Source: Sphingomonadaceae bacterium (lineage in GTDB: Bacteria > Pseudomonadota > Alphaproteobacteria > Sphingomonadales > Sphingomonadaceae). Taken from it: DNA of 50,464 bases. The notes below the pieces were generated by a model that did no database searches, was not told the origin of the DNA, and saw only the letters and a program-made list of their open reading frames with translations. The translations under genes and the position numbers were made by a program. Below are positions 1-50,464 of this stretch, in pieces (position 1 is the stretch's first letter; the number at the start of each line of letters is the position of its first letter). The stretch spans positions 1-50,464 of the forward strand of contig CANJSX010000001.1 of NCBI GenBank assembly GCA_947477055.1. Direction: 5' to 3'.

Positions 1-47
1 TCGACGATCCTGATGATCTCAAGCTTCTCGGATGCGGGATACCTCAT
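1..47 (-). CDS. IS3-family transposase OrfB, N-terminal fragment (MRYPASEKLEIIRIV...)
   Basis: ATG at 47 overlaps the orfA TGA (ATGA) in the -1 frame and runs off the window edge. Confidence 0.8.
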   Translation of the reverse strand, partial: MRYPASEKLEIIRIV

Positions 48-418
48 TCGTCGTCTCCCCCATCCGCGATCATGCTTTTTTTAAGCAATCGGATCTCGAG
101 CGCCTGTTCGGCGACGACTTCCTTCAGCGTCGTGGACTCGCGGCGCAGGCCCTTGACCTCGTCAGTGGTCGCAGCGCGGGCAGTGTCGCCAGCAAGGCGG
201 CGCTTGCCAGCCTCGAGAAACTCCTTCGACCAGACGTAATACAAGCTCTGGGCAATGCCCTCGCGGCGACACAGCTCGGCAATGCTGTCCTCACCGCGCA
301 GGCCGTCGAGCACGATCCTGATCTTGTCCTCGGCGGAATAATGCTTGCGCGTCGCGCGGCGAATGTCCTGCACCACCCGTTCACCGGGAGATTTTTGGGC
401 AGAGGGTTTTGGTCTCAT
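44..418 (-). CDS. IS3-family transposase OrfA
   Basis: RKHYSAEDKIRIVLDGLRGEDSIAELCRREGIAQSLYYVWSKEF HTH followed by a coiled coil ending LLKKS. Start taken at ATG 418. Confidence 0.9.
   Translation of the reverse strand: MRPKPSAQKSPGERVVQDIRRATRKHYSAEDKIRIVLDGLRGEDSIAELCRREGIAQSLYYVWSKEFLEAGKRRLAGDTARAATTDEVKGLRRESTTLKEVVAEQALEIRLLKKSMIADGGDDE
75..82 (-). other. -1 programmed ribosomal frameshift motif AAAAAAAG (orfA/orfB fusion)
   Basis: CTTTTTTT at 75-82 on the plus strand, at the 3' end of orfA, as in IS3-family elements. Confidence 0.8.
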
Positions 419-503
419 CTTCGTTCCTTCGTCACTACGATGAAACCAAAACCCTCCTCTGCTCAATACCGCATTCCTGTCTCATAGGTGCTGACGGGGA
501 ACA

Positions 504-1307
504 GGCTGGGATGACCCAGAGGGAGCCCTCCAGATCGATCTCCGACCATTCTGCGTGACGAAGCTCGCCAGGGCGCACGAAGACGTGTGGCGCCAGTTGG
601 AGGGCAAACTTGGTTAGACCCTGCCCCTCGTAGCCATCAATTGCTCGAAGTAGTTCTCCGACCTGCTTGGCATCAGTGATCGCGCCATAGTGGGTGACAG
701 TAGGTGCGGTCAGCGCGCCACGCAGGTCGCGTGTGGGATCAGAGGTAAGCCTCGCCGTTGCGACAGCGTAACGGAACACGGCGCTGGACAGCTGGAGGGT
801 GCGGCGGGCGCTTTCGAGGTTACCCTTCGCCTCGATCTTGCGAATGGCGGCGAGCACGTCTGGCGGTTCGATCTCGTTGATGGCCATTCGGCCAATCGAC
901 CTGTCGAGGAGCGACAGGAGGTATTCGCTGCGTTTAGCTGTAGCCGCTGACCAAGCCTTGTCACCGTCCCGCTTGCGCTTGTCGCAGAACTCCTTGGCAA
1001 TGGCAGTGAAGGTATTGTCAGCCTGTAAGCGGGACCGGACCTTATCGCGCTGCTTCTCGCGTGATGGATCCTTTCCAGCTGCCAGCAATTCCCGTGCGTC
1101 ATCTCGCCTCTTACGGGCCTCGGCCAAGCTTACTTCAGGGTAAGTCCCAATCCCCAGCTTCTTCTCACGGCCATCCACACGGTACTTCAACCGCCAGAGC
1201 TTCCCCCCAGATGGCTGGACCAGCAGGAACAGTCCGCCTGCGTCGCCCAGTTTGTAAGGCTTTGCGCGCGGTTTCGCATTCTTGATCGCTACGTCTGTGA
1301 GGGCCAT
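504..1307 (-). pseudogene. P4-like tyrosine integrase (Arm-DNA-binding N-domain), truncated by IS3 insertion
   Basis: MALTDVAIKNAKP...GGLFLLVQPSGGKLWRLKYR...KKLGIGTYPEVSLAEAR N-terminus and catalytic Arg in FVRPGELR. Homology stops at WVIPA where the IS end begins; the H-x-x-R and Tyr region is absent. Confidence 0.9.
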
Positions 1308-1396
1308 GGTCCACCGCGCCTTTTCGCCAAAAATGGCCCCCAAGTGGGGGCCATCCAAATCAAGCACTGCACCGCTGGCCCCTTACGTGGCCCCCA
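1298..1396. repeat. Five copies of a TGGCCCC-like motif (probable integrase arm-type sites)
   Basis: TGAGGGCCAT 1298-1307 (inverted), ATGGCCCCCA 1333-1342, TGGGGGCCAT 1345-1354 (inverted), CTGGCCCCTT 1375-1384, GTGGCCCCCA 1387-1396. Confidence 0.65.
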
Positions 1397-1509
1397 TTGC
1401 GAGGTGATTGCAGGCGAGCGACATCGAACGCCAACGGTCAGTTTGGCGAGGAATATAAAGAGTTCTGGGAGTTTTTCCAGACAAGGACGAACGTCAATGG
1501 ACTGGAAGA

Positions 1510-1583
<74 letters not shown>

Positions 1584-1620
1584 GTCTTAGCAGCTCCGAT
1601 CAGCTTTGCACTTGCAATTT

Positions 1621-1697
<77 letters not shown>

Positions 1698-1811
1698 TGA
1701 CTCGCCGGCCGGTTAGCAAACGCGGTGACGGGTGGCCAGTGGATAATCGCCGCGCCCGAAAATGCGCCATGGTTAGCGATTTGGTAGGAGCACTGGCGCT
1801 ATCGACCGGGC

Positions 1812-2240
1812 ATGAACAGCCCGAACGGTCCAACCGCGCCAATGCGCTCTAACGCTGCGAGTTTGCCCGGATCGGGCAGGTCGGCCTTTGGCCAGGCCGG
1901 GACCAGCGCCATGGGCATGAAGTGGTCTGCGCTCCACGATGCCGCAGCGGTGGTCGGCACACTGGCCGGGACCGCCGGTGCGGCGATGTCGACCGAGCTG
2001 CGCAATTTCCCCGCCGCAATGCAAGACGCCGGTGGCTGGCGACTGGGCTTGACGCAGCAGGGCATCGACGATCTCGCCGCGATCATGGAGCCCGGTCTCG
2101 CCGCACTGCTCGCTGCGCATGCCCGGGGTGCAGCAACCTCAGCCCCGGCACTGGCCCTGTGGGAAGAGTTTCTCGCGGCCCGCGCGGCGTTACTGGCGCT
2201 GACGCCACCGCCGGCAGCCGCTCCGCTGCGCATGACCTGA
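1812..2240 (+). CDS. Hypothetical protein (142 aa)
   Basis: ORF with genome-like codon usage filling the tRNA-mmcB gap; no recognisable motif. Confidence 0.7.
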   Translation: MNSPNGPTAPMRSNAASLPGSGRSAFGQAGTSAMGMKWSALHDAAAVVGTLAGTAGAAMSTELRNFPAAMQDAGGWRLGLTQQGIDDLAAIMEPGLAALLAAHARGAATSAPALALWEEFLAARAALLALTPPPAAAPLRMT

Positions 2241-2263
2241 TACGCGTCGCCGGGGCTTTTCAA

Positions 2264-2278
2264 GTTCCTGCTATGTTC
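2264..2278 (+). promoter_or_regulatory. Alphaproteobacterial LexA (SOS) box
   Basis: GTTC-CTGCTAT-GTTC is a perfect GTTC-N7-GTTC, 13 nt before the mmcB start; mmcB is a known SOS gene. Confidence 0.9.
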
Positions 2279-2291
2279 CTATGACGGGGAT

Positions 2292-2765
2292 ATGGCTTCC
2301 GCCCCACCCCCATCGATTCGCGATGATCGTGCCGCGCGCGAGGTGTCGCGCGGCATCTGCCGGCTCTTCGCCCGCAACGATATCTGGTGCCTGCCCGAGA
2401 TGTCACTGCGCTCGGGTCGCCGCACCGATTTGATGGGGATCGACGCGCGTGGCCATGTCATCATCGTCGAGATCAAGGTCAGCCGGGCCGATCTGCTCGG
2501 CGATGCCAAATGGCCCGACTATCTCGACTATTGCGACCGCTTCTACTGGGGCCTTGCCCCCGATCTGGACCGCGCTTGCATGGAGACCGAGGCCTTCATG
2601 CCCGAACGCTGCGGGCTGATCGTCGCCGATGGCTATGATGCGGAGATCCTGCGCCCCGCCCCGCTGGTCCCGCTCGCCGCCGCGCGCCGCAAGGTGGAGG
2701 TGGAGCGGCTCGCCCGTGCGTCCCTGCGCCGGCATCTGGGGCTGGTCGATCCCGGCATCGGTTAG
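2292..2765 (+). CDS. mmcB: MmcB-family DNA repair protein (PD-(D/E)xK-like)
   Basis: EMSLRSGRRTDLMG...IVEIKVSRADLLGDAKWPDYLDYCDRFYW...GLIVADGYDAEILR, plus the upstream LexA box. Confidence 0.88.
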   Translation: MASAPPPSIRDDRAAREVSRGICRLFARNDIWCLPEMSLRSGRRTDLMGIDARGHVIIVEIKVSRADLLGDAKWPDYLDYCDRFYWGLAPDLDRACMETEAFMPERCGLIVADGYDAEILRPAPLVPLAAARRKVEVERLARASLRRHLGLVDPGIG

Positions 2766-2806
2766 CGCCACTGTCAATCCGGTCCAAGCTGGGCCATAGC
2801 GGCACC

Positions 2807-3529
2807 ATGGATGCAGCAACCGGCGCAGCCCTGCTCTCGGCGCTCGCGATGACCGCGATCGTGGCGCTGCGCTATCTCGCGACAAGCGGAGGGTTCGCCT
2901 GGGCGACCGCGCGGATCCGACCCGGCCTTTACGCCAGTCTCGGCCCGCAGATCCGCAAGGAGATCGGCTGGTCGCTGCTGTCCTCGGCGATCTACGGGCT
3001 GCCGGCCGGGATCGTCGCCTGGGGCTGGCAAGCGAAAGGCTGGACGCGGATCTACACAAATGTTGGCGCCATGCCGCTGTGGTGGCTCCCAGCCTCGCTG
3101 CTGCTCTATCTGCTGGCGCATGACAGCTGGTTCTACTGGACCCACCGCTGGATGCATGAGCCACGCCTGTTCGCCATGGCGCATGCCGTGCACCACGCCA
3201 GCCGCCCGCCCACTGCCTGGGCAGCGATGAGCTTCCACCCGCTCGAGGCGGTGACCGGAGCCATCGTCATTCCGGCGCTGGTGTTCCTGATCCCGATCCA
3301 CGTCGCCGTGCTCGGTCTGGTGCTGCTGCTCATGACCGTTATGGGCGTGACCAACCACATGGGCTGGGAAATGTTTCCCCGCGCCCTCGTCCATTCCCGG
3401 CTGGGCGGCTGGCTGATCACTGCCAGCCACCACCAGCGCCATCACGAGCAATATCTATGCAACTACGGCCTCTATTTCCGCCATTGGGACAGATTATGCG
3501 GCAGCGATCGCGGCATCTCGCGGCTCTGA
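2807..3529 (+). CDS. crtG: Sterol-desaturase-family hydroxylase, probably carotenoid 2,2'-beta-hydroxylase
   Basis: His boxes HRWMH, HAVHH, HHQRHH and NYGLYFxxWDR. Motifs LRYL, PLWWLPxSL, YLLAHD and WLITA match CrtG as recalled. Confidence 0.7.
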   Translation: MDAATGAALLSALAMTAIVALRYLATSGGFAWATARIRPGLYASLGPQIRKEIGWSLLSSAIYGLPAGIVAWGWQAKGWTRIYTNVGAMPLWWLPASLLLYLLAHDSWFYWTHRWMHEPRLFAMAHAVHHASRPPTAWAAMSFHPLEAVTGAIVIPALVFLIPIHVAVLGLVLLLMTVMGVTNHMGWEMFPRALVHSRLGGWLITASHHQRHHEQYLCNYGLYFRHWDRLCGSDRGISRL

Positions 3530-3951
3530 TCCTCCTTGCGCTGACGCCGGTACCGCTGGCGGCCCAGCCCGCGGCGGGAGATTTCGTGATCCCCGTCACC
3601 AACCTGCGCAGTGCCCGTGGGCAGATCCTCGCCTGCCTCGTAGCCACAGCGCGGGCCTTCCCTGATTGCAGCCGCGATCCTGCCGCTCACAAGCTCATTG
3701 TCCCGGTAGCGGGCGCCAGCGCTGTGCTCGATTTCGGGCCCATCCCGGCGGGGACCTGGGCGATCGCGGTGATCCACGACGAGAACGGCAACGGGCGGAT
3801 GGACAAGGCGCTGATGATGCCGAAGGAAGGCTTCGGCTTTTCACGCGATGCGCCGGTGCGCTTCGGTCCGCCGAGCTTCACCCAGGCCGCCTTTGCCCTC
3901 GGCGGTGAGCCGCCGGCGCATATGGTGATCCGGATGCGTTATATGTTTTAG
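3496..3951 (+). CDS. DUF2141-family exported protein
   Basis: Signal peptide and AIAVIHDENGNGRMD...PKEGFGFSRDA...FGPPSF motif; overlaps the end of the upstream gene. Confidence 0.8.
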   Translation: MRQRSRHLAALILLALTPVPLAAQPAAGDFVIPVTNLRSARGQILACLVATARAFPDCSRDPAAHKLIVPVAGASAVLDFGPIPAGTWAIAVIHDENGNGRMDKALMMPKEGFGFSRDAPVRFGPPSFTQAAFALGGEPPAHMVIRMRYMF

Positions 3952-3998
3952 CCGCTCGAGGTCTTGCGGACTGCGCGCTGCGACCGTAACCTCAGGCC

Positions 3999-5267
3999 AT
4001 GAGCGACGCGCAGCACCCGACTGAATTAACAGCGTCTCGTCACCTCCAGCCCGGCAGTGTGCTGGCCCCGTTCCGCTCTCCCGCCTTCCGCGCGATCTGG
4101 ATCGCCAACCTCGCTTCGAACCTAGGCAGCATGGCGCAGGCCGTCGGCGCGGCCTGGCTGATGACCGGCATGACCAAATCGCACCTGCTGATCGCGCTGG
4201 TCCCGGCCTCAAGCACCCTGCCGATCATGCTGTTCGGGATGTTCGCCGGCGCAATTGCCGACAACTACAACCGCCGCCACGTGATGCTGGCGGCGCAGAT
4301 CGGGATGCTGCTCGCCGCTGCGCTGCTGGCGGTACTTACCTGGATGAAGCTGGCCAACCCTGCGGTGCTGCTGCTGTTCACCCTGTTCATCGGGACCGGC
4401 ACGGCACTGAACGGTCCGGCATGGCAGGCCTCGGTCAGGTTGCAGGTCGGGATGCGAGACCTGCCGCAGGCGATCTCGCTCAACACCATTTCCTTCAACC
4501 TCGCGCGCAGCATTGGCCCGGCGCTGGGCGGGCTGCTGATATCGCTGTGGGATGTGTCCTTTGCCTTCGCGCTTAACGCGGTCAGCTACATCTTCATGAT
4601 CACGGTGCTGTGGCGCTGGCGGCCCGAATTGCCCGCGCCGGCCCGCCGGCCGATCCTCCCGGCAATCGCGATCGGGCTGCGTTTCTGTGCCGGCTCGGTG
4701 CCGATCCGCAAGGTGCTGCTGCGCGGGCTGGTGGTGGGGTTCGGCTTCTCGGCCTATCAGGCGCTGGTCCCCTCGCTGGTGCGCGGGCAGATGCATGGCA
4801 ACGAGATCGATTACGGGCTGATGCTCGGCATGTTCGGGATCGGTTCGGTCTGTTCCGCGCTGTTCGTCAGCAAGGCACGGCGGCGCTGGGGGGCCGAGAC
4901 GGTGACCGGCATCGCAATGCTGACCTTCGCCCTCGGCCAGTCGCTGCTCGCCGAAAGCCACACACTGGCTTTCGGGCTGTTCGCCGCGCTGGTCGCAGGG
5001 CTGGGCTGGGTGACCGCGCTGACCAGCACCAACGTCGCAATGCAGATGCGCTCGCCCGAGGATATTCTCGGGCGCTGCCTTTCGATTTATCAGGCCGTGA
5101 CCTTTGGCGGTATGGCGATGGGCGCCTGGTCGTGGGGCATGATCGCCGACTGGCGCGGCACCTCCTTCGCTCTGCACGCGGCTGGCGGCTGGCTGGTTGC
5201 CACGCTCGTGCTGCTGCGAACCTTTGCTCCCATGCCGACGCCCTCCGAGGGGCGTATCGAGCACTGA
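3999..5267 (+). CDS. MFS transporter (MFS_3/DUF894 type)
   Basis: About 12 hydrophobic segments; FRAIWIANLASNLG, GAIADNYNRR, LNTISFNLARSIGPALGG. Confidence 0.9.
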   Translation: MSDAQHPTELTASRHLQPGSVLAPFRSPAFRAIWIANLASNLGSMAQAVGAAWLMTGMTKSHLLIALVPASSTLPIMLFGMFAGAIADNYNRRHVMLAAQIGMLLAAALLAVLTWMKLANPAVLLLFTLFIGTGTALNGPAWQASVRLQVGMRDLPQAISLNTISFNLARSIGPALGGLLISLWDVSFAFALNAVSYIFMITVLWRWRPELPAPARRPILPAIAIGLRFCAGSVPIRKVLLRGLVVGFGFSAYQALVPSLVRGQMHGNEIDYGLMLGMFGIGSVCSALFVSKARRRWGAETVTGIAMLTFALGQSLLAESHTLAFGLFAALVAGLGWVTALTSTNVAMQMRSPEDILGRCLSIYQAVTFGGMAMGAWSWGMIADWRGTSFALHAAGGWLVATLVLLRTFAPMPTPSEGRIEH

Positions 5268-5305
5268 AAACAAAAAACTCCCGCCCGCACCGCGCCCGGC
5301 GCAAC

Positions 5306-5324
5306 TTAACGGTAAGTTTACCAT
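5306..5324 (+). promoter_or_regulatory. Probable CtrA binding site
   Basis: TTAA-CGGTAAG-TTTACCAT is TTAA-N7-TTAA with one mismatch, about 45 nt upstream of ATG 5369. Confidence 0.5.
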
Positions 5325-5368
5325 GTTGCGCCAGAAGGACACCTGATTGAGACAGGTGGGGTGTCCAG

Positions 5369-7105
5369 ATGGATACGTATCGCGGACAAATTACTGATCG
5401 CCTTGAAGGTGAATACGGCTCGGCGTCCAACGACGCCCGAGACTAAGAGGTCACCCAGGAAGCGCCGCCGAGTCCCGTCGGTCAGGACGAGCGCCGCATG
5501 CAGGTGCGGGCCTATAATTTCTGGGCCGCCATGCTCGATGGGCGCAACTTCCCCTCGATCGAGGACCTAGATCCGCAAGATCTGCCCGATTTCGGCCCCT
5601 ACAGCGTGCTGCTGGATTTCACCGGGGGCATCGACAACCCGGCGGTACAGTTCCTTGGCGACACGCTGGCCGAGGAATGCGGCGACGGCCAGGCGATTCG
5701 CCACCTCGCTGACGTCCCGGCCCGTTCGCTGCTGTCGCGCATTACCGACCACTATATGCAGATTCTCGCCAACCAGGCGCCGATCGGTTTCGAGGCGGAG
5801 TTCGTGAACCAGCGCGAATCGACAATCCTCTATCGCGGGATCCTGCTGCCGTTTTCGAGCGACGATGAAACTATCGACTTCATCTACGGCGTGATCAACT
5901 GGAAGGAACTGGCCGACCAGAAGGCGACCGAAAGCCTGCTGCTCGAAGTCGAACAGGCGCTGGAAGCTCCGGCGGAACCGATCCGCCACGCAGCACCGAT
6001 GCCCGAATGGGCCGATGGCCCGGCCGACGAACCTACTGTGCTCGATCCCAATGTGCTCGACCTCGGTGCACCGCTCGACGAGGAAGTCGAAGACTTCGAC
6101 TGGCCCGAACCGGAGTTCGGCTCCGAGGGCTACGCCGTCGAGACCGCCAGCGAGCTTCCCGAAGTCGCCTTTGGCGAAGTCGTGCCGGATGAGGCCCCGC
6201 TCACGCTCGACCTGGTCGATGAGATCGAAGACGACGAACTTGAGGACGACGAGCTCGATCTCGCGGCCTTCTCGGTACCGGAACTGGAACCCGAGCTCGA
6301 AACCGAAACCGGCGAAGCAGTCGAAGAACCGGTAACGGTCTTCGAACTGGAAGTCGCTGAGGAAGAACTCCCGGTCGAAACCGCGCCGATCGTCATCGCC
6401 GCAGTCGAGCCGGAATTTGCACCCGCCGAAGCAGCTCCTGCCGAGGCCTTTGCCGAACTCGACCTTGGAGCCTTTGCCGCCGAGGAGCTCGATCCCGAGG
6501 ACATGGGCCTGGCCGACTGGCTCGCCTCGGCCCGCGAACTCGCGCAAGCCGCGCAGGGCTCCGAGGACCGCACGCGCGACGCACTCTACGATGCGATCGG
6601 CCGCGCTTTTGACTTCTCGATCGCCGACGCCGACGCGCCAGAGGAATTCGACGAGCTGCTGGTCGATTCCGGCCTGACTGTCCAGGATCGCGCGCCGATG
6701 ACCCCGGTGGTCAAGCTGGTGTTCGGCGCCGATTACGACAAGACCCGCCTGACCGAATATGCCTCGGCGCTGAGCCATGCCCATCGCCTCGGCCTCGCCC
6801 GGGGCGAACTCACCGGCTTCCTCTCCTCCGCCTCCGGCGGGCTCAAGGGCGTGGTCAACGCCGAGCGCCGGCTCAAGCGCGAGGAAAGCGGCAAGGCGGT
6901 CGAACCGCTTGTCGGCCCACGCGAAACGCTGGCACGCAAGCTGCGCAAGCTCGATCATATGCCGCTGAGCGAAGTCAGCTCTGAAGGCAGCGAATTCACC
7001 TTGCTGATCGCCCGCCGGCTTCCCGACGGCGAAGTGGTGCTGCTCGGCGAAGTCTCCGACGACGTGCCGCTGCTCGAACGCGCCGCCCGCCGCCTGCTGG
7101 CCTGA
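5369..7105 (+). CDS. PAS-like domain protein with long acidic linker; in-frame TAA at 5444-5446 (open from ATG 5498)
   Basis: N-terminal PAS-like segment (LLSRITDHYMQILANQAPIGFEAEF...YRGILLPFS...FIYGVINW), very E/D/P-rich middle, helical C-terminus. ATG 5369 has an upstream GGTGGGG and is in frame except for one TAA. Confidence 0.75.
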
Positions 7106-7190
7106 TCTTACCCCAGTCCCGGCGAGTGGATCGGGCGCCATGCTGCAAGGCATGGCGCCCGATCTGCATTGCAGCTAGGCTGGCCGGATC

Positions 7191-8141
7191 ATGGCAGTGC
7201 AAGTCAGGCGGATCGGCTGGATGAAGAGTGCGGCAATCGTGCTGGCGGTGGCGGCGATCCTGCTATTTGGCGCTTGGCGCTATGCCATGGCCACCAACGC
7301 CGTCGCCCTGCTGGACTTTGCCGACCGCGTGATCGGCGGCACTTCGGGCACGAAGCTCGCGCTTTCCGGTGAGCGTTACGGAGCTGAGGCCGACCAGCGG
7401 CTCGAGGTGATCGTACCCGATACGCCCGCCACAACGCCCCGCCCGGTGCTGCTGTTTATCTTCGGCGGCGCCTGGAAGAACGGTCATCCCGAGGATTACC
7501 GCTTCGTCGGCAGAAGCTTTGCCCGTGCCGGCTATGTCGTGGTGATCGCAGGCTATCGCCTTGTTCCGGAAGGCATCTTCCCGGCCATGCTTGACGACGG
7601 TGCGGCGGCGACGCGCTGGACAGTCGACAACGCGGCAAGGTTTGGCGGCGATCCGGCCCGGCTCTATCTGATGGGGCATTCGGCCGGCGCCTATAATGCC
7701 GCGATGCTGGCGCTGGATCCGCAATGGCTGGCGCAGCAGCGCCTTGCGCCGACTGCGATCAAGGGGCTGGTCGGCCTGTCCGGGCCATACGACTTCTACC
7801 CCTTCACCTCGGCGGATACGCAGGCCGCATTCGGGCATGTCGGCGACCCCGCCGCAACCCAGCCGATCTTGTTCGTCCATCCCGGCGCACCGCCGATGCT
7901 GCTGCTGTCCGGCGCGGAAGACGAGACGGTCAAGCCCCGCAATTCGCTCGTCCTGGCCAAGGCGCTGACTGCGGCCGGCATGCCCAACCAGGCCGTCCTT
8001 CTGGCCGGGGTGGACCACACCGGGACGATCATGCGGCTCGCCCAGCCCTATGCCAGGGATCACCGGGTGATCGACGCCGCACTGGCCTTCCTTTCGGCTC
8101 ACGGCGGCGCTTCAGCGCCGGTTCATGGCGCAAGCGATTAG
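7191..8141 (+). CDS. Alpha/beta hydrolase (esterase/lipase)
   Basis: GHSAG nucleophile elbow, FGGAW oxyanion loop, D-x-T-V and VDH catalytic motifs, N-terminal TM/signal segment. Confidence 0.88.
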   Translation: MAVQVRRIGWMKSAAIVLAVAAILLFGAWRYAMATNAVALLDFADRVIGGTSGTKLALSGERYGAEADQRLEVIVPDTPATTPRPVLLFIFGGAWKNGHPEDYRFVGRSFARAGYVVVIAGYRLVPEGIFPAMLDDGAAATRWTVDNAARFGGDPARLYLMGHSAGAYNAAMLALDPQWLAQQRLAPTAIKGLVGLSGPYDFYPFTSADTQAAFGHVGDPAATQPILFVHPGAPPMLLLSGAEDETVKPRNSLVLAKALTAAGMPNQAVLLAGVDHTGTIMRLAQPYARDHRVIDAALAFLSAHGGASAPVHGASD

Positions 8142-8147
8142 ACGCCT

Positions 8148-9515
8148 GTGATGATCCGCTCCCTGCGCCTTGCGGCCCGAAGCCTTGCGCTGCTTGCAGC
8201 GGCGGCGCTGGCGATCCAGCCGGTCGCCGCACAGTCGGTCCTGCGCGATGCCGAGACCGAAGCGCTGCTGCATGACATGGCCGACCCGATCATCGCTGCG
8301 GCCGGGCTCGATCCGCGCAATGTCGACATCGTGCTGGTCAACGACAGCTCGATCAATGCCTTCGTTGTCGGCGGGCAGGCGGTTTACCTCCATTCGGGCC
8401 TGATCAACGAGGCGGCCAGCGCCAACGAGGTGCAAGGCGTGATCGCCCATGAACTCGGCCACATCACCGGCGGGCATGCGATCAACGACGGCGGCGGCAA
8501 GGCCGCGCAGAACATCACCCTGCTCTCGCTGCTGCTCGCCGGAGCCGTCGCGGCGGCAGGCGGGGGCGAAGCCGCAATGGGCGTGATGATGGCCGGGCAA
8601 CAAGCTGCGCTGGGCAAGTTCCTGGCCTTTACGCGCGGACAGGAAGAGGCTGCCGACGCTGCCGGCGCCCAATTCCTCGCCAAAGCCGGTATCACCGGGA
8701 AGGGCTCGATCGGCTTCTTCCAGAAGCTCCAAGGCATGGAATATCGCCACGGCTTCACCCGCGATGCCGATAGCGAGTTCTATTCCACTCACCCGATGAC
8801 GGCCGATCGCATCGCCAGCCTGACGGAAATCTACGAGAAGGACCCGGCCTGGACTCGGCCGCTCGATCCGGCGCTCGAGGCCCGCTTCCAGCGGGCCAAG
8901 GCCAAGCTCTTCGGCTATCTCGCCGATCCCGCCGATACGCAACGCACCTATCCCGCCAGCGATACCAGCATCGCGGCGCGCTACGCCCGGGCCTATGCCT
9001 GGCACAAGGACGGCTTCCTCGACAAGGCGACCGCCGAGACCGACGCGCTGCTCGCGCTGTCTCCGTCCGACCCCTATTTTCTCGAGCTCAAGGGCCAGGT
9101 CCTGCTGGAAGGCGGACATCCGCGCGAGGCGCTCGCGCCGCTACGCCGTGCGACCGAGCTGACCGCCAACCAGCCGCTGATCGCCACCACCTTCGGCCAT
9201 GCGTTGATCGCCACCGAAGACCACGCCAACTTCCCGGAGGCGCTGCGCGTGCTCAAGGCAGCCGTCGCGCGTGACCGGGAGAATCCCTTCGCCTGGTACC
9301 AGCTCGGCGTGGTCTATGCCGCCAATGGCGACATGCCCCGCGCCCGGCTCGCCAGCGCCGAACAACAGGTGATGAGCGGCCAGGTGACCGCCGCACTGGC
9401 CAGCGCCGAGGCCGCCGAGGCCGAGCTGCCGACCGGTTCGCCCGATTGGCTGCGGGCCCAGGACATCGCCATGGAAGCGCGCGCCGCGATAGAACGCGCC
9501 CGCGATCGCAAGTAA
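8148..9515 (+). CDS. M48-family metalloprotease with TPRs (BepA-like)
   Basis: Signal peptide, INAFV, HELGH zinc motif, E-x-x-AD, STHP, C-terminal TPR helices. Confidence 0.9.
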   Translation: MMIRSLRLAARSLALLAAAALAIQPVAAQSVLRDAETEALLHDMADPIIAAAGLDPRNVDIVLVNDSSINAFVVGGQAVYLHSGLINEAASANEVQGVIAHELGHITGGHAINDGGGKAAQNITLLSLLLAGAVAAAGGGEAAMGVMMAGQQAALGKFLAFTRGQEEAADAAGAQFLAKAGITGKGSIGFFQKLQGMEYRHGFTRDADSEFYSTHPMTADRIASLTEIYEKDPAWTRPLDPALEARFQRAKAKLFGYLADPADTQRTYPASDTSIAARYARAYAWHKDGFLDKATAETDALLALSPSDPYFLELKGQVLLEGGHPREALAPLRRATELTANQPLIATTFGHALIATEDHANFPEALRVLKAAVARDRENPFAWYQLGVVYAANGDMPRARLASAEQQVMSGQVTAALASAEAAEAELPTGSPDWLRAQDIAMEARAAIERARDRK

Positions 9516-9525
9516 GCCCGGCAGC

Positions 9526-10284
9526 ATGAGCAACACACCCGGCCCGGCCCGCAACCGCCTCCGCAACGCAACTGTCGCAGCGATCATTGCGCTGATCGGC
9601 GGTGGTGCCGGGTGGCTGATCGGTTCGGACAGCCTGAACCAGAGCGCTATGCCAAGCGGCGACAAGGCCGCGATCGAGCAGGTGGTGCGCAATTACATTC
9701 TCGAACACCCCGAGATCCTGCCCGAAGCCATGGAGCGGTTGCGCTCGCGCGAAGATGCCAAGGCGCTGGCCGGCGTTGCCGATGTCGTGAAAACGCCCTT
9801 CCCCGGGGCAATACTTGGCAACCCGGAAGGCAAGGTCACGCTGGTCGAATTCACTGACTTCGCCTGCACCTACTGCCGCCAGAGCGTGGCCGATGTGGAG
9901 GCGCTGATCGCCGCCAATCCGGAGCTCAAGGTGGTGATCCGCGAGCTGCCGATCCTCAGCCCGCAAAGCGCCGATGCCGCGCGCATGGCCCTCGCGGCGG
10001 CCGAACAGGGCCGCTACCTCGCCTTCCATCGCGCGATGTTCGCGATTGGCCGGCCCGATGCGCAGACCATCGCCGCCGCCGCCCGGCAGGCCGGGCTCGA
10101 CATGGAGCGCGCCAACCGCTTCATCGCCGATCCCAAGGTCGCGGCGGAGATCAATCGCAATCTCGAACTTGCCCGCCAGCTCGGCTTCTCCGGCACCCCG
10201 GCATGGGTAGCCGGTGACAAGATGCTTTCGGGCGCCGTCGGCCAGGCGCAATTGGCGCAGGCGATCAACGAGGCCGAAGGTTGA
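9526..10284 (+). CDS. DsbA-family (ScsC/Com1-like) thiol-disulfide oxidoreductase
   Basis: VRNYILEHPEIL N-helix, EFTDFACTYC CxxC, ELPIL, GTP cis-Pro motif. Confidence 0.9.
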   Translation: MSNTPGPARNRLRNATVAAIIALIGGGAGWLIGSDSLNQSAMPSGDKAAIEQVVRNYILEHPEILPEAMERLRSREDAKALAGVADVVKTPFPGAILGNPEGKVTLVEFTDFACTYCRQSVADVEALIAANPELKVVIRELPILSPQSADAARMALAAAEQGRYLAFHRAMFAIGRPDAQTIAAAARQAGLDMERANRFIADPKVAAEINRNLELARQLGFSGTPAWVAGDKMLSGAVGQAQLAQAINEAEG

Positions 10285-11189
10285 TCAGCCGCAGCGGGCG
10301 GGTCCTGTGCGGCCTCGCCTTGATGCTAGCTATCCCACCGGCCCACGCGGATGACATGCGCGCAGCGATGGCAACGCTGGAAGCGCAGGACACCCGCTTC
10401 CAGACCATCGCCTGGAAACTGGCCAGCGCCAACGCACCCTTTTGCGCCGACTCCGCACCTTCCGCCGGGTTGCTGCTCTACGATATCCGCAATTTCGCCG
10501 ATTCCGGGGATGTGCGTGCGGCGCTGGGCATCGCCGGGGAGATTGCGGTGGGCGCGGTGGCGCAGGATTCGTCGGCTGCAGACGCGGGCCTACACGCAGG
10601 AGACGAGGTGCTCGCACTGGACGGACAGACGATGGCCGGTCAGCCCTCCGCTGCCGAGGGCGACACCATGCGGGTCGACGGATTGCATGACCGCATCGAT
10701 GCGGCACTGACCCGCGACGGTCAGGTAACGTTGGCCCTGCCCGACCGGCTGGTGACGGTGCGCGGCATACCCGCCTGCCGGGCACGGTTCGAGCTGGTGA
10801 CCGGCGGCGAAGTAGCGCAAGCGGATGGACGCCGGGTCCAGGTTTCGGCTTCCGCGCTCGACGAGATCACCGACGACGCCGTGCTCGCTGCGCTGCTCGC
10901 GCACGAACTGGCGCATCAGGTGCTCGGCCATGCCCGCCGATTCGAAGCGAGTGGCCGCTCGCGCGCGGCGATTCGCGCGAGTGAGCGCGAGGCGGACCGG
11001 CTCACGCCCTGGCTGCTGGTCAATGCCGGCTATGAACCATCCGCCGCGCTGCGCTGGATCGACGGATGGGTCAGGCGCCGCGATTGGGGGGTTCTGGGCG
11101 ACGGAACCCATGACAGCCTTCGCGCCCGCAAGGCCTTGGTCGAGCTCGAACTGGCCGCAATCACTGCCCGCCGCGCGGCCGGAGAGTAA
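10281..11189 (+). CDS. PDZ-containing M48-like peptidase
   Basis: TTG start, signal peptide, PDZ motif SSAADAGLHAGDEVLALDG, HELAH and EREAD. Confidence 0.75.
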   Translation: MISRSGRVLCGLALMLAIPPAHADDMRAAMATLEAQDTRFQTIAWKLASANAPFCADSAPSAGLLLYDIRNFADSGDVRAALGIAGEIAVGAVAQDSSAADAGLHAGDEVLALDGQTMAGQPSAAEGDTMRVDGLHDRIDAALTRDGQVTLALPDRLVTVRGIPACRARFELVTGGEVAQADGRRVQVSASALDEITDDAVLAALLAHELAHQVLGHARRFEASGRSRAAIRASEREADRLTPWLLVNAGYEPSAALRWIDGWVRRRDWGVLGDGTHDSLRARKALVELELAAITARRAAGE

Positions 11190-11210
11190 GGCCCGCTCGA
11201 CTGGCGCGGC

Positions 11211-11795
11211 CTATTCGGTGAAGCGGCTAAAGGGGCTGTTCACTGGCCGTGACATGACCCGCCGCAGCGTCGGTTCGAAGAAGACCAGCGGCTCGGATTG
11301 ATAATCGGCATCGAAGGCGTTCTGATCGTATTTCTCGCAGAATTCAGCGCAGGCTGCGAAGTGTGGATGATCGCGCCAGGTCTCGCGCATGTCGCGATCA
11401 AGGCCGACATGCTGGAAGTAGTAATAGCCCTGAAAGATGCCGTGCTTGGCAGCGATCCAGTGCAGCTCCTCCGACACGAAGGGCTGGAGAATCGCGGCAG
11501 CGATCTCGGAATGGTTGAAGGTGCCGAGCGTATCGCCAATGTCGTGGAGCAGCGCCATGACCACATAGGGCTCGTCGCGTCCGTCGCGATGGGCCCGGGT
11601 CGCGCATTGCAGACAATGTTCGAGCCGATCGACCGGGAAGCCGCCGTAATCCCCCTCCAGCAGCCGGAGGTGCTTTAGCACCCGGTCCGGCAGATGCCGG
11701 GCATATTCAAGGAACTGTTCGCCGATCAGCGCCCAGTCCGATGCAGTGCTGGCCGTGATCGCGCGAAATTCAGCGCGCGGCGCGTCTCGCTCCAT
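11211..11795 (-). CDS. HD-domain metalloprotein (PhnZ-like subfamily)
   Basis: EHCLQCATRA...ALLHDIGD...NHSE...HGIFQGYYY...YDQ. Start taken at ATG 11795. Confidence 0.85.
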   Translation of the reverse strand: MERDAPRAEFRAITASTASDWALIGEQFLEYARHLPDRVLKHLRLLEGDYGGFPVDRLEHCLQCATRAHRDGRDEPYVVMALLHDIGDTLGTFNHSEIAAAILQPFVSEELHWIAAKHGIFQGYYYFQHVGLDRDMRETWRDHPHFAACAEFCEKYDQNAFDADYQSEPLVFFEPTLRRVMSRPVNSPFSRFTE

Positions 11796-11897
11796 GGCCC
11801 GACTCCCCAGGCTCCTCCAGAGCGAAGCCTGCGCTTGCAAAAATCAGACGCAAGCATTTCGCTTCCCCCGAAACGGGACAAGCACTAATATCCACCC

Positions 11898-13061
11898 ATG
11901 GCCGTGCTGCCCTTCCGCCCCACCCCCTTCTTCGCCAACAAGAACAAGGCCTTCTGGCGGCTGCAAGGCGTCGGCTGGGGCGGGGCGCTGCTGCTGCGCG
12001 CGCTCTCAAACTTTGCCAACGCCCAGCCTGCCTCGATCCTCGTGCTGGCGCTGATTTCCTCGATCACCGGCTTTTCGATCTCGCTGATCCTGTCGGTCGC
12101 CTTCCGCCAGCTGATCGCGCGGCGCGCGCTGGTCACCTGGCTGGTGACAGTGCTGCTGCTGCCGCTGGCGGTGGGGCTCTATGCTTTCATTGATGCCTGG
12201 GTGATCGGCCTCTACCGGCCAGACAGCGGCACCAGCTTCGCCCAGCTGCTGATCGGCGTGTTCTATCTCGACCTGACGCTGCTCGGCGCCTGGGCCGCGC
12301 TCTATTACGCGATCAATTTCTACCTGCAGATCGAGGAGCAGAACGACCAGCTGATCCGGCTGGAAAACCAGGCAACCAGCGCGCAGCTGGCGATGCTGCG
12401 CTACCAGCTCAATCCGCACTTCCTGTTCAACACGCTCAACTCGATCTCCACCCTGGTGCTGCTCAAGCAGACCGAGCCGGCCAATGCGATGCTCAGCCGG
12501 CTCTCATCGTTCCTGCGCTACACGCTGATCAACGAGCCGACCGGGCGGGTCACTGTCGCGCAGGAGGTGGAGACGCTCAAACTCTACCTCGGGATCGAGC
12601 TGATGCGGTTCGAGGAACGGCTGCGCACCTCCTTCCGGATCGATCCGGCGACCGAGGATGCGCTGCTGCCTTCGCTGCTGCTCCAGCCGTTGGTCGAAAA
12701 CGCGATCAAATATGCCGTCAGCCCACAGGAAAGCGGGGCCGAGATCACCATCACGACGCAGCTCGTCGGGCCAAACCTTCGCATCACCGTCTCCGACACC
12801 GGTCCGGGATTGCAAACCGACGCCAGCGACAACAGATTGTCAGGCGTGAGCTTCGACGGCGGAGAACCCGTATCCACCGGCGTGGGCTTGGCCAACATCC
12901 GCGATCGGCTGGCCCAGGCCTATGGCGAGGAGCACCGCTTCGACACGGTCGGCGCGCCCGAGGGCGGGTTCGCCGTGATCATAGAGATACCTTACGAGCG
13001 CCGAGAACTCTCCGCCGGCGCTCTTCCCTCCCCGGCCCGGCCCCTTGCCACCGCGGGCTGA
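11898..13061 (+). CDS. LytS/YehU-family sensor histidine kinase
   Basis: Four TM helices, LRYQLNPHFLFNTLN, LLQPLVENAIKY, DTGPG, TGVGLANIRDRL. Confidence 0.93.
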   Translation: MAVLPFRPTPFFANKNKAFWRLQGVGWGGALLLRALSNFANAQPASILVLALISSITGFSISLILSVAFRQLIARRALVTWLVTVLLLPLAVGLYAFIDAWVIGLYRPDSGTSFAQLLIGVFYLDLTLLGAWAALYYAINFYLQIEEQNDQLIRLENQATSAQLAMLRYQLNPHFLFNTLNSISTLVLLKQTEPANAMLSRLSSFLRYTLINEPTGRVTVAQEVETLKLYLGIELMRFEERLRTSFRIDPATEDALLPSLLLQPLVENAIKYAVSPQESGAEITITTQLVGPNLRITVSDTGPGLQTDASDNRLSGVSFDGGEPVSTGVGLANIRDRLAQAYGEEHRFDTVGAPEGGFAVIIEIPYERRELSAGALPSPARPLATAG

Positions 13062-13076
13062 CAGGATAGCAAGAGC

Positions 13077-13874
13077 ATGACCATCCGCACCATCCTTGTC
13101 GATGACGAGAAACTGGCGATCCAGGGGTTGCAGCTGCGCCTGCAGAAATTCCCTGATGTCGAGATCATCGATACCTGCTCGAACGGGCGCGAGGCAATCC
13201 GCAAGATCAAGACCGAAAAGCCCGACCTCGTCTTCCTCGACATCCAGATGCCCGGCTTTGACGGCTTCTCGGTGGTCAAGGGGGTGATGGAACTCGAGCC
13301 GCCGCTGTTCGTCTTCGTCACCGCCTATCAGGAACATGCGGTGCGCGCCTTCGAGGCCAATGCCATCAACTATCTTATGAAGCCGGTCGACGAGGACAAG
13401 CTCGCCGACACGCTTGAGCGGGTCCGCACCCGGATCGCCGAGAAGCGCTCGTCCGAGGAGGCGGAAAAGCTCAAGATCGTCCTCGCCGAAGTCGCCCCCG
13501 AGGCGATGGAAGCGATGCCCGACGAAGCCGACACCGGCACCGGCCGCTTCGAAAAGCTCATCAACATCAAGGATCGCGGCCAGATCTTCCGCGTCGATGT
13601 CGAGTCGATCGAATATGTCGAGGCGGCGGGCGACTACATGTGCATCTACACCGGCGACAACAGCTACATCCTGCGCGAGACGATGAAGGATCTCGAGCGC
13701 CGGCTCGATCCGCGCGCCTTCCAGCGCGTCCACCGCTCGACCATCGTCAATCTCGACAAGGTCCGGCAGGTCAAGCCGCACACCAATGGCGAGTGTTTCC
13801 TCGTGCTCGAATCCGGCGGGCAGCTGAAGGTCAGCCGCTCCTATCGCGATGTGGTCGCGCGCTTCGTGCACTGA
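13077..13874 (+). CDS. LytTR-family response regulator
   Basis: REC domain (VDDE, FLDIQMP, YLMKP) and LytTR domain (FQRVHRSTIVN, VSRSY). Confidence 0.95.
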   Translation: MTIRTILVDDEKLAIQGLQLRLQKFPDVEIIDTCSNGREAIRKIKTEKPDLVFLDIQMPGFDGFSVVKGVMELEPPLFVFVTAYQEHAVRAFEANAINYLMKPVDEDKLADTLERVRTRIAEKRSSEEAEKLKIVLAEVAPEAMEAMPDEADTGTGRFEKLINIKDRGQIFRVDVESIEYVEAAGDYMCIYTGDNSYILRETMKDLERRLDPRAFQRVHRSTIVNLDKVRQVKPHTNGECFLVLESGGQLKVSRSYRDVVARFVH

Positions 13875-13911
13875 CCTTGCGTTCGGCGCCGAACTTGGCG
13901 AGACAGCGGCC

Positions 13912-14787
13912 ATGACCGCTTTCACGCTCTCTGCCTTCGATCTGGCCGGCTTCGACCTGCCCGCCTTCATCCGCGCCACGCTGGACGAGGACCTCGGTGT
14001 GGGCCTGCCCGGCGGCGGGCATGATGTGACCTCGGAAAGCGTGATCCCGGCCGATTCGCGCTTTTCGGGCGTGATGGACAGCCGCAATGCGATCACCGTC
14101 GCCGGCCTGCCGATCGCCGCCGCCTTCTTCCGCGCGCTCGACCCTGCGATGGAGATTACGATCATGGTTGAGGAAGGCGCGCAGGTCCCCGCCGGATCGG
14201 ACCTGATGCGCCTCACCGGCAATGCCCGCGCCATGCTCACCGCCGAGCGCAGTGCGCTCAACACGGTCCAGCACCTCTCCGGCATCGCCACGCTAACCCG
14301 CTCCTATGTCGACGCTATGCAGGGCCAGGCCACACTGCTCGATACCCGCAAGACCATCCCGGGCCTGCGCCATCTTGAAAAATACGCGACCCGCATGGGC
14401 GGGGCGCAGAACCACCGCATGGGCCTGTGGGACGCGGCGATGATCAAGGACAACCACGTCGCGGTCGCCGGCGGAGTCGGCGAGGCGGTGCGCCGGGCGC
14501 GCGCGGCCGGAGTAAAGGACATTATCTGCGAGGTCGACAGCCTCGCCCAGATCGAACCCGCGCTGGCTGCAGGAGCGAGCCATCTGCTGCTCGACAACAT
14601 GTCGCTGGACGAACTGCGCGAGAGCGTGGCGCTGATTGCCGGGCGCGTGCCGAGCGAGGCTTCGGGAGGCGTGCGGCTCGACACCATCGCCGCAATCGCC
14701 GCGACCGGCGTCACCTACGTCTCGGTCGGTCGCCTCACCCAGAGCGCCCCGGCAGCGGACATCGGGCTGGATTTCACGCCGCTCTAA
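13912..14787 (+). CDS. nadC: Nicotinate-nucleotide diphosphorylase (carboxylating)
   Basis: ERSALN, DTRKTIPGLR, NHRMGL, IKDNH, LLDNM, EASGG, SVGRLT. Confidence 0.96.
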   Translation: MTAFTLSAFDLAGFDLPAFIRATLDEDLGVGLPGGGHDVTSESVIPADSRFSGVMDSRNAITVAGLPIAAAFFRALDPAMEITIMVEEGAQVPAGSDLMRLTGNARAMLTAERSALNTVQHLSGIATLTRSYVDAMQGQATLLDTRKTIPGLRHLEKYATRMGGAQNHRMGLWDAAMIKDNHVAVAGGVGEAVRRARAAGVKDIICEVDSLAQIEPALAAGASHLLLDNMSLDELRESVALIAGRVPSEASGGVRLDTIAAIAATGVTYVSVGRLTQSAPAADIGLDFTPL

Positions 14788-15482
14788 TGTTGCGACTGTC
14801 TCTCGCCGCGTTAGCGCTTCTTCCCGGCACTGCCCTCGCCCAGGCATACCACTGCCGCGCTCCCGAGCGCTTCGAGGTTCCGGGCGCCTTCACTCCGGAC
14901 GGGCCGCGTCAGGCCGTTCCGGTTGCCTCCTATTCGCTCGCGGTCAGCTGGTCGCCCGAGTGGTGCCGCAGCCATCCGGATGACCGGAGCATGCAGTGCA
15001 ACGCCTCCAGCGGGCGGTTCGGCTTCATCCTGCATGGCCTCTGGCCCGAGGGGCAGTTCGGCGCAGCGCCGCAGTGGTGCTCGGTGCACCCTGTGCCTGA
15101 CGCCCGGACGCTGCGCGAGCATCTGTGCATGACGCCCAATGCGCGGCTGCTGGCGCATGAATGGGTCAAGCACGGCAGCTGCTTGGCCCCGACCCCGCAG
15201 GCTTATTTTCGCTAGGCCTCGATCCTGTGGCGCTCGCTCCGCTGGCCCGACGCCGATGCCCTCTCGCGCCGCGAAGGGCTGACGGTAGGCGAGTTGCGCG
15301 CCGCCTTCCTTTCCATCAATCCGGACTGGCGGGCCGACCAACTGGCGGTGAACACCAGTCGCACTGGCTGGCTCACCGAAGTGCGCCTGTGCTACCGGCG
15401 CGACTTCATGCCCGGCCCCTGTCCGCGCGGCCGACGCGGTGCGCGCGATAAGGCCCCGCTGAAGATCTGGCGCGGATTCTAG
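14787..15482 (+). pseudogene. Ribonuclease T2 family protein interrupted by in-frame TAG at 15213-15215
   Basis: Signal peptide, SWSPEWC, FILHGLWP (CAS I), HEWVKHGSC (CAS II). The frame continues past the TAG to LTEVRLCY and a stop at 15482. Confidence 0.85.
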
Positions 15483-15934
15483 CGTCGTTCGCGAAAGAAG
15501 CTGCGCAGCAACTCGCCGGCTTCGGCCTCGCCCATGCCAGAATAGACCTCGGGCTTGTGCAGGCACTGCTCGTGCTCGAACACCCGCGCGCCGTGGTCGA
15601 CTGCCCCACCCTTGGGATCGGCTGCAGCGTAATAGAGCCGCGCGATCCGGGCATGGCTGATCGCACCGGCGCACATCGGGCAAGGTTCAAGCGTGACCCA
15701 TAGCTCGCAGCCATCCAGCCGCTCGTTGCCCAGGGCCTGTGCAGCGGCGCGAATCGCCAGCACTTCGGCATGGGCGGTCGGATCGTTGAGCCCGCGCGGG
15801 GCATTATGCGCACTGGCGATCACCGCGCCATCCTTGACGATTACTGCGCCGATCGGCACCTCACCAGCAGCGCCGCCACGGCGTGCTTCGGCCAGCGCTT
15901 GCGCCATCGGCTCGGGAAGTGGCCAGCGGTTCAT
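15479..15934 (-). CDS. tadA: tRNA adenosine(34) deaminase
   Basis: GEVPIGAV, DPTAHAE, TLEPCPMCAGA, DPKGG, LRSFF. Confidence 0.93.
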   Translation of the reverse strand: MNRWPLPEPMAQALAEARRGGAAGEVPIGAVIVKDGAVIASAHNAPRGLNDPTAHAEVLAIRAAAQALGNERLDGCELWVTLEPCPMCAGAISHARIARLYYAAADPKGGAVDHGARVFEHEQCLHKPEVYSGMGEAEAGELLRSFFRERR

Positions 15935-16032
15935 CGCCGGGGAGTGGCCGGATCACCTTGACCTTTCAAGGGTGAATCGCTATGGGCGCGCCTTCTCCCG
16001 GCAACGGCAGCAATTTTGAAGCGAGTTTACCT

Positions 16033-16317
16033 ATGTCCCGTATCTGCGAACTGACTGGCAAGGGCCGCCAGGTCGGCAACAATGTCAGCCACGCCAACAA
16101 CAAGACCAAGCGCGTCTTCCTGCCCAACCTGCAGAACGTCACGCTGCTCTCGGACGGGCTGGACCGCAGCTTCAAGTTCCGCGTCTCGACGAACGGCCTG
16201 CGTTCGGTCGAACATGTCGGCGGGCTCGACAACTGGCTGCTCAAGACCAGCGACGACGATTTGTCGGAGCGCGCGGTCAAGGTGAAGCGCGAGCTGGAGA
16301 AGAAGCAGGCCGCCTGA
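16033..16317 (+). CDS. rpmB: 50S ribosomal protein L28
   Basis: [34 protein letters not shown]. Confidence 0.98.
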
Positions 16318-16357
16318 TCCACCAGCGCCTGCGGGTGCTGTCCTTCAGCTGAATTTC

Positions 16358-16391
16358 GAAAGGCGCGCGGGAGCAATCTTGCGCGCCTTTC
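16358..16391. terminator. Probable bidirectional terminator hairpin
   Basis: GAAAGGCGCGCGGGA-GCAA-TCTTGCGCGCCTTTC (GNRA loop) between convergent genes. Confidence 0.75.
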
Positions 16392-17382
16392 AGCGTCTGG
16401 GGGGCAGGTCTTTCGGATCGAGCACAAGCCGCCACAGCAGCGTGCGCTGGAACGCCGCGCTGTTGTCGTCGGAGATCAGCCAGACATCGAGTTTGCCGTC
16501 GCCGCGCGGAACGATGGCCATGCCTTCGAAATTGTCACGCGGGAGCGGGTCCTCGATTCGGGCCAGCGTTACGCCCGCCCAGAGCTTGCCCGGAACGATC
16601 TCCGCCGGATCGGCGAGGACGATCCGGCCGGCGAAGCGAATCGGCACCGGCCAGGTCATCTGCCGCATCAGAATCAGCACCCGCCCGTCCGGCAGCGCAG
16701 CCATGTCGGTCGGCCGGAACCCGTCGGCGCCGGCGAAGGTGAAAGGCTGGGGGTGCGAACCGGTCACCGGATCGGCGGCAAAGATCAGCCCGTCGTGCAG
16801 TCGCCAGTCTCGCCAGCTGGAAAAGGCCTCATGCAGCACGATGAAGCGACCGTCCGCTAGGCGCACCATGGCTTCCGGCCCGAGGTTTTGCGACCAGCCG
16901 CGCATCGCGCCGGGCCTGGCCATGCCGGTACGGGCGAAATCGGGGCCGTGCCGGGAAATAGTGTTGCTCAATTCCCAGCCGAACCACAACGTCCCGGTCG
17001 TGGGATCGCGGGTGGCGAATTCGACGTCCCGGCCAAAGCGGCGGTCATAGGGATTGACCGGGAGGGCCCGGAGCTGCGGAGTACCCCCGCTACCGGGGAG
17101 GGGGAGTTCCATCAGATTGGCACCGTCGCTGATGGCGAGGAGCTTGTCCTGCGCAATCGGCAGCAGCGCCGAGTAACCGCCGAAACCTTCCTTGGGGCCT
17201 TGAATCCACCAGGCGCCGGCAAGGGTGAAGGGACCGAGCAGCGATCCGCCGCGCGCTTCGGGTGGTAACGCCAGCGGGTGCAGGACAACGCTCGAGCGGC
17301 CTGTGCCCACTCGCGGCGCATCGCGCCACAGCACCCCCGGGATGATCGCCAGGAGCAGCAGGAGAGCGAAGAGCCGGCGCAT
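16390..17382 (-). CDS. Esterase-like activity of phytase family protein
   Basis: FGGYSAL, AISD, GPEAM, DNFEG, LISDDN..FQRTLL motifs and a signal/TM segment. Start is 17382 or 17406. Confidence 0.85.
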   Translation of the reverse strand: MRRLFALLLLLAIIPGVLWRDAPRVGTGRSSVVLHPLALPPEARGGSLLGPFTLAGAWWIQGPKEGFGGYSALLPIAQDKLLAISDGANLMELPLPGSGGTPQLRALPVNPYDRRFGRDVEFATRDPTTGTLWFGWELSNTISRHGPDFARTGMARPGAMRGWSQNLGPEAMVRLADGRFIVLHEAFSSWRDWRLHDGLIFAADPVTGSHPQPFTFAGADGFRPTDMAALPDGRVLILMRQMTWPVPIRFAGRIVLADPAEIVPGKLWAGVTLARIEDPLPRDNFEGMAIVPRGDGKLDVWLISDDNSAAFQRTLLWRLVLDPKDLPPRR

Positions 17383-17402
17383 GAAGTAGGCGACGGTCAG
17401 TT

Positions 17403-18860
17403 TCATGTCTGAGCGAAATACGCCTGGCTGAACGGCAACAGAAAACGATGAAACGGCTTGGCCGAACCAATCGCATTGCGGTTTATCTTTTCACGGACCT
17501 GGGCGACGCTTGCGGTCGTCACGGTGCGCTGCGTGAGTTGCGGGTCGAGCACGGCCGGCTCGAAGGCAAGACCGCAGAAATCGAGCATCGAAGTGATGAC
17601 GCGCTCCGGATCGCTCACCAGATCTTCGTAGGGGACGACATGAATGCGCCCCTGCAGGACTTGCCGCCAATGGAAGAAGAGGGCGTCCTCAAGCTTGAAA
17701 TGGTACGCCATTGCCGGAAGCGACCACGACCATTCGAGACCCTGATTGAACCAGTTCCGAAATGCCGACCAGGCACAGTCGACCGGATCTCGGCGGACCC
17801 AGATGATCGGTGCATCCGGGAACAGGCTCGCAATCAGCCCCATTGATCGGCTGGAGTTCAGCGACTTGTCGACGATTCTGCGCTCGCCGGGGAAGCGTTG
17901 CGCAAGCAATCCGTCATAGAGTTGGCGAAGCTCGGCGAGAGTACCGCCGCGATCGGCAAAAGCTTCGAACGCCGGATAGCTCAGCCCGCCCACATCCTGC
18001 TGAACCAGCCGCATCAGTCCGAGTTCCTCGCCATTTTCTATGGCTGAATGGCTCACCAGGATTTGCTCCACAAGCGTCGTCCCGGATCTTGGCAGGCCGG
18101 TAACGAAGATGGGGCGGGAAGCGCCGAGTTGGCTGATTTCCTGCCCAAGCCGGGAAATCACCGGTGGATGCCAGCCTTCCGTCGCCTGCTGTGCCTCATC
18201 GCGATCCCGTTTGAGATCCGCTGGCCGCAATCGGGCCATGATCGCCGCCCCGGCCGCATAGCGGGATGCCGCCTCTTCAACCTGGCCCCGGGCTTCGAGC
18301 AGGCGTGCCAGCGCATATTGCCAGGCGGCCTGCTCAAGCGGCGGCTGGCTCGCGATTGCTTCCTTGTCGGCAAATATGCGCTCTTCATCGTCCGGTTCGA
18401 TATTGCCGATCATCGCTAGCGCCAGCCGCGACTGACCGGATTTCGGACTCGCCTCAAGCGCCTCGCGCAAGGCAAGGCGCGCTTCGGCGAAGCGTCCGAG
18501 ATTGATTGCCATGGTGCCGCGACTGTAGGCATTGGCGTGGGCATCGGGAACGGTCGGCGGGAGTTCCTGCAACAGGGCATAAGCCTGTTCCACCGAGGCC
18601 GTTTGCGCAAGCAGCGCTGCCTTGTCGTATAGCGCGGCCGGATCATTGCCCTGAGCGTCGACATAGCGGTCCATCGCCGCACGGGCGCCGTTGATCTCAC
18701 CATTGTGCTGGAGCAGCGTGGAGATCGCTTTCCACTGGCGGCCGAGCGGCGGACTTGCGGCGACCAGGGAAAGCGCGATGGCGTTACCTTCAGCGCGATC
18801 GTTCTTGCTCAGCGCATCGCGCAAGCGAAGCAATTGGGTGCGGGCCTCGTCGATTTGCAT
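17403..18860 (-). CDS. TPR-repeat sulfotransferase
   Basis: TPR helices, then PIFVTGLPRSGTTLVEQILVSH (PAPS loop), RRDPVDCAWS, YEDLV, TASVAQVRE. Confidence 0.92.
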   Translation of the reverse strand: MQIDEARTQLLRLRDALSKNDRAEGNAIALSLVAASPPLGRQWKAISTLLQHNGEINGARAAMDRYVDAQGNDPAALYDKAALLAQTASVEQAYALLQELPPTVPDAHANAYSRGTMAINLGRFAEARLALREALEASPKSGQSRLALAMIGNIEPDDEERIFADKEAIASQPPLEQAAWQYALARLLEARGQVEEAASRYAAGAAIMARLRPADLKRDRDEAQQATEGWHPPVISRLGQEISQLGASRPIFVTGLPRSGTTLVEQILVSHSAIENGEELGLMRLVQQDVGGLSYPAFEAFADRGGTLAELRQLYDGLLAQRFPGERRIVDKSLNSSRSMGLIASLFPDAPIIWVRRDPVDCAWSAFRNWFNQGLEWSWSLPAMAYHFKLEDALFFHWRQVLQGRIHVVPYEDLVSDPERVITSMLDFCGLAFEPAVLDPQLTQRTVTTASVAQVREKINRNAIGSAKPFHRFLLPFSQAYFAQT

Positions 18861-18874
18861 GCAGGTACCCGTAC

Positions 18875-18909
18875 AAAAACAAAGGGGGGCGGCGCAATGC
18901 CACCCCCCT
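18875..18909 (-). terminator. Rho-independent terminator after the TonB-dependent receptor
   Basis: Minus strand AGGGGGGTGGC-ATTGC-GCCGCCCCCCT followed by TTGTTTTT. Confidence 0.85.
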
Positions 18910-18936
18910 GATTTTCGCCTTTCGGCCGGTTCGGGT

Positions 18937-21900
18937 TTAGAACTCAACCCCGAACTGGAAGCGGAAGTAGCGCGGCTGCTGGAAGCCCAGCGGCGTACCA
19001 TAGTCACCACGCGGGCGGCCGTTGGTCTGGGTGCCCAGTTCGCGCAGGTCGGTCACGCCGTGACGGTTGAACACGTTGAACACGTCGACGCGGAAGGTGG
19101 CGTTCACAAGTTCGGTCGGGAACTTGATAATCGCCGAGACGTTCGTGAAGATGGTCCAGTCGGACTTCAGCACGCTGCCGCGCGGCGTCAGCTTCAACGT
19201 GGTAGCAGTCGCGGTGTTGGTCGATGCGAAGGCAGGATTGGTGATGATCTTGCCCGAAGCATCGACGTTGCAATAGAAGCCTGCCGCACCATAGGCGCCC
19301 GCGAAGGCATCGACCGAAACCGGTACGCGGCCGATGCAACCGAACTTGCGCGGCGCGTTCGCCTGGCTCTGCACACCCAGCGTCAGCCAGTTGGTCGGTG
19401 CATAGGAACCGAACATCTTGAACTGATGCGTCGCGTCGCCCGGCAGCGGGCCATAAGTACCGTTGGTCAGGCCCGGCTGGTCGAAGGCAGTGGTCAGGCC
19501 CGAGTCGGTCTGGCCGTTGTCCGAGCGGATGCCGCCTTCGATGTTACCACGAGACTGCGACCAGGTGTACGAAGCACTCAAGCCCCAGGTGCCGTCGAAT
19601 TCACGATCGAAGGTCGCAGTCACCGCCTTGTAGGTACGCTCAGCCTTCGGATAGCCGAGCTGCGCTGCGGTGAAGTTGACCGTGCGGTACTTCGTTTCGC
19701 CCGGGATATACTCCTGCAGCTGGATCGTCGCATCGCGGCCGGGGTTGGCGAGCACGTACTGGTGGAAGCCAGTCCAGAGGCTCGAGCAGCCCGACAGCTT
19801 GTTGGCGGTGCAGTAGTCGTTGACCGCCTTGTCGATTGCGATGTCTTCCAGCGAGTCGTTCAGCTTGCGGTACTGGCCGAACAGACCCACGCGGATCCGT
19901 TCGCCGAGCTGCTGTTCGACACCGAACACGAACTCGTCGACCGACTGCGGCTTGAGGCTTTGCGAGACCAGCGCGCTCGGATCGGCAGCAGTGCCGTCTG
20001 AAATCACGTCGCAATTCAGTGCGCTGGAGTTCGGGCACTTCACCGCGTCGGCAAAGCCCACAACCCCCGCGCCCAGGATCGGGCTGCCATTGGGATTCAC
20101 GCCTGTGACCAGGTTGTAGGTGGTGTAGTCAAGCTCGGCACCCGCCAGGCGGATGTTGGTGTTGGCAACGATCGGCAGGAAGTAGCGCCCGAACGAGCCG
20201 TAGATCTTCGTCCGCTTGTCCCCGGTCGGATCGAAAGTGAACGACAGGCGCGGAGCCCATTGATCTCCCGACTTGTAGTAGTTGGCACCGCTGGCTGTGT
20301 CGTTAGCGAAGCGATCGTTGCGCACACCCAGGTTCAGGGTCAGGCGATTGTCGAACAGCGACCACGCATCCTGGATGTAGAACGCTTCGTTGCGCGACTC
20401 GAACGTCCCGCCCACGGTCCGCGTCCGCCCGGTTACGTACAGAGTGTTGGGTTTCGTTACATAAACGTCGCCCGACGGCCCCGAGTTCGTGTAGACCCAG
20501 GTTACGTTCCCGGTGTAGGCATCGTTGGCAACCGATGTCAGGTTTTCGCGGTCGTAGCCGGCTTTGATGTGGTGTTCGCCGAAGGCGTTGATATAAAGTT
20601 CGGCGTCCGCGCGATAAAATTCGCGCTTGTCGAGGTTGGTCTGGATCAGGTTGATCGCGTTGCCGGACAGTGCGGGCGAGAAGTTGCCCGAAGTGTCAGC
20701 AACGTACGGATCGTCCGGAGTGGTCGAGCCAACGATCGAGCGGCGCTTGTTCTGGCCATAGGCGGCTGAAACAGTGAGGAAGCTGGTGAATTCACCGGTG
20801 TAGCGGCCGACGAAGTTTTCACCACCGCCCTGAATCAGCGCAGTGCTCTGATACTTGCCGACGACAGGACCACCGACATCGACACGACTATCGTAACCGC
20901 CACCAGTCGCATCGACGATGCCATAGGAGAACAGTTTGCGATCAAAGCTCGAGTTGAAATAGGTGCCTTCGAGACGGTGACCGTCGAAGGGAATGATGTC
21001 AATCTTGCCGCCGTAATAGGGCGACTGACTCTTGAGCACTTCGCGACGAAGGCCGGTGCTGTAGGGAGGCACTGCAACACCGCTCACCAGCGTGTTCGGG
21101 TTGGCGGTCAGCAGGGTGTCGCCGGTCTTCAGCGAGTTCATCTGGTAGAAACCATAGAAGAACACGCGGTCCTTGATGATCGGCCCGGACAGATGTGCAA
21201 TCGCCTGAATCGTCTCAGTGGTGTCCTGGTCGTTCTGGTTGATCAGAGTGTTGGGCGCATTCTCGTAAGACGCGTCCGGAATATAGTTGAACATCATTCC
21301 GCCGTGGAACTGGTTCGAACCGGACTTGGTGACCGCGTTGACGAACCCACCGGTAAAGCGACCGAATTCGGCGGGGATGCCGCCGTTCTTGACCTCAACC
21401 GTCTGGTAGAATTCGAACGGCACTTCAACCGCGCCCAGGCCCTGGCGGAAGTCGGTGATGTTCAGGCCGTTGACGAAGAAGGCGTTCTCGGAAACCGACG
21501 AACCCGATACCCCGGCGAGGCTACCGAAGGCGGAGTCACCCTGGGTGGCGCCGGGCGTCAGCATGACGATCGAGGTCAGGTCGCGCGAAATAGGAATGCG
21601 GCTGGCGAGTTCGGCGACCGGGATGACGGCGCCGGTGGTGGCGCGATCGAAATCCGACACCTTGATGCGGGCGCCGAGCACGACGATGCCCGTGTCGTTG
21701 GCAGCCTGTGCAGCGGAATCGGGGACAAGCCGGAAGCTGTTGCCGCCCGAAGACTGGGTCAGCGTGACTTTCGAGTCACTGAAGGTGGCAAAACCGTCAG
21801 CGCTCACGGCAAAGGTGTAGCTGCCCTGGGGTAGGGTCGGCACGCGGTAGCCGCCGTTGGAATCAGTGGTGACCGTGCGGACGAAGCCCTGATCGTTCGA

Positions 21901-22092
21901 GGTGATCTCAACGGTAGCATTGGCAATCGGCTGATCGTTGCCATCAACGACACGGCCCGTTGCGGTCACATAGGAGAAATCCTGAGCAAGAGCCGGCGAA
22001 GCGAGCATTGCGCCGGCCAGACCCACGCCAATAGCAGTAATAGCTTGAACAGCAGCACCCGCCCGAAGAGCGGTAAGAGTGGTTTTTTTCAC
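18937..22092 (-). CDS. TonB-dependent receptor (Oar-like, N-terminal carboxypeptidase-regulatory domain)
   Basis: GTG start after GGAAAAGGGA, signal peptide, plug (ENAFFVNGLNIT...AEFGRFTGG..NAVTKSG), NLGVRND, DVFNVFN, C-terminal Phe. Confidence 0.93.
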   Translation of the reverse strand: MKKTTLTALRAGAAVQAITAIGVGLAGAMLASPALAQDFSYVTATGRVVDGNDQPIANATVEITSNDQGFVRTVTTDSNGGYRVPTLPQGSYTFAVSADGFATFSDSKVTLTQSSGGNSFRLVPDSAAQAANDTGIVVLGARIKVSDFDRATTGAVIPVAELASRIPISRDLTSIVMLTPGATQGDSAFGSLAGVSGSSVSENAFFVNGLNITDFRQGLGAVEVPFEFYQTVEVKNGGIPAEFGRFTGGFVNAVTKSGSNQFHGGMMFNYIPDASYENAPNTLINQNDQDTTETIQAIAHLSGPIIKDRVFFYGFYQMNSLKTGDTLLTANPNTLVSGVAVPPYSTGLRREVLKSQSPYYGGKIDIIPFDGHRLEGTYFNSSFDRKLFSYGIVDATGGGYDSRVDVGGPVVGKYQSTALIQGGGENFVGRYTGEFTSFLTVSAAYGQNKRRSIVGSTTPDDPYVADTSGNFSPALSGNAINLIQTNLDKREFYRADAELYINAFGEHHIKAGYDRENLTSVANDAYTGNVTWVYTNSGPSGDVYVTKPNTLYVTGRTRTVGGTFESRNEAFYIQDAWSLFDNRLTLNLGVRNDRFANDTASGANYYKSGDQWAPRLSFTFDPTGDKRTKIYGSFGRYFLPIVANTNIRLAGAELDYTTYNLVTGVNPNGSPILGAGVVGFADAVKCPNSSALNCDVISDGTAADPSALVSQSLKPQSVDEFVFGVEQQLGERIRVGLFGQYRKLNDSLEDIAIDKAVNDYCTANKLSGCSSLWTGFHQYVLANPGRDATIQLQEYIPGETKYRTVNFTAAQLGYPKAERTYKAVTATFDREFDGTWGLSASYTWSQSRGNIEGGIRSDNGQTDSGLTTAFDQPGLTNGTYGPLPGDATHQFKMFGSYAPTNWLTLGVQSQANAPRKFGCIGRVPVSVDAFAGAYGAAGFYCNVDASGKIITNPAFASTNTATATTLKLTPRGSVLKSDWTIFTNVSAIIKFPTELVNATFRVDVFNVFNRHGVTDLRELGTQTNGRPRGDYGTPLGFQQPRYFRFQFGVEF

Positions 22093-22463
22093 GTTCCAGT
22101 CCCTTTTCCCAATGGAGCTGCCTGGAATGGAGCAACCCCATACGCCTTTCCGACCTGAGGAACCGACTTCGTGCATTGCCCCCACGGACTCGTCGCACGT
22201 TGGCCACAGATTCGGAAAAAGATGAGTTTAATTGGCTGAAAGCCCGACCTACGCCAAGGCAATTGACAGGCATGTCAGCACAAAATCAGCGGGATGTAAC
22301 AAAACAGCCACACAGTTTCGCGCGCGCGAAACGGCGAAATCCCGCCATTTTTCTAGCGTTTTGTAATATTGTTACAATTGTTACCGGTCCAATTGACGTA
22401 TCATTTCAGCAAATCGACCGAGTGCATCGCGATATGTGCATGTGCAACATCGGGTTTACAACG

Positions 22464-23333
22464 TCACGGCATTGCCCCGGCCAGCAGCGGCGGATCGAGC
22501 CGGGCATCACGCCACTTGATGCTCCAGTGCAGATGTGGCCCGCTGGCGCGCCCGGTCATGCCGATGCGGCCGATCACCTGGCCCTGACGGACCACGTCCC
22601 CCGCCTTCACCAGCAGCTGCGAGCAATGCAGGAAGGCGCTGTTCAGCCCCATCCCGTGGTCGATCATCAGCAGGTTGCCTTCGAGCGTGAAGGGGCTTTC
22701 CGCCGCCAGGATCACGACGCCGTCGGCCGGGGCAACGAACGGCGTGCCGGACTGGCCGGTGCTGATGTCGATGCCTGAGTGATAGCTGCCCGGCACGCCC
22801 TGGTAGATGCGCTGCGATCCGAAACGCCCAGAGATCCTGCCCCGGACCGGCCACACGAGCCGCTGACGCCAACCCTCGCTATGCGAATCGATCGCACGCG
22901 CGGCGGCAATCCGCGCGACCTCGGCGCTGCGCCGGCGGAGGAACTCGGCCGGCGGCGTGGCGGACGGGCGCAGCGGCACCGCGATGCGTTCGATCTGCCA
23001 GGCGCGCGGGGCGATCGCAAGTTTCGTGGTGACGGTCCGGCCGTCGGTGAGGGTGGCCTCAAGTAAGCCGTCCGGCCCGGCGTCGCGATCGAAGGCGATG
23101 AAGAAGCGGCGCTCGGCATCGAGCGGCACCGAGACGCCGCCCAACCGCACCTCACCCGCGCCCGCAGGTGCGGTCCCGCGCAGCCAGCCGCCCTGGGTCT
23201 GCTGACCGACCAGCTCGAAGCCGGTCGCGCCCTGGACTGCGTCCCCCGAGGCGGCGGGATAGGACGCGGCAATGCCCGGCAATGCCGCAAGCGCGAGAAG
23301 TGCGAGGCAGCGGCCCGCGATCGAAAGCGTCAT
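22464..23333 (-). CDS. M23-family metallopeptidase
   Basis: YHSGID, IDHG, GMTGRASGPHLHW. Confidence 0.92.
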   Translation of the reverse strand: MTLSIAGRCLALLALAALPGIAASYPAASGDAVQGATGFELVGQQTQGGWLRGTAPAGAGEVRLGGVSVPLDAERRFFIAFDRDAGPDGLLEATLTDGRTVTTKLAIAPRAWQIERIAVPLRPSATPPAEFLRRRSAEVARIAAARAIDSHSEGWRQRLVWPVRGRISGRFGSQRIYQGVPGSYHSGIDISTGQSGTPFVAPADGVVILAAESPFTLEGNLLMIDHGMGLNSAFLHCSQLLVKAGDVVRQGQVIGRIGMTGRASGPHLHWSIKWRDARLDPPLLAGAMP

Positions 23334-23533
23334 GCCTGGCCTTGCGCGCGCCGCAGTGCGGCCTCCGCACTGGCATAGGCTTCCTGCAGCGGTACGCTCC
23401 AGTATCGCAGGGTGGCCAGTTCGACCCGCTCGCCGGTCACCGCGCAGGTCACGAAGCTGCCAGCGGCGAGCACGCGAAAGCCGTTGGCTTCATAACGCAG
23501 CACGGCTGCACGATCGGAGGAGTTCATCAGCAT
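23330..23533 (-). CDS. DUF2093-family small protein
   Basis: GSFVTCAVTG..V.L..LRYWSV..QEAYAS motif. Confidence 0.85.
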   Translation of the reverse strand: MLMNSSDRAAVLRYEANGFRVLAAGSFVTCAVTGERVELATLRYWSVPLQEAYASAEAALRRAQGQA

Positions 23534-23559
23534 CGCGCCAACCTAGCGCCAGCCGCGGC

Positions 23560-25014
23560 TCAAAGCAATTTGCCCTGTTCCGGCGGCGCTGCGCTGCCCG
23601 CTTTTCGCGGCGCGGCGGGGCGGCTGCCGGCTGGCACCACACCCAGCTCGCCATCGTGGAAGCGCAGGGTCAGCGCCGACTCGGTCGCTGCCGCCGCCTT
23701 GCTGGTCAGCGTGCGCCCATCGGCAGACAGGACCTGCACATAGCCGCGCTCCAGCACACGGTATGGATTGAGCGAGGCCATGATCCGCGCCAGCGAATCG
23801 AGCCGCTCACTTGCTGCCGCGATCCGGGTCCCGACCAGCGTGGGAGCGAGCCGGGTCGCCGCCAGCCGATCACGCGAACGCTCGACCCGCGCGCGCAACA
23901 GCGGCGCGGAGAGGCGCCCGGCCTGTTGCAACAGCGCGGTGCGGGCGGTGGCAGTGCGGTCAATCAGGCCCCGCCGCAGCCGCTCGGCCAGTTCATCCAG
24001 CCGCTGCATCTGCGGGCTGAGCAGTGCTTGCGGCGCGGGCAGGCGCTGGACTCGGCCCTCCAACCGCTCGCGCCCGAGCTGGAGCGGGCGGACCACCGCG
24101 CGGCGCTGGCGCAGGCCGAGTTCGGCCAGTTGCCCGAGCAATTCCTCTCGCACCGGCACCGCCATCTCGGCGGCGGCGGTCGGCGTTGGCGCGCGGCGGT
24201 CGGCGGCGAAGTCGGCCAGCGTCGTGTCGGTCTCATGTCCGACCGCGGAAATGACCGGGATCGAACACTCGGCGATGGCGCGGACCACCACTTCCTCGTT
24301 GAAGGCCCACAGGTCCTCGATCGAGCCGCCGCCCCGGGCGACGATCACCAGGTCCGGACGCGGCACCGCTCCGCCCGGCGCCAGCGCAGAAAAGCCGCGC
24401 ACCGCCGCCGCTACCTGCTCGGCTGCGCCCTGGCCCTGCACCAGCACCGGCCAGACCAGCACATGGGTGGGGAAACGGTCGGCGAGGCGGTGGAGGATGT
24501 CGCGGATCACCGCTCCGGTGGTCGAGGTGACCACCCCGATCACGCGCGGCAGGAACGGCAGGGCGCGCTTGCGCTCCGTCGCGAACAGCCCCTCCGCCTC
24601 GAGCCGCGCCTTGGTTTTGGCCAGCAGCGCGAGCAGCGCGCCCTCGCCAGCAATCTCCATCCGCTCGACCACCATCTGGTAATTCGAGCGGCCGGGATAG
24701 GTGGTGAGCTTGCCGGTGGCGATCACCTCCAGCCCGTCCTCCGGCTGGAAGGCCAGCCGCGAGACGGTGCCGCGCCACATCACGGCGTCGAGCCGCGCAG
24801 CCTCGTCCTTGAGCGCGAGGTAGAGATGGCCCGAGGCGGCGCGCTTCACCCCCGAAAGCTCGCCCCGCACCCGCACGAAACCGAAGCGATCCTCGACCGT
24901 GCGCTTCAGCAATGCGGAAATCTCGCTCACCGAGAGCGCGGCAGCGTTGTCCCCACCGGACTCCTTCGCTACCAGCCCGGCGGAGAGATCATCTTCTTCA
25001 GGGGACGGCGGCAT
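23560..25014 (-). CDS. xseA: Exodeoxyribonuclease VII large subunit
   Basis: [57 protein letters not shown]. Confidence 0.96.
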
Positions 25015-26290
25015 GAATATCCTGCTTCTGGGATCGGGCGGGCGCGAACATGCGCTGGCCTGGAAGCTGGCGCAATCCCGCCTGTGCGACAAACTTTATG
25101 CCGCACCCGGAAATCCGGGGGTGGCCCGGTTCGCCGAGCTGGTAGCGCTCGACGCAGGTGACCACGACGCGGTTTGCCGCTTCTGCGAGGGGCAGCGCAT
25201 CGGCCTGGTGGTGATCGGCCCCGAAGGTCCGCTGGTCGACGGGCTGGCCGACAGCTTGCGCGACGCCGGCGTGCCGACCTTCGGGCCGGGCCGGGCCGCC
25301 GCCCAGCTTGAGGGTTCCAAGGGCTTCACCAAGGACCTATGCGCCCGGGCCAATATCCCGACCGGCGGCTATGTCCGGGTCGACAACGAGGCGGACGGCC
25401 TCGCCGCGCTGGCCCGCTTCGGGGCGCCAGTGGTGGTCAAGGCCGATGGCCTCGCCGCCGGCAAGGGCGTGACCGTGGCGATGACCATGCCCGAGGCCGA
25501 GGAAGCGATCCGCGAGATCTTCGCCGGGCGCTTCGGAGAAGCCGGGGCCGAGGCGGTGATCGAGGAATTCCTTGACGGCGAGGAGGCGAGCTTCTTCGCG
25601 CTGACCGACGGGCACACCATCGTCCCTTTCGCCTCGGCGCAAGACCACAAGCGCGTCGGCGACGGCGATACCGGCCCCAACACCGGCGGCATGGGCGCCT
25701 ACAGTCCGGCCCGGGTGCTGACCCCGGCGCTCGAGGCCGAAGTGATGACCCGGATCATCGCCCCGACGGTCAAGACGCTGGCCGACGAGGGGATGCCCTA
25801 CACCGGCGTGCTGTTCCTTGGCCTGATGCTCACCCGACAGGGCCCCCAGCTGATCGAATACAACTGCCGGTACGGCGATCCCGAATGCCAGGTGATGATG
25901 CTGCGGCTCGAATCCGATCTCGGCGAGCTGCTGTTCGCCTGCGCCGACAACCGCCTCGGCGCCCTGCCCCCGCCTCGCTTCTCGGCCGATACGGCGCTGA
26001 CCGTGGTGATGGCCGCCGAGGGCTACCCCGGCACACCGAAGCAGGGCGGGAGCATCGCCGGGATCGGGCAGGCCGAAGCGGGCGGGGCGCTGGTGTTCCA
26101 CGCCGGCACTGCACTGAAAGATGGCCAACTTGTCGCGAGCGGCGGCCGGGTGCTCAATGTCACCGCAAGGGGAACCAGCGTGAGCGAGGCTCAGACCCGG
26201 GCCTATGCCGCAGTCGACGCGATCGATTTTCCCGAGGGCTTCTGCCGGCGCGACATCGGCTGGCGGGAAGTGGTGCGGGAGCAGGGATAA
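25013..26290 (+). CDS. purD: Phosphoribosylamine-glycine ligase
   Basis: [57 protein letters not shown]. Confidence 0.98.
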
Positions 26291-26331
26291 CCTCAAATTG
26301 CAGCTGGCCGCTGCTTGAGATCGCTGTTAAT

Positions 26332-26346
26332 GTTCCCTATTCGTTC
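26332..26346 (+). promoter_or_regulatory. Alphaproteobacterial LexA (SOS) box
   Basis: GTTC-CCTATTC-GTTC is a perfect GTTC-N7-GTTC, 20 nt upstream of ATG 26367. Confidence 0.8.
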
Positions 26347-26366
26347 GATTCGGCGCAGGGGTATGA

Positions 26367-27388
26367 ATGTCAGATCTCGAACCAGTCCGCCTTCAGGAGG
26401 ATGAGGCTACGGGTGATCGTTTTCTCGTCTACGGCGACGGGACGGGCATTCATGTCGAGGCGAGCTACATCGGCGACGAGCTGTGGATGACCCAAGCACA
26501 AATTGCCGCGCTTTTTGGACGTGATCGCTCAACAATTACAAAACATATCAACAATATAATAGAGGATGGCGAACTCGAGGAAGCGACTTCTGTGCAAAAA
26601 TTGCACGGAAGTCTCGGCCGGCCGGCCGTTCTCTACAGCCTCGATATGGTAATCTCGGTTGGCTACAGGGTTGCGTCGAAGCAGGCGACCCTGTTCCGGA
26701 GGTGGGCAACCGACAAACTGGTACAGTTTGCCACCAAGGGCTTCGTGATCGACGCACCGCGCCTGAAGACCCCCGACTATCGCGACCGGATTGCCGAACT
26801 CAAGGAGATCATCCGGGACATTCGCTCGGACGAAGCGAATGTCTATCGTGAACTCCGGGCAATCTGCGCCATGTGCCAAGACTATGATAGCCAGTCCGAA
26901 TCCTGGCAAACCTTCTATCGCAACGCCCAGGCCAAGCTGATCTACGCAGTCTGCTCTGACACTCCCTCAGGGATTTTGCGTGCAAGAGCCGATGCGGACA
27001 AGCCGAACATGGGGCTTACCAACTGGCCCAACACGAACATTCGCATGGCCGATGTCTCGGTGTAAAAAGCTACTTAGGCGATGCCGAGATCAAGGAGCTC
27101 AATCGTCTCACCGTGATCCTTCTCGACATCTTCGAGGATCAGATGGACATGGACCGCCTCAAGATGTTGCAGGAAGCATCGCAATTGCTTGATGGGCAAC
27201 TCAAGAACCTCGGTCGAGGCGTGCTAAGCACCGGCGGAACGATATCGATGACCGACGCCAAACGTCATGCCGAGGACGAGTGTGGTAAGTTCAAGGCGCG
27301 GCAGAAACAACTCCGTCACGAACAGGCTGATCGCGCAATCGCTGAAATCAAGCACGAACAAGACAGCTTGCCAAAACGGCGACGATAA
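26367..27388 (+). pseudogene. rhuM: RhuM-family protein with 1-bp frameshift at about 27063
   Basis: LWMTQAQIAALFG..RSTITKHINNI...YSLDMVISVGYRV....ATLFRRWAT....F..KGFVID. The second frame resumes YLGDAEIKELNRL...DIFEDQ. Adding one base restores a 340-aa ORF. Confidence 0.85.
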
Positions 27389-27419
27389 ACGGCGTCCAGT
27401 CGTCGCGCTCCGCGCGCGC

Positions 27420-28403
27420 TCACGCCACCAACTCCCGCAGGTTAGCCTCGGGCCTTGCGCCATAATGCGAAATGTTCTCGGCGGCGCAGATCGCGCCCAG
27501 CTTGAGGCACGCGTCCAGCGATCGACAGTTGACGTGGCCGAACAGGAAGCCGGCGGCGAAAAGGTCGCCGGCGCCAGTGGTATCGACCACCCGTGCGACG
27601 GGTTCGGCCGGGACTTCGGCCGCCGCGCCGCCGCGCACCGCGACCGCGCCTTGTTCGCTGCGGGTGACTACCAGCGTCGGGACCTTGTGCTTCAACGCGG
27701 CGATGCCGTCGTGGAAGTCCTCGCAGCCGGTCAGCGCGGCCAGTTCGACATGGTTGGCGAAGAGGATGTCGATTGCCCCGGCATCGATCAGTGCGCGGAA
27801 ATCGTCGCCATGGCGGGCGATGACGAAGGCGTCCGACAGGGTGAAGGCGACTTCCCGCCCAGCCTCGCGCGCGGCGGAAATCGCCCGGCGCATCGCGGCT
27901 CGGGGCTCTTCCGGGTCCCACAGATAGCCTTCGAGATAGAGCACCTTCGCCGCCGCGATCTGGGCTTCGTCCAGCGCTTCGGGGGGTAGGAACTGCGAGG
28001 CGCCGAGATAGGTGTTCATCGTCCGCTGCCCATCGGGGGTAACGAAGATCAGGCAGCGCGCGGTGGGCGGTTCGCCGACCCGGGCAGGCGCCTTGAAGGC
28101 GATGCCGGCGGCGCGGATATCATGCGCGAAAACCTCGCCCAGCTGGTCGTCCGCGACCTGGCCGATGAAGGCGCAGTTTGCACCCAGCGCTGCCAGACCG
28201 GCCAGCGTATTCGCCGCTGAACCGCCCGAAATCTCACGCGCAGGGCCCATCGCCTCGTAAAGCGCATGGGCCTGATCGGTATCGATCAGCGTCATGCCGC
28301 CGCGGGTCATCCCCAGCGCCTCGATCTGCGTATCGTCGCACGGCGCCATGACATCGACGATGGCGTTGCCGATGGCGATGACGTCGATGGTGGGCGCGGT
28401 CAT
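27420..28403 (-). CDS. PfkB-family kinase (adenosine kinase-like)
   Basis: GNAIVD, SGGSAANT, QRTMNTYLGA, YLEGYLWD, VDTTGAGDLFAAG. Confidence 0.93.
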   Translation of the reverse strand: MTAPTIDVIAIGNAIVDVMAPCDDTQIEALGMTRGGMTLIDTDQAHALYEAMGPAREISGGSAANTLAGLAALGANCAFIGQVADDQLGEVFAHDIRAAGIAFKAPARVGEPPTARCLIFVTPDGQRTMNTYLGASQFLPPEALDEAQIAAAKVLYLEGYLWDPEEPRAAMRRAISAAREAGREVAFTLSDAFVIARHGDDFRALIDAGAIDILFANHVELAALTGCEDFHDGIAALKHKVPTLVVTRSEQGAVAVRGGAAAEVPAEPVARVVDTTGAGDLFAAGFLFGHVNCRSLDACLKLGAICAAENISHYGARPEANLRELVA

Positions 28404-28517
28404 GTCGGAAACCTCTGCTGCGAAGCGGACTGCGAGCGCGCCTAGCCCTCACTCCATCGCAGGGCAAGGGCATGGGGCGTTGACAGCAGCGGCGCGGCGG
28501 GCGATTCGCGCCATCCA

Positions 28518-28955
28518 ATGAGCATCCGGATTTCCCTTGCCTGCCTGTCGCTGGCGCTGCTGGCCGGCTGCGGCGGTTCTGCCGGCAAACCGCCGGTAAA
28601 AAGCGTCACCCCGCCACCCCGCACCGCACCGCGTGCCGTGCCGCGTACTGTAGCACGCCCGCCCGCCATCCGCCCGCCGCCGCCTGCCCAGGTCCTCGCG
28701 CTGCCGGGGCTTGAGGGCGTGATTGGCTCAAGCTCGGCGGATCTGGCCCGCCAGTTCGGCCCGGCTCGGCTCGATGTGTGGGAGGGCGATGCGCGCAAGT
28801 TGCAGTTTTCTGGCACGGCCTGCGTGCTCGACGTGTATCTTTATCCGGCCGCGCCGGGTGCCGAGCCCAAGGCCACCTATGTCGATGCTCGCCGCCCGAG
28901 CGACGGCAAGGATGTCGATCGCGTCGCCTGTATCACTGCCTTAAGGGCACGTTAG
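28518..28955 (+). CDS. Hypothetical lipoprotein
   Basis: Lipobox LLAGC, Pro-rich linker, small C-terminal domain (FG.ARLDV.EGDARKLQF...CVLDVYLYP). Confidence 0.8.
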   Translation: MSIRISLACLSLALLAGCGGSAGKPPVKSVTPPPRTAPRAVPRTVARPPAIRPPPPAQVLALPGLEGVIGSSSADLARQFGPARLDVWEGDARKLQFSGTACVLDVYLYPAAPGAEPKATYVDARRPSDGKDVDRVACITALRAR

Positions 28956-28962
28956 CGCCGCA

Positions 28963-30552
28963 TTAAGCCGCACGTTCGAGCAGCGCCGTCTCATCGCGGT
29001 GCGCGCGGCGAGCGATGGCCAGCATCAGCAGTACGATCGGCGCGCCGACAATGTTGATACTCAGCATGGCAAAGCGCAGATCGCCGGTGCCATCCGAAAC
29101 GACCCCGACGACATAAGGCCCGATGCCGAGCCCGGTAATCGTCGCCGCGAGCAGATAGACGCTGCCCATCACCGCACGCATCCGCGGCAACACCTGCTCA
29201 TACATGATCGCATAGAGCGGCGGCAGCCAGCCGGTGAGGATCAGGCTGTAGGGGATGAAGCGCAGGTAGAAGCTGGTGGGATCGGGCGCGTGATAGACCC
29301 AGATCGCCATGACCGGCGAAACCCCCATGGCGAAGAGCGATACCCAGGCCCGGCCCCGGCCCGGCAGGCGCAGCTGCAGCCAGTCGGAGAGGATGCCCCA
29401 GATCAGATGGCCGAAGATCCCGCTCGCCGCCGAAAGCAGGCCGAACTGCAGCGCGGTGTCCTGGGTCGAGAGGCCATAGGTGCGCATCAGGAAGCTGGGA
29501 TTGAAGCCCATCATCCCGTAATTGACCACCGACTGCAGCGAGCCGACCGCCATGCACATGATCAGCGTCGGCGATTTGGCGATGACGCGGTAGGCTTGGG
29601 GATCAGTCCGGACCATGTTCTGGACCATGTTGACCAGCGCAATCAGGCCAAACCCGATCACGCCCCACTGCAGCGCATGCGGGCTCATGCTGAACACCCC
29701 GAAATCGAGCGAGGGACGCGGGGCAAAGTCGCTGCACAGGTGATAGAGCCCCCACATCGCCGCCACGATCAGGCCGATCAGGCCGAGGTTGCGGCGCCAT
29801 TGCGCCCCGCTCGCCTTGCCGCGGGCCATCGCCAGCCAGCTGAACACCGGCAGGACCGCCGCAAAGACGTTCCAGCTGGCGCGGAACGGCGCGGGATCGG
29901 GCGGGGTTGAGATGCCGTCCATCGCCCCGCGCTCCGGCTCCTGCAGCCGCCACATGAAGAGCGACAGCACGAAGCCCGGCACCGAAGCGACGAGGAAGGC
30001 AAACTGCCAGCCCTTCAGCCCGAGCGGCGCGGTGCCGCCGGGATAGGCATTGCCCCACCAGGCAGCGGCCACCCCGCCGAGTACCAGCGAGCCGCCGATC
30101 CCCAGCGAGATCGCCGACGACAGCACCGCCATGACAAACCCCCGGCGATGCTTGGGCCAGTAGTCATAAAGCATCGAGGTGCCGGCCGGCTGCGAACTGG
30201 CCTCGCCGATCCCGACTCCGAGCCGCGAAACAGCCAGCATCGCAAAGCCCGAGGCCATGGCCCCGAAGGCGGTCGCGCCCGACCAGAAGGCAAGCGAGAT
30301 CGAGAGCAGCTTGACCCGGCTCCAGCCGTCCGCCAGCCGCCCCAGCGGCAGCGAAAACAGCGCGTAGAACAGGCCGAACACGGTGCCATACAGCAGCCCC
30401 ATCTCGGCATCGCCGACACCGAGATCGGCCTTGATCGCCGGAGCGAGGATGGCCAGGATCTGCCGGTCAAGCAGGCTCACCGCCTGGGTCAACGCGACCA
30501 GCAACAGCGCATAGCGCGCAGTGGGCGTGATGATCCGCGGTGGTGCTTCCAT
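28963..30552 (-). CDS. MFS transporter (spinster/aromatic-uptake type)
   Basis: LDRQILAILAPAIKADL, GRLADGWSR, RLGVGIGEA; last gene of the ligW-containing run. Confidence 0.9.
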   Translation of the reverse strand: MEAPPRIITPTARYALLLVALTQAVSLLDRQILAILAPAIKADLGVGDAEMGLLYGTVFGLFYALFSLPLGRLADGWSRVKLLSISLAFWSGATAFGAMASGFAMLAVSRLGVGIGEASSQPAGTSMLYDYWPKHRRGFVMAVLSSAISLGIGGSLVLGGVAAAWWGNAYPGGTAPLGLKGWQFAFLVASVPGFVLSLFMWRLQEPERGAMDGISTPPDPAPFRASWNVFAAVLPVFSWLAMARGKASGAQWRRNLGLIGLIVAAMWGLYHLCSDFAPRPSLDFGVFSMSPHALQWGVIGFGLIALVNMVQNMVRTDPQAYRVIAKSPTLIMCMAVGSLQSVVNYGMMGFNPSFLMRTYGLSTQDTALQFGLLSAASGIFGHLIWGILSDWLQLRLPGRGRAWVSLFAMGVSPVMAIWVYHAPDPTSFYLRFIPYSLILTGWLPPLYAIMYEQVLPRMRAVMGSVYLLAATITGLGIGPYVVGVVSDGTGDLRFAMLSINIVGAPIVLLMLAIARRAHRDETALLERAA

Positions 30553-30594
30553 GTCCTGTCCTCTTCCGTAACCGGTCCGTGCCGGCCCTTGTTT

Positions 30595-31650
30595 CTAGAG
30601 CTTGAACCAGCGCTCGGCGTTGGTCTGCATCAGCTTCTTCTTCTGCGCGTCAGTGATCGCCAGATCGTCGTGCATCCGCACTTCGTCGGCGACGTATTCG
30701 TAAGGGTAATCCATCGCGTAGAGCACCCGGTCCTCGCCCATCACCTCGATCATCAGCTTGATCGCGGGTTCAAACGGCATGCCGCTGGTGGTGCCGAGGA
30801 TATTGTTGCGCATGTAGTGGAACAGGTCATGCTCCAGCGGCTTGATCGCCGGATACCGCTGCGAGCGCACCCCGGCGAGATGCATGTAATTGGTGCGGTA
30901 GAGCCAGTAGGGCAGCGCCTCGCAGCCATGCCCGGCCATCACTTGCAGCGTGGGATAGCGATCGAACACCCCGGCGGTCAGCAGCCGCAGCAGGTGAAAG
31001 GCAGTCTCAACCCCGAAGCCGAACGCCGCGCCATCCAGCCCGGCCTCGACCATGGTGCCGATCATCGCATCGGGCGGCGATTGCGGGTGGATATAGAGCA
31101 CCTGGTCCGCCTCGACGCAGGCCCTCAGGATCGCATCGAACTGCGGCTCATCGAGATAGTGCCCCTGGGTGTGGCTGTTGACCATCACGCCCTTAAAGCC
31201 GAGCTCCTGCGCCCCGCGCCGGATCTCCTGCGCCGACCATGCCGCGTCCTGCGGGGCGATGCTGGTCATGCCGTAGAAGCGGGTCGGATAGCGTTCGCAA
31301 GCGTCCCCCAGCTTGTCGTTGGCCCGGCTGACGATGCCCTTGGCCTCATCCGCATCGAGCATCGGCTGGACGCCGGGCGAGGTGAAGGAGAGGATCGCCT
31401 TGTCGATCCCGGTCGAATCCATATCGGCGATGCGGCGTTCGCCAAGGTCCATCAGCCGGTCCATGATCAACTGGGCGCGTTCCGAGGTGCTGGTGGCGTA
31501 GAAGCCCCACAGCGAGGTGGTCGCCTTGTCGGCAGTGCCGTCCCTGACCATGCGGACATAGACGTCGATCTGCTCGCGGGTGGCGAAGGCTTCCTCGGCG
31601 GCGATGCGCAGGTAACCGCGGTCCCCGCCGGTCTTGAGTTCGTGAGTCAT
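30595..31650 (-). CDS. ligW: 5-carboxyvanillate decarboxylase (amidohydrolase family)
   Basis: Nearly colinear with Novosphingobium LigW as recalled (LKTGG..GYLRIA.EEAFATRE...SLWGFYA...LDGA.FGFGVET...YAMDYPY). Metal-ligand motifs EEAF, YIHP and AMD are conserved. Confidence 0.85.
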   Translation of the reverse strand: MTHELKTGGDRGYLRIAAEEAFATREQIDVYVRMVRDGTADKATTSLWGFYATSTSERAQLIMDRLMDLGERRIADMDSTGIDKAILSFTSPGVQPMLDADEAKGIVSRANDKLGDACERYPTRFYGMTSIAPQDAAWSAQEIRRGAQELGFKGVMVNSHTQGHYLDEPQFDAILRACVEADQVLYIHPQSPPDAMIGTMVEAGLDGAAFGFGVETAFHLLRLLTAGVFDRYPTLQVMAGHGCEALPYWLYRTNYMHLAGVRSQRYPAIKPLEHDLFHYMRNNILGTTSGMPFEPAIKLMIEVMGEDRVLYAMDYPYEYVADEVRMHDDLAITDAQKKKLMQTNAERWFKL

Positions 31651-31671
31651 AAATCCTCCCCGATTATATTC

Positions 31672-33102
31672 TCAGATGCCTTCGTGGATCGAGCGCGTGG
31701 CCATGCAGGCGAGCACGCCCTCCGGCCCGTCCTCGGCCCCGTGGCCAGACCAGCGGACCCCGCCGAACGGCGCGTCGGCCGAAGCGACCATGCCGGTGTT
31801 GAGCGCGATCATGCCGGACTCGAGGTCGCTCGAGAGCCGCTGCTTGCGGCGCTCATTGCCGGTCCAGGCATAGGCGGCGAGGCCATAGGGCAGCCGGTTG
31901 GCCTCGGCGATCATCGCCTCTTCACCCTTGAACGGGTTGATCAGCGCGACCGGGCCGAAGGGTTCCTCGTTCATCGCCATGGCATCGAGCGGGATCTCGG
32001 AGAGCACAGTGGGGGCAAAGAAGAAGCCCCGGTTGCCGATCCGCTCACCGCCGGTGTGGAGCTTGGCGCCGCGCGCCACGGCATCGGCGACCAGCCGCTC
32101 CATCGCTTCGGGCCGGCGGGGATTGGCCATTGGGCCCATCTGCACCCCGTCTTCAAGGCCATTGCCGACCTTGATCGCCCCCATCCGCGCGGCGAAGCCA
32201 TCGCGGAAGCGCTCGAACACGTCTTCCTCGACGATGAAGCGGGTCGGCGAGACGCAGACCTGGCCGCAGTTGCGGGTCTTGGAAGCGACCAGCGTATCGA
32301 GCGCGCGTTCGAGATCGGAATCGCCGAACACCAGCACCGGGCCATGCCCGCCCAGCTCCATCGTGGTGCGCAGCATGTTGTCTGCGGCGAGCTTGACGAG
32401 GTGCTTGCCGACCACGGTCGAGCCAGTGAACGAGAGCTTGCGCACGATCGGGCTCGCCAGCAGATGCCGGCTGACCTCATCGGGCACGCCGTACACGGCC
32501 TGCGCCACCTGCGGGGGCAGGCCGGCATCGAGCAGCGCCTGAAGCACCGCGAGGGCCGAAGCCGGGGTTTCCTCGGCGCATTTGAGGATGACAGAGCAGC
32601 CCGCGGCGATCGGCCCGCCGAGCTTGCGGCCCGGATTGGCGATCGGGAAGTTCCACGGCGCAAAGGCGGCGACCACGCCGACCGGCTCATGCGTGACGGT
32701 GGAACGCTGGCCTTCGGGGCGGACCAGGATGCGGCCGTACAGCCGCTGGCATTCGCCCGCGTAGAAATTGAACAGGGCGGCGACCATGCCGACTTCGCCC
32801 TTGGCTTCGGTAAAGGTCTTGCCTTCTTCCATGGTGGCGGCGCGGGCGATGTCGTCGGCCCGCTCCAGCAGCAGGCGGGCAGCGCCCTGCAGCACACCGG
32901 CACGCTTGGCCGCCGGGGCCTTGCGCCAGATCGCGAAGCCTTCTTCCGCCACTTCCAGCGCCCGGTCAAGATCGGCCGGGTCGGCCAGCGGCAGTTCGCC
33001 CAGCGGATCGCCCGTGGCGGGGTTGAACACGGTGAAGGTCCGCCGGCCACCGCCAGACACCTTCTCGCCATTGATGATCATATAGAGCTGGGGGTAGGTC
33101 AT
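31672..33102 (-). CDS. ferD: NAD-dependent aromatic aldehyde dehydrogenase (FerD-like)
   Basis: PWNFP, SFTGST, MELGG, GQVC, EEPFGP ALDH motifs. The symbol is inferred from synteny with ligW and pcfL. Confidence 0.65.
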   Translation of the reverse strand: MTYPQLYMIINGEKVSGGGRRTFTVFNPATGDPLGELPLADPADLDRALEVAEEGFAIWRKAPAAKRAGVLQGAARLLLERADDIARAATMEEGKTFTEAKGEVGMVAALFNFYAGECQRLYGRILVRPEGQRSTVTHEPVGVVAAFAPWNFPIANPGRKLGGPIAAGCSVILKCAEETPASALAVLQALLDAGLPPQVAQAVYGVPDEVSRHLLASPIVRKLSFTGSTVVGKHLVKLAADNMLRTTMELGGHGPVLVFGDSDLERALDTLVASKTRNCGQVCVSPTRFIVEEDVFERFRDGFAARMGAIKVGNGLEDGVQMGPMANPRRPEAMERLVADAVARGAKLHTGGERIGNRGFFFAPTVLSEIPLDAMAMNEEPFGPVALINPFKGEEAMIAEANRLPYGLAAYAWTGNERRKQRLSSDLESGMIALNTGMVASADAPFGGVRWSGHGAEDGPEGVLACMATRSIHEGI

Positions 33103-33214
33103 GCTTGTTCCTCATCCTGGCCGATACGCCGTTGCGCCATCTGCACTGCGCGCGGGGGCCGCAATTCCGCACCGGGGCCGCAATTGCAACCCCGGCGCGG
33201 CAAAGGAATCTGCC

Positions 33215-33961
33215 TCAGCCCTTTTTCTTGGCGTTTTCGCGATCGATGTCGCCCTGCCAACGTCCGGCGACGATCTCTTCGCCGGTGATCGGATGCTTGA
33301 AGTGGAACGGGAACAGCTTGTGAGTCGGCCACAGCCAGTGGTCGTCGACCAGCTCGTCCGGACCGGTCGGGTCGGTCGGATAGGTTATCCGCGGGAACGG
33401 GACATATTCCTCAGGGGTATAGGCCCAGCCGGTCTCGAAATCGGCATGCCAGTGAGGCCAGTAGTTGAGGTGGTGGATGCGCCACTTGCCGTCCACCTTC
33501 TTGTAGGTGTTCTCATAGATGCCGCCTTCCCACCACTGGCGCACGCCGAGTGCGGGGTTCTCCGGATCGGTATAATCCTTGTGGCGGCCGGCCTGCATGG
33601 TCGAGCGGGCGCGGACCTTGGCGGTCACGCCGTCGGGCAGGATCGTGACGATGTCCTGCAGCTGCGGGTGATCGAGCAGAAAGCCGTCGATCGGGCCGTT
33701 GATGCCGTGAGTGAAACGCTTCTGGAAGCGTTCGACATAGAGCCGGCGCGCGCCGTCCTTGCCCTTCCAAGTACCGCCGAAGAAAGTGACCATACCATCA
33801 TCGGTGAACAGATCGATCACCTCGTTGTAGAGGCACTTGTCGATCAGATAGCCATAGGTGAACTGCAACTTGCGCACATCGAGCTCATCCTCGCGGATCT
33901 GCAGGCGGCGTTCCATGTCTGCCAGCCTGGTTTCCAGGGCGGCGACGCGATCTTCAGACAT
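33215..33961 (-). CDS. pcfL: NTF2/SnoaL-fold gamma-formaldehyde lyase (PcfL/LdpA family)
   Basis: LQFTYGYLIDK, LLDHPQLQDIV, MQAGRH, WWEGGIYENTY.K.DG.WRI. The symbol is from family recall and synteny. Confidence 0.65.
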   Translation of the reverse strand: MSEDRVAALETRLADMERRLQIREDELDVRKLQFTYGYLIDKCLYNEVIDLFTDDGMVTFFGGTWKGKDGARRLYVERFQKRFTHGINGPIDGFLLDHPQLQDIVTILPDGVTAKVRARSTMQAGRHKDYTDPENPALGVRQWWEGGIYENTYKKVDGKWRIHHLNYWPHWHADFETGWAYTPEEYVPFPRITYPTDPTGPDELVDDHWLWPTHKLFPFHFKHPITGEEIVAGRWQGDIDRENAKKKG

Positions 33962-34021
33962 CAGGCATTCCTCCGGTGTTTATAACATCTGTTAGTTTTG
34001 TGGCGACACGGGCGATGCGAG

Positions 34022-35425
34022 TCAACCGCCCAGCGCCTCAAGCCGCTCCACTTCCTCGCGGTAGGGGCGGATCGCCTTGAACATGAAGAAGGTCGCAAGC
34101 GGCAGCAGCGCCACGGCGGTGATGACCAGCGCCTTCCACAGCTGCTGTTCGTCACCGACCACGAGATCCTGCACCAGCCCGACGACATAGCTGCCGATCG
34201 CGCCGAAGAAGGTGAACATGAACAGATAGATCGCCGTCACCTGGCCGCGCATGGCGTTGGGGGCGATGCGCTGGATCGCGGCGTTCTGCGGCACCGCTCC
34301 GGCCAGACCGAACATCGCGCCGACCCCGAAGGTGATCAGCGCCGCCCAGCCATTGGGCATCAGCGGCCCGGCAATCGCGCAGATCGTGACCATCGAGAAG
34401 CAGATCGTCGCGGCGCGGACATTGGCGTCCTTGTGCTTCTTGGCCAGCCATTCGACCAGCACGCCGCCGATTACCAGCCCGGATAGCGAGGCCGTGAGGG
34501 TGATTGCGCCGATTGCCGCGCCGATCTCGCCCTCGTTCCAGCCGTAGGTGCGAATCATGAAGGGGGTGCGCCAGAATTGCAGCCCGAAAGTGTCGACCGC
34601 ACTCAGCGCCAGAGCGCCGAACAGCGGCAGATAGACCTTGGGCCGGCTGAAGATCGCCTTAAATGCATCGAGCCCCATGAAAGTCAGCACCCGGCGCGAA
34701 AGCCGCGCATCGGACGGCGGCTGCACTGTGTCGGTCGCCGGTATCAGCCGGGGCGGCTCCTTGACGGTCAGGAACAGCAGTCCGATCAGGATCGAGGGCA
34801 GGCCGGCGAAGATCAGGATCCACTGCCAGCCGCGAATCATCAGCGGGCCGACGTGAGTCGGCTCCCAGCCGCCCATCGTCATCACCAGATAGCCGCCCAG
34901 CAGCGGCCCGAGCGTGGTGCCGCCGATGAAGCCGAATTGCAGCAGAGCGAAGGCGCGGGTCAGCTTCTTGGGCGGAAAGGAATCGGCCAGAATCGAATAG
35001 GACGAAGGCGCATGCGCCGATCCGCCAGCAGAGAGGAATACGCGGCTGGCGATGAACTGGTAGAAATTCTGCGCAAACCCGCCGAGCGAGATGATCGAGC
35101 CGACCACGACTGCACTGCTGGCCAGCACCAGCCGGCGCGGATAGATATCCGCCAGCCGGGCGATCGGGATGCCGACGAAGATATAGATGATGATCCCGGC
35201 CGGACCGGCGAGAAAGCCGAGCTGCGAATCGGTCAGCCCGAAATCATGCTTCACCCGCTCACCGAGCATGCCGAAGATGACCTGGTCGAAGAAGGTCATG
35301 CCGGTGGCGAGCACGATCACCGTAAGCCCCCAATAGGCCGAGGCGGTCGAGGGCCACTGCCGTTCGGATGGTTGGCTTACTGTGCCGTCGTCACCCGTTG
35401 CGACCGGAGTCGGGCCAACTGCCAT
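34022..35425 (-). CDS. MFS transporter (probable aromatic-dimer uptake)
   Basis: FFDQ...DFGLTDSQLG...RLADIYPRR; about 12 TMs; ATG 35425 preceded by GAGAGGAAG. Confidence 0.88.
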   Translation of the reverse strand: MAVGPTPVATGDDGTVSQPSERQWPSTASAYWGLTVIVLATGMTFFDQVIFGMLGERVKHDFGLTDSQLGFLAGPAGIIIYIFVGIPIARLADIYPRRLVLASSAVVVGSIISLGGFAQNFYQFIASRVFLSAGGSAHAPSSYSILADSFPPKKLTRAFALLQFGFIGGTTLGPLLGGYLVMTMGGWEPTHVGPLMIRGWQWILIFAGLPSILIGLLFLTVKEPPRLIPATDTVQPPSDARLSRRVLTFMGLDAFKAIFSRPKVYLPLFGALALSAVDTFGLQFWRTPFMIRTYGWNEGEIGAAIGAITLTASLSGLVIGGVLVEWLAKKHKDANVRAATICFSMVTICAIAGPLMPNGWAALITFGVGAMFGLAGAVPQNAAIQRIAPNAMRGQVTAIYLFMFTFFGAIGSYVVGLVQDLVVGDEQQLWKALVITAVALLPLATFFMFKAIRPYREEVERLEALGG

Positions 35426-35483
35426 GAAATTGCTTCCTCTCTCGATCGCAGGGATTTTTATCCCTGTCGTTGCGTCCCGGAAA

Positions 35484-35504
35484 TTTGTAAGTATACAATA
35501 CAAA
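35484..35504. promoter_or_regulatory. Candidate operator in the divergent lignin-gene promoter
   Basis: TTTGTA-AGTATACAA-TACAAA inverted repeat with internal GTATAC in an AT-rich island. Confidence 0.45.
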
Positions 35505-35563
35505 AAGGCGAGCAAAAAATATGCCGGCTTCCCCAAGGGAGCGGCACAGCATGGGGAGTGAGC

Positions 35564-36484
35564 ATGACTGACGTGGCAGGCAAGACCTCATTTGTGACCG
35601 GCGGCGCCTCGGGCATCGGCCTCGGCATTGCCAAGGCACTACTGGGCGCGGGGTCAAATGTGGTGATCGCCGACATCCGTGACGACCATCTGGACGCAGC
35701 GGTGAAGGAACTGGATGGCGGCGACCGGGTCCTCGCCCTGAAGCTCGACGTGACGAATCGCCAAGCTTATGCTGCTGCGGCGGATGCCGCCGAGGCGAAG
35801 TTCGGCAAGATCCACATACTCGTCAACAACGCCGGGGTCGGCCTCGGCGGGCCGACCGAGCTGGCGAGCTTCAACGACTGGGACTGGGTCAACGGCGTCA
35901 ATGTCGGCGGCGTAATCAACGGCGTGGCGATCATCCTGCCGCGCATCCTCGCGCATGGCGAAGGCGGGCACATTGTCAGCACCGCCTCGATGGGCGCGCT
36001 GGTGCCGGTCGGCGGCTCGACGATCTATTGTGCGGGCAAGGCCTATGTCTGCTCGATGATGGAATGCATGCGCACCGAGCTTGAGTCCCGGGGCGTGATC
36101 ACCGCCGCCTTCTGCCCCGGCGCGGTCCAGACCAATATCGCCCAGTCGGGCAAGACCCGCCCCCCAGAACTCTCCGACGCCGGCCTTGCCGCCGCCGACC
36201 GGCCCCGGCAGTCGGCGGGCGACCTCAGCCACCTGTTCCAGACCAAGGAAGAGGTCGGCCAGCGCGTGCTGCGGGGTATCCGCAACGACGAACTCTATAT
36301 CCTCACCCACAGCGAATTTATTGACGGTGTGCGCGAACGCGGCGAAGCGACGACCCTGGCGGTGCAGGATCACCTGCCGGAAAACGCCGAATACAAGGCC
36401 ATCTTCGCGATGCTGTTCCGCAACCCCGCGATCACCGAGGAGATCGAGCGGCAGAAGCGACTGAAGGCCCAACGCCAGGAGTGA
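35564..36484 (+). CDS. ligN: SDR C-alpha dehydrogenase (LigN-like)
   Basis: TGGASGIG, NNAG, YCAGK, DWDWV.GVN..GVING; resembles LigD/L/N/O-family enzymes as recalled. Confidence 0.65.
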   Translation: MTDVAGKTSFVTGGASGIGLGIAKALLGAGSNVVIADIRDDHLDAAVKELDGGDRVLALKLDVTNRQAYAAAADAAEAKFGKIHILVNNAGVGLGGPTELASFNDWDWVNGVNVGGVINGVAIILPRILAHGEGGHIVSTASMGALVPVGGSTIYCAGKAYVCSMMECMRTELESRGVITAAFCPGAVQTNIAQSGKTRPPELSDAGLAAADRPRQSAGDLSHLFQTKEEVGQRVLRGIRNDELYILTHSEFIDGVRERGEATTLAVQDHLPENAEYKAIFAMLFRNPAITEEIERQKRLKAQRQE

Positions 36485-36488
36485 TGCC

Positions 36489-36953
36489 ATGCCCAGCTAC
36501 GCCGAAGACCGCGCCGAAATCGAAGACCTCATGGCCCGCTACCTGTTCGCCTTCGACTGGGGTGATGGCGATGCCTATATCGCCTGCTTCACCGAGGACG
36601 GCGAGGTGGACTGGGCTCGCGAAACCACCAAGGGCCACGCCGCGCTCAAGGCGATGTGCGCCGGGTTCAAGGAGCACATCTCCAAGATCATGGGCGACGT
36701 CCCGCACCGCCACTTCCTCGCCCAGACCGCAATCACCGTGACCGGCGATACCGCGCAGTGCCGCGCGATCTGGTTCGAGGTGGCGCGCCGCGACGACGGC
36801 TTCGGCAAGGCCAGCTTCGGCCATTACGAGGATGCGCTGGTGCGCCAGGGTGGCCGCTGGCTGTTCAAGCGCCGCAAGGTCTACAACGAATTCCTGCCGG
36901 GACGCACCGCGGCAGCGCTCAATCCGATCCGCGAAGAGGGAATGCCCAGATGA
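36489..36953 (+). CDS. SnoaL-like/NTF2 domain protein
   Basis: DRAEIEDLMARYLFAFDWGD....CFTEDG...RHF...GHYEDALVR..GRWLFKRR; stop overlaps the next start (ATGA). Confidence 0.88.
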   Translation: MPSYAEDRAEIEDLMARYLFAFDWGDGDAYIACFTEDGEVDWARETTKGHAALKAMCAGFKEHISKIMGDVPHRHFLAQTAITVTGDTAQCRAIWFEVARRDDGFGKASFGHYEDALVRQGGRWLFKRRKVYNEFLPGRTAAALNPIREEGMPR

Positions 36954-37867
36954 AGGATTTTGCCGGCCGCACGGCCTTTGTCACTGGCGGCGCCAATGGC
37001 GTCGGCATCGGCCTGGTGCGGGCGCTACTGAACGAGGGATGCAAGGTCGCCATCGCCGATATCAGGCAGGATTCGATCGACCATGCACTCAAGACGCTCG
37101 ACAACCGCGAAGTGATGGGCGTCCAGCTCGATATCGCCAATCGCGCTGACTACAAGACGGCGGCCGACGAGGTCGAGGCCCGCCTCGGCCCGGTCTCGAT
37201 CCTGTGCAACAACGCCGGGGTCAACCTGTTCCAGCCGATTGAGGAAAGCAGCTTCGACGATTGGGACTGGCTGATGGGGGTCAACCTCCAGGGTGTGATC
37301 AACGGCGTCGGCACCTTCGTGCCGCGCATGGTCGAGCGGGTGAAGGCCGGGACGCAGCAGGGCGGCCATGTGCTCAACACCGCCTCGATGGCTGCCTTCC
37401 TCTCGTCCGGCGCGCCCGGTATCTACAACACCACCAAGGCGGCAGTGCGCGCGCTTTCGGAATCGCTGCGCTACAGCCTGCTGCAATATGGCATCGGCGT
37501 TTCGGTGCTCTGCCCGGGCCTCGTGAAGAGCTACATCTACGCCAGCGACGACATCCGCCCCGATGCACTCAAGAGCGCGATGAAGCCGGTCGACAAGGGC
37601 GCCGTCGAACGCCTCGCCGGGGTTCACGACTATGGCATGGAGCCCGACGTGATCGGTGCCCGGGCGATCCAGGGGATCAAGGACAACAGCCTCTACATCT
37701 TCTCACACCCCGACCATAAGGACGAGCTGCGCGAGGTGTTCGACTATATTCTGGCGCATTATCGCGACTATCCGAAGGATCCCGGCTTCGACCAGCGGAT
37801 CGCCTTCGAGAAGTTCCGCTACGATGCCGGGGTCGAAACCCGGCGCAAATCGCTCGCGGCGGAGTGA
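36950..37867 (+). CDS. ligO: SDR C-alpha dehydrogenase (LigO-like)
   Basis: KDFAGRTAFVTGGANGVGIG, NNAGVNLFQPIEESS, GIYNTTK; very similar to the N. aromaticivorans SDR Saro_0793 as recalled. Confidence 0.65.
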   Translation: MKDFAGRTAFVTGGANGVGIGLVRALLNEGCKVAIADIRQDSIDHALKTLDNREVMGVQLDIANRADYKTAADEVEARLGPVSILCNNAGVNLFQPIEESSFDDWDWLMGVNLQGVINGVGTFVPRMVERVKAGTQQGGHVLNTASMAAFLSSGAPGIYNTTKAAVRALSESLRYSLLQYGIGVSVLCPGLVKSYIYASDDIRPDALKSAMKPVDKGAVERLAGVHDYGMEPDVIGARAIQGIKDNSLYIFSHPDHKDELREVFDYILAHYRDYPKDPGFDQRIAFEKFRYDAGVETRRKSLAAE

Positions 37868-37910
37868 TCGGGTCGGTTGCGGTTCAGGCAGCCATCGCTA
37901 TTGCGGTGAC

Positions 37911-38342
37911 ATGATGAACCGCAGCCTGATCGCCATCGCCCCGCTCGCTATCGCCCTTTGCGTCCTGCTCCCCCAGGCTGCGCGGGCCGCCGATCCGCCG
38001 GCAGCGGTCGCCCCGGTGGTAAAGCCGCTCCCGCCCGAGGATGAAGTCGCGCTGCGCTGCGGAGTGATCTTCGCCCTTGGCGCCAAGGCACAGGAACGCG
38101 GCGCGCCGGGCAGCGCAGGCTGGACCGGCCTCGCCACGCGCGGCCGCGAGTTCTTCGCCCGCGCCGGAGCCAAGGCGATGGACGACACCGGCATGACCCG
38201 CGACCAGCTGCGCTCCGCTTCGATCGGGATGGCCATCGCCCTCACCGGTGAACTCAGCGGCGCGCCCGATACAGACAAGGCGCTGGCCGCGAAGGTCGAT
38301 GCCTGCCTGCCGCTGCTGGGGGTTACCCCCACAGCGCAGTGA
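37911..38342 (+). CDS. Hypothetical exported protein
   Basis: Signal peptide ending ARA-AD, two Cys (LRC...DACLP), GREFF motif. Confidence 0.75.
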   Translation: MMNRSLIAIAPLAIALCVLLPQAARAADPPAAVAPVVKPLPPEDEVALRCGVIFALGAKAQERGAPGSAGWTGLATRGREFFARAGAKAMDDTGMTRDQLRSASIGMAIALTGELSGAPDTDKALAAKVDACLPLLGVTPTAQ

Positions 38343-38348
38343 TGCGGC

Positions 38349-39791
38349 TCAGAAAGCCTTCGCCCGCCGCAGCGGCACGACCGCTGACGGCATGGCGCTC
38401 AAGCGGTTCCAGGCATCGAGCGCGGCGACCTTGTAGGCTTCGGCCAGCGTCGGATAATTGAAGCTGTTATCGATGAAATAGTCGATCGTTCCGCCCAGAT
38501 TGGTCACCGCCTGGCCGATATGAATCAGTTCGGTCGCGCCTTCGCCGATGATGTGGACGCCCAGCACGCGGCGGGTGTCGCGGTCGATCAGCAGTTTGAG
38601 CATCCCCGCGTCCAGCCCCATGATGTGCCCGCGCGAGGTTTCGCGGAAGCGGGCGATGCCAACTTCGTAAGACAGGCCCTTCTCGCGCACCTGCTCTTCG
38701 GTCAGACCGACCGAGGACAGTTCGGGCACGGCATAGACGCCGAAGGGAAAGCACTCCCCCACGGCGGGCGAGGCCGCGCCGAAGGCATGGCAGGCGGCGG
38801 TGCGCCCCTGCTCCATCGAGGTCGAGGCCAGGCTGGGAAAGCCGATCACGTCTCCGGCGGCGTAGATATGCGGCACGACGGTCTGGTATTTTTCGGGATC
38901 GACCGCGATCCGACCGCGGTGGTCGGTCGCGATCCCGCAGGCCTCCAGCCCCAATCGCGCGGTCGCGCCCATCCGGCCGGCGGTGAACAGCACGATCTCG
39001 GACCGCACCTGCCGCCCGTCGGCCAGGTGCCAGATCGGCGCGCCGCCATCGTCGAACGCGATCTTGCGCACCTCGCCCGAGAGCCGGATCGCTATCCCGC
39101 GATCGCGCATCTGGTAGGTCAGGTTGGCGACGATCTCTCCGTCGAGGAAGTCGAGAAAGCTCGCGCGCGGCTCGATCAGGGTGACGGGAATGTCCATGGC
39201 GGAAAAGATCGTGGCATATTCAAGCCCGATCACCCCCGCGCCAATCACCGCCAGGCTACGCGGCACGCGCGGGGCGCGGATGAAATCGTCGCTGTCGAGC
39301 ACGTTGGTCGCGTTGAAGGGGATATGCGCCGGGCGGAAGGGTTCGGTTCCGGTGGCGATCAGCAGTTTCTCGGCTTGCACAATCTCTTCGACGGACCGCC
39401 CGCCGACCTCCGAAGTAAGGGAAATCTCGTGGCTGCCGATGAACCGCGCGCTACCTACTGCGGTGCGCACCCCGTTGCGGGCGAACTGATGCTCGAGCAC
39501 GGCGATTTCGTGCTCCAGCGTCTGGCCGAGCCGGGCGGCAAGGTCGCCGGCGCCGATCTCGGCCTTGACCCGGTAGGAAGCGCCATAAAATCCGCGCTCG
39601 CGCCAGCCGGAGAGATTGAGCACGGTCTCGCGTAGCGTCTTGGACGGGATCGTCCCGGTGTGCACCGAAACCCCGCCAACTCGCGCCCGGTCATCGACCA
39701 CCAGCACGCTGCGCCCCAGCTTGGCCGCCTGAATCGCCGCCCTGCGCCCGGCCGGTCCGCTGCCGAGCACGACGAAATCGTAAGTGGCCAT
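38349..39791 (-). CDS. sthA: Soluble pyridine nucleotide transhydrogenase
   Basis: GSGPAG, GGVSVHTGTIPSKTLRE (no redox CxxxxC), GAGVIG.EYA, GDVIGFPSLAS, FNYPTLAEAYKVA. Confidence 0.93.
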   Translation of the reverse strand: MATYDFVVLGSGPAGRRAAIQAAKLGRSVLVVDDRARVGGVSVHTGTIPSKTLRETVLNLSGWRERGFYGASYRVKAEIGAGDLAARLGQTLEHEIAVLEHQFARNGVRTAVGSARFIGSHEISLTSEVGGRSVEEIVQAEKLLIATGTEPFRPAHIPFNATNVLDSDDFIRAPRVPRSLAVIGAGVIGLEYATIFSAMDIPVTLIEPRASFLDFLDGEIVANLTYQMRDRGIAIRLSGEVRKIAFDDGGAPIWHLADGRQVRSEIVLFTAGRMGATARLGLEACGIATDHRGRIAVDPEKYQTVVPHIYAAGDVIGFPSLASTSMEQGRTAACHAFGAASPAVGECFPFGVYAVPELSSVGLTEEQVREKGLSYEVGIARFRETSRGHIMGLDAGMLKLLIDRDTRRVLGVHIIGEGATELIHIGQAVTNLGGTIDYFIDNSFNYPTLAEAYKVAALDAWNRLSAMPSAVVPLRRAKAF

Positions 39792-39859
39792 CCTGTCATC
39801 CCCCTGCGCCGTTCAGGAACAAGGACGGCCGGGATGCGGAAGAGTTCAGAGGCGGGGGA

Positions 39860-40624
39860 TCAATCCTGCGTCAGGCGCAGCGCGGCGGCGGGCAGGCCGA
39901 AGGTCCGCCGGAAAGTGCGGCTGAGATGCGCCGAATCCGCAAAGCCGGCCTCATGCGCCGCCTCGGTCAGTGAGCAGCCCCGCGCATAGAGCTCGACCGC
40001 ACGCTCGAGCCGCAGCCACAGGACATAGGCCTTGAACGGCATTTGCGTATGCTCGGCAAACAGATGCCGCGCCCGGCCTTCGGAGAGATGGACCTGCGCC
40101 GCCGAAGCGGGGAGCGTGACGGTGCCGTCGAGCCGGCTCCGGGCGAAATCGATCATCGCCAGCACGCGCCAGTCGGGCAGATCGGGGCGCGCGACCTGCG
40201 CGAGCGCGGCCACGACGCTTTGGCCCAGCTCCCGAAATTCCTGCGCCGACAGGTTGCGCGCAAATCCCTCGCGCAGCTGCCCGACCGCATCCGCCAGCGG
40301 ACCGCGATCTTCCGCCACCCAGGGTCGCGCGGTGAGGTGCGCCGCAATCAGCGCCCGCCCCGCCTGGCTTTCCGGCGCCACGAACAGGAAGGCGACCGCC
40401 CCGCTGCCGCGAAAGGTGTGGCGCTGATCCGAGGCGACGGCGGTAACGGCGCCCGAGAGCGTTTCACGCTCAACCCCTATCTCGAAGCTGCCGCGCAAGG
40501 GGACGGTCAGCTGGATCGCGTGATGCGCGTGCGGCTCCACTTCGGCGATGCGATCGGCATTCTCAAGGATCCAGAGGCTCGCGGCCTCCCAGACCATGAT
40601 CCGTCCCTGGCCGACGACTGCCAT
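39860..40624 (-). CDS. AraC-family transcriptional regulator with His-rich cupin N-domain
   Basis: N-terminal PHAHHAIQ motif; C-terminal LS.GRARHLF...YVLWLRL...LTEAAHEAGFADSAHLSRTFRRTFG. Confidence 0.93.
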   Translation of the reverse strand: MAVVGQGRIMVWEAASLWILENADRIAEVEPHAHHAIQLTVPLRGSFEIGVERETLSGAVTAVASDQRHTFRGSGAVAFLFVAPESQAGRALIAAHLTARPWVAEDRGPLADAVGQLREGFARNLSAQEFRELGQSVVAALAQVARPDLPDWRVLAMIDFARSRLDGTVTLPASAAQVHLSEGRARHLFAEHTQMPFKAYVLWLRLERAVELYARGCSLTEAAHEAGFADSAHLSRTFRRTFGLPAAALRLTQD

Positions 40625-40719
40625 GTCATGCCCACCCCAAGTCAGCCGCTGCGTTCAATTCCCCATGCGATTCGCAATGTAGCAGGGCTTCACCACCAAC
40701 CGAACCACAGGAGTTCACC

Positions 40720-40857
40720 ATGACCAAGACCTGCCAATGCAACCCTTGCACCTGCAACCCCTGCAACTGCGCCACGGCTCAGCAGAGCTGCCGCTGCGCC
40801 CCGTCTTGCAACTGCGGCCCCAATTGCCGCTGCGCTGATTGCGTGGGCGCCAAGTGA
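40720..40857 (+). CDS. Metallothionein-like small Cys-rich protein (45 aa, 13 Cys)
   Basis: MTKTCQCNPCTCNPCNCATAQQSCRCAPSCNCGPNCRCADCVGAK; SD AGGAG 6 nt before the ATG; all 13 Cys codons are TGC. Too short for the ORF track. Confidence 0.85.
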   Translation: MTKTCQCNPCTCNPCNCATAQQSCRCAPSCNCGPNCRCADCVGAK

Positions 40858-40867
40858 CCTCAAACCG

Positions 40868-42466
40868 TCAGCGCCGGGCCTTCCGGCGCTGGCGATGGTC
40901 CGCATAGCTATCGAGCACCTTGCGCATTCCCTCGATCGCCTTCTGCCGCGCCGCATCGTCCCGGATCCGCGAAAGTTCGCGCTTCAGACCGGTGGCGAAG
41001 TCGGCGTAGCTGTTCTGCCAGTCGCGTCCCAGAGCCTGGCTGAGGTCAGCACGGCCGGTGCGAATGCGCTTCGCCGGTTTGCCCGGTTCGAGCGCATAGG
41101 CCTCGCCGATCTGCGGCAAGGTCACGGCCTGCTCCGGCAAATGCGACTGAACCTGGCGGCGCAGCTCCTCCAGCGCACCCTCCTCGCCGTGATCGAGGAA
41201 CAGCGTGCCGGCAATCGGCCCCCTCCCTTCGATCCATTTCAGCAGCTCCTGCTGGTCGGCATGGGCGGAATAGTGATCGATCCGCCGGATCGCGGCCCGC
41301 ACCGTCACGTCCTCGCCCGAGATCCGCACCCGCTGTGCACCGTCGAGGATCACCCGGCCAAGGCTGCCCTGCGCCTGGAAGCCCACGAACAGCACGGTCG
41401 AATCCCGGCGGTGGAGGTTGTGGATCAGGTGATGCCGGATCCGCCCCGCTTCGCACATGCCCGAAGCGGCCAGAATGATCGCCCCCGACACAGAGTTGAG
41501 CCGGATTGACTGGGCGACATCCTCGACAAAATGGAAGTTGGGATGGCGGAAGATGTCGCGCCCGGCGGTATCTTCCAGCTCGGCCGAATAGCGCGAGAAC
41601 ACGCTGGTGGCGCGGGTCGCCAGGGGGGAATCGATGAACACCGGGATGTCGGGCAGGTTCCCCGCATCCATCAGCATCGCGATATCGAGCAGCAACTCCT
41701 GTGTGCGCTCCAGCGCGAAGGAGGGGATGACGAGATTGCCGCCGCGCACGATGGCGCCCCGGATTTCGGCCTCGAGCAGCTTGCGCCGTTCGGGAATCGT
41801 AACCTTCTCGCGGGTGCGGTCACCATAGGTACTCTCGCAGACCACGTGATCGAAACAGCATGGCCCCTCGGGATCGGCCTGGAACGCCTTGTTCTCAGGC
41901 CCGATGTCGCCCGAGCATATCAGCTTGACCCCGCCGGCCTCGATTTCCGCCGAAGCCGCGCCGAGGATATGGCCGGCGTTCCAGAACCGCGCCCGGAAGC
42001 CCTTGGCGGGTTCGAACCATTCTTCCAGCGCGTGCACCTGCGCCTGCTTCCAGGCGGCGATGGCATCCATCTCGGTATAGAGCGGCTCGAAGCCCGGATC
42101 GCCCGCGCGGTCACGCCGGCGATTGCGGCGGGCAGTGTCGGCCTCCTGGATGCGGCCGGCATCGGCGAGCATGTATTCCAGCAGGTCGCGGGTCGCTGCG
42201 GTGCAATGGATCGCGCCGGTGAAGCCCTTGGCAACCAGCCGCGGCAACAGGCCCGAGTGGTCGATATGGGCATGGGTCAGCACCACCGCATCGATCGAGC
42301 GTGGATCGAAGGCGAATTCGCCGGTGTTGAGCACTTCGAGCGAGCGCGAGCCCTGGAACAGCCCGCAATCGACGAGGATGCGGCTCGATCCCAGCTCGAG
42401 CAGCATGCAGGAGCCGGTGACGGTCCAGGCCGCCCCGTGGAACGAGAGGGTGAGCGGGGTGGTCAT
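40868..42466 (-). CDS. MBL-fold beta-CASP ribonuclease (YSH1-like)
   Basis: VTGSC, VDCGLFQG, THAHIDHSG, AGHILG, ESTYGDR, ASGMCEAGRIRHHL, SAHAD. Confidence 0.92.
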   Translation of the reverse strand: MTTPLTLSFHGAAWTVTGSCMLLELGSSRILVDCGLFQGSRSLEVLNTGEFAFDPRSIDAVVLTHAHIDHSGLLPRLVAKGFTGAIHCTAATRDLLEYMLADAGRIQEADTARRNRRRDRAGDPGFEPLYTEMDAIAAWKQAQVHALEEWFEPAKGFRARFWNAGHILGAASAEIEAGGVKLICSGDIGPENKAFQADPEGPCCFDHVVCESTYGDRTREKVTIPERRKLLEAEIRGAIVRGGNLVIPSFALERTQELLLDIAMLMDAGNLPDIPVFIDSPLATRATSVFSRYSAELEDTAGRDIFRHPNFHFVEDVAQSIRLNSVSGAIILAASGMCEAGRIRHHLIHNLHRRDSTVLFVGFQAQGSLGRVILDGAQRVRISGEDVTVRAAIRRIDHYSAHADQQELLKWIEGRGPIAGTLFLDHGEEGALEELRRQVQSHLPEQAVTLPQIGEAYALEPGKPAKRIRTGRADLSQALGRDWQNSYADFATGLKRELSRIRDDAARQKAIEGMRKVLDSYADHRQRRKARR

Positions 42467-42469
42467 GCG

Positions 42470-43111
42470 CTAAGACATGCGCCGCGCGGTGATGATCTTC
42501 ACTGGTACGTCGATCATCTGCCCGCGCATCACTCCATCACCTTTCGTGGCCGAGATCGGCGCGTCGTAGATCTTGCGTACCACCTCCATCCCCGAGACGA
42601 TATGACCGAAGGCGGCGAAGCTGGCCTGGCCATCGGGCGTTGTCGCCTTGGGATCGGCGTCGAGCTGGGTCAGGTCCGAGAGCAGGATCGAGAAATCCGC
42701 CGTCGCGGTGCCCGGCGCGAAGCGGGCCATTGAGATCGTGCCCGCGACATGCGAAATGCCGGTCTGGCTGGTCGGCTCATGCGCCACCGGCTTCAGCACC
42801 TTGAGCGGATGGCCCTGCAGCCCGCCCTGGATCAGCCCGTTCGGCGGCGTGCCCCACGGCAGGTGCATCGAACGATAGAACACCGCCCCGTCGAGCCGGC
42901 GCTGGTCGACGTAGGCGATGAAGTTCTCGGTGGTGAGCGGCGCGCGCTTGTGATCGAGTTCGAGCTCGATCACTCCCATGTCGGTGGTGAGCGCCACCCG
43001 CACCGTATCGCCGATTGGCGGCGGTGGGGGCGGCGCCGGACGGCGCTTGCGCGGCGCTGCCCCCGTCAGCAACGCTAGCGCCATGGCGGCGAGGACGGCG
43101 CGGCGCAGCAT
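42470..43111 (-). CDS. Cyclophilin-type peptidyl-prolyl isomerase
   Basis: APLTTENF..YV, FYR, LIQGG, GTISMAR..PGTATADF, FG.IVSGMEVV; possible N-terminal signal. Confidence 0.9.
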   Translation of the reverse strand: MLRRAVLAAMALALLTGAAPRKRRPAPPPPPPIGDTVRVALTTDMGVIELELDHKRAPLTTENFIAYVDQRRLDGAVFYRSMHLPWGTPPNGLIQGGLQGHPLKVLKPVAHEPTSQTGISHVAGTISMARFAPGTATADFSILLSDLTQLDADPKATTPDGQASFAAFGHIVSGMEVVRKIYDAPISATKGDGVMRGQMIDVPVKIITARRMS

Positions 43112-43115
43112 CGGC

Positions 43116-45425
43116 TCAGTCGTGCTTCTTGTCGCGAGTCGAGCTGACCATGCCCGGTGCGATGAAGCCGATCGGATTGACCGCCATCGCCCGCATCTTC
43201 AGCTCACCCTTCATTTTGGCATACTCCGCCTCCATTTCCGCCGTCACAGTGGCGCGGGAATCGGCCAGCGCGTCGGTGAAGTCCGAAGCGTCGACCGTAT
43301 CGGCGGCCTCGCCATGCTTGCGGATCGCGGCGAGGCCGGCGCGGCGCACCACGTCTTCGAGGTCGGCGCCGGTGAAGCGTTCGGTCTGGGCGGCGATGCT
43401 GGTGAGCTTGACGTCATCGGCCAGCGGCATCTTCGCGGTGTGGATCTTCAATATATGCTCGCGCCCGGCTGCGCTGGGCGTGCCGACATAGACCAGTTCA
43501 TCCAGCCGGCCCGGGCGCAGCAGCGCCGGATCGACCAGCCCCGGCCGGTTGGTCGCGCCGATCAGCACGACCGAGGAGAGCTCCTCCATCCCGTCCATCT
43601 CGGCGAGGATGGTGTTGACCACCCGCGCCGTGACCTGCGGCTCGCTGGCGTTGGAACTGCCGCGGGCCGGGACCAGGCTGTCGATCTCATCGATGAAGAT
43701 CACGCAGGGCGCGACCGCGCGGGCGCGGGCGAACAGTCGGCTGATCTGCTGCTCGCTCTCGCCATACCATTTGGACAGCAGGTCCGAGCTCTTGATCGAG
43801 ATGAAATTCGCCTCGGCCTCCTTGGCGACGGCCTTGGCCAGCAGGGTCTTGCCGGTGCCGGGCGGGCCATAGAGCAGGAACCCCTTGGCCGGGCGGATCC
43901 CGAGCCGGCGGAAGGCGTCCGGGTTGCGCAGGGGCAGCTCAATCCCTTCCTTGAGCTTGAGCTGCGCCTCGTCGAGCCCGCCGATGTCGGCCCAGCCGAT
44001 GTTCGGCACCTGCACCATCACTTCGCGCATGGCGGAGGGCTGGACGCGCTTGAGCGCGGCGAGGAAATCATCGCGCGTCACCGAGAGGTTTTCGAGCACC
44101 TCGGCGGGGATCGTCTGCGCCTCGAGATCGAGCTGCGGCATGATCCGGCGGACGGCATCAATCGCCGCCTCGCGGGCCAGCGCGGCAATATCGGCGCCGA
44201 CGAAGCCGTGGGTGGTGCGTGCCAGCTCGTTCAGATCGACATCTTCCGCCAGCGGCATGCCGCGGGTGTGAATGCCCAGGATCTCGCGGCGGCCGGCCTC
44301 GTCGGGCACGCCGATCACGATCTCGCGATCGAACCGGCCGGGGCGGCGCAGCGCCTCGTCGATCGCGTCGGGGCGGTTGGTGGCGGCGATCACGACGATG
44401 TTCGAACGGGTATGCAGCCCATCCATCAGCGTCAGCAGCTGGGCAACCAGCCGCTTCTCCGCCTCGCCATGCACCTGCTCGCGCTTGGGGGCGATCGAAT
44501 CGATCTCGTCGATGAAAATGATCGAGGGCCCCGAACGCGCGGCTTCCTCGAACACGTCGCGCAGGCGCTTTTCGCTCTCGCCATAGGCGCTGCCCATGAT
44601 CTCGGGCCCGTTGATCGTGAAGAAGCTCGCCTCGCTCTCATTGGCGACGGCCTTGGCGAGGCGGGTCTTGCCGGTGCCCGGCGGGCCGTGCAGCAGCACG
44701 CCCTTGGGCGGATCGACCCCGAGCCGGGTGAACAGCTCGGGATAGCGCAGCGGCAGCTCGACCATCTCGCGCAGCTGGCGGATGGTGTCGCCGATCCCGC
44801 CGACATCGTCATAGTTCACATCGGCCCGGTTACCGCGCGCTTCCTCGAACTCCTCGCGCAGCTCGACCTCAGTGTTCTCGTCAATATGGACGATGCCCTT
44901 GGGCACGGTCGAGACCACGGTCAGGCGGATTTGCGTCAGCGCATAGGCCGGGGCGTTGAACATCCGCGCCACCTGCGGCGGCATGTCGCGGACCTGCTGC
45001 TGCCCGGTGGTGGCGACGACATCGCCGGCGACCAGCGGACGGGCAAAGAAGTTGCGCTTGAGCGCCTCGGTCGGCCCCTGGAGGCGCATTTCCTTCTGCG
45101 CCGGGGCGAAGATGACGCGCTGCGCCGGGCGGGATTCGGCCTTGCGGACGGTAACGTGATCGCCCGCGCCGATTTCGGCATTGGCGCGCTGCAACCCGTC
45201 GAGGCGAATCACCTCGAGCGCCTCGTCCTCGGTATAGGCCAGCACCGCACGGGCCGCCGTGGCCCGCTTGCCGACGATCTCGATCGTATCGCCCTCTGTG
45301 ATCCCGAGCGCGCCCAGCGCGGATTTGGGCAGCCGGGCGATGCCCTGGCCGCTTTCTTCCTGCCGCGCCGCTGCGACCTGCAGCCGCACCTCGCGCGCCA
45401 TCGTATCCGCGTCCTTGTCCGCCAT
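43116..45425 (-). CDS. CDC48/p97/VAT-family AAA+ ATPase
   Basis: N-domain (IRLDGLQRANA), two AAA modules each with GPPGTGKT, FIDEIDS and ATNRP...DxALxRPGR; MREV linker. Confidence 0.95.
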   Translation of the reverse strand: MADKDADTMAREVRLQVAAARQEESGQGIARLPKSALGALGITEGDTIEIVGKRATAARAVLAYTEDEALEVIRLDGLQRANAEIGAGDHVTVRKAESRPAQRVIFAPAQKEMRLQGPTEALKRNFFARPLVAGDVVATTGQQQVRDMPPQVARMFNAPAYALTQIRLTVVSTVPKGIVHIDENTEVELREEFEEARGNRADVNYDDVGGIGDTIRQLREMVELPLRYPELFTRLGVDPPKGVLLHGPPGTGKTRLAKAVANESEASFFTINGPEIMGSAYGESEKRLRDVFEEAARSGPSIIFIDEIDSIAPKREQVHGEAEKRLVAQLLTLMDGLHTRSNIVVIAATNRPDAIDEALRRPGRFDREIVIGVPDEAGRREILGIHTRGMPLAEDVDLNELARTTHGFVGADIAALAREAAIDAVRRIMPQLDLEAQTIPAEVLENLSVTRDDFLAALKRVQPSAMREVMVQVPNIGWADIGGLDEAQLKLKEGIELPLRNPDAFRRLGIRPAKGFLLYGPPGTGKTLLAKAVAKEAEANFISIKSSDLLSKWYGESEQQISRLFARARAVAPCVIFIDEIDSLVPARGSSNASEPQVTARVVNTILAEMDGMEELSSVVLIGATNRPGLVDPALLRPGRLDELVYVGTPSAAGREHILKIHTAKMPLADDVKLTSIAAQTERFTGADLEDVVRRAGLAAIRKHGEAADTVDASDFTDALADSRATVTAEMEAEYAKMKGELKMRAMAVNPIGFIAPGMVSSTRDKKHD

Positions 45426-45500
45426 TAGCTGTTCCTGTCCTGCGCCCTGTTGGGCTTAAGGGAAGCTAGGAACTCGGGCGGGCAATTGCAAACCAACGAA

Positions 45501-45536
45501 CCGCTCGCACGAGACAAGCCGCTCGCACGAGACAAG
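45501..45536. repeat. Perfect 18-bp tandem duplication CCGCTCGCACGAGACAAG
   Basis: Identical copies at 45501-45518 and 45519-45536. Confidence 0.95.
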
Positions 45537-45599
45537 AAAAAAGGCCCGGGCGTTGCCGACCGGGCCTTGGAAGTTTTGGGAGAGGATGCCTGAAAGGCA
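45535..45599 (-). ncRNA. SuhB/MmgR-like small RNA (about 65 nt)
   Basis: Minus strand: hairpin UGCCU-UUC-AGGCA, single-stranded UCCUCUCCC, terminator AAGGCCCGG...CCGGGCCUU with U-run. Promoter TTGCAC-N17-CATACA at 45633-45605. Confidence 0.75.
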
Positions 45600-45654
45600 G
45601 GATCTGTATGTCTCGCTCACCAAATTTGTGCAAGCGCGAAATGGTGAATGATGG

Positions 45655-45669
45655 TTGCAAATTTCGCAA
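45655..45669. promoter_or_regulatory. LysR-type binding site upstream of the sRNA
   Basis: TTGC-AAATTTC-GCAA dyad containing T-N11-A, centred about 63 nt upstream of the predicted sRNA start. Confidence 0.6.
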
Positions 45670-45686
45670 TTGTGGTTGTAAAAAGC

Positions 45687-46424
45687 TTACGATTTATTGA
45701 ATTTCAACAAGATACGATCAGTGTGCCCCCGGATCGACAGATCGAACACACCGGTCTCATGGCCATCTTCGCTGCGATGCAGCACGTCGCTCTCGGCGAC
45801 GAAAACAAACCCGTCGCGGGCCATTTCAGCTTTCACGGCATTGGCGGAAATGCGGTGCAACCGCTTGGCGATGGCGGTGATGTCGCCCGATGGGCCAGCA
45901 TGATCGGCCACGATCACCACCCCGCCGGGCTTCAGTGCGGCGAACCAGTTGGCCAGCACGCCTTGCGGGTTCGGCAGGGCGACACCGGCACGGTTGGTGC
46001 CGAGGAACAGGTCATGGAAGGTCAGATGCGTGAAGATCGCATCGAGGCTACCGGGGGCAAACTGGAGCGCTTGTGGTAGCGCGGCGAGTACAGCGACGTT
46101 CGGCCGGCCCTTGGACACCTTGGCCCACTCGTCCGGCTTGAAGAAAGCGACGTTGAACACGCCGTAGACCCGGCCCTTCGGCCCGACGATGCGTGAGAGC
46201 AGCTCGGTGTAATAGCCCTCGCCCGCCTGCCAGTCGGCCACGGTATCGCCGCGCTTGATGCCTGAAAAGTCGAGCACGGCGGCAGGCATGCGCCCCTCGT
46301 CGAGTGCGCGGTTCTCGGTCTGGCGGGTGCGATCGGCGATTACGCCGGCATAATCGGACGGCGCAGCGGCCAGCGGAGCTGACAAGGCAAGACCCAACGT
46401 CAGCAGGACGAAGCGAAGTTTCAT
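45687..46424 (-). CDS. Exported class I SAM-methyltransferase-like protein
   Basis: Signal peptide; GIKRGDTVAD..AGEGYYTELLS..VG..GRVY; HD; LKPGG...VADH; LHRI; IRGHTDR. Confidence 0.85.
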   Translation of the reverse strand: MKLRFVLLTLGLALSAPLAAAPSDYAGVIADRTRQTENRALDEGRMPAAVLDFSGIKRGDTVADWQAGEGYYTELLSRIVGPKGRVYGVFNVAFFKPDEWAKVSKGRPNVAVLAALPQALQFAPGSLDAIFTHLTFHDLFLGTNRAGVALPNPQGVLANWFAALKPGGVVIVADHAGPSGDITAIAKRLHRISANAVKAEMARDGFVFVAESDVLHRSEDGHETGVFDLSIRGHTDRILLKFNKS

Positions 46425-46488
46425 GGAAATCTCCCGGCCGGGCCGGCGGCGGTTCCGCGCGTGCCCGGCCGGGAGCCTATCAGAGGGC

Positions 46489-47271
46489 CTAGTGCGACAG
46501 CAAGAGCGTCGGTGCGCCGTCATCCTCGAGGAAGTAGCGCGTGACCCCGCTGAACAGGAATTCGCGCATCCGGCTGTGCCCGAAGGCACCCATCACAAGC
46601 AGGTCGGCGCGAAGGCGGGCGACTGCGGCCGCCAGCGTCTCCTCGGTGGTGCCGGAGCGCTTCAGCACATGCAGCTCGGCCTTGACGCCATGCCGCGAAA
46701 GGTAGCTCATCGCGTCGGCCGCCTCGAAGCCGCCGGGCTTTTCCCCGACTGTCAGCACGTGCACTGCGCCGGCGCCGGCCAGCAGCGAGATCGACGAGCG
46801 CAGCGCCAGCGCCGCCTCGTCGCCGCCATCCCAGGCGATACAGACGGTGCCGACCGGCACGGCCAGCGGCTTGTCCTTGCGCACCACCATCACCGGGCCG
46901 CGCGCAATCATCGCCAGCTGCCCGGCGAACAGGCTGCCGTGCGAGACCACCGAGATGTCAGCCAGCCGCGCCGAGGCCGCCAGCGCCTCGGATGGGTCGT
47001 CCTCGCTGTGCTGGACATCGAACGGGACGTCCTCGCGCTGCAGATGGGTGACGATCTCGGCAGCGAAGGCGTCGTCGGCCTCAAGCGCTTCCTTCAGCGC
47101 ATCGGAGGCAACATAGCTGCCGCCCATCGGATCCATCGCGATGTAGCGCGATATCGGCGTATCGACCAGCACGGTCACATGGCCCTTATCTGCCCGTGCC
47201 AGCGCGAGTGCGGTTTCGAGGCGCGGCGACATAGCGCCAGAGCGGTCGGCGAAAACAAGAATCGAACGCAT
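46489..47271 (-). CDS. Universal stress protein (tandem USP)
   Basis: IAWDGG.EAA.ALR and ADLLVMGAFGHSRMREFLFSGVTR. Confidence 0.92.
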   Translation of the reverse strand: MRSILVFADRSGAMSPRLETALALARADKGHVTVLVDTPISRYIAMDPMGGSYVASDALKEALEADDAFAAEIVTHLQREDVPFDVQHSEDDPSEALAASARLADISVVSHGSLFAGQLAMIARGPVMVVRKDKPLAVPVGTVCIAWDGGDEAALALRSSISLLAGAGAVHVLTVGEKPGGFEAADAMSYLSRHGVKAELHVLKRSGTTEETLAAAVARLRADLLVMGAFGHSRMREFLFSGVTRYFLEDDGAPTLLLSH

Positions 47272-47324
47272 GATCCAAACTCCCTTTGGTGAGAGTTGTA
47301 TGCTCCTGCCCGGGGGACATATCC

Positions 47325-47338
47325 ATGATCAGCATCAA
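47325..47338 (-). promoter_or_regulatory. FNR/FixK box
   Basis: Minus strand TTGAT-GCTG-ATCAT (one mismatch to TTGAT-N4-ATCAA), with a CATACA -10 at 47302-47297 giving class II geometry for usp. Confidence 0.7.
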
Positions 47339-47484
47339 TCTTTGCGAATGAGCCGGAAGCACGACATCCGGATCAGCTTTTCGTGCCGCCGGTTGCGCCC
47401 CGCGCAATCACCGCTGCGCCGCGCGCAATTGCGGTACCGGTCCCGATGGGCTAGGCGGCTCCGTCGACCAGGAAGGGGTGCCTG

Positions 47485-48207
47485 ATGAACAAGCTTTACC
47501 CGAGCGCCAAAGCGGCGCTCGACGGCCTGCTGAAGAATGATCTGCTCATCGCCTGCGGCGGCTTCGGCCTGGCTGGCGTGCCCGAGCGGCTGCTTGAGGC
47601 GATCTGCGAAAGCGGGGTTACCGGACTGACGTTTGCCAGCAACAATGCCGGCATCGACGGCGAGGGCATCGGCAAGCTGCTGCGCACCCATCAGGTCAAG
47701 AAGATGATCTCGTCCTATGTCGGCGAGAACAAGGAATTTGAGCGGCAGTATCTCTCGGGCGAGCTTGAGGTGGAATTCTCCCCGCAAGGCACCCTGGCCG
47801 AGCGGATGCGCGCCGGCGGCGCCGGCATCCCCGGCTTCTACACCAAGACCGGGGTCGGCACGCTGGTGGCCGAAGGCAAGGAAGTGAAGATGTTCGACGG
47901 CGAGGAATATATCCTCGAGCGCGGGATCTTCGCTGACCTCAGCCTGGTCAAGGCATGGAAGGCTGACACCACCGGCAACGTCATGTTCCGCAAGACCGCC
48001 CGCAACTTCAACGTGCCGGCGGCAACCTGCGGCAAGGTCTGTTTGGTCGAGGTGGAAGAAGTTGTCGAAACCGGCTCGCTCGATCCGGACTGCATCCACC
48101 TGCCGGGCATCTACGTCCAGCGCGTCTTCGTCGGCGCGCCTTACGACAAGAAGATCGAGTTCCGCACCACCCGGCCTCGTGAAACAGCCAATGGGGAGAC
48201 CGTCTGA
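47485..48207 (+). CDS. scoA: 3-oxoacid CoA-transferase subunit A
   Basis: [56 protein letters not shown]. Confidence 0.9.
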
Positions 48208-48866
48208 TGACCACGCATGACGGAATCACCAAGGGCTGGAGCCGCGACCAGATGGCCGCCCGCGCCGCGCAGGAACTGCAGGACGGCTATTATGTGAACC
48301 TCGGCATCGGCATCCCGACGCTGGTGGCCAACCATGTGCCCGAAGGCATCCTGGTGACGCTGCAGAGCGAGAACGGGATGCTCGGCATCGGGCCATTCCC
48401 CTATGACGACGAGGTCGATCCCGACCTGATCAACGCCGGCAAGCAGACCGTGAGCGAATTGCCGCATTCGGCCTTTTTCGACAGCGCGCAGTCTTTCGCC
48501 ATGATCCGCGGCGGGCATATCGACCTTGCTGTGCTCGGCGCGATGGAAGTGGCCGAGAATGGCGACATCGCCAACTGGATGATCCCGGGCAAGATGATCA
48601 AGGGCATGGGCGGGGCGATGGATCTCGTCGCCGGCGTCAAGAAGATCATCGTCATCATGGAGCACTGCGCCAAGGATGGCAGCGCCAAGTTCGTGCCGGC
48701 CTGCACCTTGCCGCTGACTGGCAGGAACGTGGTCGACATGATCGTCACGGACCTGTGCGTGTTCCAGCGCCCGGATCACGCCTCGCCGTTCCGCCTGATC
48801 GAATGCGCGCCCGGCGTGACCAAGGAAGACGTGCGGGCCCGCACCACGGCGCATTACGTCGAATAG
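48207..48866 (+). CDS. scoB: 3-oxoacid CoA-transferase subunit B
   Basis: [15 protein letters not shown] (catalytic Glu), [30 protein letters not shown]. Confidence 0.92.
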
Positions 48867-48895
48867 GGTTTGTCCCCGACCGGCATTATGGGAGA

Positions 48896-49561
48896 ATGGC
48901 GGACATGGACTTGTCCGCCGCCTTCCGTGATCGATACCTCGATGTGCTGGCGTCGATCTATATCTACAACGAGCATCGCGGTTATACCTCGCTTGACCGC
49001 GTGATCGAAGCGGTGTGGCAGCGCGGCCCCGGCGAGGACGCCTTCCTCGCGGAAGTGATCAGCCACCGCGCCGACGAGCATAAGCACTACGTGATGTTCC
49101 GGCGCTGGTTCCAGCGGCAAGGCCGGATGCCACTGCGGGTCGATCACAGCTGCGGGCATATCGACCGCTTCGTCCAGTGGATCTTCCGCTGCTCGATCGA
49201 GGAGCTGGATACCGCCGAGACCGTGGCCTCGGCCGAACACTTCGAGCAGCTGTGCCGGGTGATCATGCTGACCGAACAGCGCGGGCTGCGGCAGGTCGAG
49301 GTGCTGCTCAGGGACCGGCACGTGCAATCCGATCGCGCGCTGACCCGGATCTTCGAGGTGGTGCATCGGGACGAGCCGGACCATTTCCTGCCTTACCAAC
49401 GCTGGCTCGAACGCAATGGGCGGGTGCAGGCCAGCTGGAACGAACGCGCGGCCGACTGGTGGATCCACAAGGTGCTGATGCTGGTGAGGCTGCCGGCACT
49501 GTTCCTCAATCGCAGCGCGCCGCGGCTCAAGCACTGGCCCGACGAAATTCCCGTCCATTGA
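48896..49561 (+). CDS. Ferritin-like domain protein
   Basis: Diiron pattern NEHRG...DEHKH...TEQRG...DEPDH. Confidence 0.8.
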   Translation: MADMDLSAAFRDRYLDVLASIYIYNEHRGYTSLDRVIEAVWQRGPGEDAFLAEVISHRADEHKHYVMFRRWFQRQGRMPLRVDHSCGHIDRFVQWIFRCSIEELDTAETVASAEHFEQLCRVIMLTEQRGLRQVEVLLRDRHVQSDRALTRIFEVVHRDEPDHFLPYQRWLERNGRVQASWNERAADWWIHKVLMLVRLPALFLNRSAPRLKHWPDEIPVH

Positions 49562-49592
49562 CCTTGCAGCGCCGCGCCTTAGGCTGGCGGGC

Positions 49593-50279
49593 ATGGGCTA
49601 CACCCTGATCACCGCCAACCGCAATTATTCGAGCTGGAGCCTGCGCCCCTGGGTGCTGATGAAAGCTCTGGGTATTCCCTTTGAGGACCGGCTCGAGCCT
49701 TTCACCAAGCCAGACAACTACGACGATTTCCGCAGCTTCTCGCCGACCGGGCAGGTGCCGGTGCTGATCGACGGCGAGCGGGTGATCCCGGATTCGCTCG
49801 GCATTGCGCTGTACCTCGCCGATCGGCACCCGGGCATCTGGCCCGAAGGCGAGGATGCGCGGGTCTTCGCGCAGGGTGCAGTCGCGGAAATGCGTGGCGG
49901 CTTCGGCCATTTGCGAGGCGATTGCACGATGAACGTCGGGGTGCGGGTGAAGCCCAAGCCGATGTCGCTGGGCCTGCGGCGCAACGTAGAGCGTGTCCGC
50001 GAAATCTTCGAGACCGGCCTTGCCCGCTTCGGCGGACCCTGGCTGGCCGGGGCTGAGTTCGGTGCGGTGGATGCCTTCTACGCCCCGGTCGCCTGGCGCA
50101 TCCGCACCTACGGACTAGATGTCGGAGAGGGGCAGGGCTGGACCCGCCACATCATCGCCCACCCCGCCATGCAGCAATGGGAAGCCGCGGCGCTGGCCGA
50201 GACCTGGCGCGAGGTGAGCCACGAGGAAGAGCTTGCCGCCTGCGGGGCAATCACTGCCGATTACCGGGCGGGCGCCTGA
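49593..50279 (+). CDS. Glutathione S-transferase family protein
   Basis: NRNYSSWSLRPW, SPTGQVPVL, DSLGI..YLAD, F..VDAFYAPV. Confidence 0.92.
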   Translation: MGYTLITANRNYSSWSLRPWVLMKALGIPFEDRLEPFTKPDNYDDFRSFSPTGQVPVLIDGERVIPDSLGIALYLADRHPGIWPEGEDARVFAQGAVAEMRGGFGHLRGDCTMNVGVRVKPKPMSLGLRRNVERVREIFETGLARFGGPWLAGAEFGAVDAFYAPVAWRIRTYGLDVGEGQGWTRHIIAHPAMQQWEAAALAETWREVSHEEELAACGAITADYRAGA

Positions 50280-50280
50280 C

Positions 50281-50464
50281 TTGCGCCGCGATTCCCCTGC
50301 CCTCGCACTGTTCCTGCTGACCGCGATCAGCACGATCGGCTTCGTCGACCGGATCATCATGAACGTGCTGGTCGAGCCGCTCCGCAAGGAGTTTGCGCTC
50401 ACCGATACCCAGATCGGCCTGCTGGTCGGCCTTGCCTTTGCCGTGCTCAACGTCGTGCGGGGCA
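50281..50464 (+). CDS. MFS transporter, N-terminal fragment (runs off window)
   Basis: LFLLTAISTIGFVDRIIMNVLVEPLRKEFALTDTQIGLLVGLAFA from TTG 50281. Confidence 0.8.
   Translation, partial: MRRDSPALALFLLTAISTIGFVDRIIMNVLVEPLRKEFALTDTQIGLLVGLAFAVLNVVRG

What the first reader, a model, noticed from the sequence alone, without database searches (positions are those of the whole stretch)
40720..40857. Unannotated His-free, plant-like metallothionein gene (45 aa, 13 Cys)
Seen: an ORF below the length cutoff with a clear AGGAG SD. It has six CxC motifs in two clusters (CQC-NP-CTC-NP-CNC and CRC-APS-CNC-GPN-CRC-AD-C) split by a short linker, with no His or aromatic residues. Established: characterised bacterial MTs (SmtA/BmtA, MymT) contain His and have a different Cys spacing, whereas CxC-rich two-cluster layouts typify plant type 1 and Cu(I)-preferring MTs; CTCNPCNC recalls the plant C-terminal CxCxPCxC. 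Inference: a possibly undescribed sphingomonad MT class.
Basis: partly seen in the sequence, partly recalled or inferred. Interest (0 to 1): 0.88.

Follow-up and report, generated by a model that had tools for sequence, protein, structure and literature searches.

The report
Overlooked bacterial metallothionein with AraC switch
This tiny cysteine-packed gene is real and belongs to a scattered, mostly unannotated bacterial family that sits beside one particular AraC-type regulator and that regulator's predicted DNA site; it likely encodes a metal-soaking protein (a metallothionein) switched on by metal overload, which would add a new family to the few known in bacteria.

Summary
Observation confirmed: 40720-40857 (+) encodes 45 aa with 13 Cys, six CxC motifs, no His or aromatic residues, and an AGGAG ribosome-binding site. 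It is a conserved gene: relatives keep 12 Cys columns and favour the sense frame.

59 of 80 AraC loci carry a Cys-rich ORF within 400 bp. Searching from the peptide, 15 of 19 hits have both AraC and box. Elsewhere the box precedes multicopper oxidases, phytochelatin synthase and YtkA, but also hydrolases and reductases.

The family is not BmtA/SmtA, is not confined to sphingomonads, and is plant-like in layout only. Best reading (0.6): a new bacterial metallothionein family activated by an AraC with a His3-Gln cupin site, copper favoured. Expression and metal binding are unmeasured.

My paper searches found no description. One member is named 'Metallothionein' in UniRef, and this scan noted what reads as the same system before on other DNA (e1-9996209, e1-9915909).

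The parts
40720..40857 (+). Metallothionein-like gene, 45 aa, 13 Cys (six CxC in two clusters), no His or aromatic residues, no signal peptide
   Evidence: homologues; coding signature
40709..40713 (+). Shine-Dalgarno AGGAG, 6 nt before the ATG
   Evidence: GGAG invariant in the 4 aligned loci
40643..40659 (+). Conserved 17-bp box, consensus YAGCC-S-Y-T-N-CGTTCAA-K; inferred AraC operator overlapping the -35 region
   Evidence: upstream of 64 of 69 Cys-rich ORFs; only site scoring 16 bits or more in the own genome; 1-2 copies per genome, all at this locus, in 5 of 5 genomes
40680..40685 (+). Inferred -10 element: a conserved TA dinucleotide at a fixed distance, 20 nt after the box
   Evidence: T in 58 of 64 and A in 60 of 64 sites; window position; the generic sigma-70 scan found no promoter here
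39860..40624 (-). Divergent AraC-family regulator, 254 aa: N-terminal cupin domain and C-terminal HTH_18; inferred activator of the metallothionein-like gene
   Evidence: HTH_18 above cut-off; cupin fold; linkage
40418..40531 (-). Codons of the invariant cupin residues H32, H34, H35, Q38 and H69; predicted His3-Gln metal site
   Evidence: 92 of 92 and 94 of 94; same H-x-H-x3-Q...H pattern as the copper site of CelOCE (PMC11946906), a structural neighbour
40866..40894 (+). GC-rich hairpin just after the stop codon, overlapping the end of the convergent gene; likely 3' end of a monocistronic transcript
   Evidence: z = -4.15; z below -2 after 50 of 69 members; no U-tract, so not called by the terminator scan

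Best explanation
The ORF is a conserved gene, and it likely encodes a cytoplasmic metallothionein of a family not yet described in bacteria, predicted to be switched on by the neighbouring cupin-AraC protein under metal overload, most likely copper. Shown by sequence comparison: the gene, its coding signature, its tight linkage to this one AraC subfamily, and a conserved 17-bp box at a fixed distance from a -10-like TA. Inferred steps, in order: (1) the AraC binds the box with its two helix-turn-helix motifs and activates transcription as a class II activator next to the -35 region; (2) occupancy of its H32/H34/Q38/H69 cupin site by a metal is the signal; (3) a short monocistronic mRNA ending at the hairpin is translated; (4) the unfolded peptide wraps Cu(I), or Zn/Cd/Ag/Hg, in thiolate clusters with its 13 Cys and lowers the free-ion level. 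In this genome the peptide is the only predicted target of the regulator.
For: Peptide anatomy: 29% Cys, and 93% of family Cys lie in CxC motifs. The longest hydrophobic run in 69 members is 4 residues, so there is no export signal. The nearest named look-alikes are all metallothioneins, though weak: Pfam E 0.006-0.03, below cut-off; PDB 6qk5 Cd-MT at E 0.023; Atlas scores of 0.82 or less for a stored homologue. Linkage from the regulator side: 59 of 80 loci have a Cys-rich ORF within 400 bp, against about 0.4% expected. Linkage from the peptide side: 15 of 19 metagenome hits and 5 of 5 same-genus hits have AraC and box. The same box directly precedes multicopper oxidases (L052, L055, L058, L082, L084), phytochelatin synthase (L103, L111) and YtkA, mostly followed by a di-haem peroxidase (L070, L088, L097, L110, L114). 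A metal-class gene lies in 27 of 80 loci versus 0.9% of random own-genome windows. In Caulobacter sp. 17J80-11 (L050) a second family member has a CueR-type box (consensus recalled) and is divergent from a heavy-metal P1B ATPase. The regulator's invariant residues match the His3-Gln copper site of CelOCE.
Against: No expression, DNA-binding or metal-binding data exist for any member. The commonest neighbours are not obviously metal genes: alpha/beta hydrolases in 29 of 80 loci, an unannotated membrane protein in 31 of 80, Zn-type dehydrogenases in 14 of 80, plus DJ-1/PfpI, NAD(P)H-binding and thioredoxin-reductase-like genes. 16 of 80 AraC loci have no Cys-rich ORF in the fetched flank. His3-Gln cupins bind several metals and usually use the metal to hold an organic ligand (recalled); the fold hits include Mn, Zn, Fe and Cu cupins. 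H32-Q38 were part of the search pattern, so their invariance is partly circular (H69 and W18 were not). The 0.9% control comes from one small genome, and the loci are related to each other. [quoted passage not shown] Lys and Asn content gives no clear metal preference across the family (4.8% versus 5.4%).
Confidence: 0.6

Rival explanations
1. The peptide is a sacrificial thiol sink in an electrophile, oxidant or xenobiotic response. The AraC cupin uses a bound metal only as a cofactor to recognise an organic or oxidant signal, and metal chelation is secondary.
For: The box also precedes DJ-1/PfpI, thioredoxin-reductase-like, Zn-type dehydrogenase, NAD(P)H-binding and alpha/beta hydrolase genes. 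Structurally similar AraC proteins bind organic ligands (ToxT, Rns, BgaR).
Against: Rigid CxC spacing is a metal-cluster pattern that plain thiol buffering would not need. One member sits under a CueR-type box beside a heavy-metal ATPase (L050). The regulator has no conserved Cys (40 of 91 near-full-length sequences have none), unlike thiol-based oxidant sensors (recalled).
Confidence: 0.2
2. It is a metallothionein used for storage or supply rather than detoxification: a metal reservoir for cuproenzyme maturation or for starvation survival.
For: Co-regulated YtkA, multicopper oxidase and di-haem peroxidase genes would need metal cofactors. The Pseudomonas MT helps starvation survival and not resistance (PMC7387436).
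Against: In the window and in 4 of 5 genomes checked the box occurs only once, before the peptide gene, with no client enzyme. Phytochelatin synthase under the same box points to detoxification.
Confidence: 0.13
3. It is a RiPP precursor or a disulfide-knotted secreted peptide rather than a thionein.
For: Weak PDB hits to squash-type cystine knots (E 0.33-1.4). One member hits a Cys-rich RiPP model at E 0.047.
Against: No leader or signal peptide. No modifying enzyme among the flanking genes or among the recurring neighbour clusters I annotated (not all clusters were annotated). No MNIO (PF05114) gene in the 92%-complete own genome. Cys numbers vary from 7 to 15, odd and even.
Confidence: 0.04
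4. It is not a real gene: a chance or antisense-shadow ORF.
For: An 88-aa open frame overlaps on the minus strand (40690-40956), and the same-register antisense frame is stop-free in 71 of 80 members. No gene caller recorded this peptide.
Against: Conserved ribosome-binding site, start codon (79 of 80 ATG), box and spacing; TGC/TGT exchange at Cys columns; pN/pS 0.50 sense versus 1.13 antisense. Cys codons read as Ala or Thr on the other strand, which explains the open antisense frame.
Confidence: 0.02

Closest known systems
Bacterial BmtA/SmtA metallothioneins (Pfam PF02069; Synechococcus SmtA, Pseudomonas MTs)
   Same: Small, Cys-rich, cytoplasmic, and for SmtA encoded divergently from its regulator (recalled).
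   Different: No PF02069 match for any of 67 members or in the own genome. 29% Cys versus about 16% and about 60 aa given for canonical bacterial MTs (PMC13578184). No His ligands, whereas the Pseudomonas MT has Cys9His clusters (PMC7387436). The regulator is an AraC activator, not an SmtB/ArsR repressor.
Mycobacterial MymT
   Same: About 5 kDa, originally a non-annotated ORF, binds Cu(I) (PMC7558416): the best functional precedent.
   Different: No library match was seen, but I did not establish that these libraries hold a MymT model. MymT has His and is under a CsoR-family repressor (both recalled).
Plant type 1 metallothioneins (family 15)
   Same: Six CxC motifs split evenly between two clusters by a Cys-poor linker, and similar size (46-aa BnMTL; PMC6722885). 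The CxC-x3-CxC-x3-CxC unit occurs in 53 of 80 members.
   Different: No significant sequence match (PF01439 not listed; PF02068 16.8 bits against a cut-off of 31.8). Many members have only one cluster (29-33 aa) or extra repeats. Convergence and transfer cannot be told apart on so short a sequence.
Fungal and insect Cu-thioneins (Neurospora MT, Drosophila Mtn; recalled)
   Same: Short CxC-repeat peptides without aromatic residues. The nearest named Atlas cluster for a stored homologue is PF02067 (score 0.82, a lead only).
   Different: Eukaryotic, with unrelated regulators; no alignment-level homology shown.
AraC/XylS class II activators (MarA/SoxS box geometry, recalled; ToxT, Rns, CuxR fold)
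   Same: Cupin plus double-HTH architecture and a single site at a fixed distance upstream of a -10-like element.
   Different: The N-terminal domain matches no Pfam or NCBIfam model and keeps a full His3-Gln site. AraC is not among the 12 metalloregulator families in a 2024 review (PMC11672702, outline and term search of the held first half).

Membership tests
Metallothionein superfamily | Small size, high Cys content in CxC-type motifs, few or no aromatic residues | tested here: met
   45 aa, 13 Cys, no F/W/Y; family median 45 aa, 23% Cys
Metallothionein superfamily | Stays in the reducing cytoplasm with free thiols (no export signal) | tested here: met
   Longest hydrophobic run in 69 members is 4 residues; location is inferred from sequence
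Metallothionein superfamily | Binds several metal ions in thiolate clusters | not testable with these tools
   Needs ESI-MS and spectroscopy of the purified peptide
Metallothionein superfamily | Expression induced by metal | not testable with these tools
   Needs RNA data or a reporter; only indirect context is available
BmtA/SmtA (family 14) | Match to PF02069 | tested here: not met
   No hit for the peptide, for 67 members, or in the own genome; the control search hit Synechococcus
BmtA/SmtA (family 14) | His ligands, and aromatic residues of the zinc-finger fold | tested here: not met
   0 His and 0 aromatic residues
MymT | Sequence homology to MymT | tested here: inconclusive
   No Pfam or NCBIfam hit, but no direct comparison with a MymT sequence was made
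Plant type 1 MT | Six CxC motifs split 3+3 by a Cys-poor linker | tested here: met
   against the definition in PMC6722885
Plant type 1 MT | Homology to plant MT profiles above the curated cut-off | tested here: not met
   PF02068 16.8 bits against 31.8; best E among 67 members 0.0058
Cys-rich RiPPs (bufferin, ranthipeptide types) | Co-encoded modifying enzyme and a leader or signal peptide | tested here: not met
   Flanking genes are AraC, a transhydrogenase and a beta-CASP hydrolase; no PF05114 in the own genome, 92% complete; no signal peptide
AraC/XylS regulators (neighbour gene) | C-terminal HTH_18 domain with an N-terminal cupin-type sensor domain | tested here: met
   PF12833 67.8 bits against 33.6; N-domain model pLDDT 93.5, best cupin match Z 10.3, rmsd 2.7 over 82 residues
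Metalloregulators (neighbour gene) | Metal binding changes DNA binding or activation | not testable with these tools
   Only the conserved His3-Gln pattern and the gene context are available

The most novel reading that the evidence does not exclude
A three-part module (cupin-AraC, 17-bp operator, CxC metallothionein) spread thinly across several bacterial phyla is a further family of bacterial metallothionein, and its regulator is an AraC protein that senses a metal ion, probably copper, directly through a His3-Gln cupin site: a class of bacterial metalloregulator missing from current lists.
Probability: 0.4. Interest if true: 0.88.

Novelty: new variant of a known kind. Interest (0 to 1): 0.72.

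Why it matters
Bacterial metallothioneins are described as rare, with characterised examples largely in cyanobacteria, mycobacteria, Salmonella and Pseudomonas (PMC13578184; PMC7558416). This family suggests the rarity is partly an annotation gap: 7 of 10 members looked up were absent from a 15-billion-protein collection. It supplies His-poor, eukaryote-style thioneins of 29-63 aa from cultured bacteria for direct study. The module is compact (regulator, box, peptide), so whether an AraC protein can be a direct metal sensor becomes testable with one reporter plasmid. It would also be a candidate biosensor or metal-recovery part.

Tried and rejected
Single-peptide search of the protein collection found no candidate. 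Profile searches gave only 5 and 22 unnamed proteins, some of them Cys-rich repeats in longer proteins.

Of 49 same-family genomes with a hit at E 0.1 or better, only 3 were real. I inspected 8 weak-hit loci (L002, L006-L009, L011-L013) and none held a family ORF.

The sigma-70 promoter and terminator scan found nothing. No RNA holder was listed for the locus; this is no evidence either way.

A PDB sequence search with the cupin profile gave only E of 0.7 or more; BacB aligned at the H-x-H-x3-Q motif at E 1.1. The Atlas did not hold the window peptide, so a stored homologue was used.

The AraC tree is the quick version. It shows the divergent and downstream arrangements clustering, and I draw no order of events or donor from it.

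No GC anomaly marks the module as a recent insertion. Flanking synteny is not conserved in relatives, so an empty site could not be shown. The Lys/Asn heuristic for metal preference (PMC7796288) is uninformative family-wide.

Paper searches listed no paper on this family or regulator; the library lacks most subscription papers. Li et al. 2020 (AEM e02907-19) and Gold et al. 2008 were not held. Five family motifs were absent from the 4 supplementary files of PMC11705764 held as text, but its 500+ predicted metallothioneins may be deposited elsewhere, so overlap with those sets is not excluded. No complex prediction was run.

Full report
1. The observation. Window 40720-40857 (+) reads as a 45-aa ORF with a TGA stop. 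It has 13 Cys at positions 5, 7, 10, 12, 15, 17, 24, 26, 30, 32, 36, 38 and 41, and no His, Phe, Trp or Tyr. AGGAG lies 6 nt before the ATG. The exact peptide is not in the 15-billion-protein collection, although both neighbouring proteins are. A loose scan of the 2.1-Mb own genome gave 10 small Cys-rich ORFs, of which by my reading only this one has regular CxC spacing.

2. It is a real gene. Six-frame searches found clear homologues in 3 of 200 same-family genomes (58-65% identity), 5 of 150 same-genus genomes and 1 of 400 same-phylum genomes. It is therefore a sparse accessory gene. In 30 unique close relatives, chosen by their N-terminal CxC-x-PC-x-C pattern, 12 Cys columns hold 28-30 of 30, with TGC and TGT interchanging. 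Uncorrected pN/pS is 0.50 on the sense strand and 1.13 on the antisense strand; synonymous sites are near saturation, and the first four columns are circular. Across 80 collected members, 79 start with ATG, 93% of Cys lie in CxC, 15 contain a His and 9 an aromatic residue. The open antisense frame follows from Cys codons reading as Ala or Thr.

3. The gene is divergent from a 254-aa AraC-family gene at 39860-40624. All three first homologues have the same divergent gene. Searching the same 200 genomes with the regulator gave 5 hits, and all five have a Cys-rich ORF nearby, two of them shorter forms of about 30 aa. Of these 80, 59 carry a Cys-rich ORF within 400 bp: 45 downstream and co-oriented, 13 divergent, 1 convergent. 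Five more have one further away (one of these, L075, looks spurious), and 16 have none in the fetched flank, two of them cut at a contig end. Chance expectation is about 0.4%. The reverse test is independent of the regulator: of 19 metagenome hits found with the peptide alignment, 15 have both the AraC gene and the box (several are near-copies, and one has only the AraC end), and the other 4 are Cys-rich stretches in longer or AT-rich ORFs. All 5 same-genus hits have both, and the phylum hit L154 carries a decayed copy of the module. Named carriers include Sphingomonadales, Caulobacteraceae, Hyphomonadaceae, Rhodospirillaceae, Acetobacteraceae, Burkholderiales and Gemmatimonadota.

4. A dedicated operator. 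A 17-bp box (window 40643-40659) lies 53-79 nt upstream of 64 of 69 Cys-rich ORFs, followed at a fixed distance by a conserved TA (58 and 60 of 64). The 69 exclude ORFs without a ribosome-binding site, except L038, and one junk ORF in L095 that I dropped by hand; alignment A4 used 67 of them, leaving out two near-duplicates. The box occurs once in the own genome and once or twice, always at this locus, in 5 of 5 other genomes. 78 of 80 AraC loci have a box before some gene. In 42 of 45 downstream arrangements the first three bases of the box are the AraC stop codon. This geometry fits a class II AraC activator (recalled); binding is inferred, not shown. A hairpin follows the stop (z -4.15; z below -2 in 50 of 69 members against mononucleotide shuffles), and the next gene is convergent, so the peptide is probably the sole output here.

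5. What the regulon suggests. Where other genes follow the box, they include multicopper oxidases (5 loci), phytochelatin synthase (2 directly, 1 as second gene) and YtkA, mostly with a di-haem peroxidase (5 loci). A metal-class gene (P1B ATPase, multicopper oxidase, CueR-like, DUF411, YtkA, peroxidase, phytochelatin synthase) lies in 27 of 80 loci versus 0.9% of random own-genome windows. That control is weak and the loci are related. In Caulobacter sp. 17J80-11 a second family member lacks the AraC box, has a CueR-type box (consensus recalled) and is divergent from a heavy-metal P1B ATPase. Against a purely metal reading: alpha/beta hydrolases (29 of 80), an unannotated membrane protein (31 of 80), Zn-type dehydrogenases (14 of 80), DJ-1/PfpI, NAD(P)H-binding and thioredoxin-reductase-like genes are as common or commoner.

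6. The sensor. The N-terminal domain models confidently (pLDDT 93.5) as a cupin (best Z 10.3, rmsd 2.7, 82 aligned); Foldseek neighbours include CelOCE and other metal cupins. H32, H34, H35 and Q38 are invariant in 92 of 92 and H69 in 94 of 94 sequences, and no Cys is conserved. Residues 32-40 were one of the two search patterns; H69 was not. CelOCE binds copper through H44, H46, Q50 and H84 (PMC11946906, passage read), the same pattern. I could not inspect the site geometry. Such sites take several metals and often serve to hold an organic ligand (recalled), so direct metal sensing is a hypothesis at about even odds.

7. Mechanism. Shown: the gene, its linkage, the box and the conserved residues. 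Inferred: AraC activation at the box, metal as the signal, thiolate-cluster binding by the peptide, and copper as the main metal. I put the whole chain at 0.6, an electrophile or oxidant sink at 0.2, storage rather than detoxification at 0.13, a RiPP or disulfide peptide at 0.04 and an artefact at 0.02. The Pseudomonas MT, which is not needed for metal resistance (PMC7387436, passages read), is a warning against assuming detoxification.

8. Comparison with what is known. It looks built like a metallothionein but fails membership of BmtA/SmtA. It matches the plant type 1 layout (PMC6722885, passage read) but not plant profiles. No member matches NCBIfam beyond one E 0.047 hit. A 2026 paper lists characterised bacterial MTs as cyanobacterial, mycobacterial, Salmonella and Pseudomonas (PMC13578184, passages read); a 2020 review names SmtA homologues and MymT (PMC7558416, passages read). 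A 2024 review lists 12 metalloregulator families without AraC (PMC11672702, outline plus term search of the held first 300,000 of 606,000 characters). I also read part 1 of 4 of PMC13519478 and passages of PMC7796288, PMC5756572 and PMC11705764.

9. Novelty. Nine paper searches listed no description of this family or regulator. Limits: two metagenome-mining studies of bacterial MTs could contain members (one was not held; the other's held supplements showed none of five family motifs). UniRef names one member 'Metallothionein', probably automatically. Earlier unchecked notes of this scan describe what reads as the same AraC-metallothionein regulon on other genomes, and a parallel Bacteroidota system under an HMA-AraC regulator. 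My reading was stated before seeing them, and they are not counted as evidence. Verdict: a new variant of a known kind, interest 0.72.

Noticed in passing
L050:366-521 (-) and L050:562-582: A second family member in Caulobacter sp. 17J80-11 lacks the AraC box and instead has a CueR-type box, divergent from a heavy-metal P1B ATPase inside a copper gene cluster.
   Followed up: partly
L059:881-1030, L073:6955-7122, L082:61-213, L084:696-848: Metallothionein-like ORFs, three of the four in Myxococcota records, that share a different upstream motif beginning TGTAAT instead of the AraC box; a second regulator may control them.
   Followed up: no
42 of 45 downstream-type loci among L037-L116: The AraC stop codon TAG doubles as the first three bases of the operator box.
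   Followed up: yes
L103:6985-7524, L111:3099-3800, L086:5802-6887: Bacterial phytochelatin synthase genes under the same box, in two loci with no AraC-linked metallothionein ORF in the flank (L086, L111): possible functional replacement.
   Followed up: partly
L003:928-1368 (-), L088:3506-3910, L065:6016-6801: A 135-146-aa membrane protein with no Pfam match, sometimes fused to DUF3703, hits 31 of 80 loci and is often directly under the box; function unexplained.
   Followed up: partly
L129:231-293; proteins P0031 and P0037: Similar CxC repeat blocks occur inside longer proteins: before a short-chain-dehydrogenase-like sequence (recognised by eye), after an HMA-like motif (by eye), and before a GrpE domain.
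   Followed up: no
L154:1501-1599 (-): Decayed module: an AraC C-terminal remnant, a degenerate box and a metallothionein-like ORF that has lost some Cys.
   Followed up: partly
window 43116-45425 (-): A CDC48/p97-type AAA ATPase with CDC48_N, CDC48_2 and two AAA domains in a bacterial genome.
   Followed up: no
window 40868-42466 (-): A beta-CASP metallo-beta-lactamase-fold protein of 532 aa, convergent with the peptide gene; its last codons overlap the hairpin. Best NCBIfam hits are far below cut-off.
   Followed up: no
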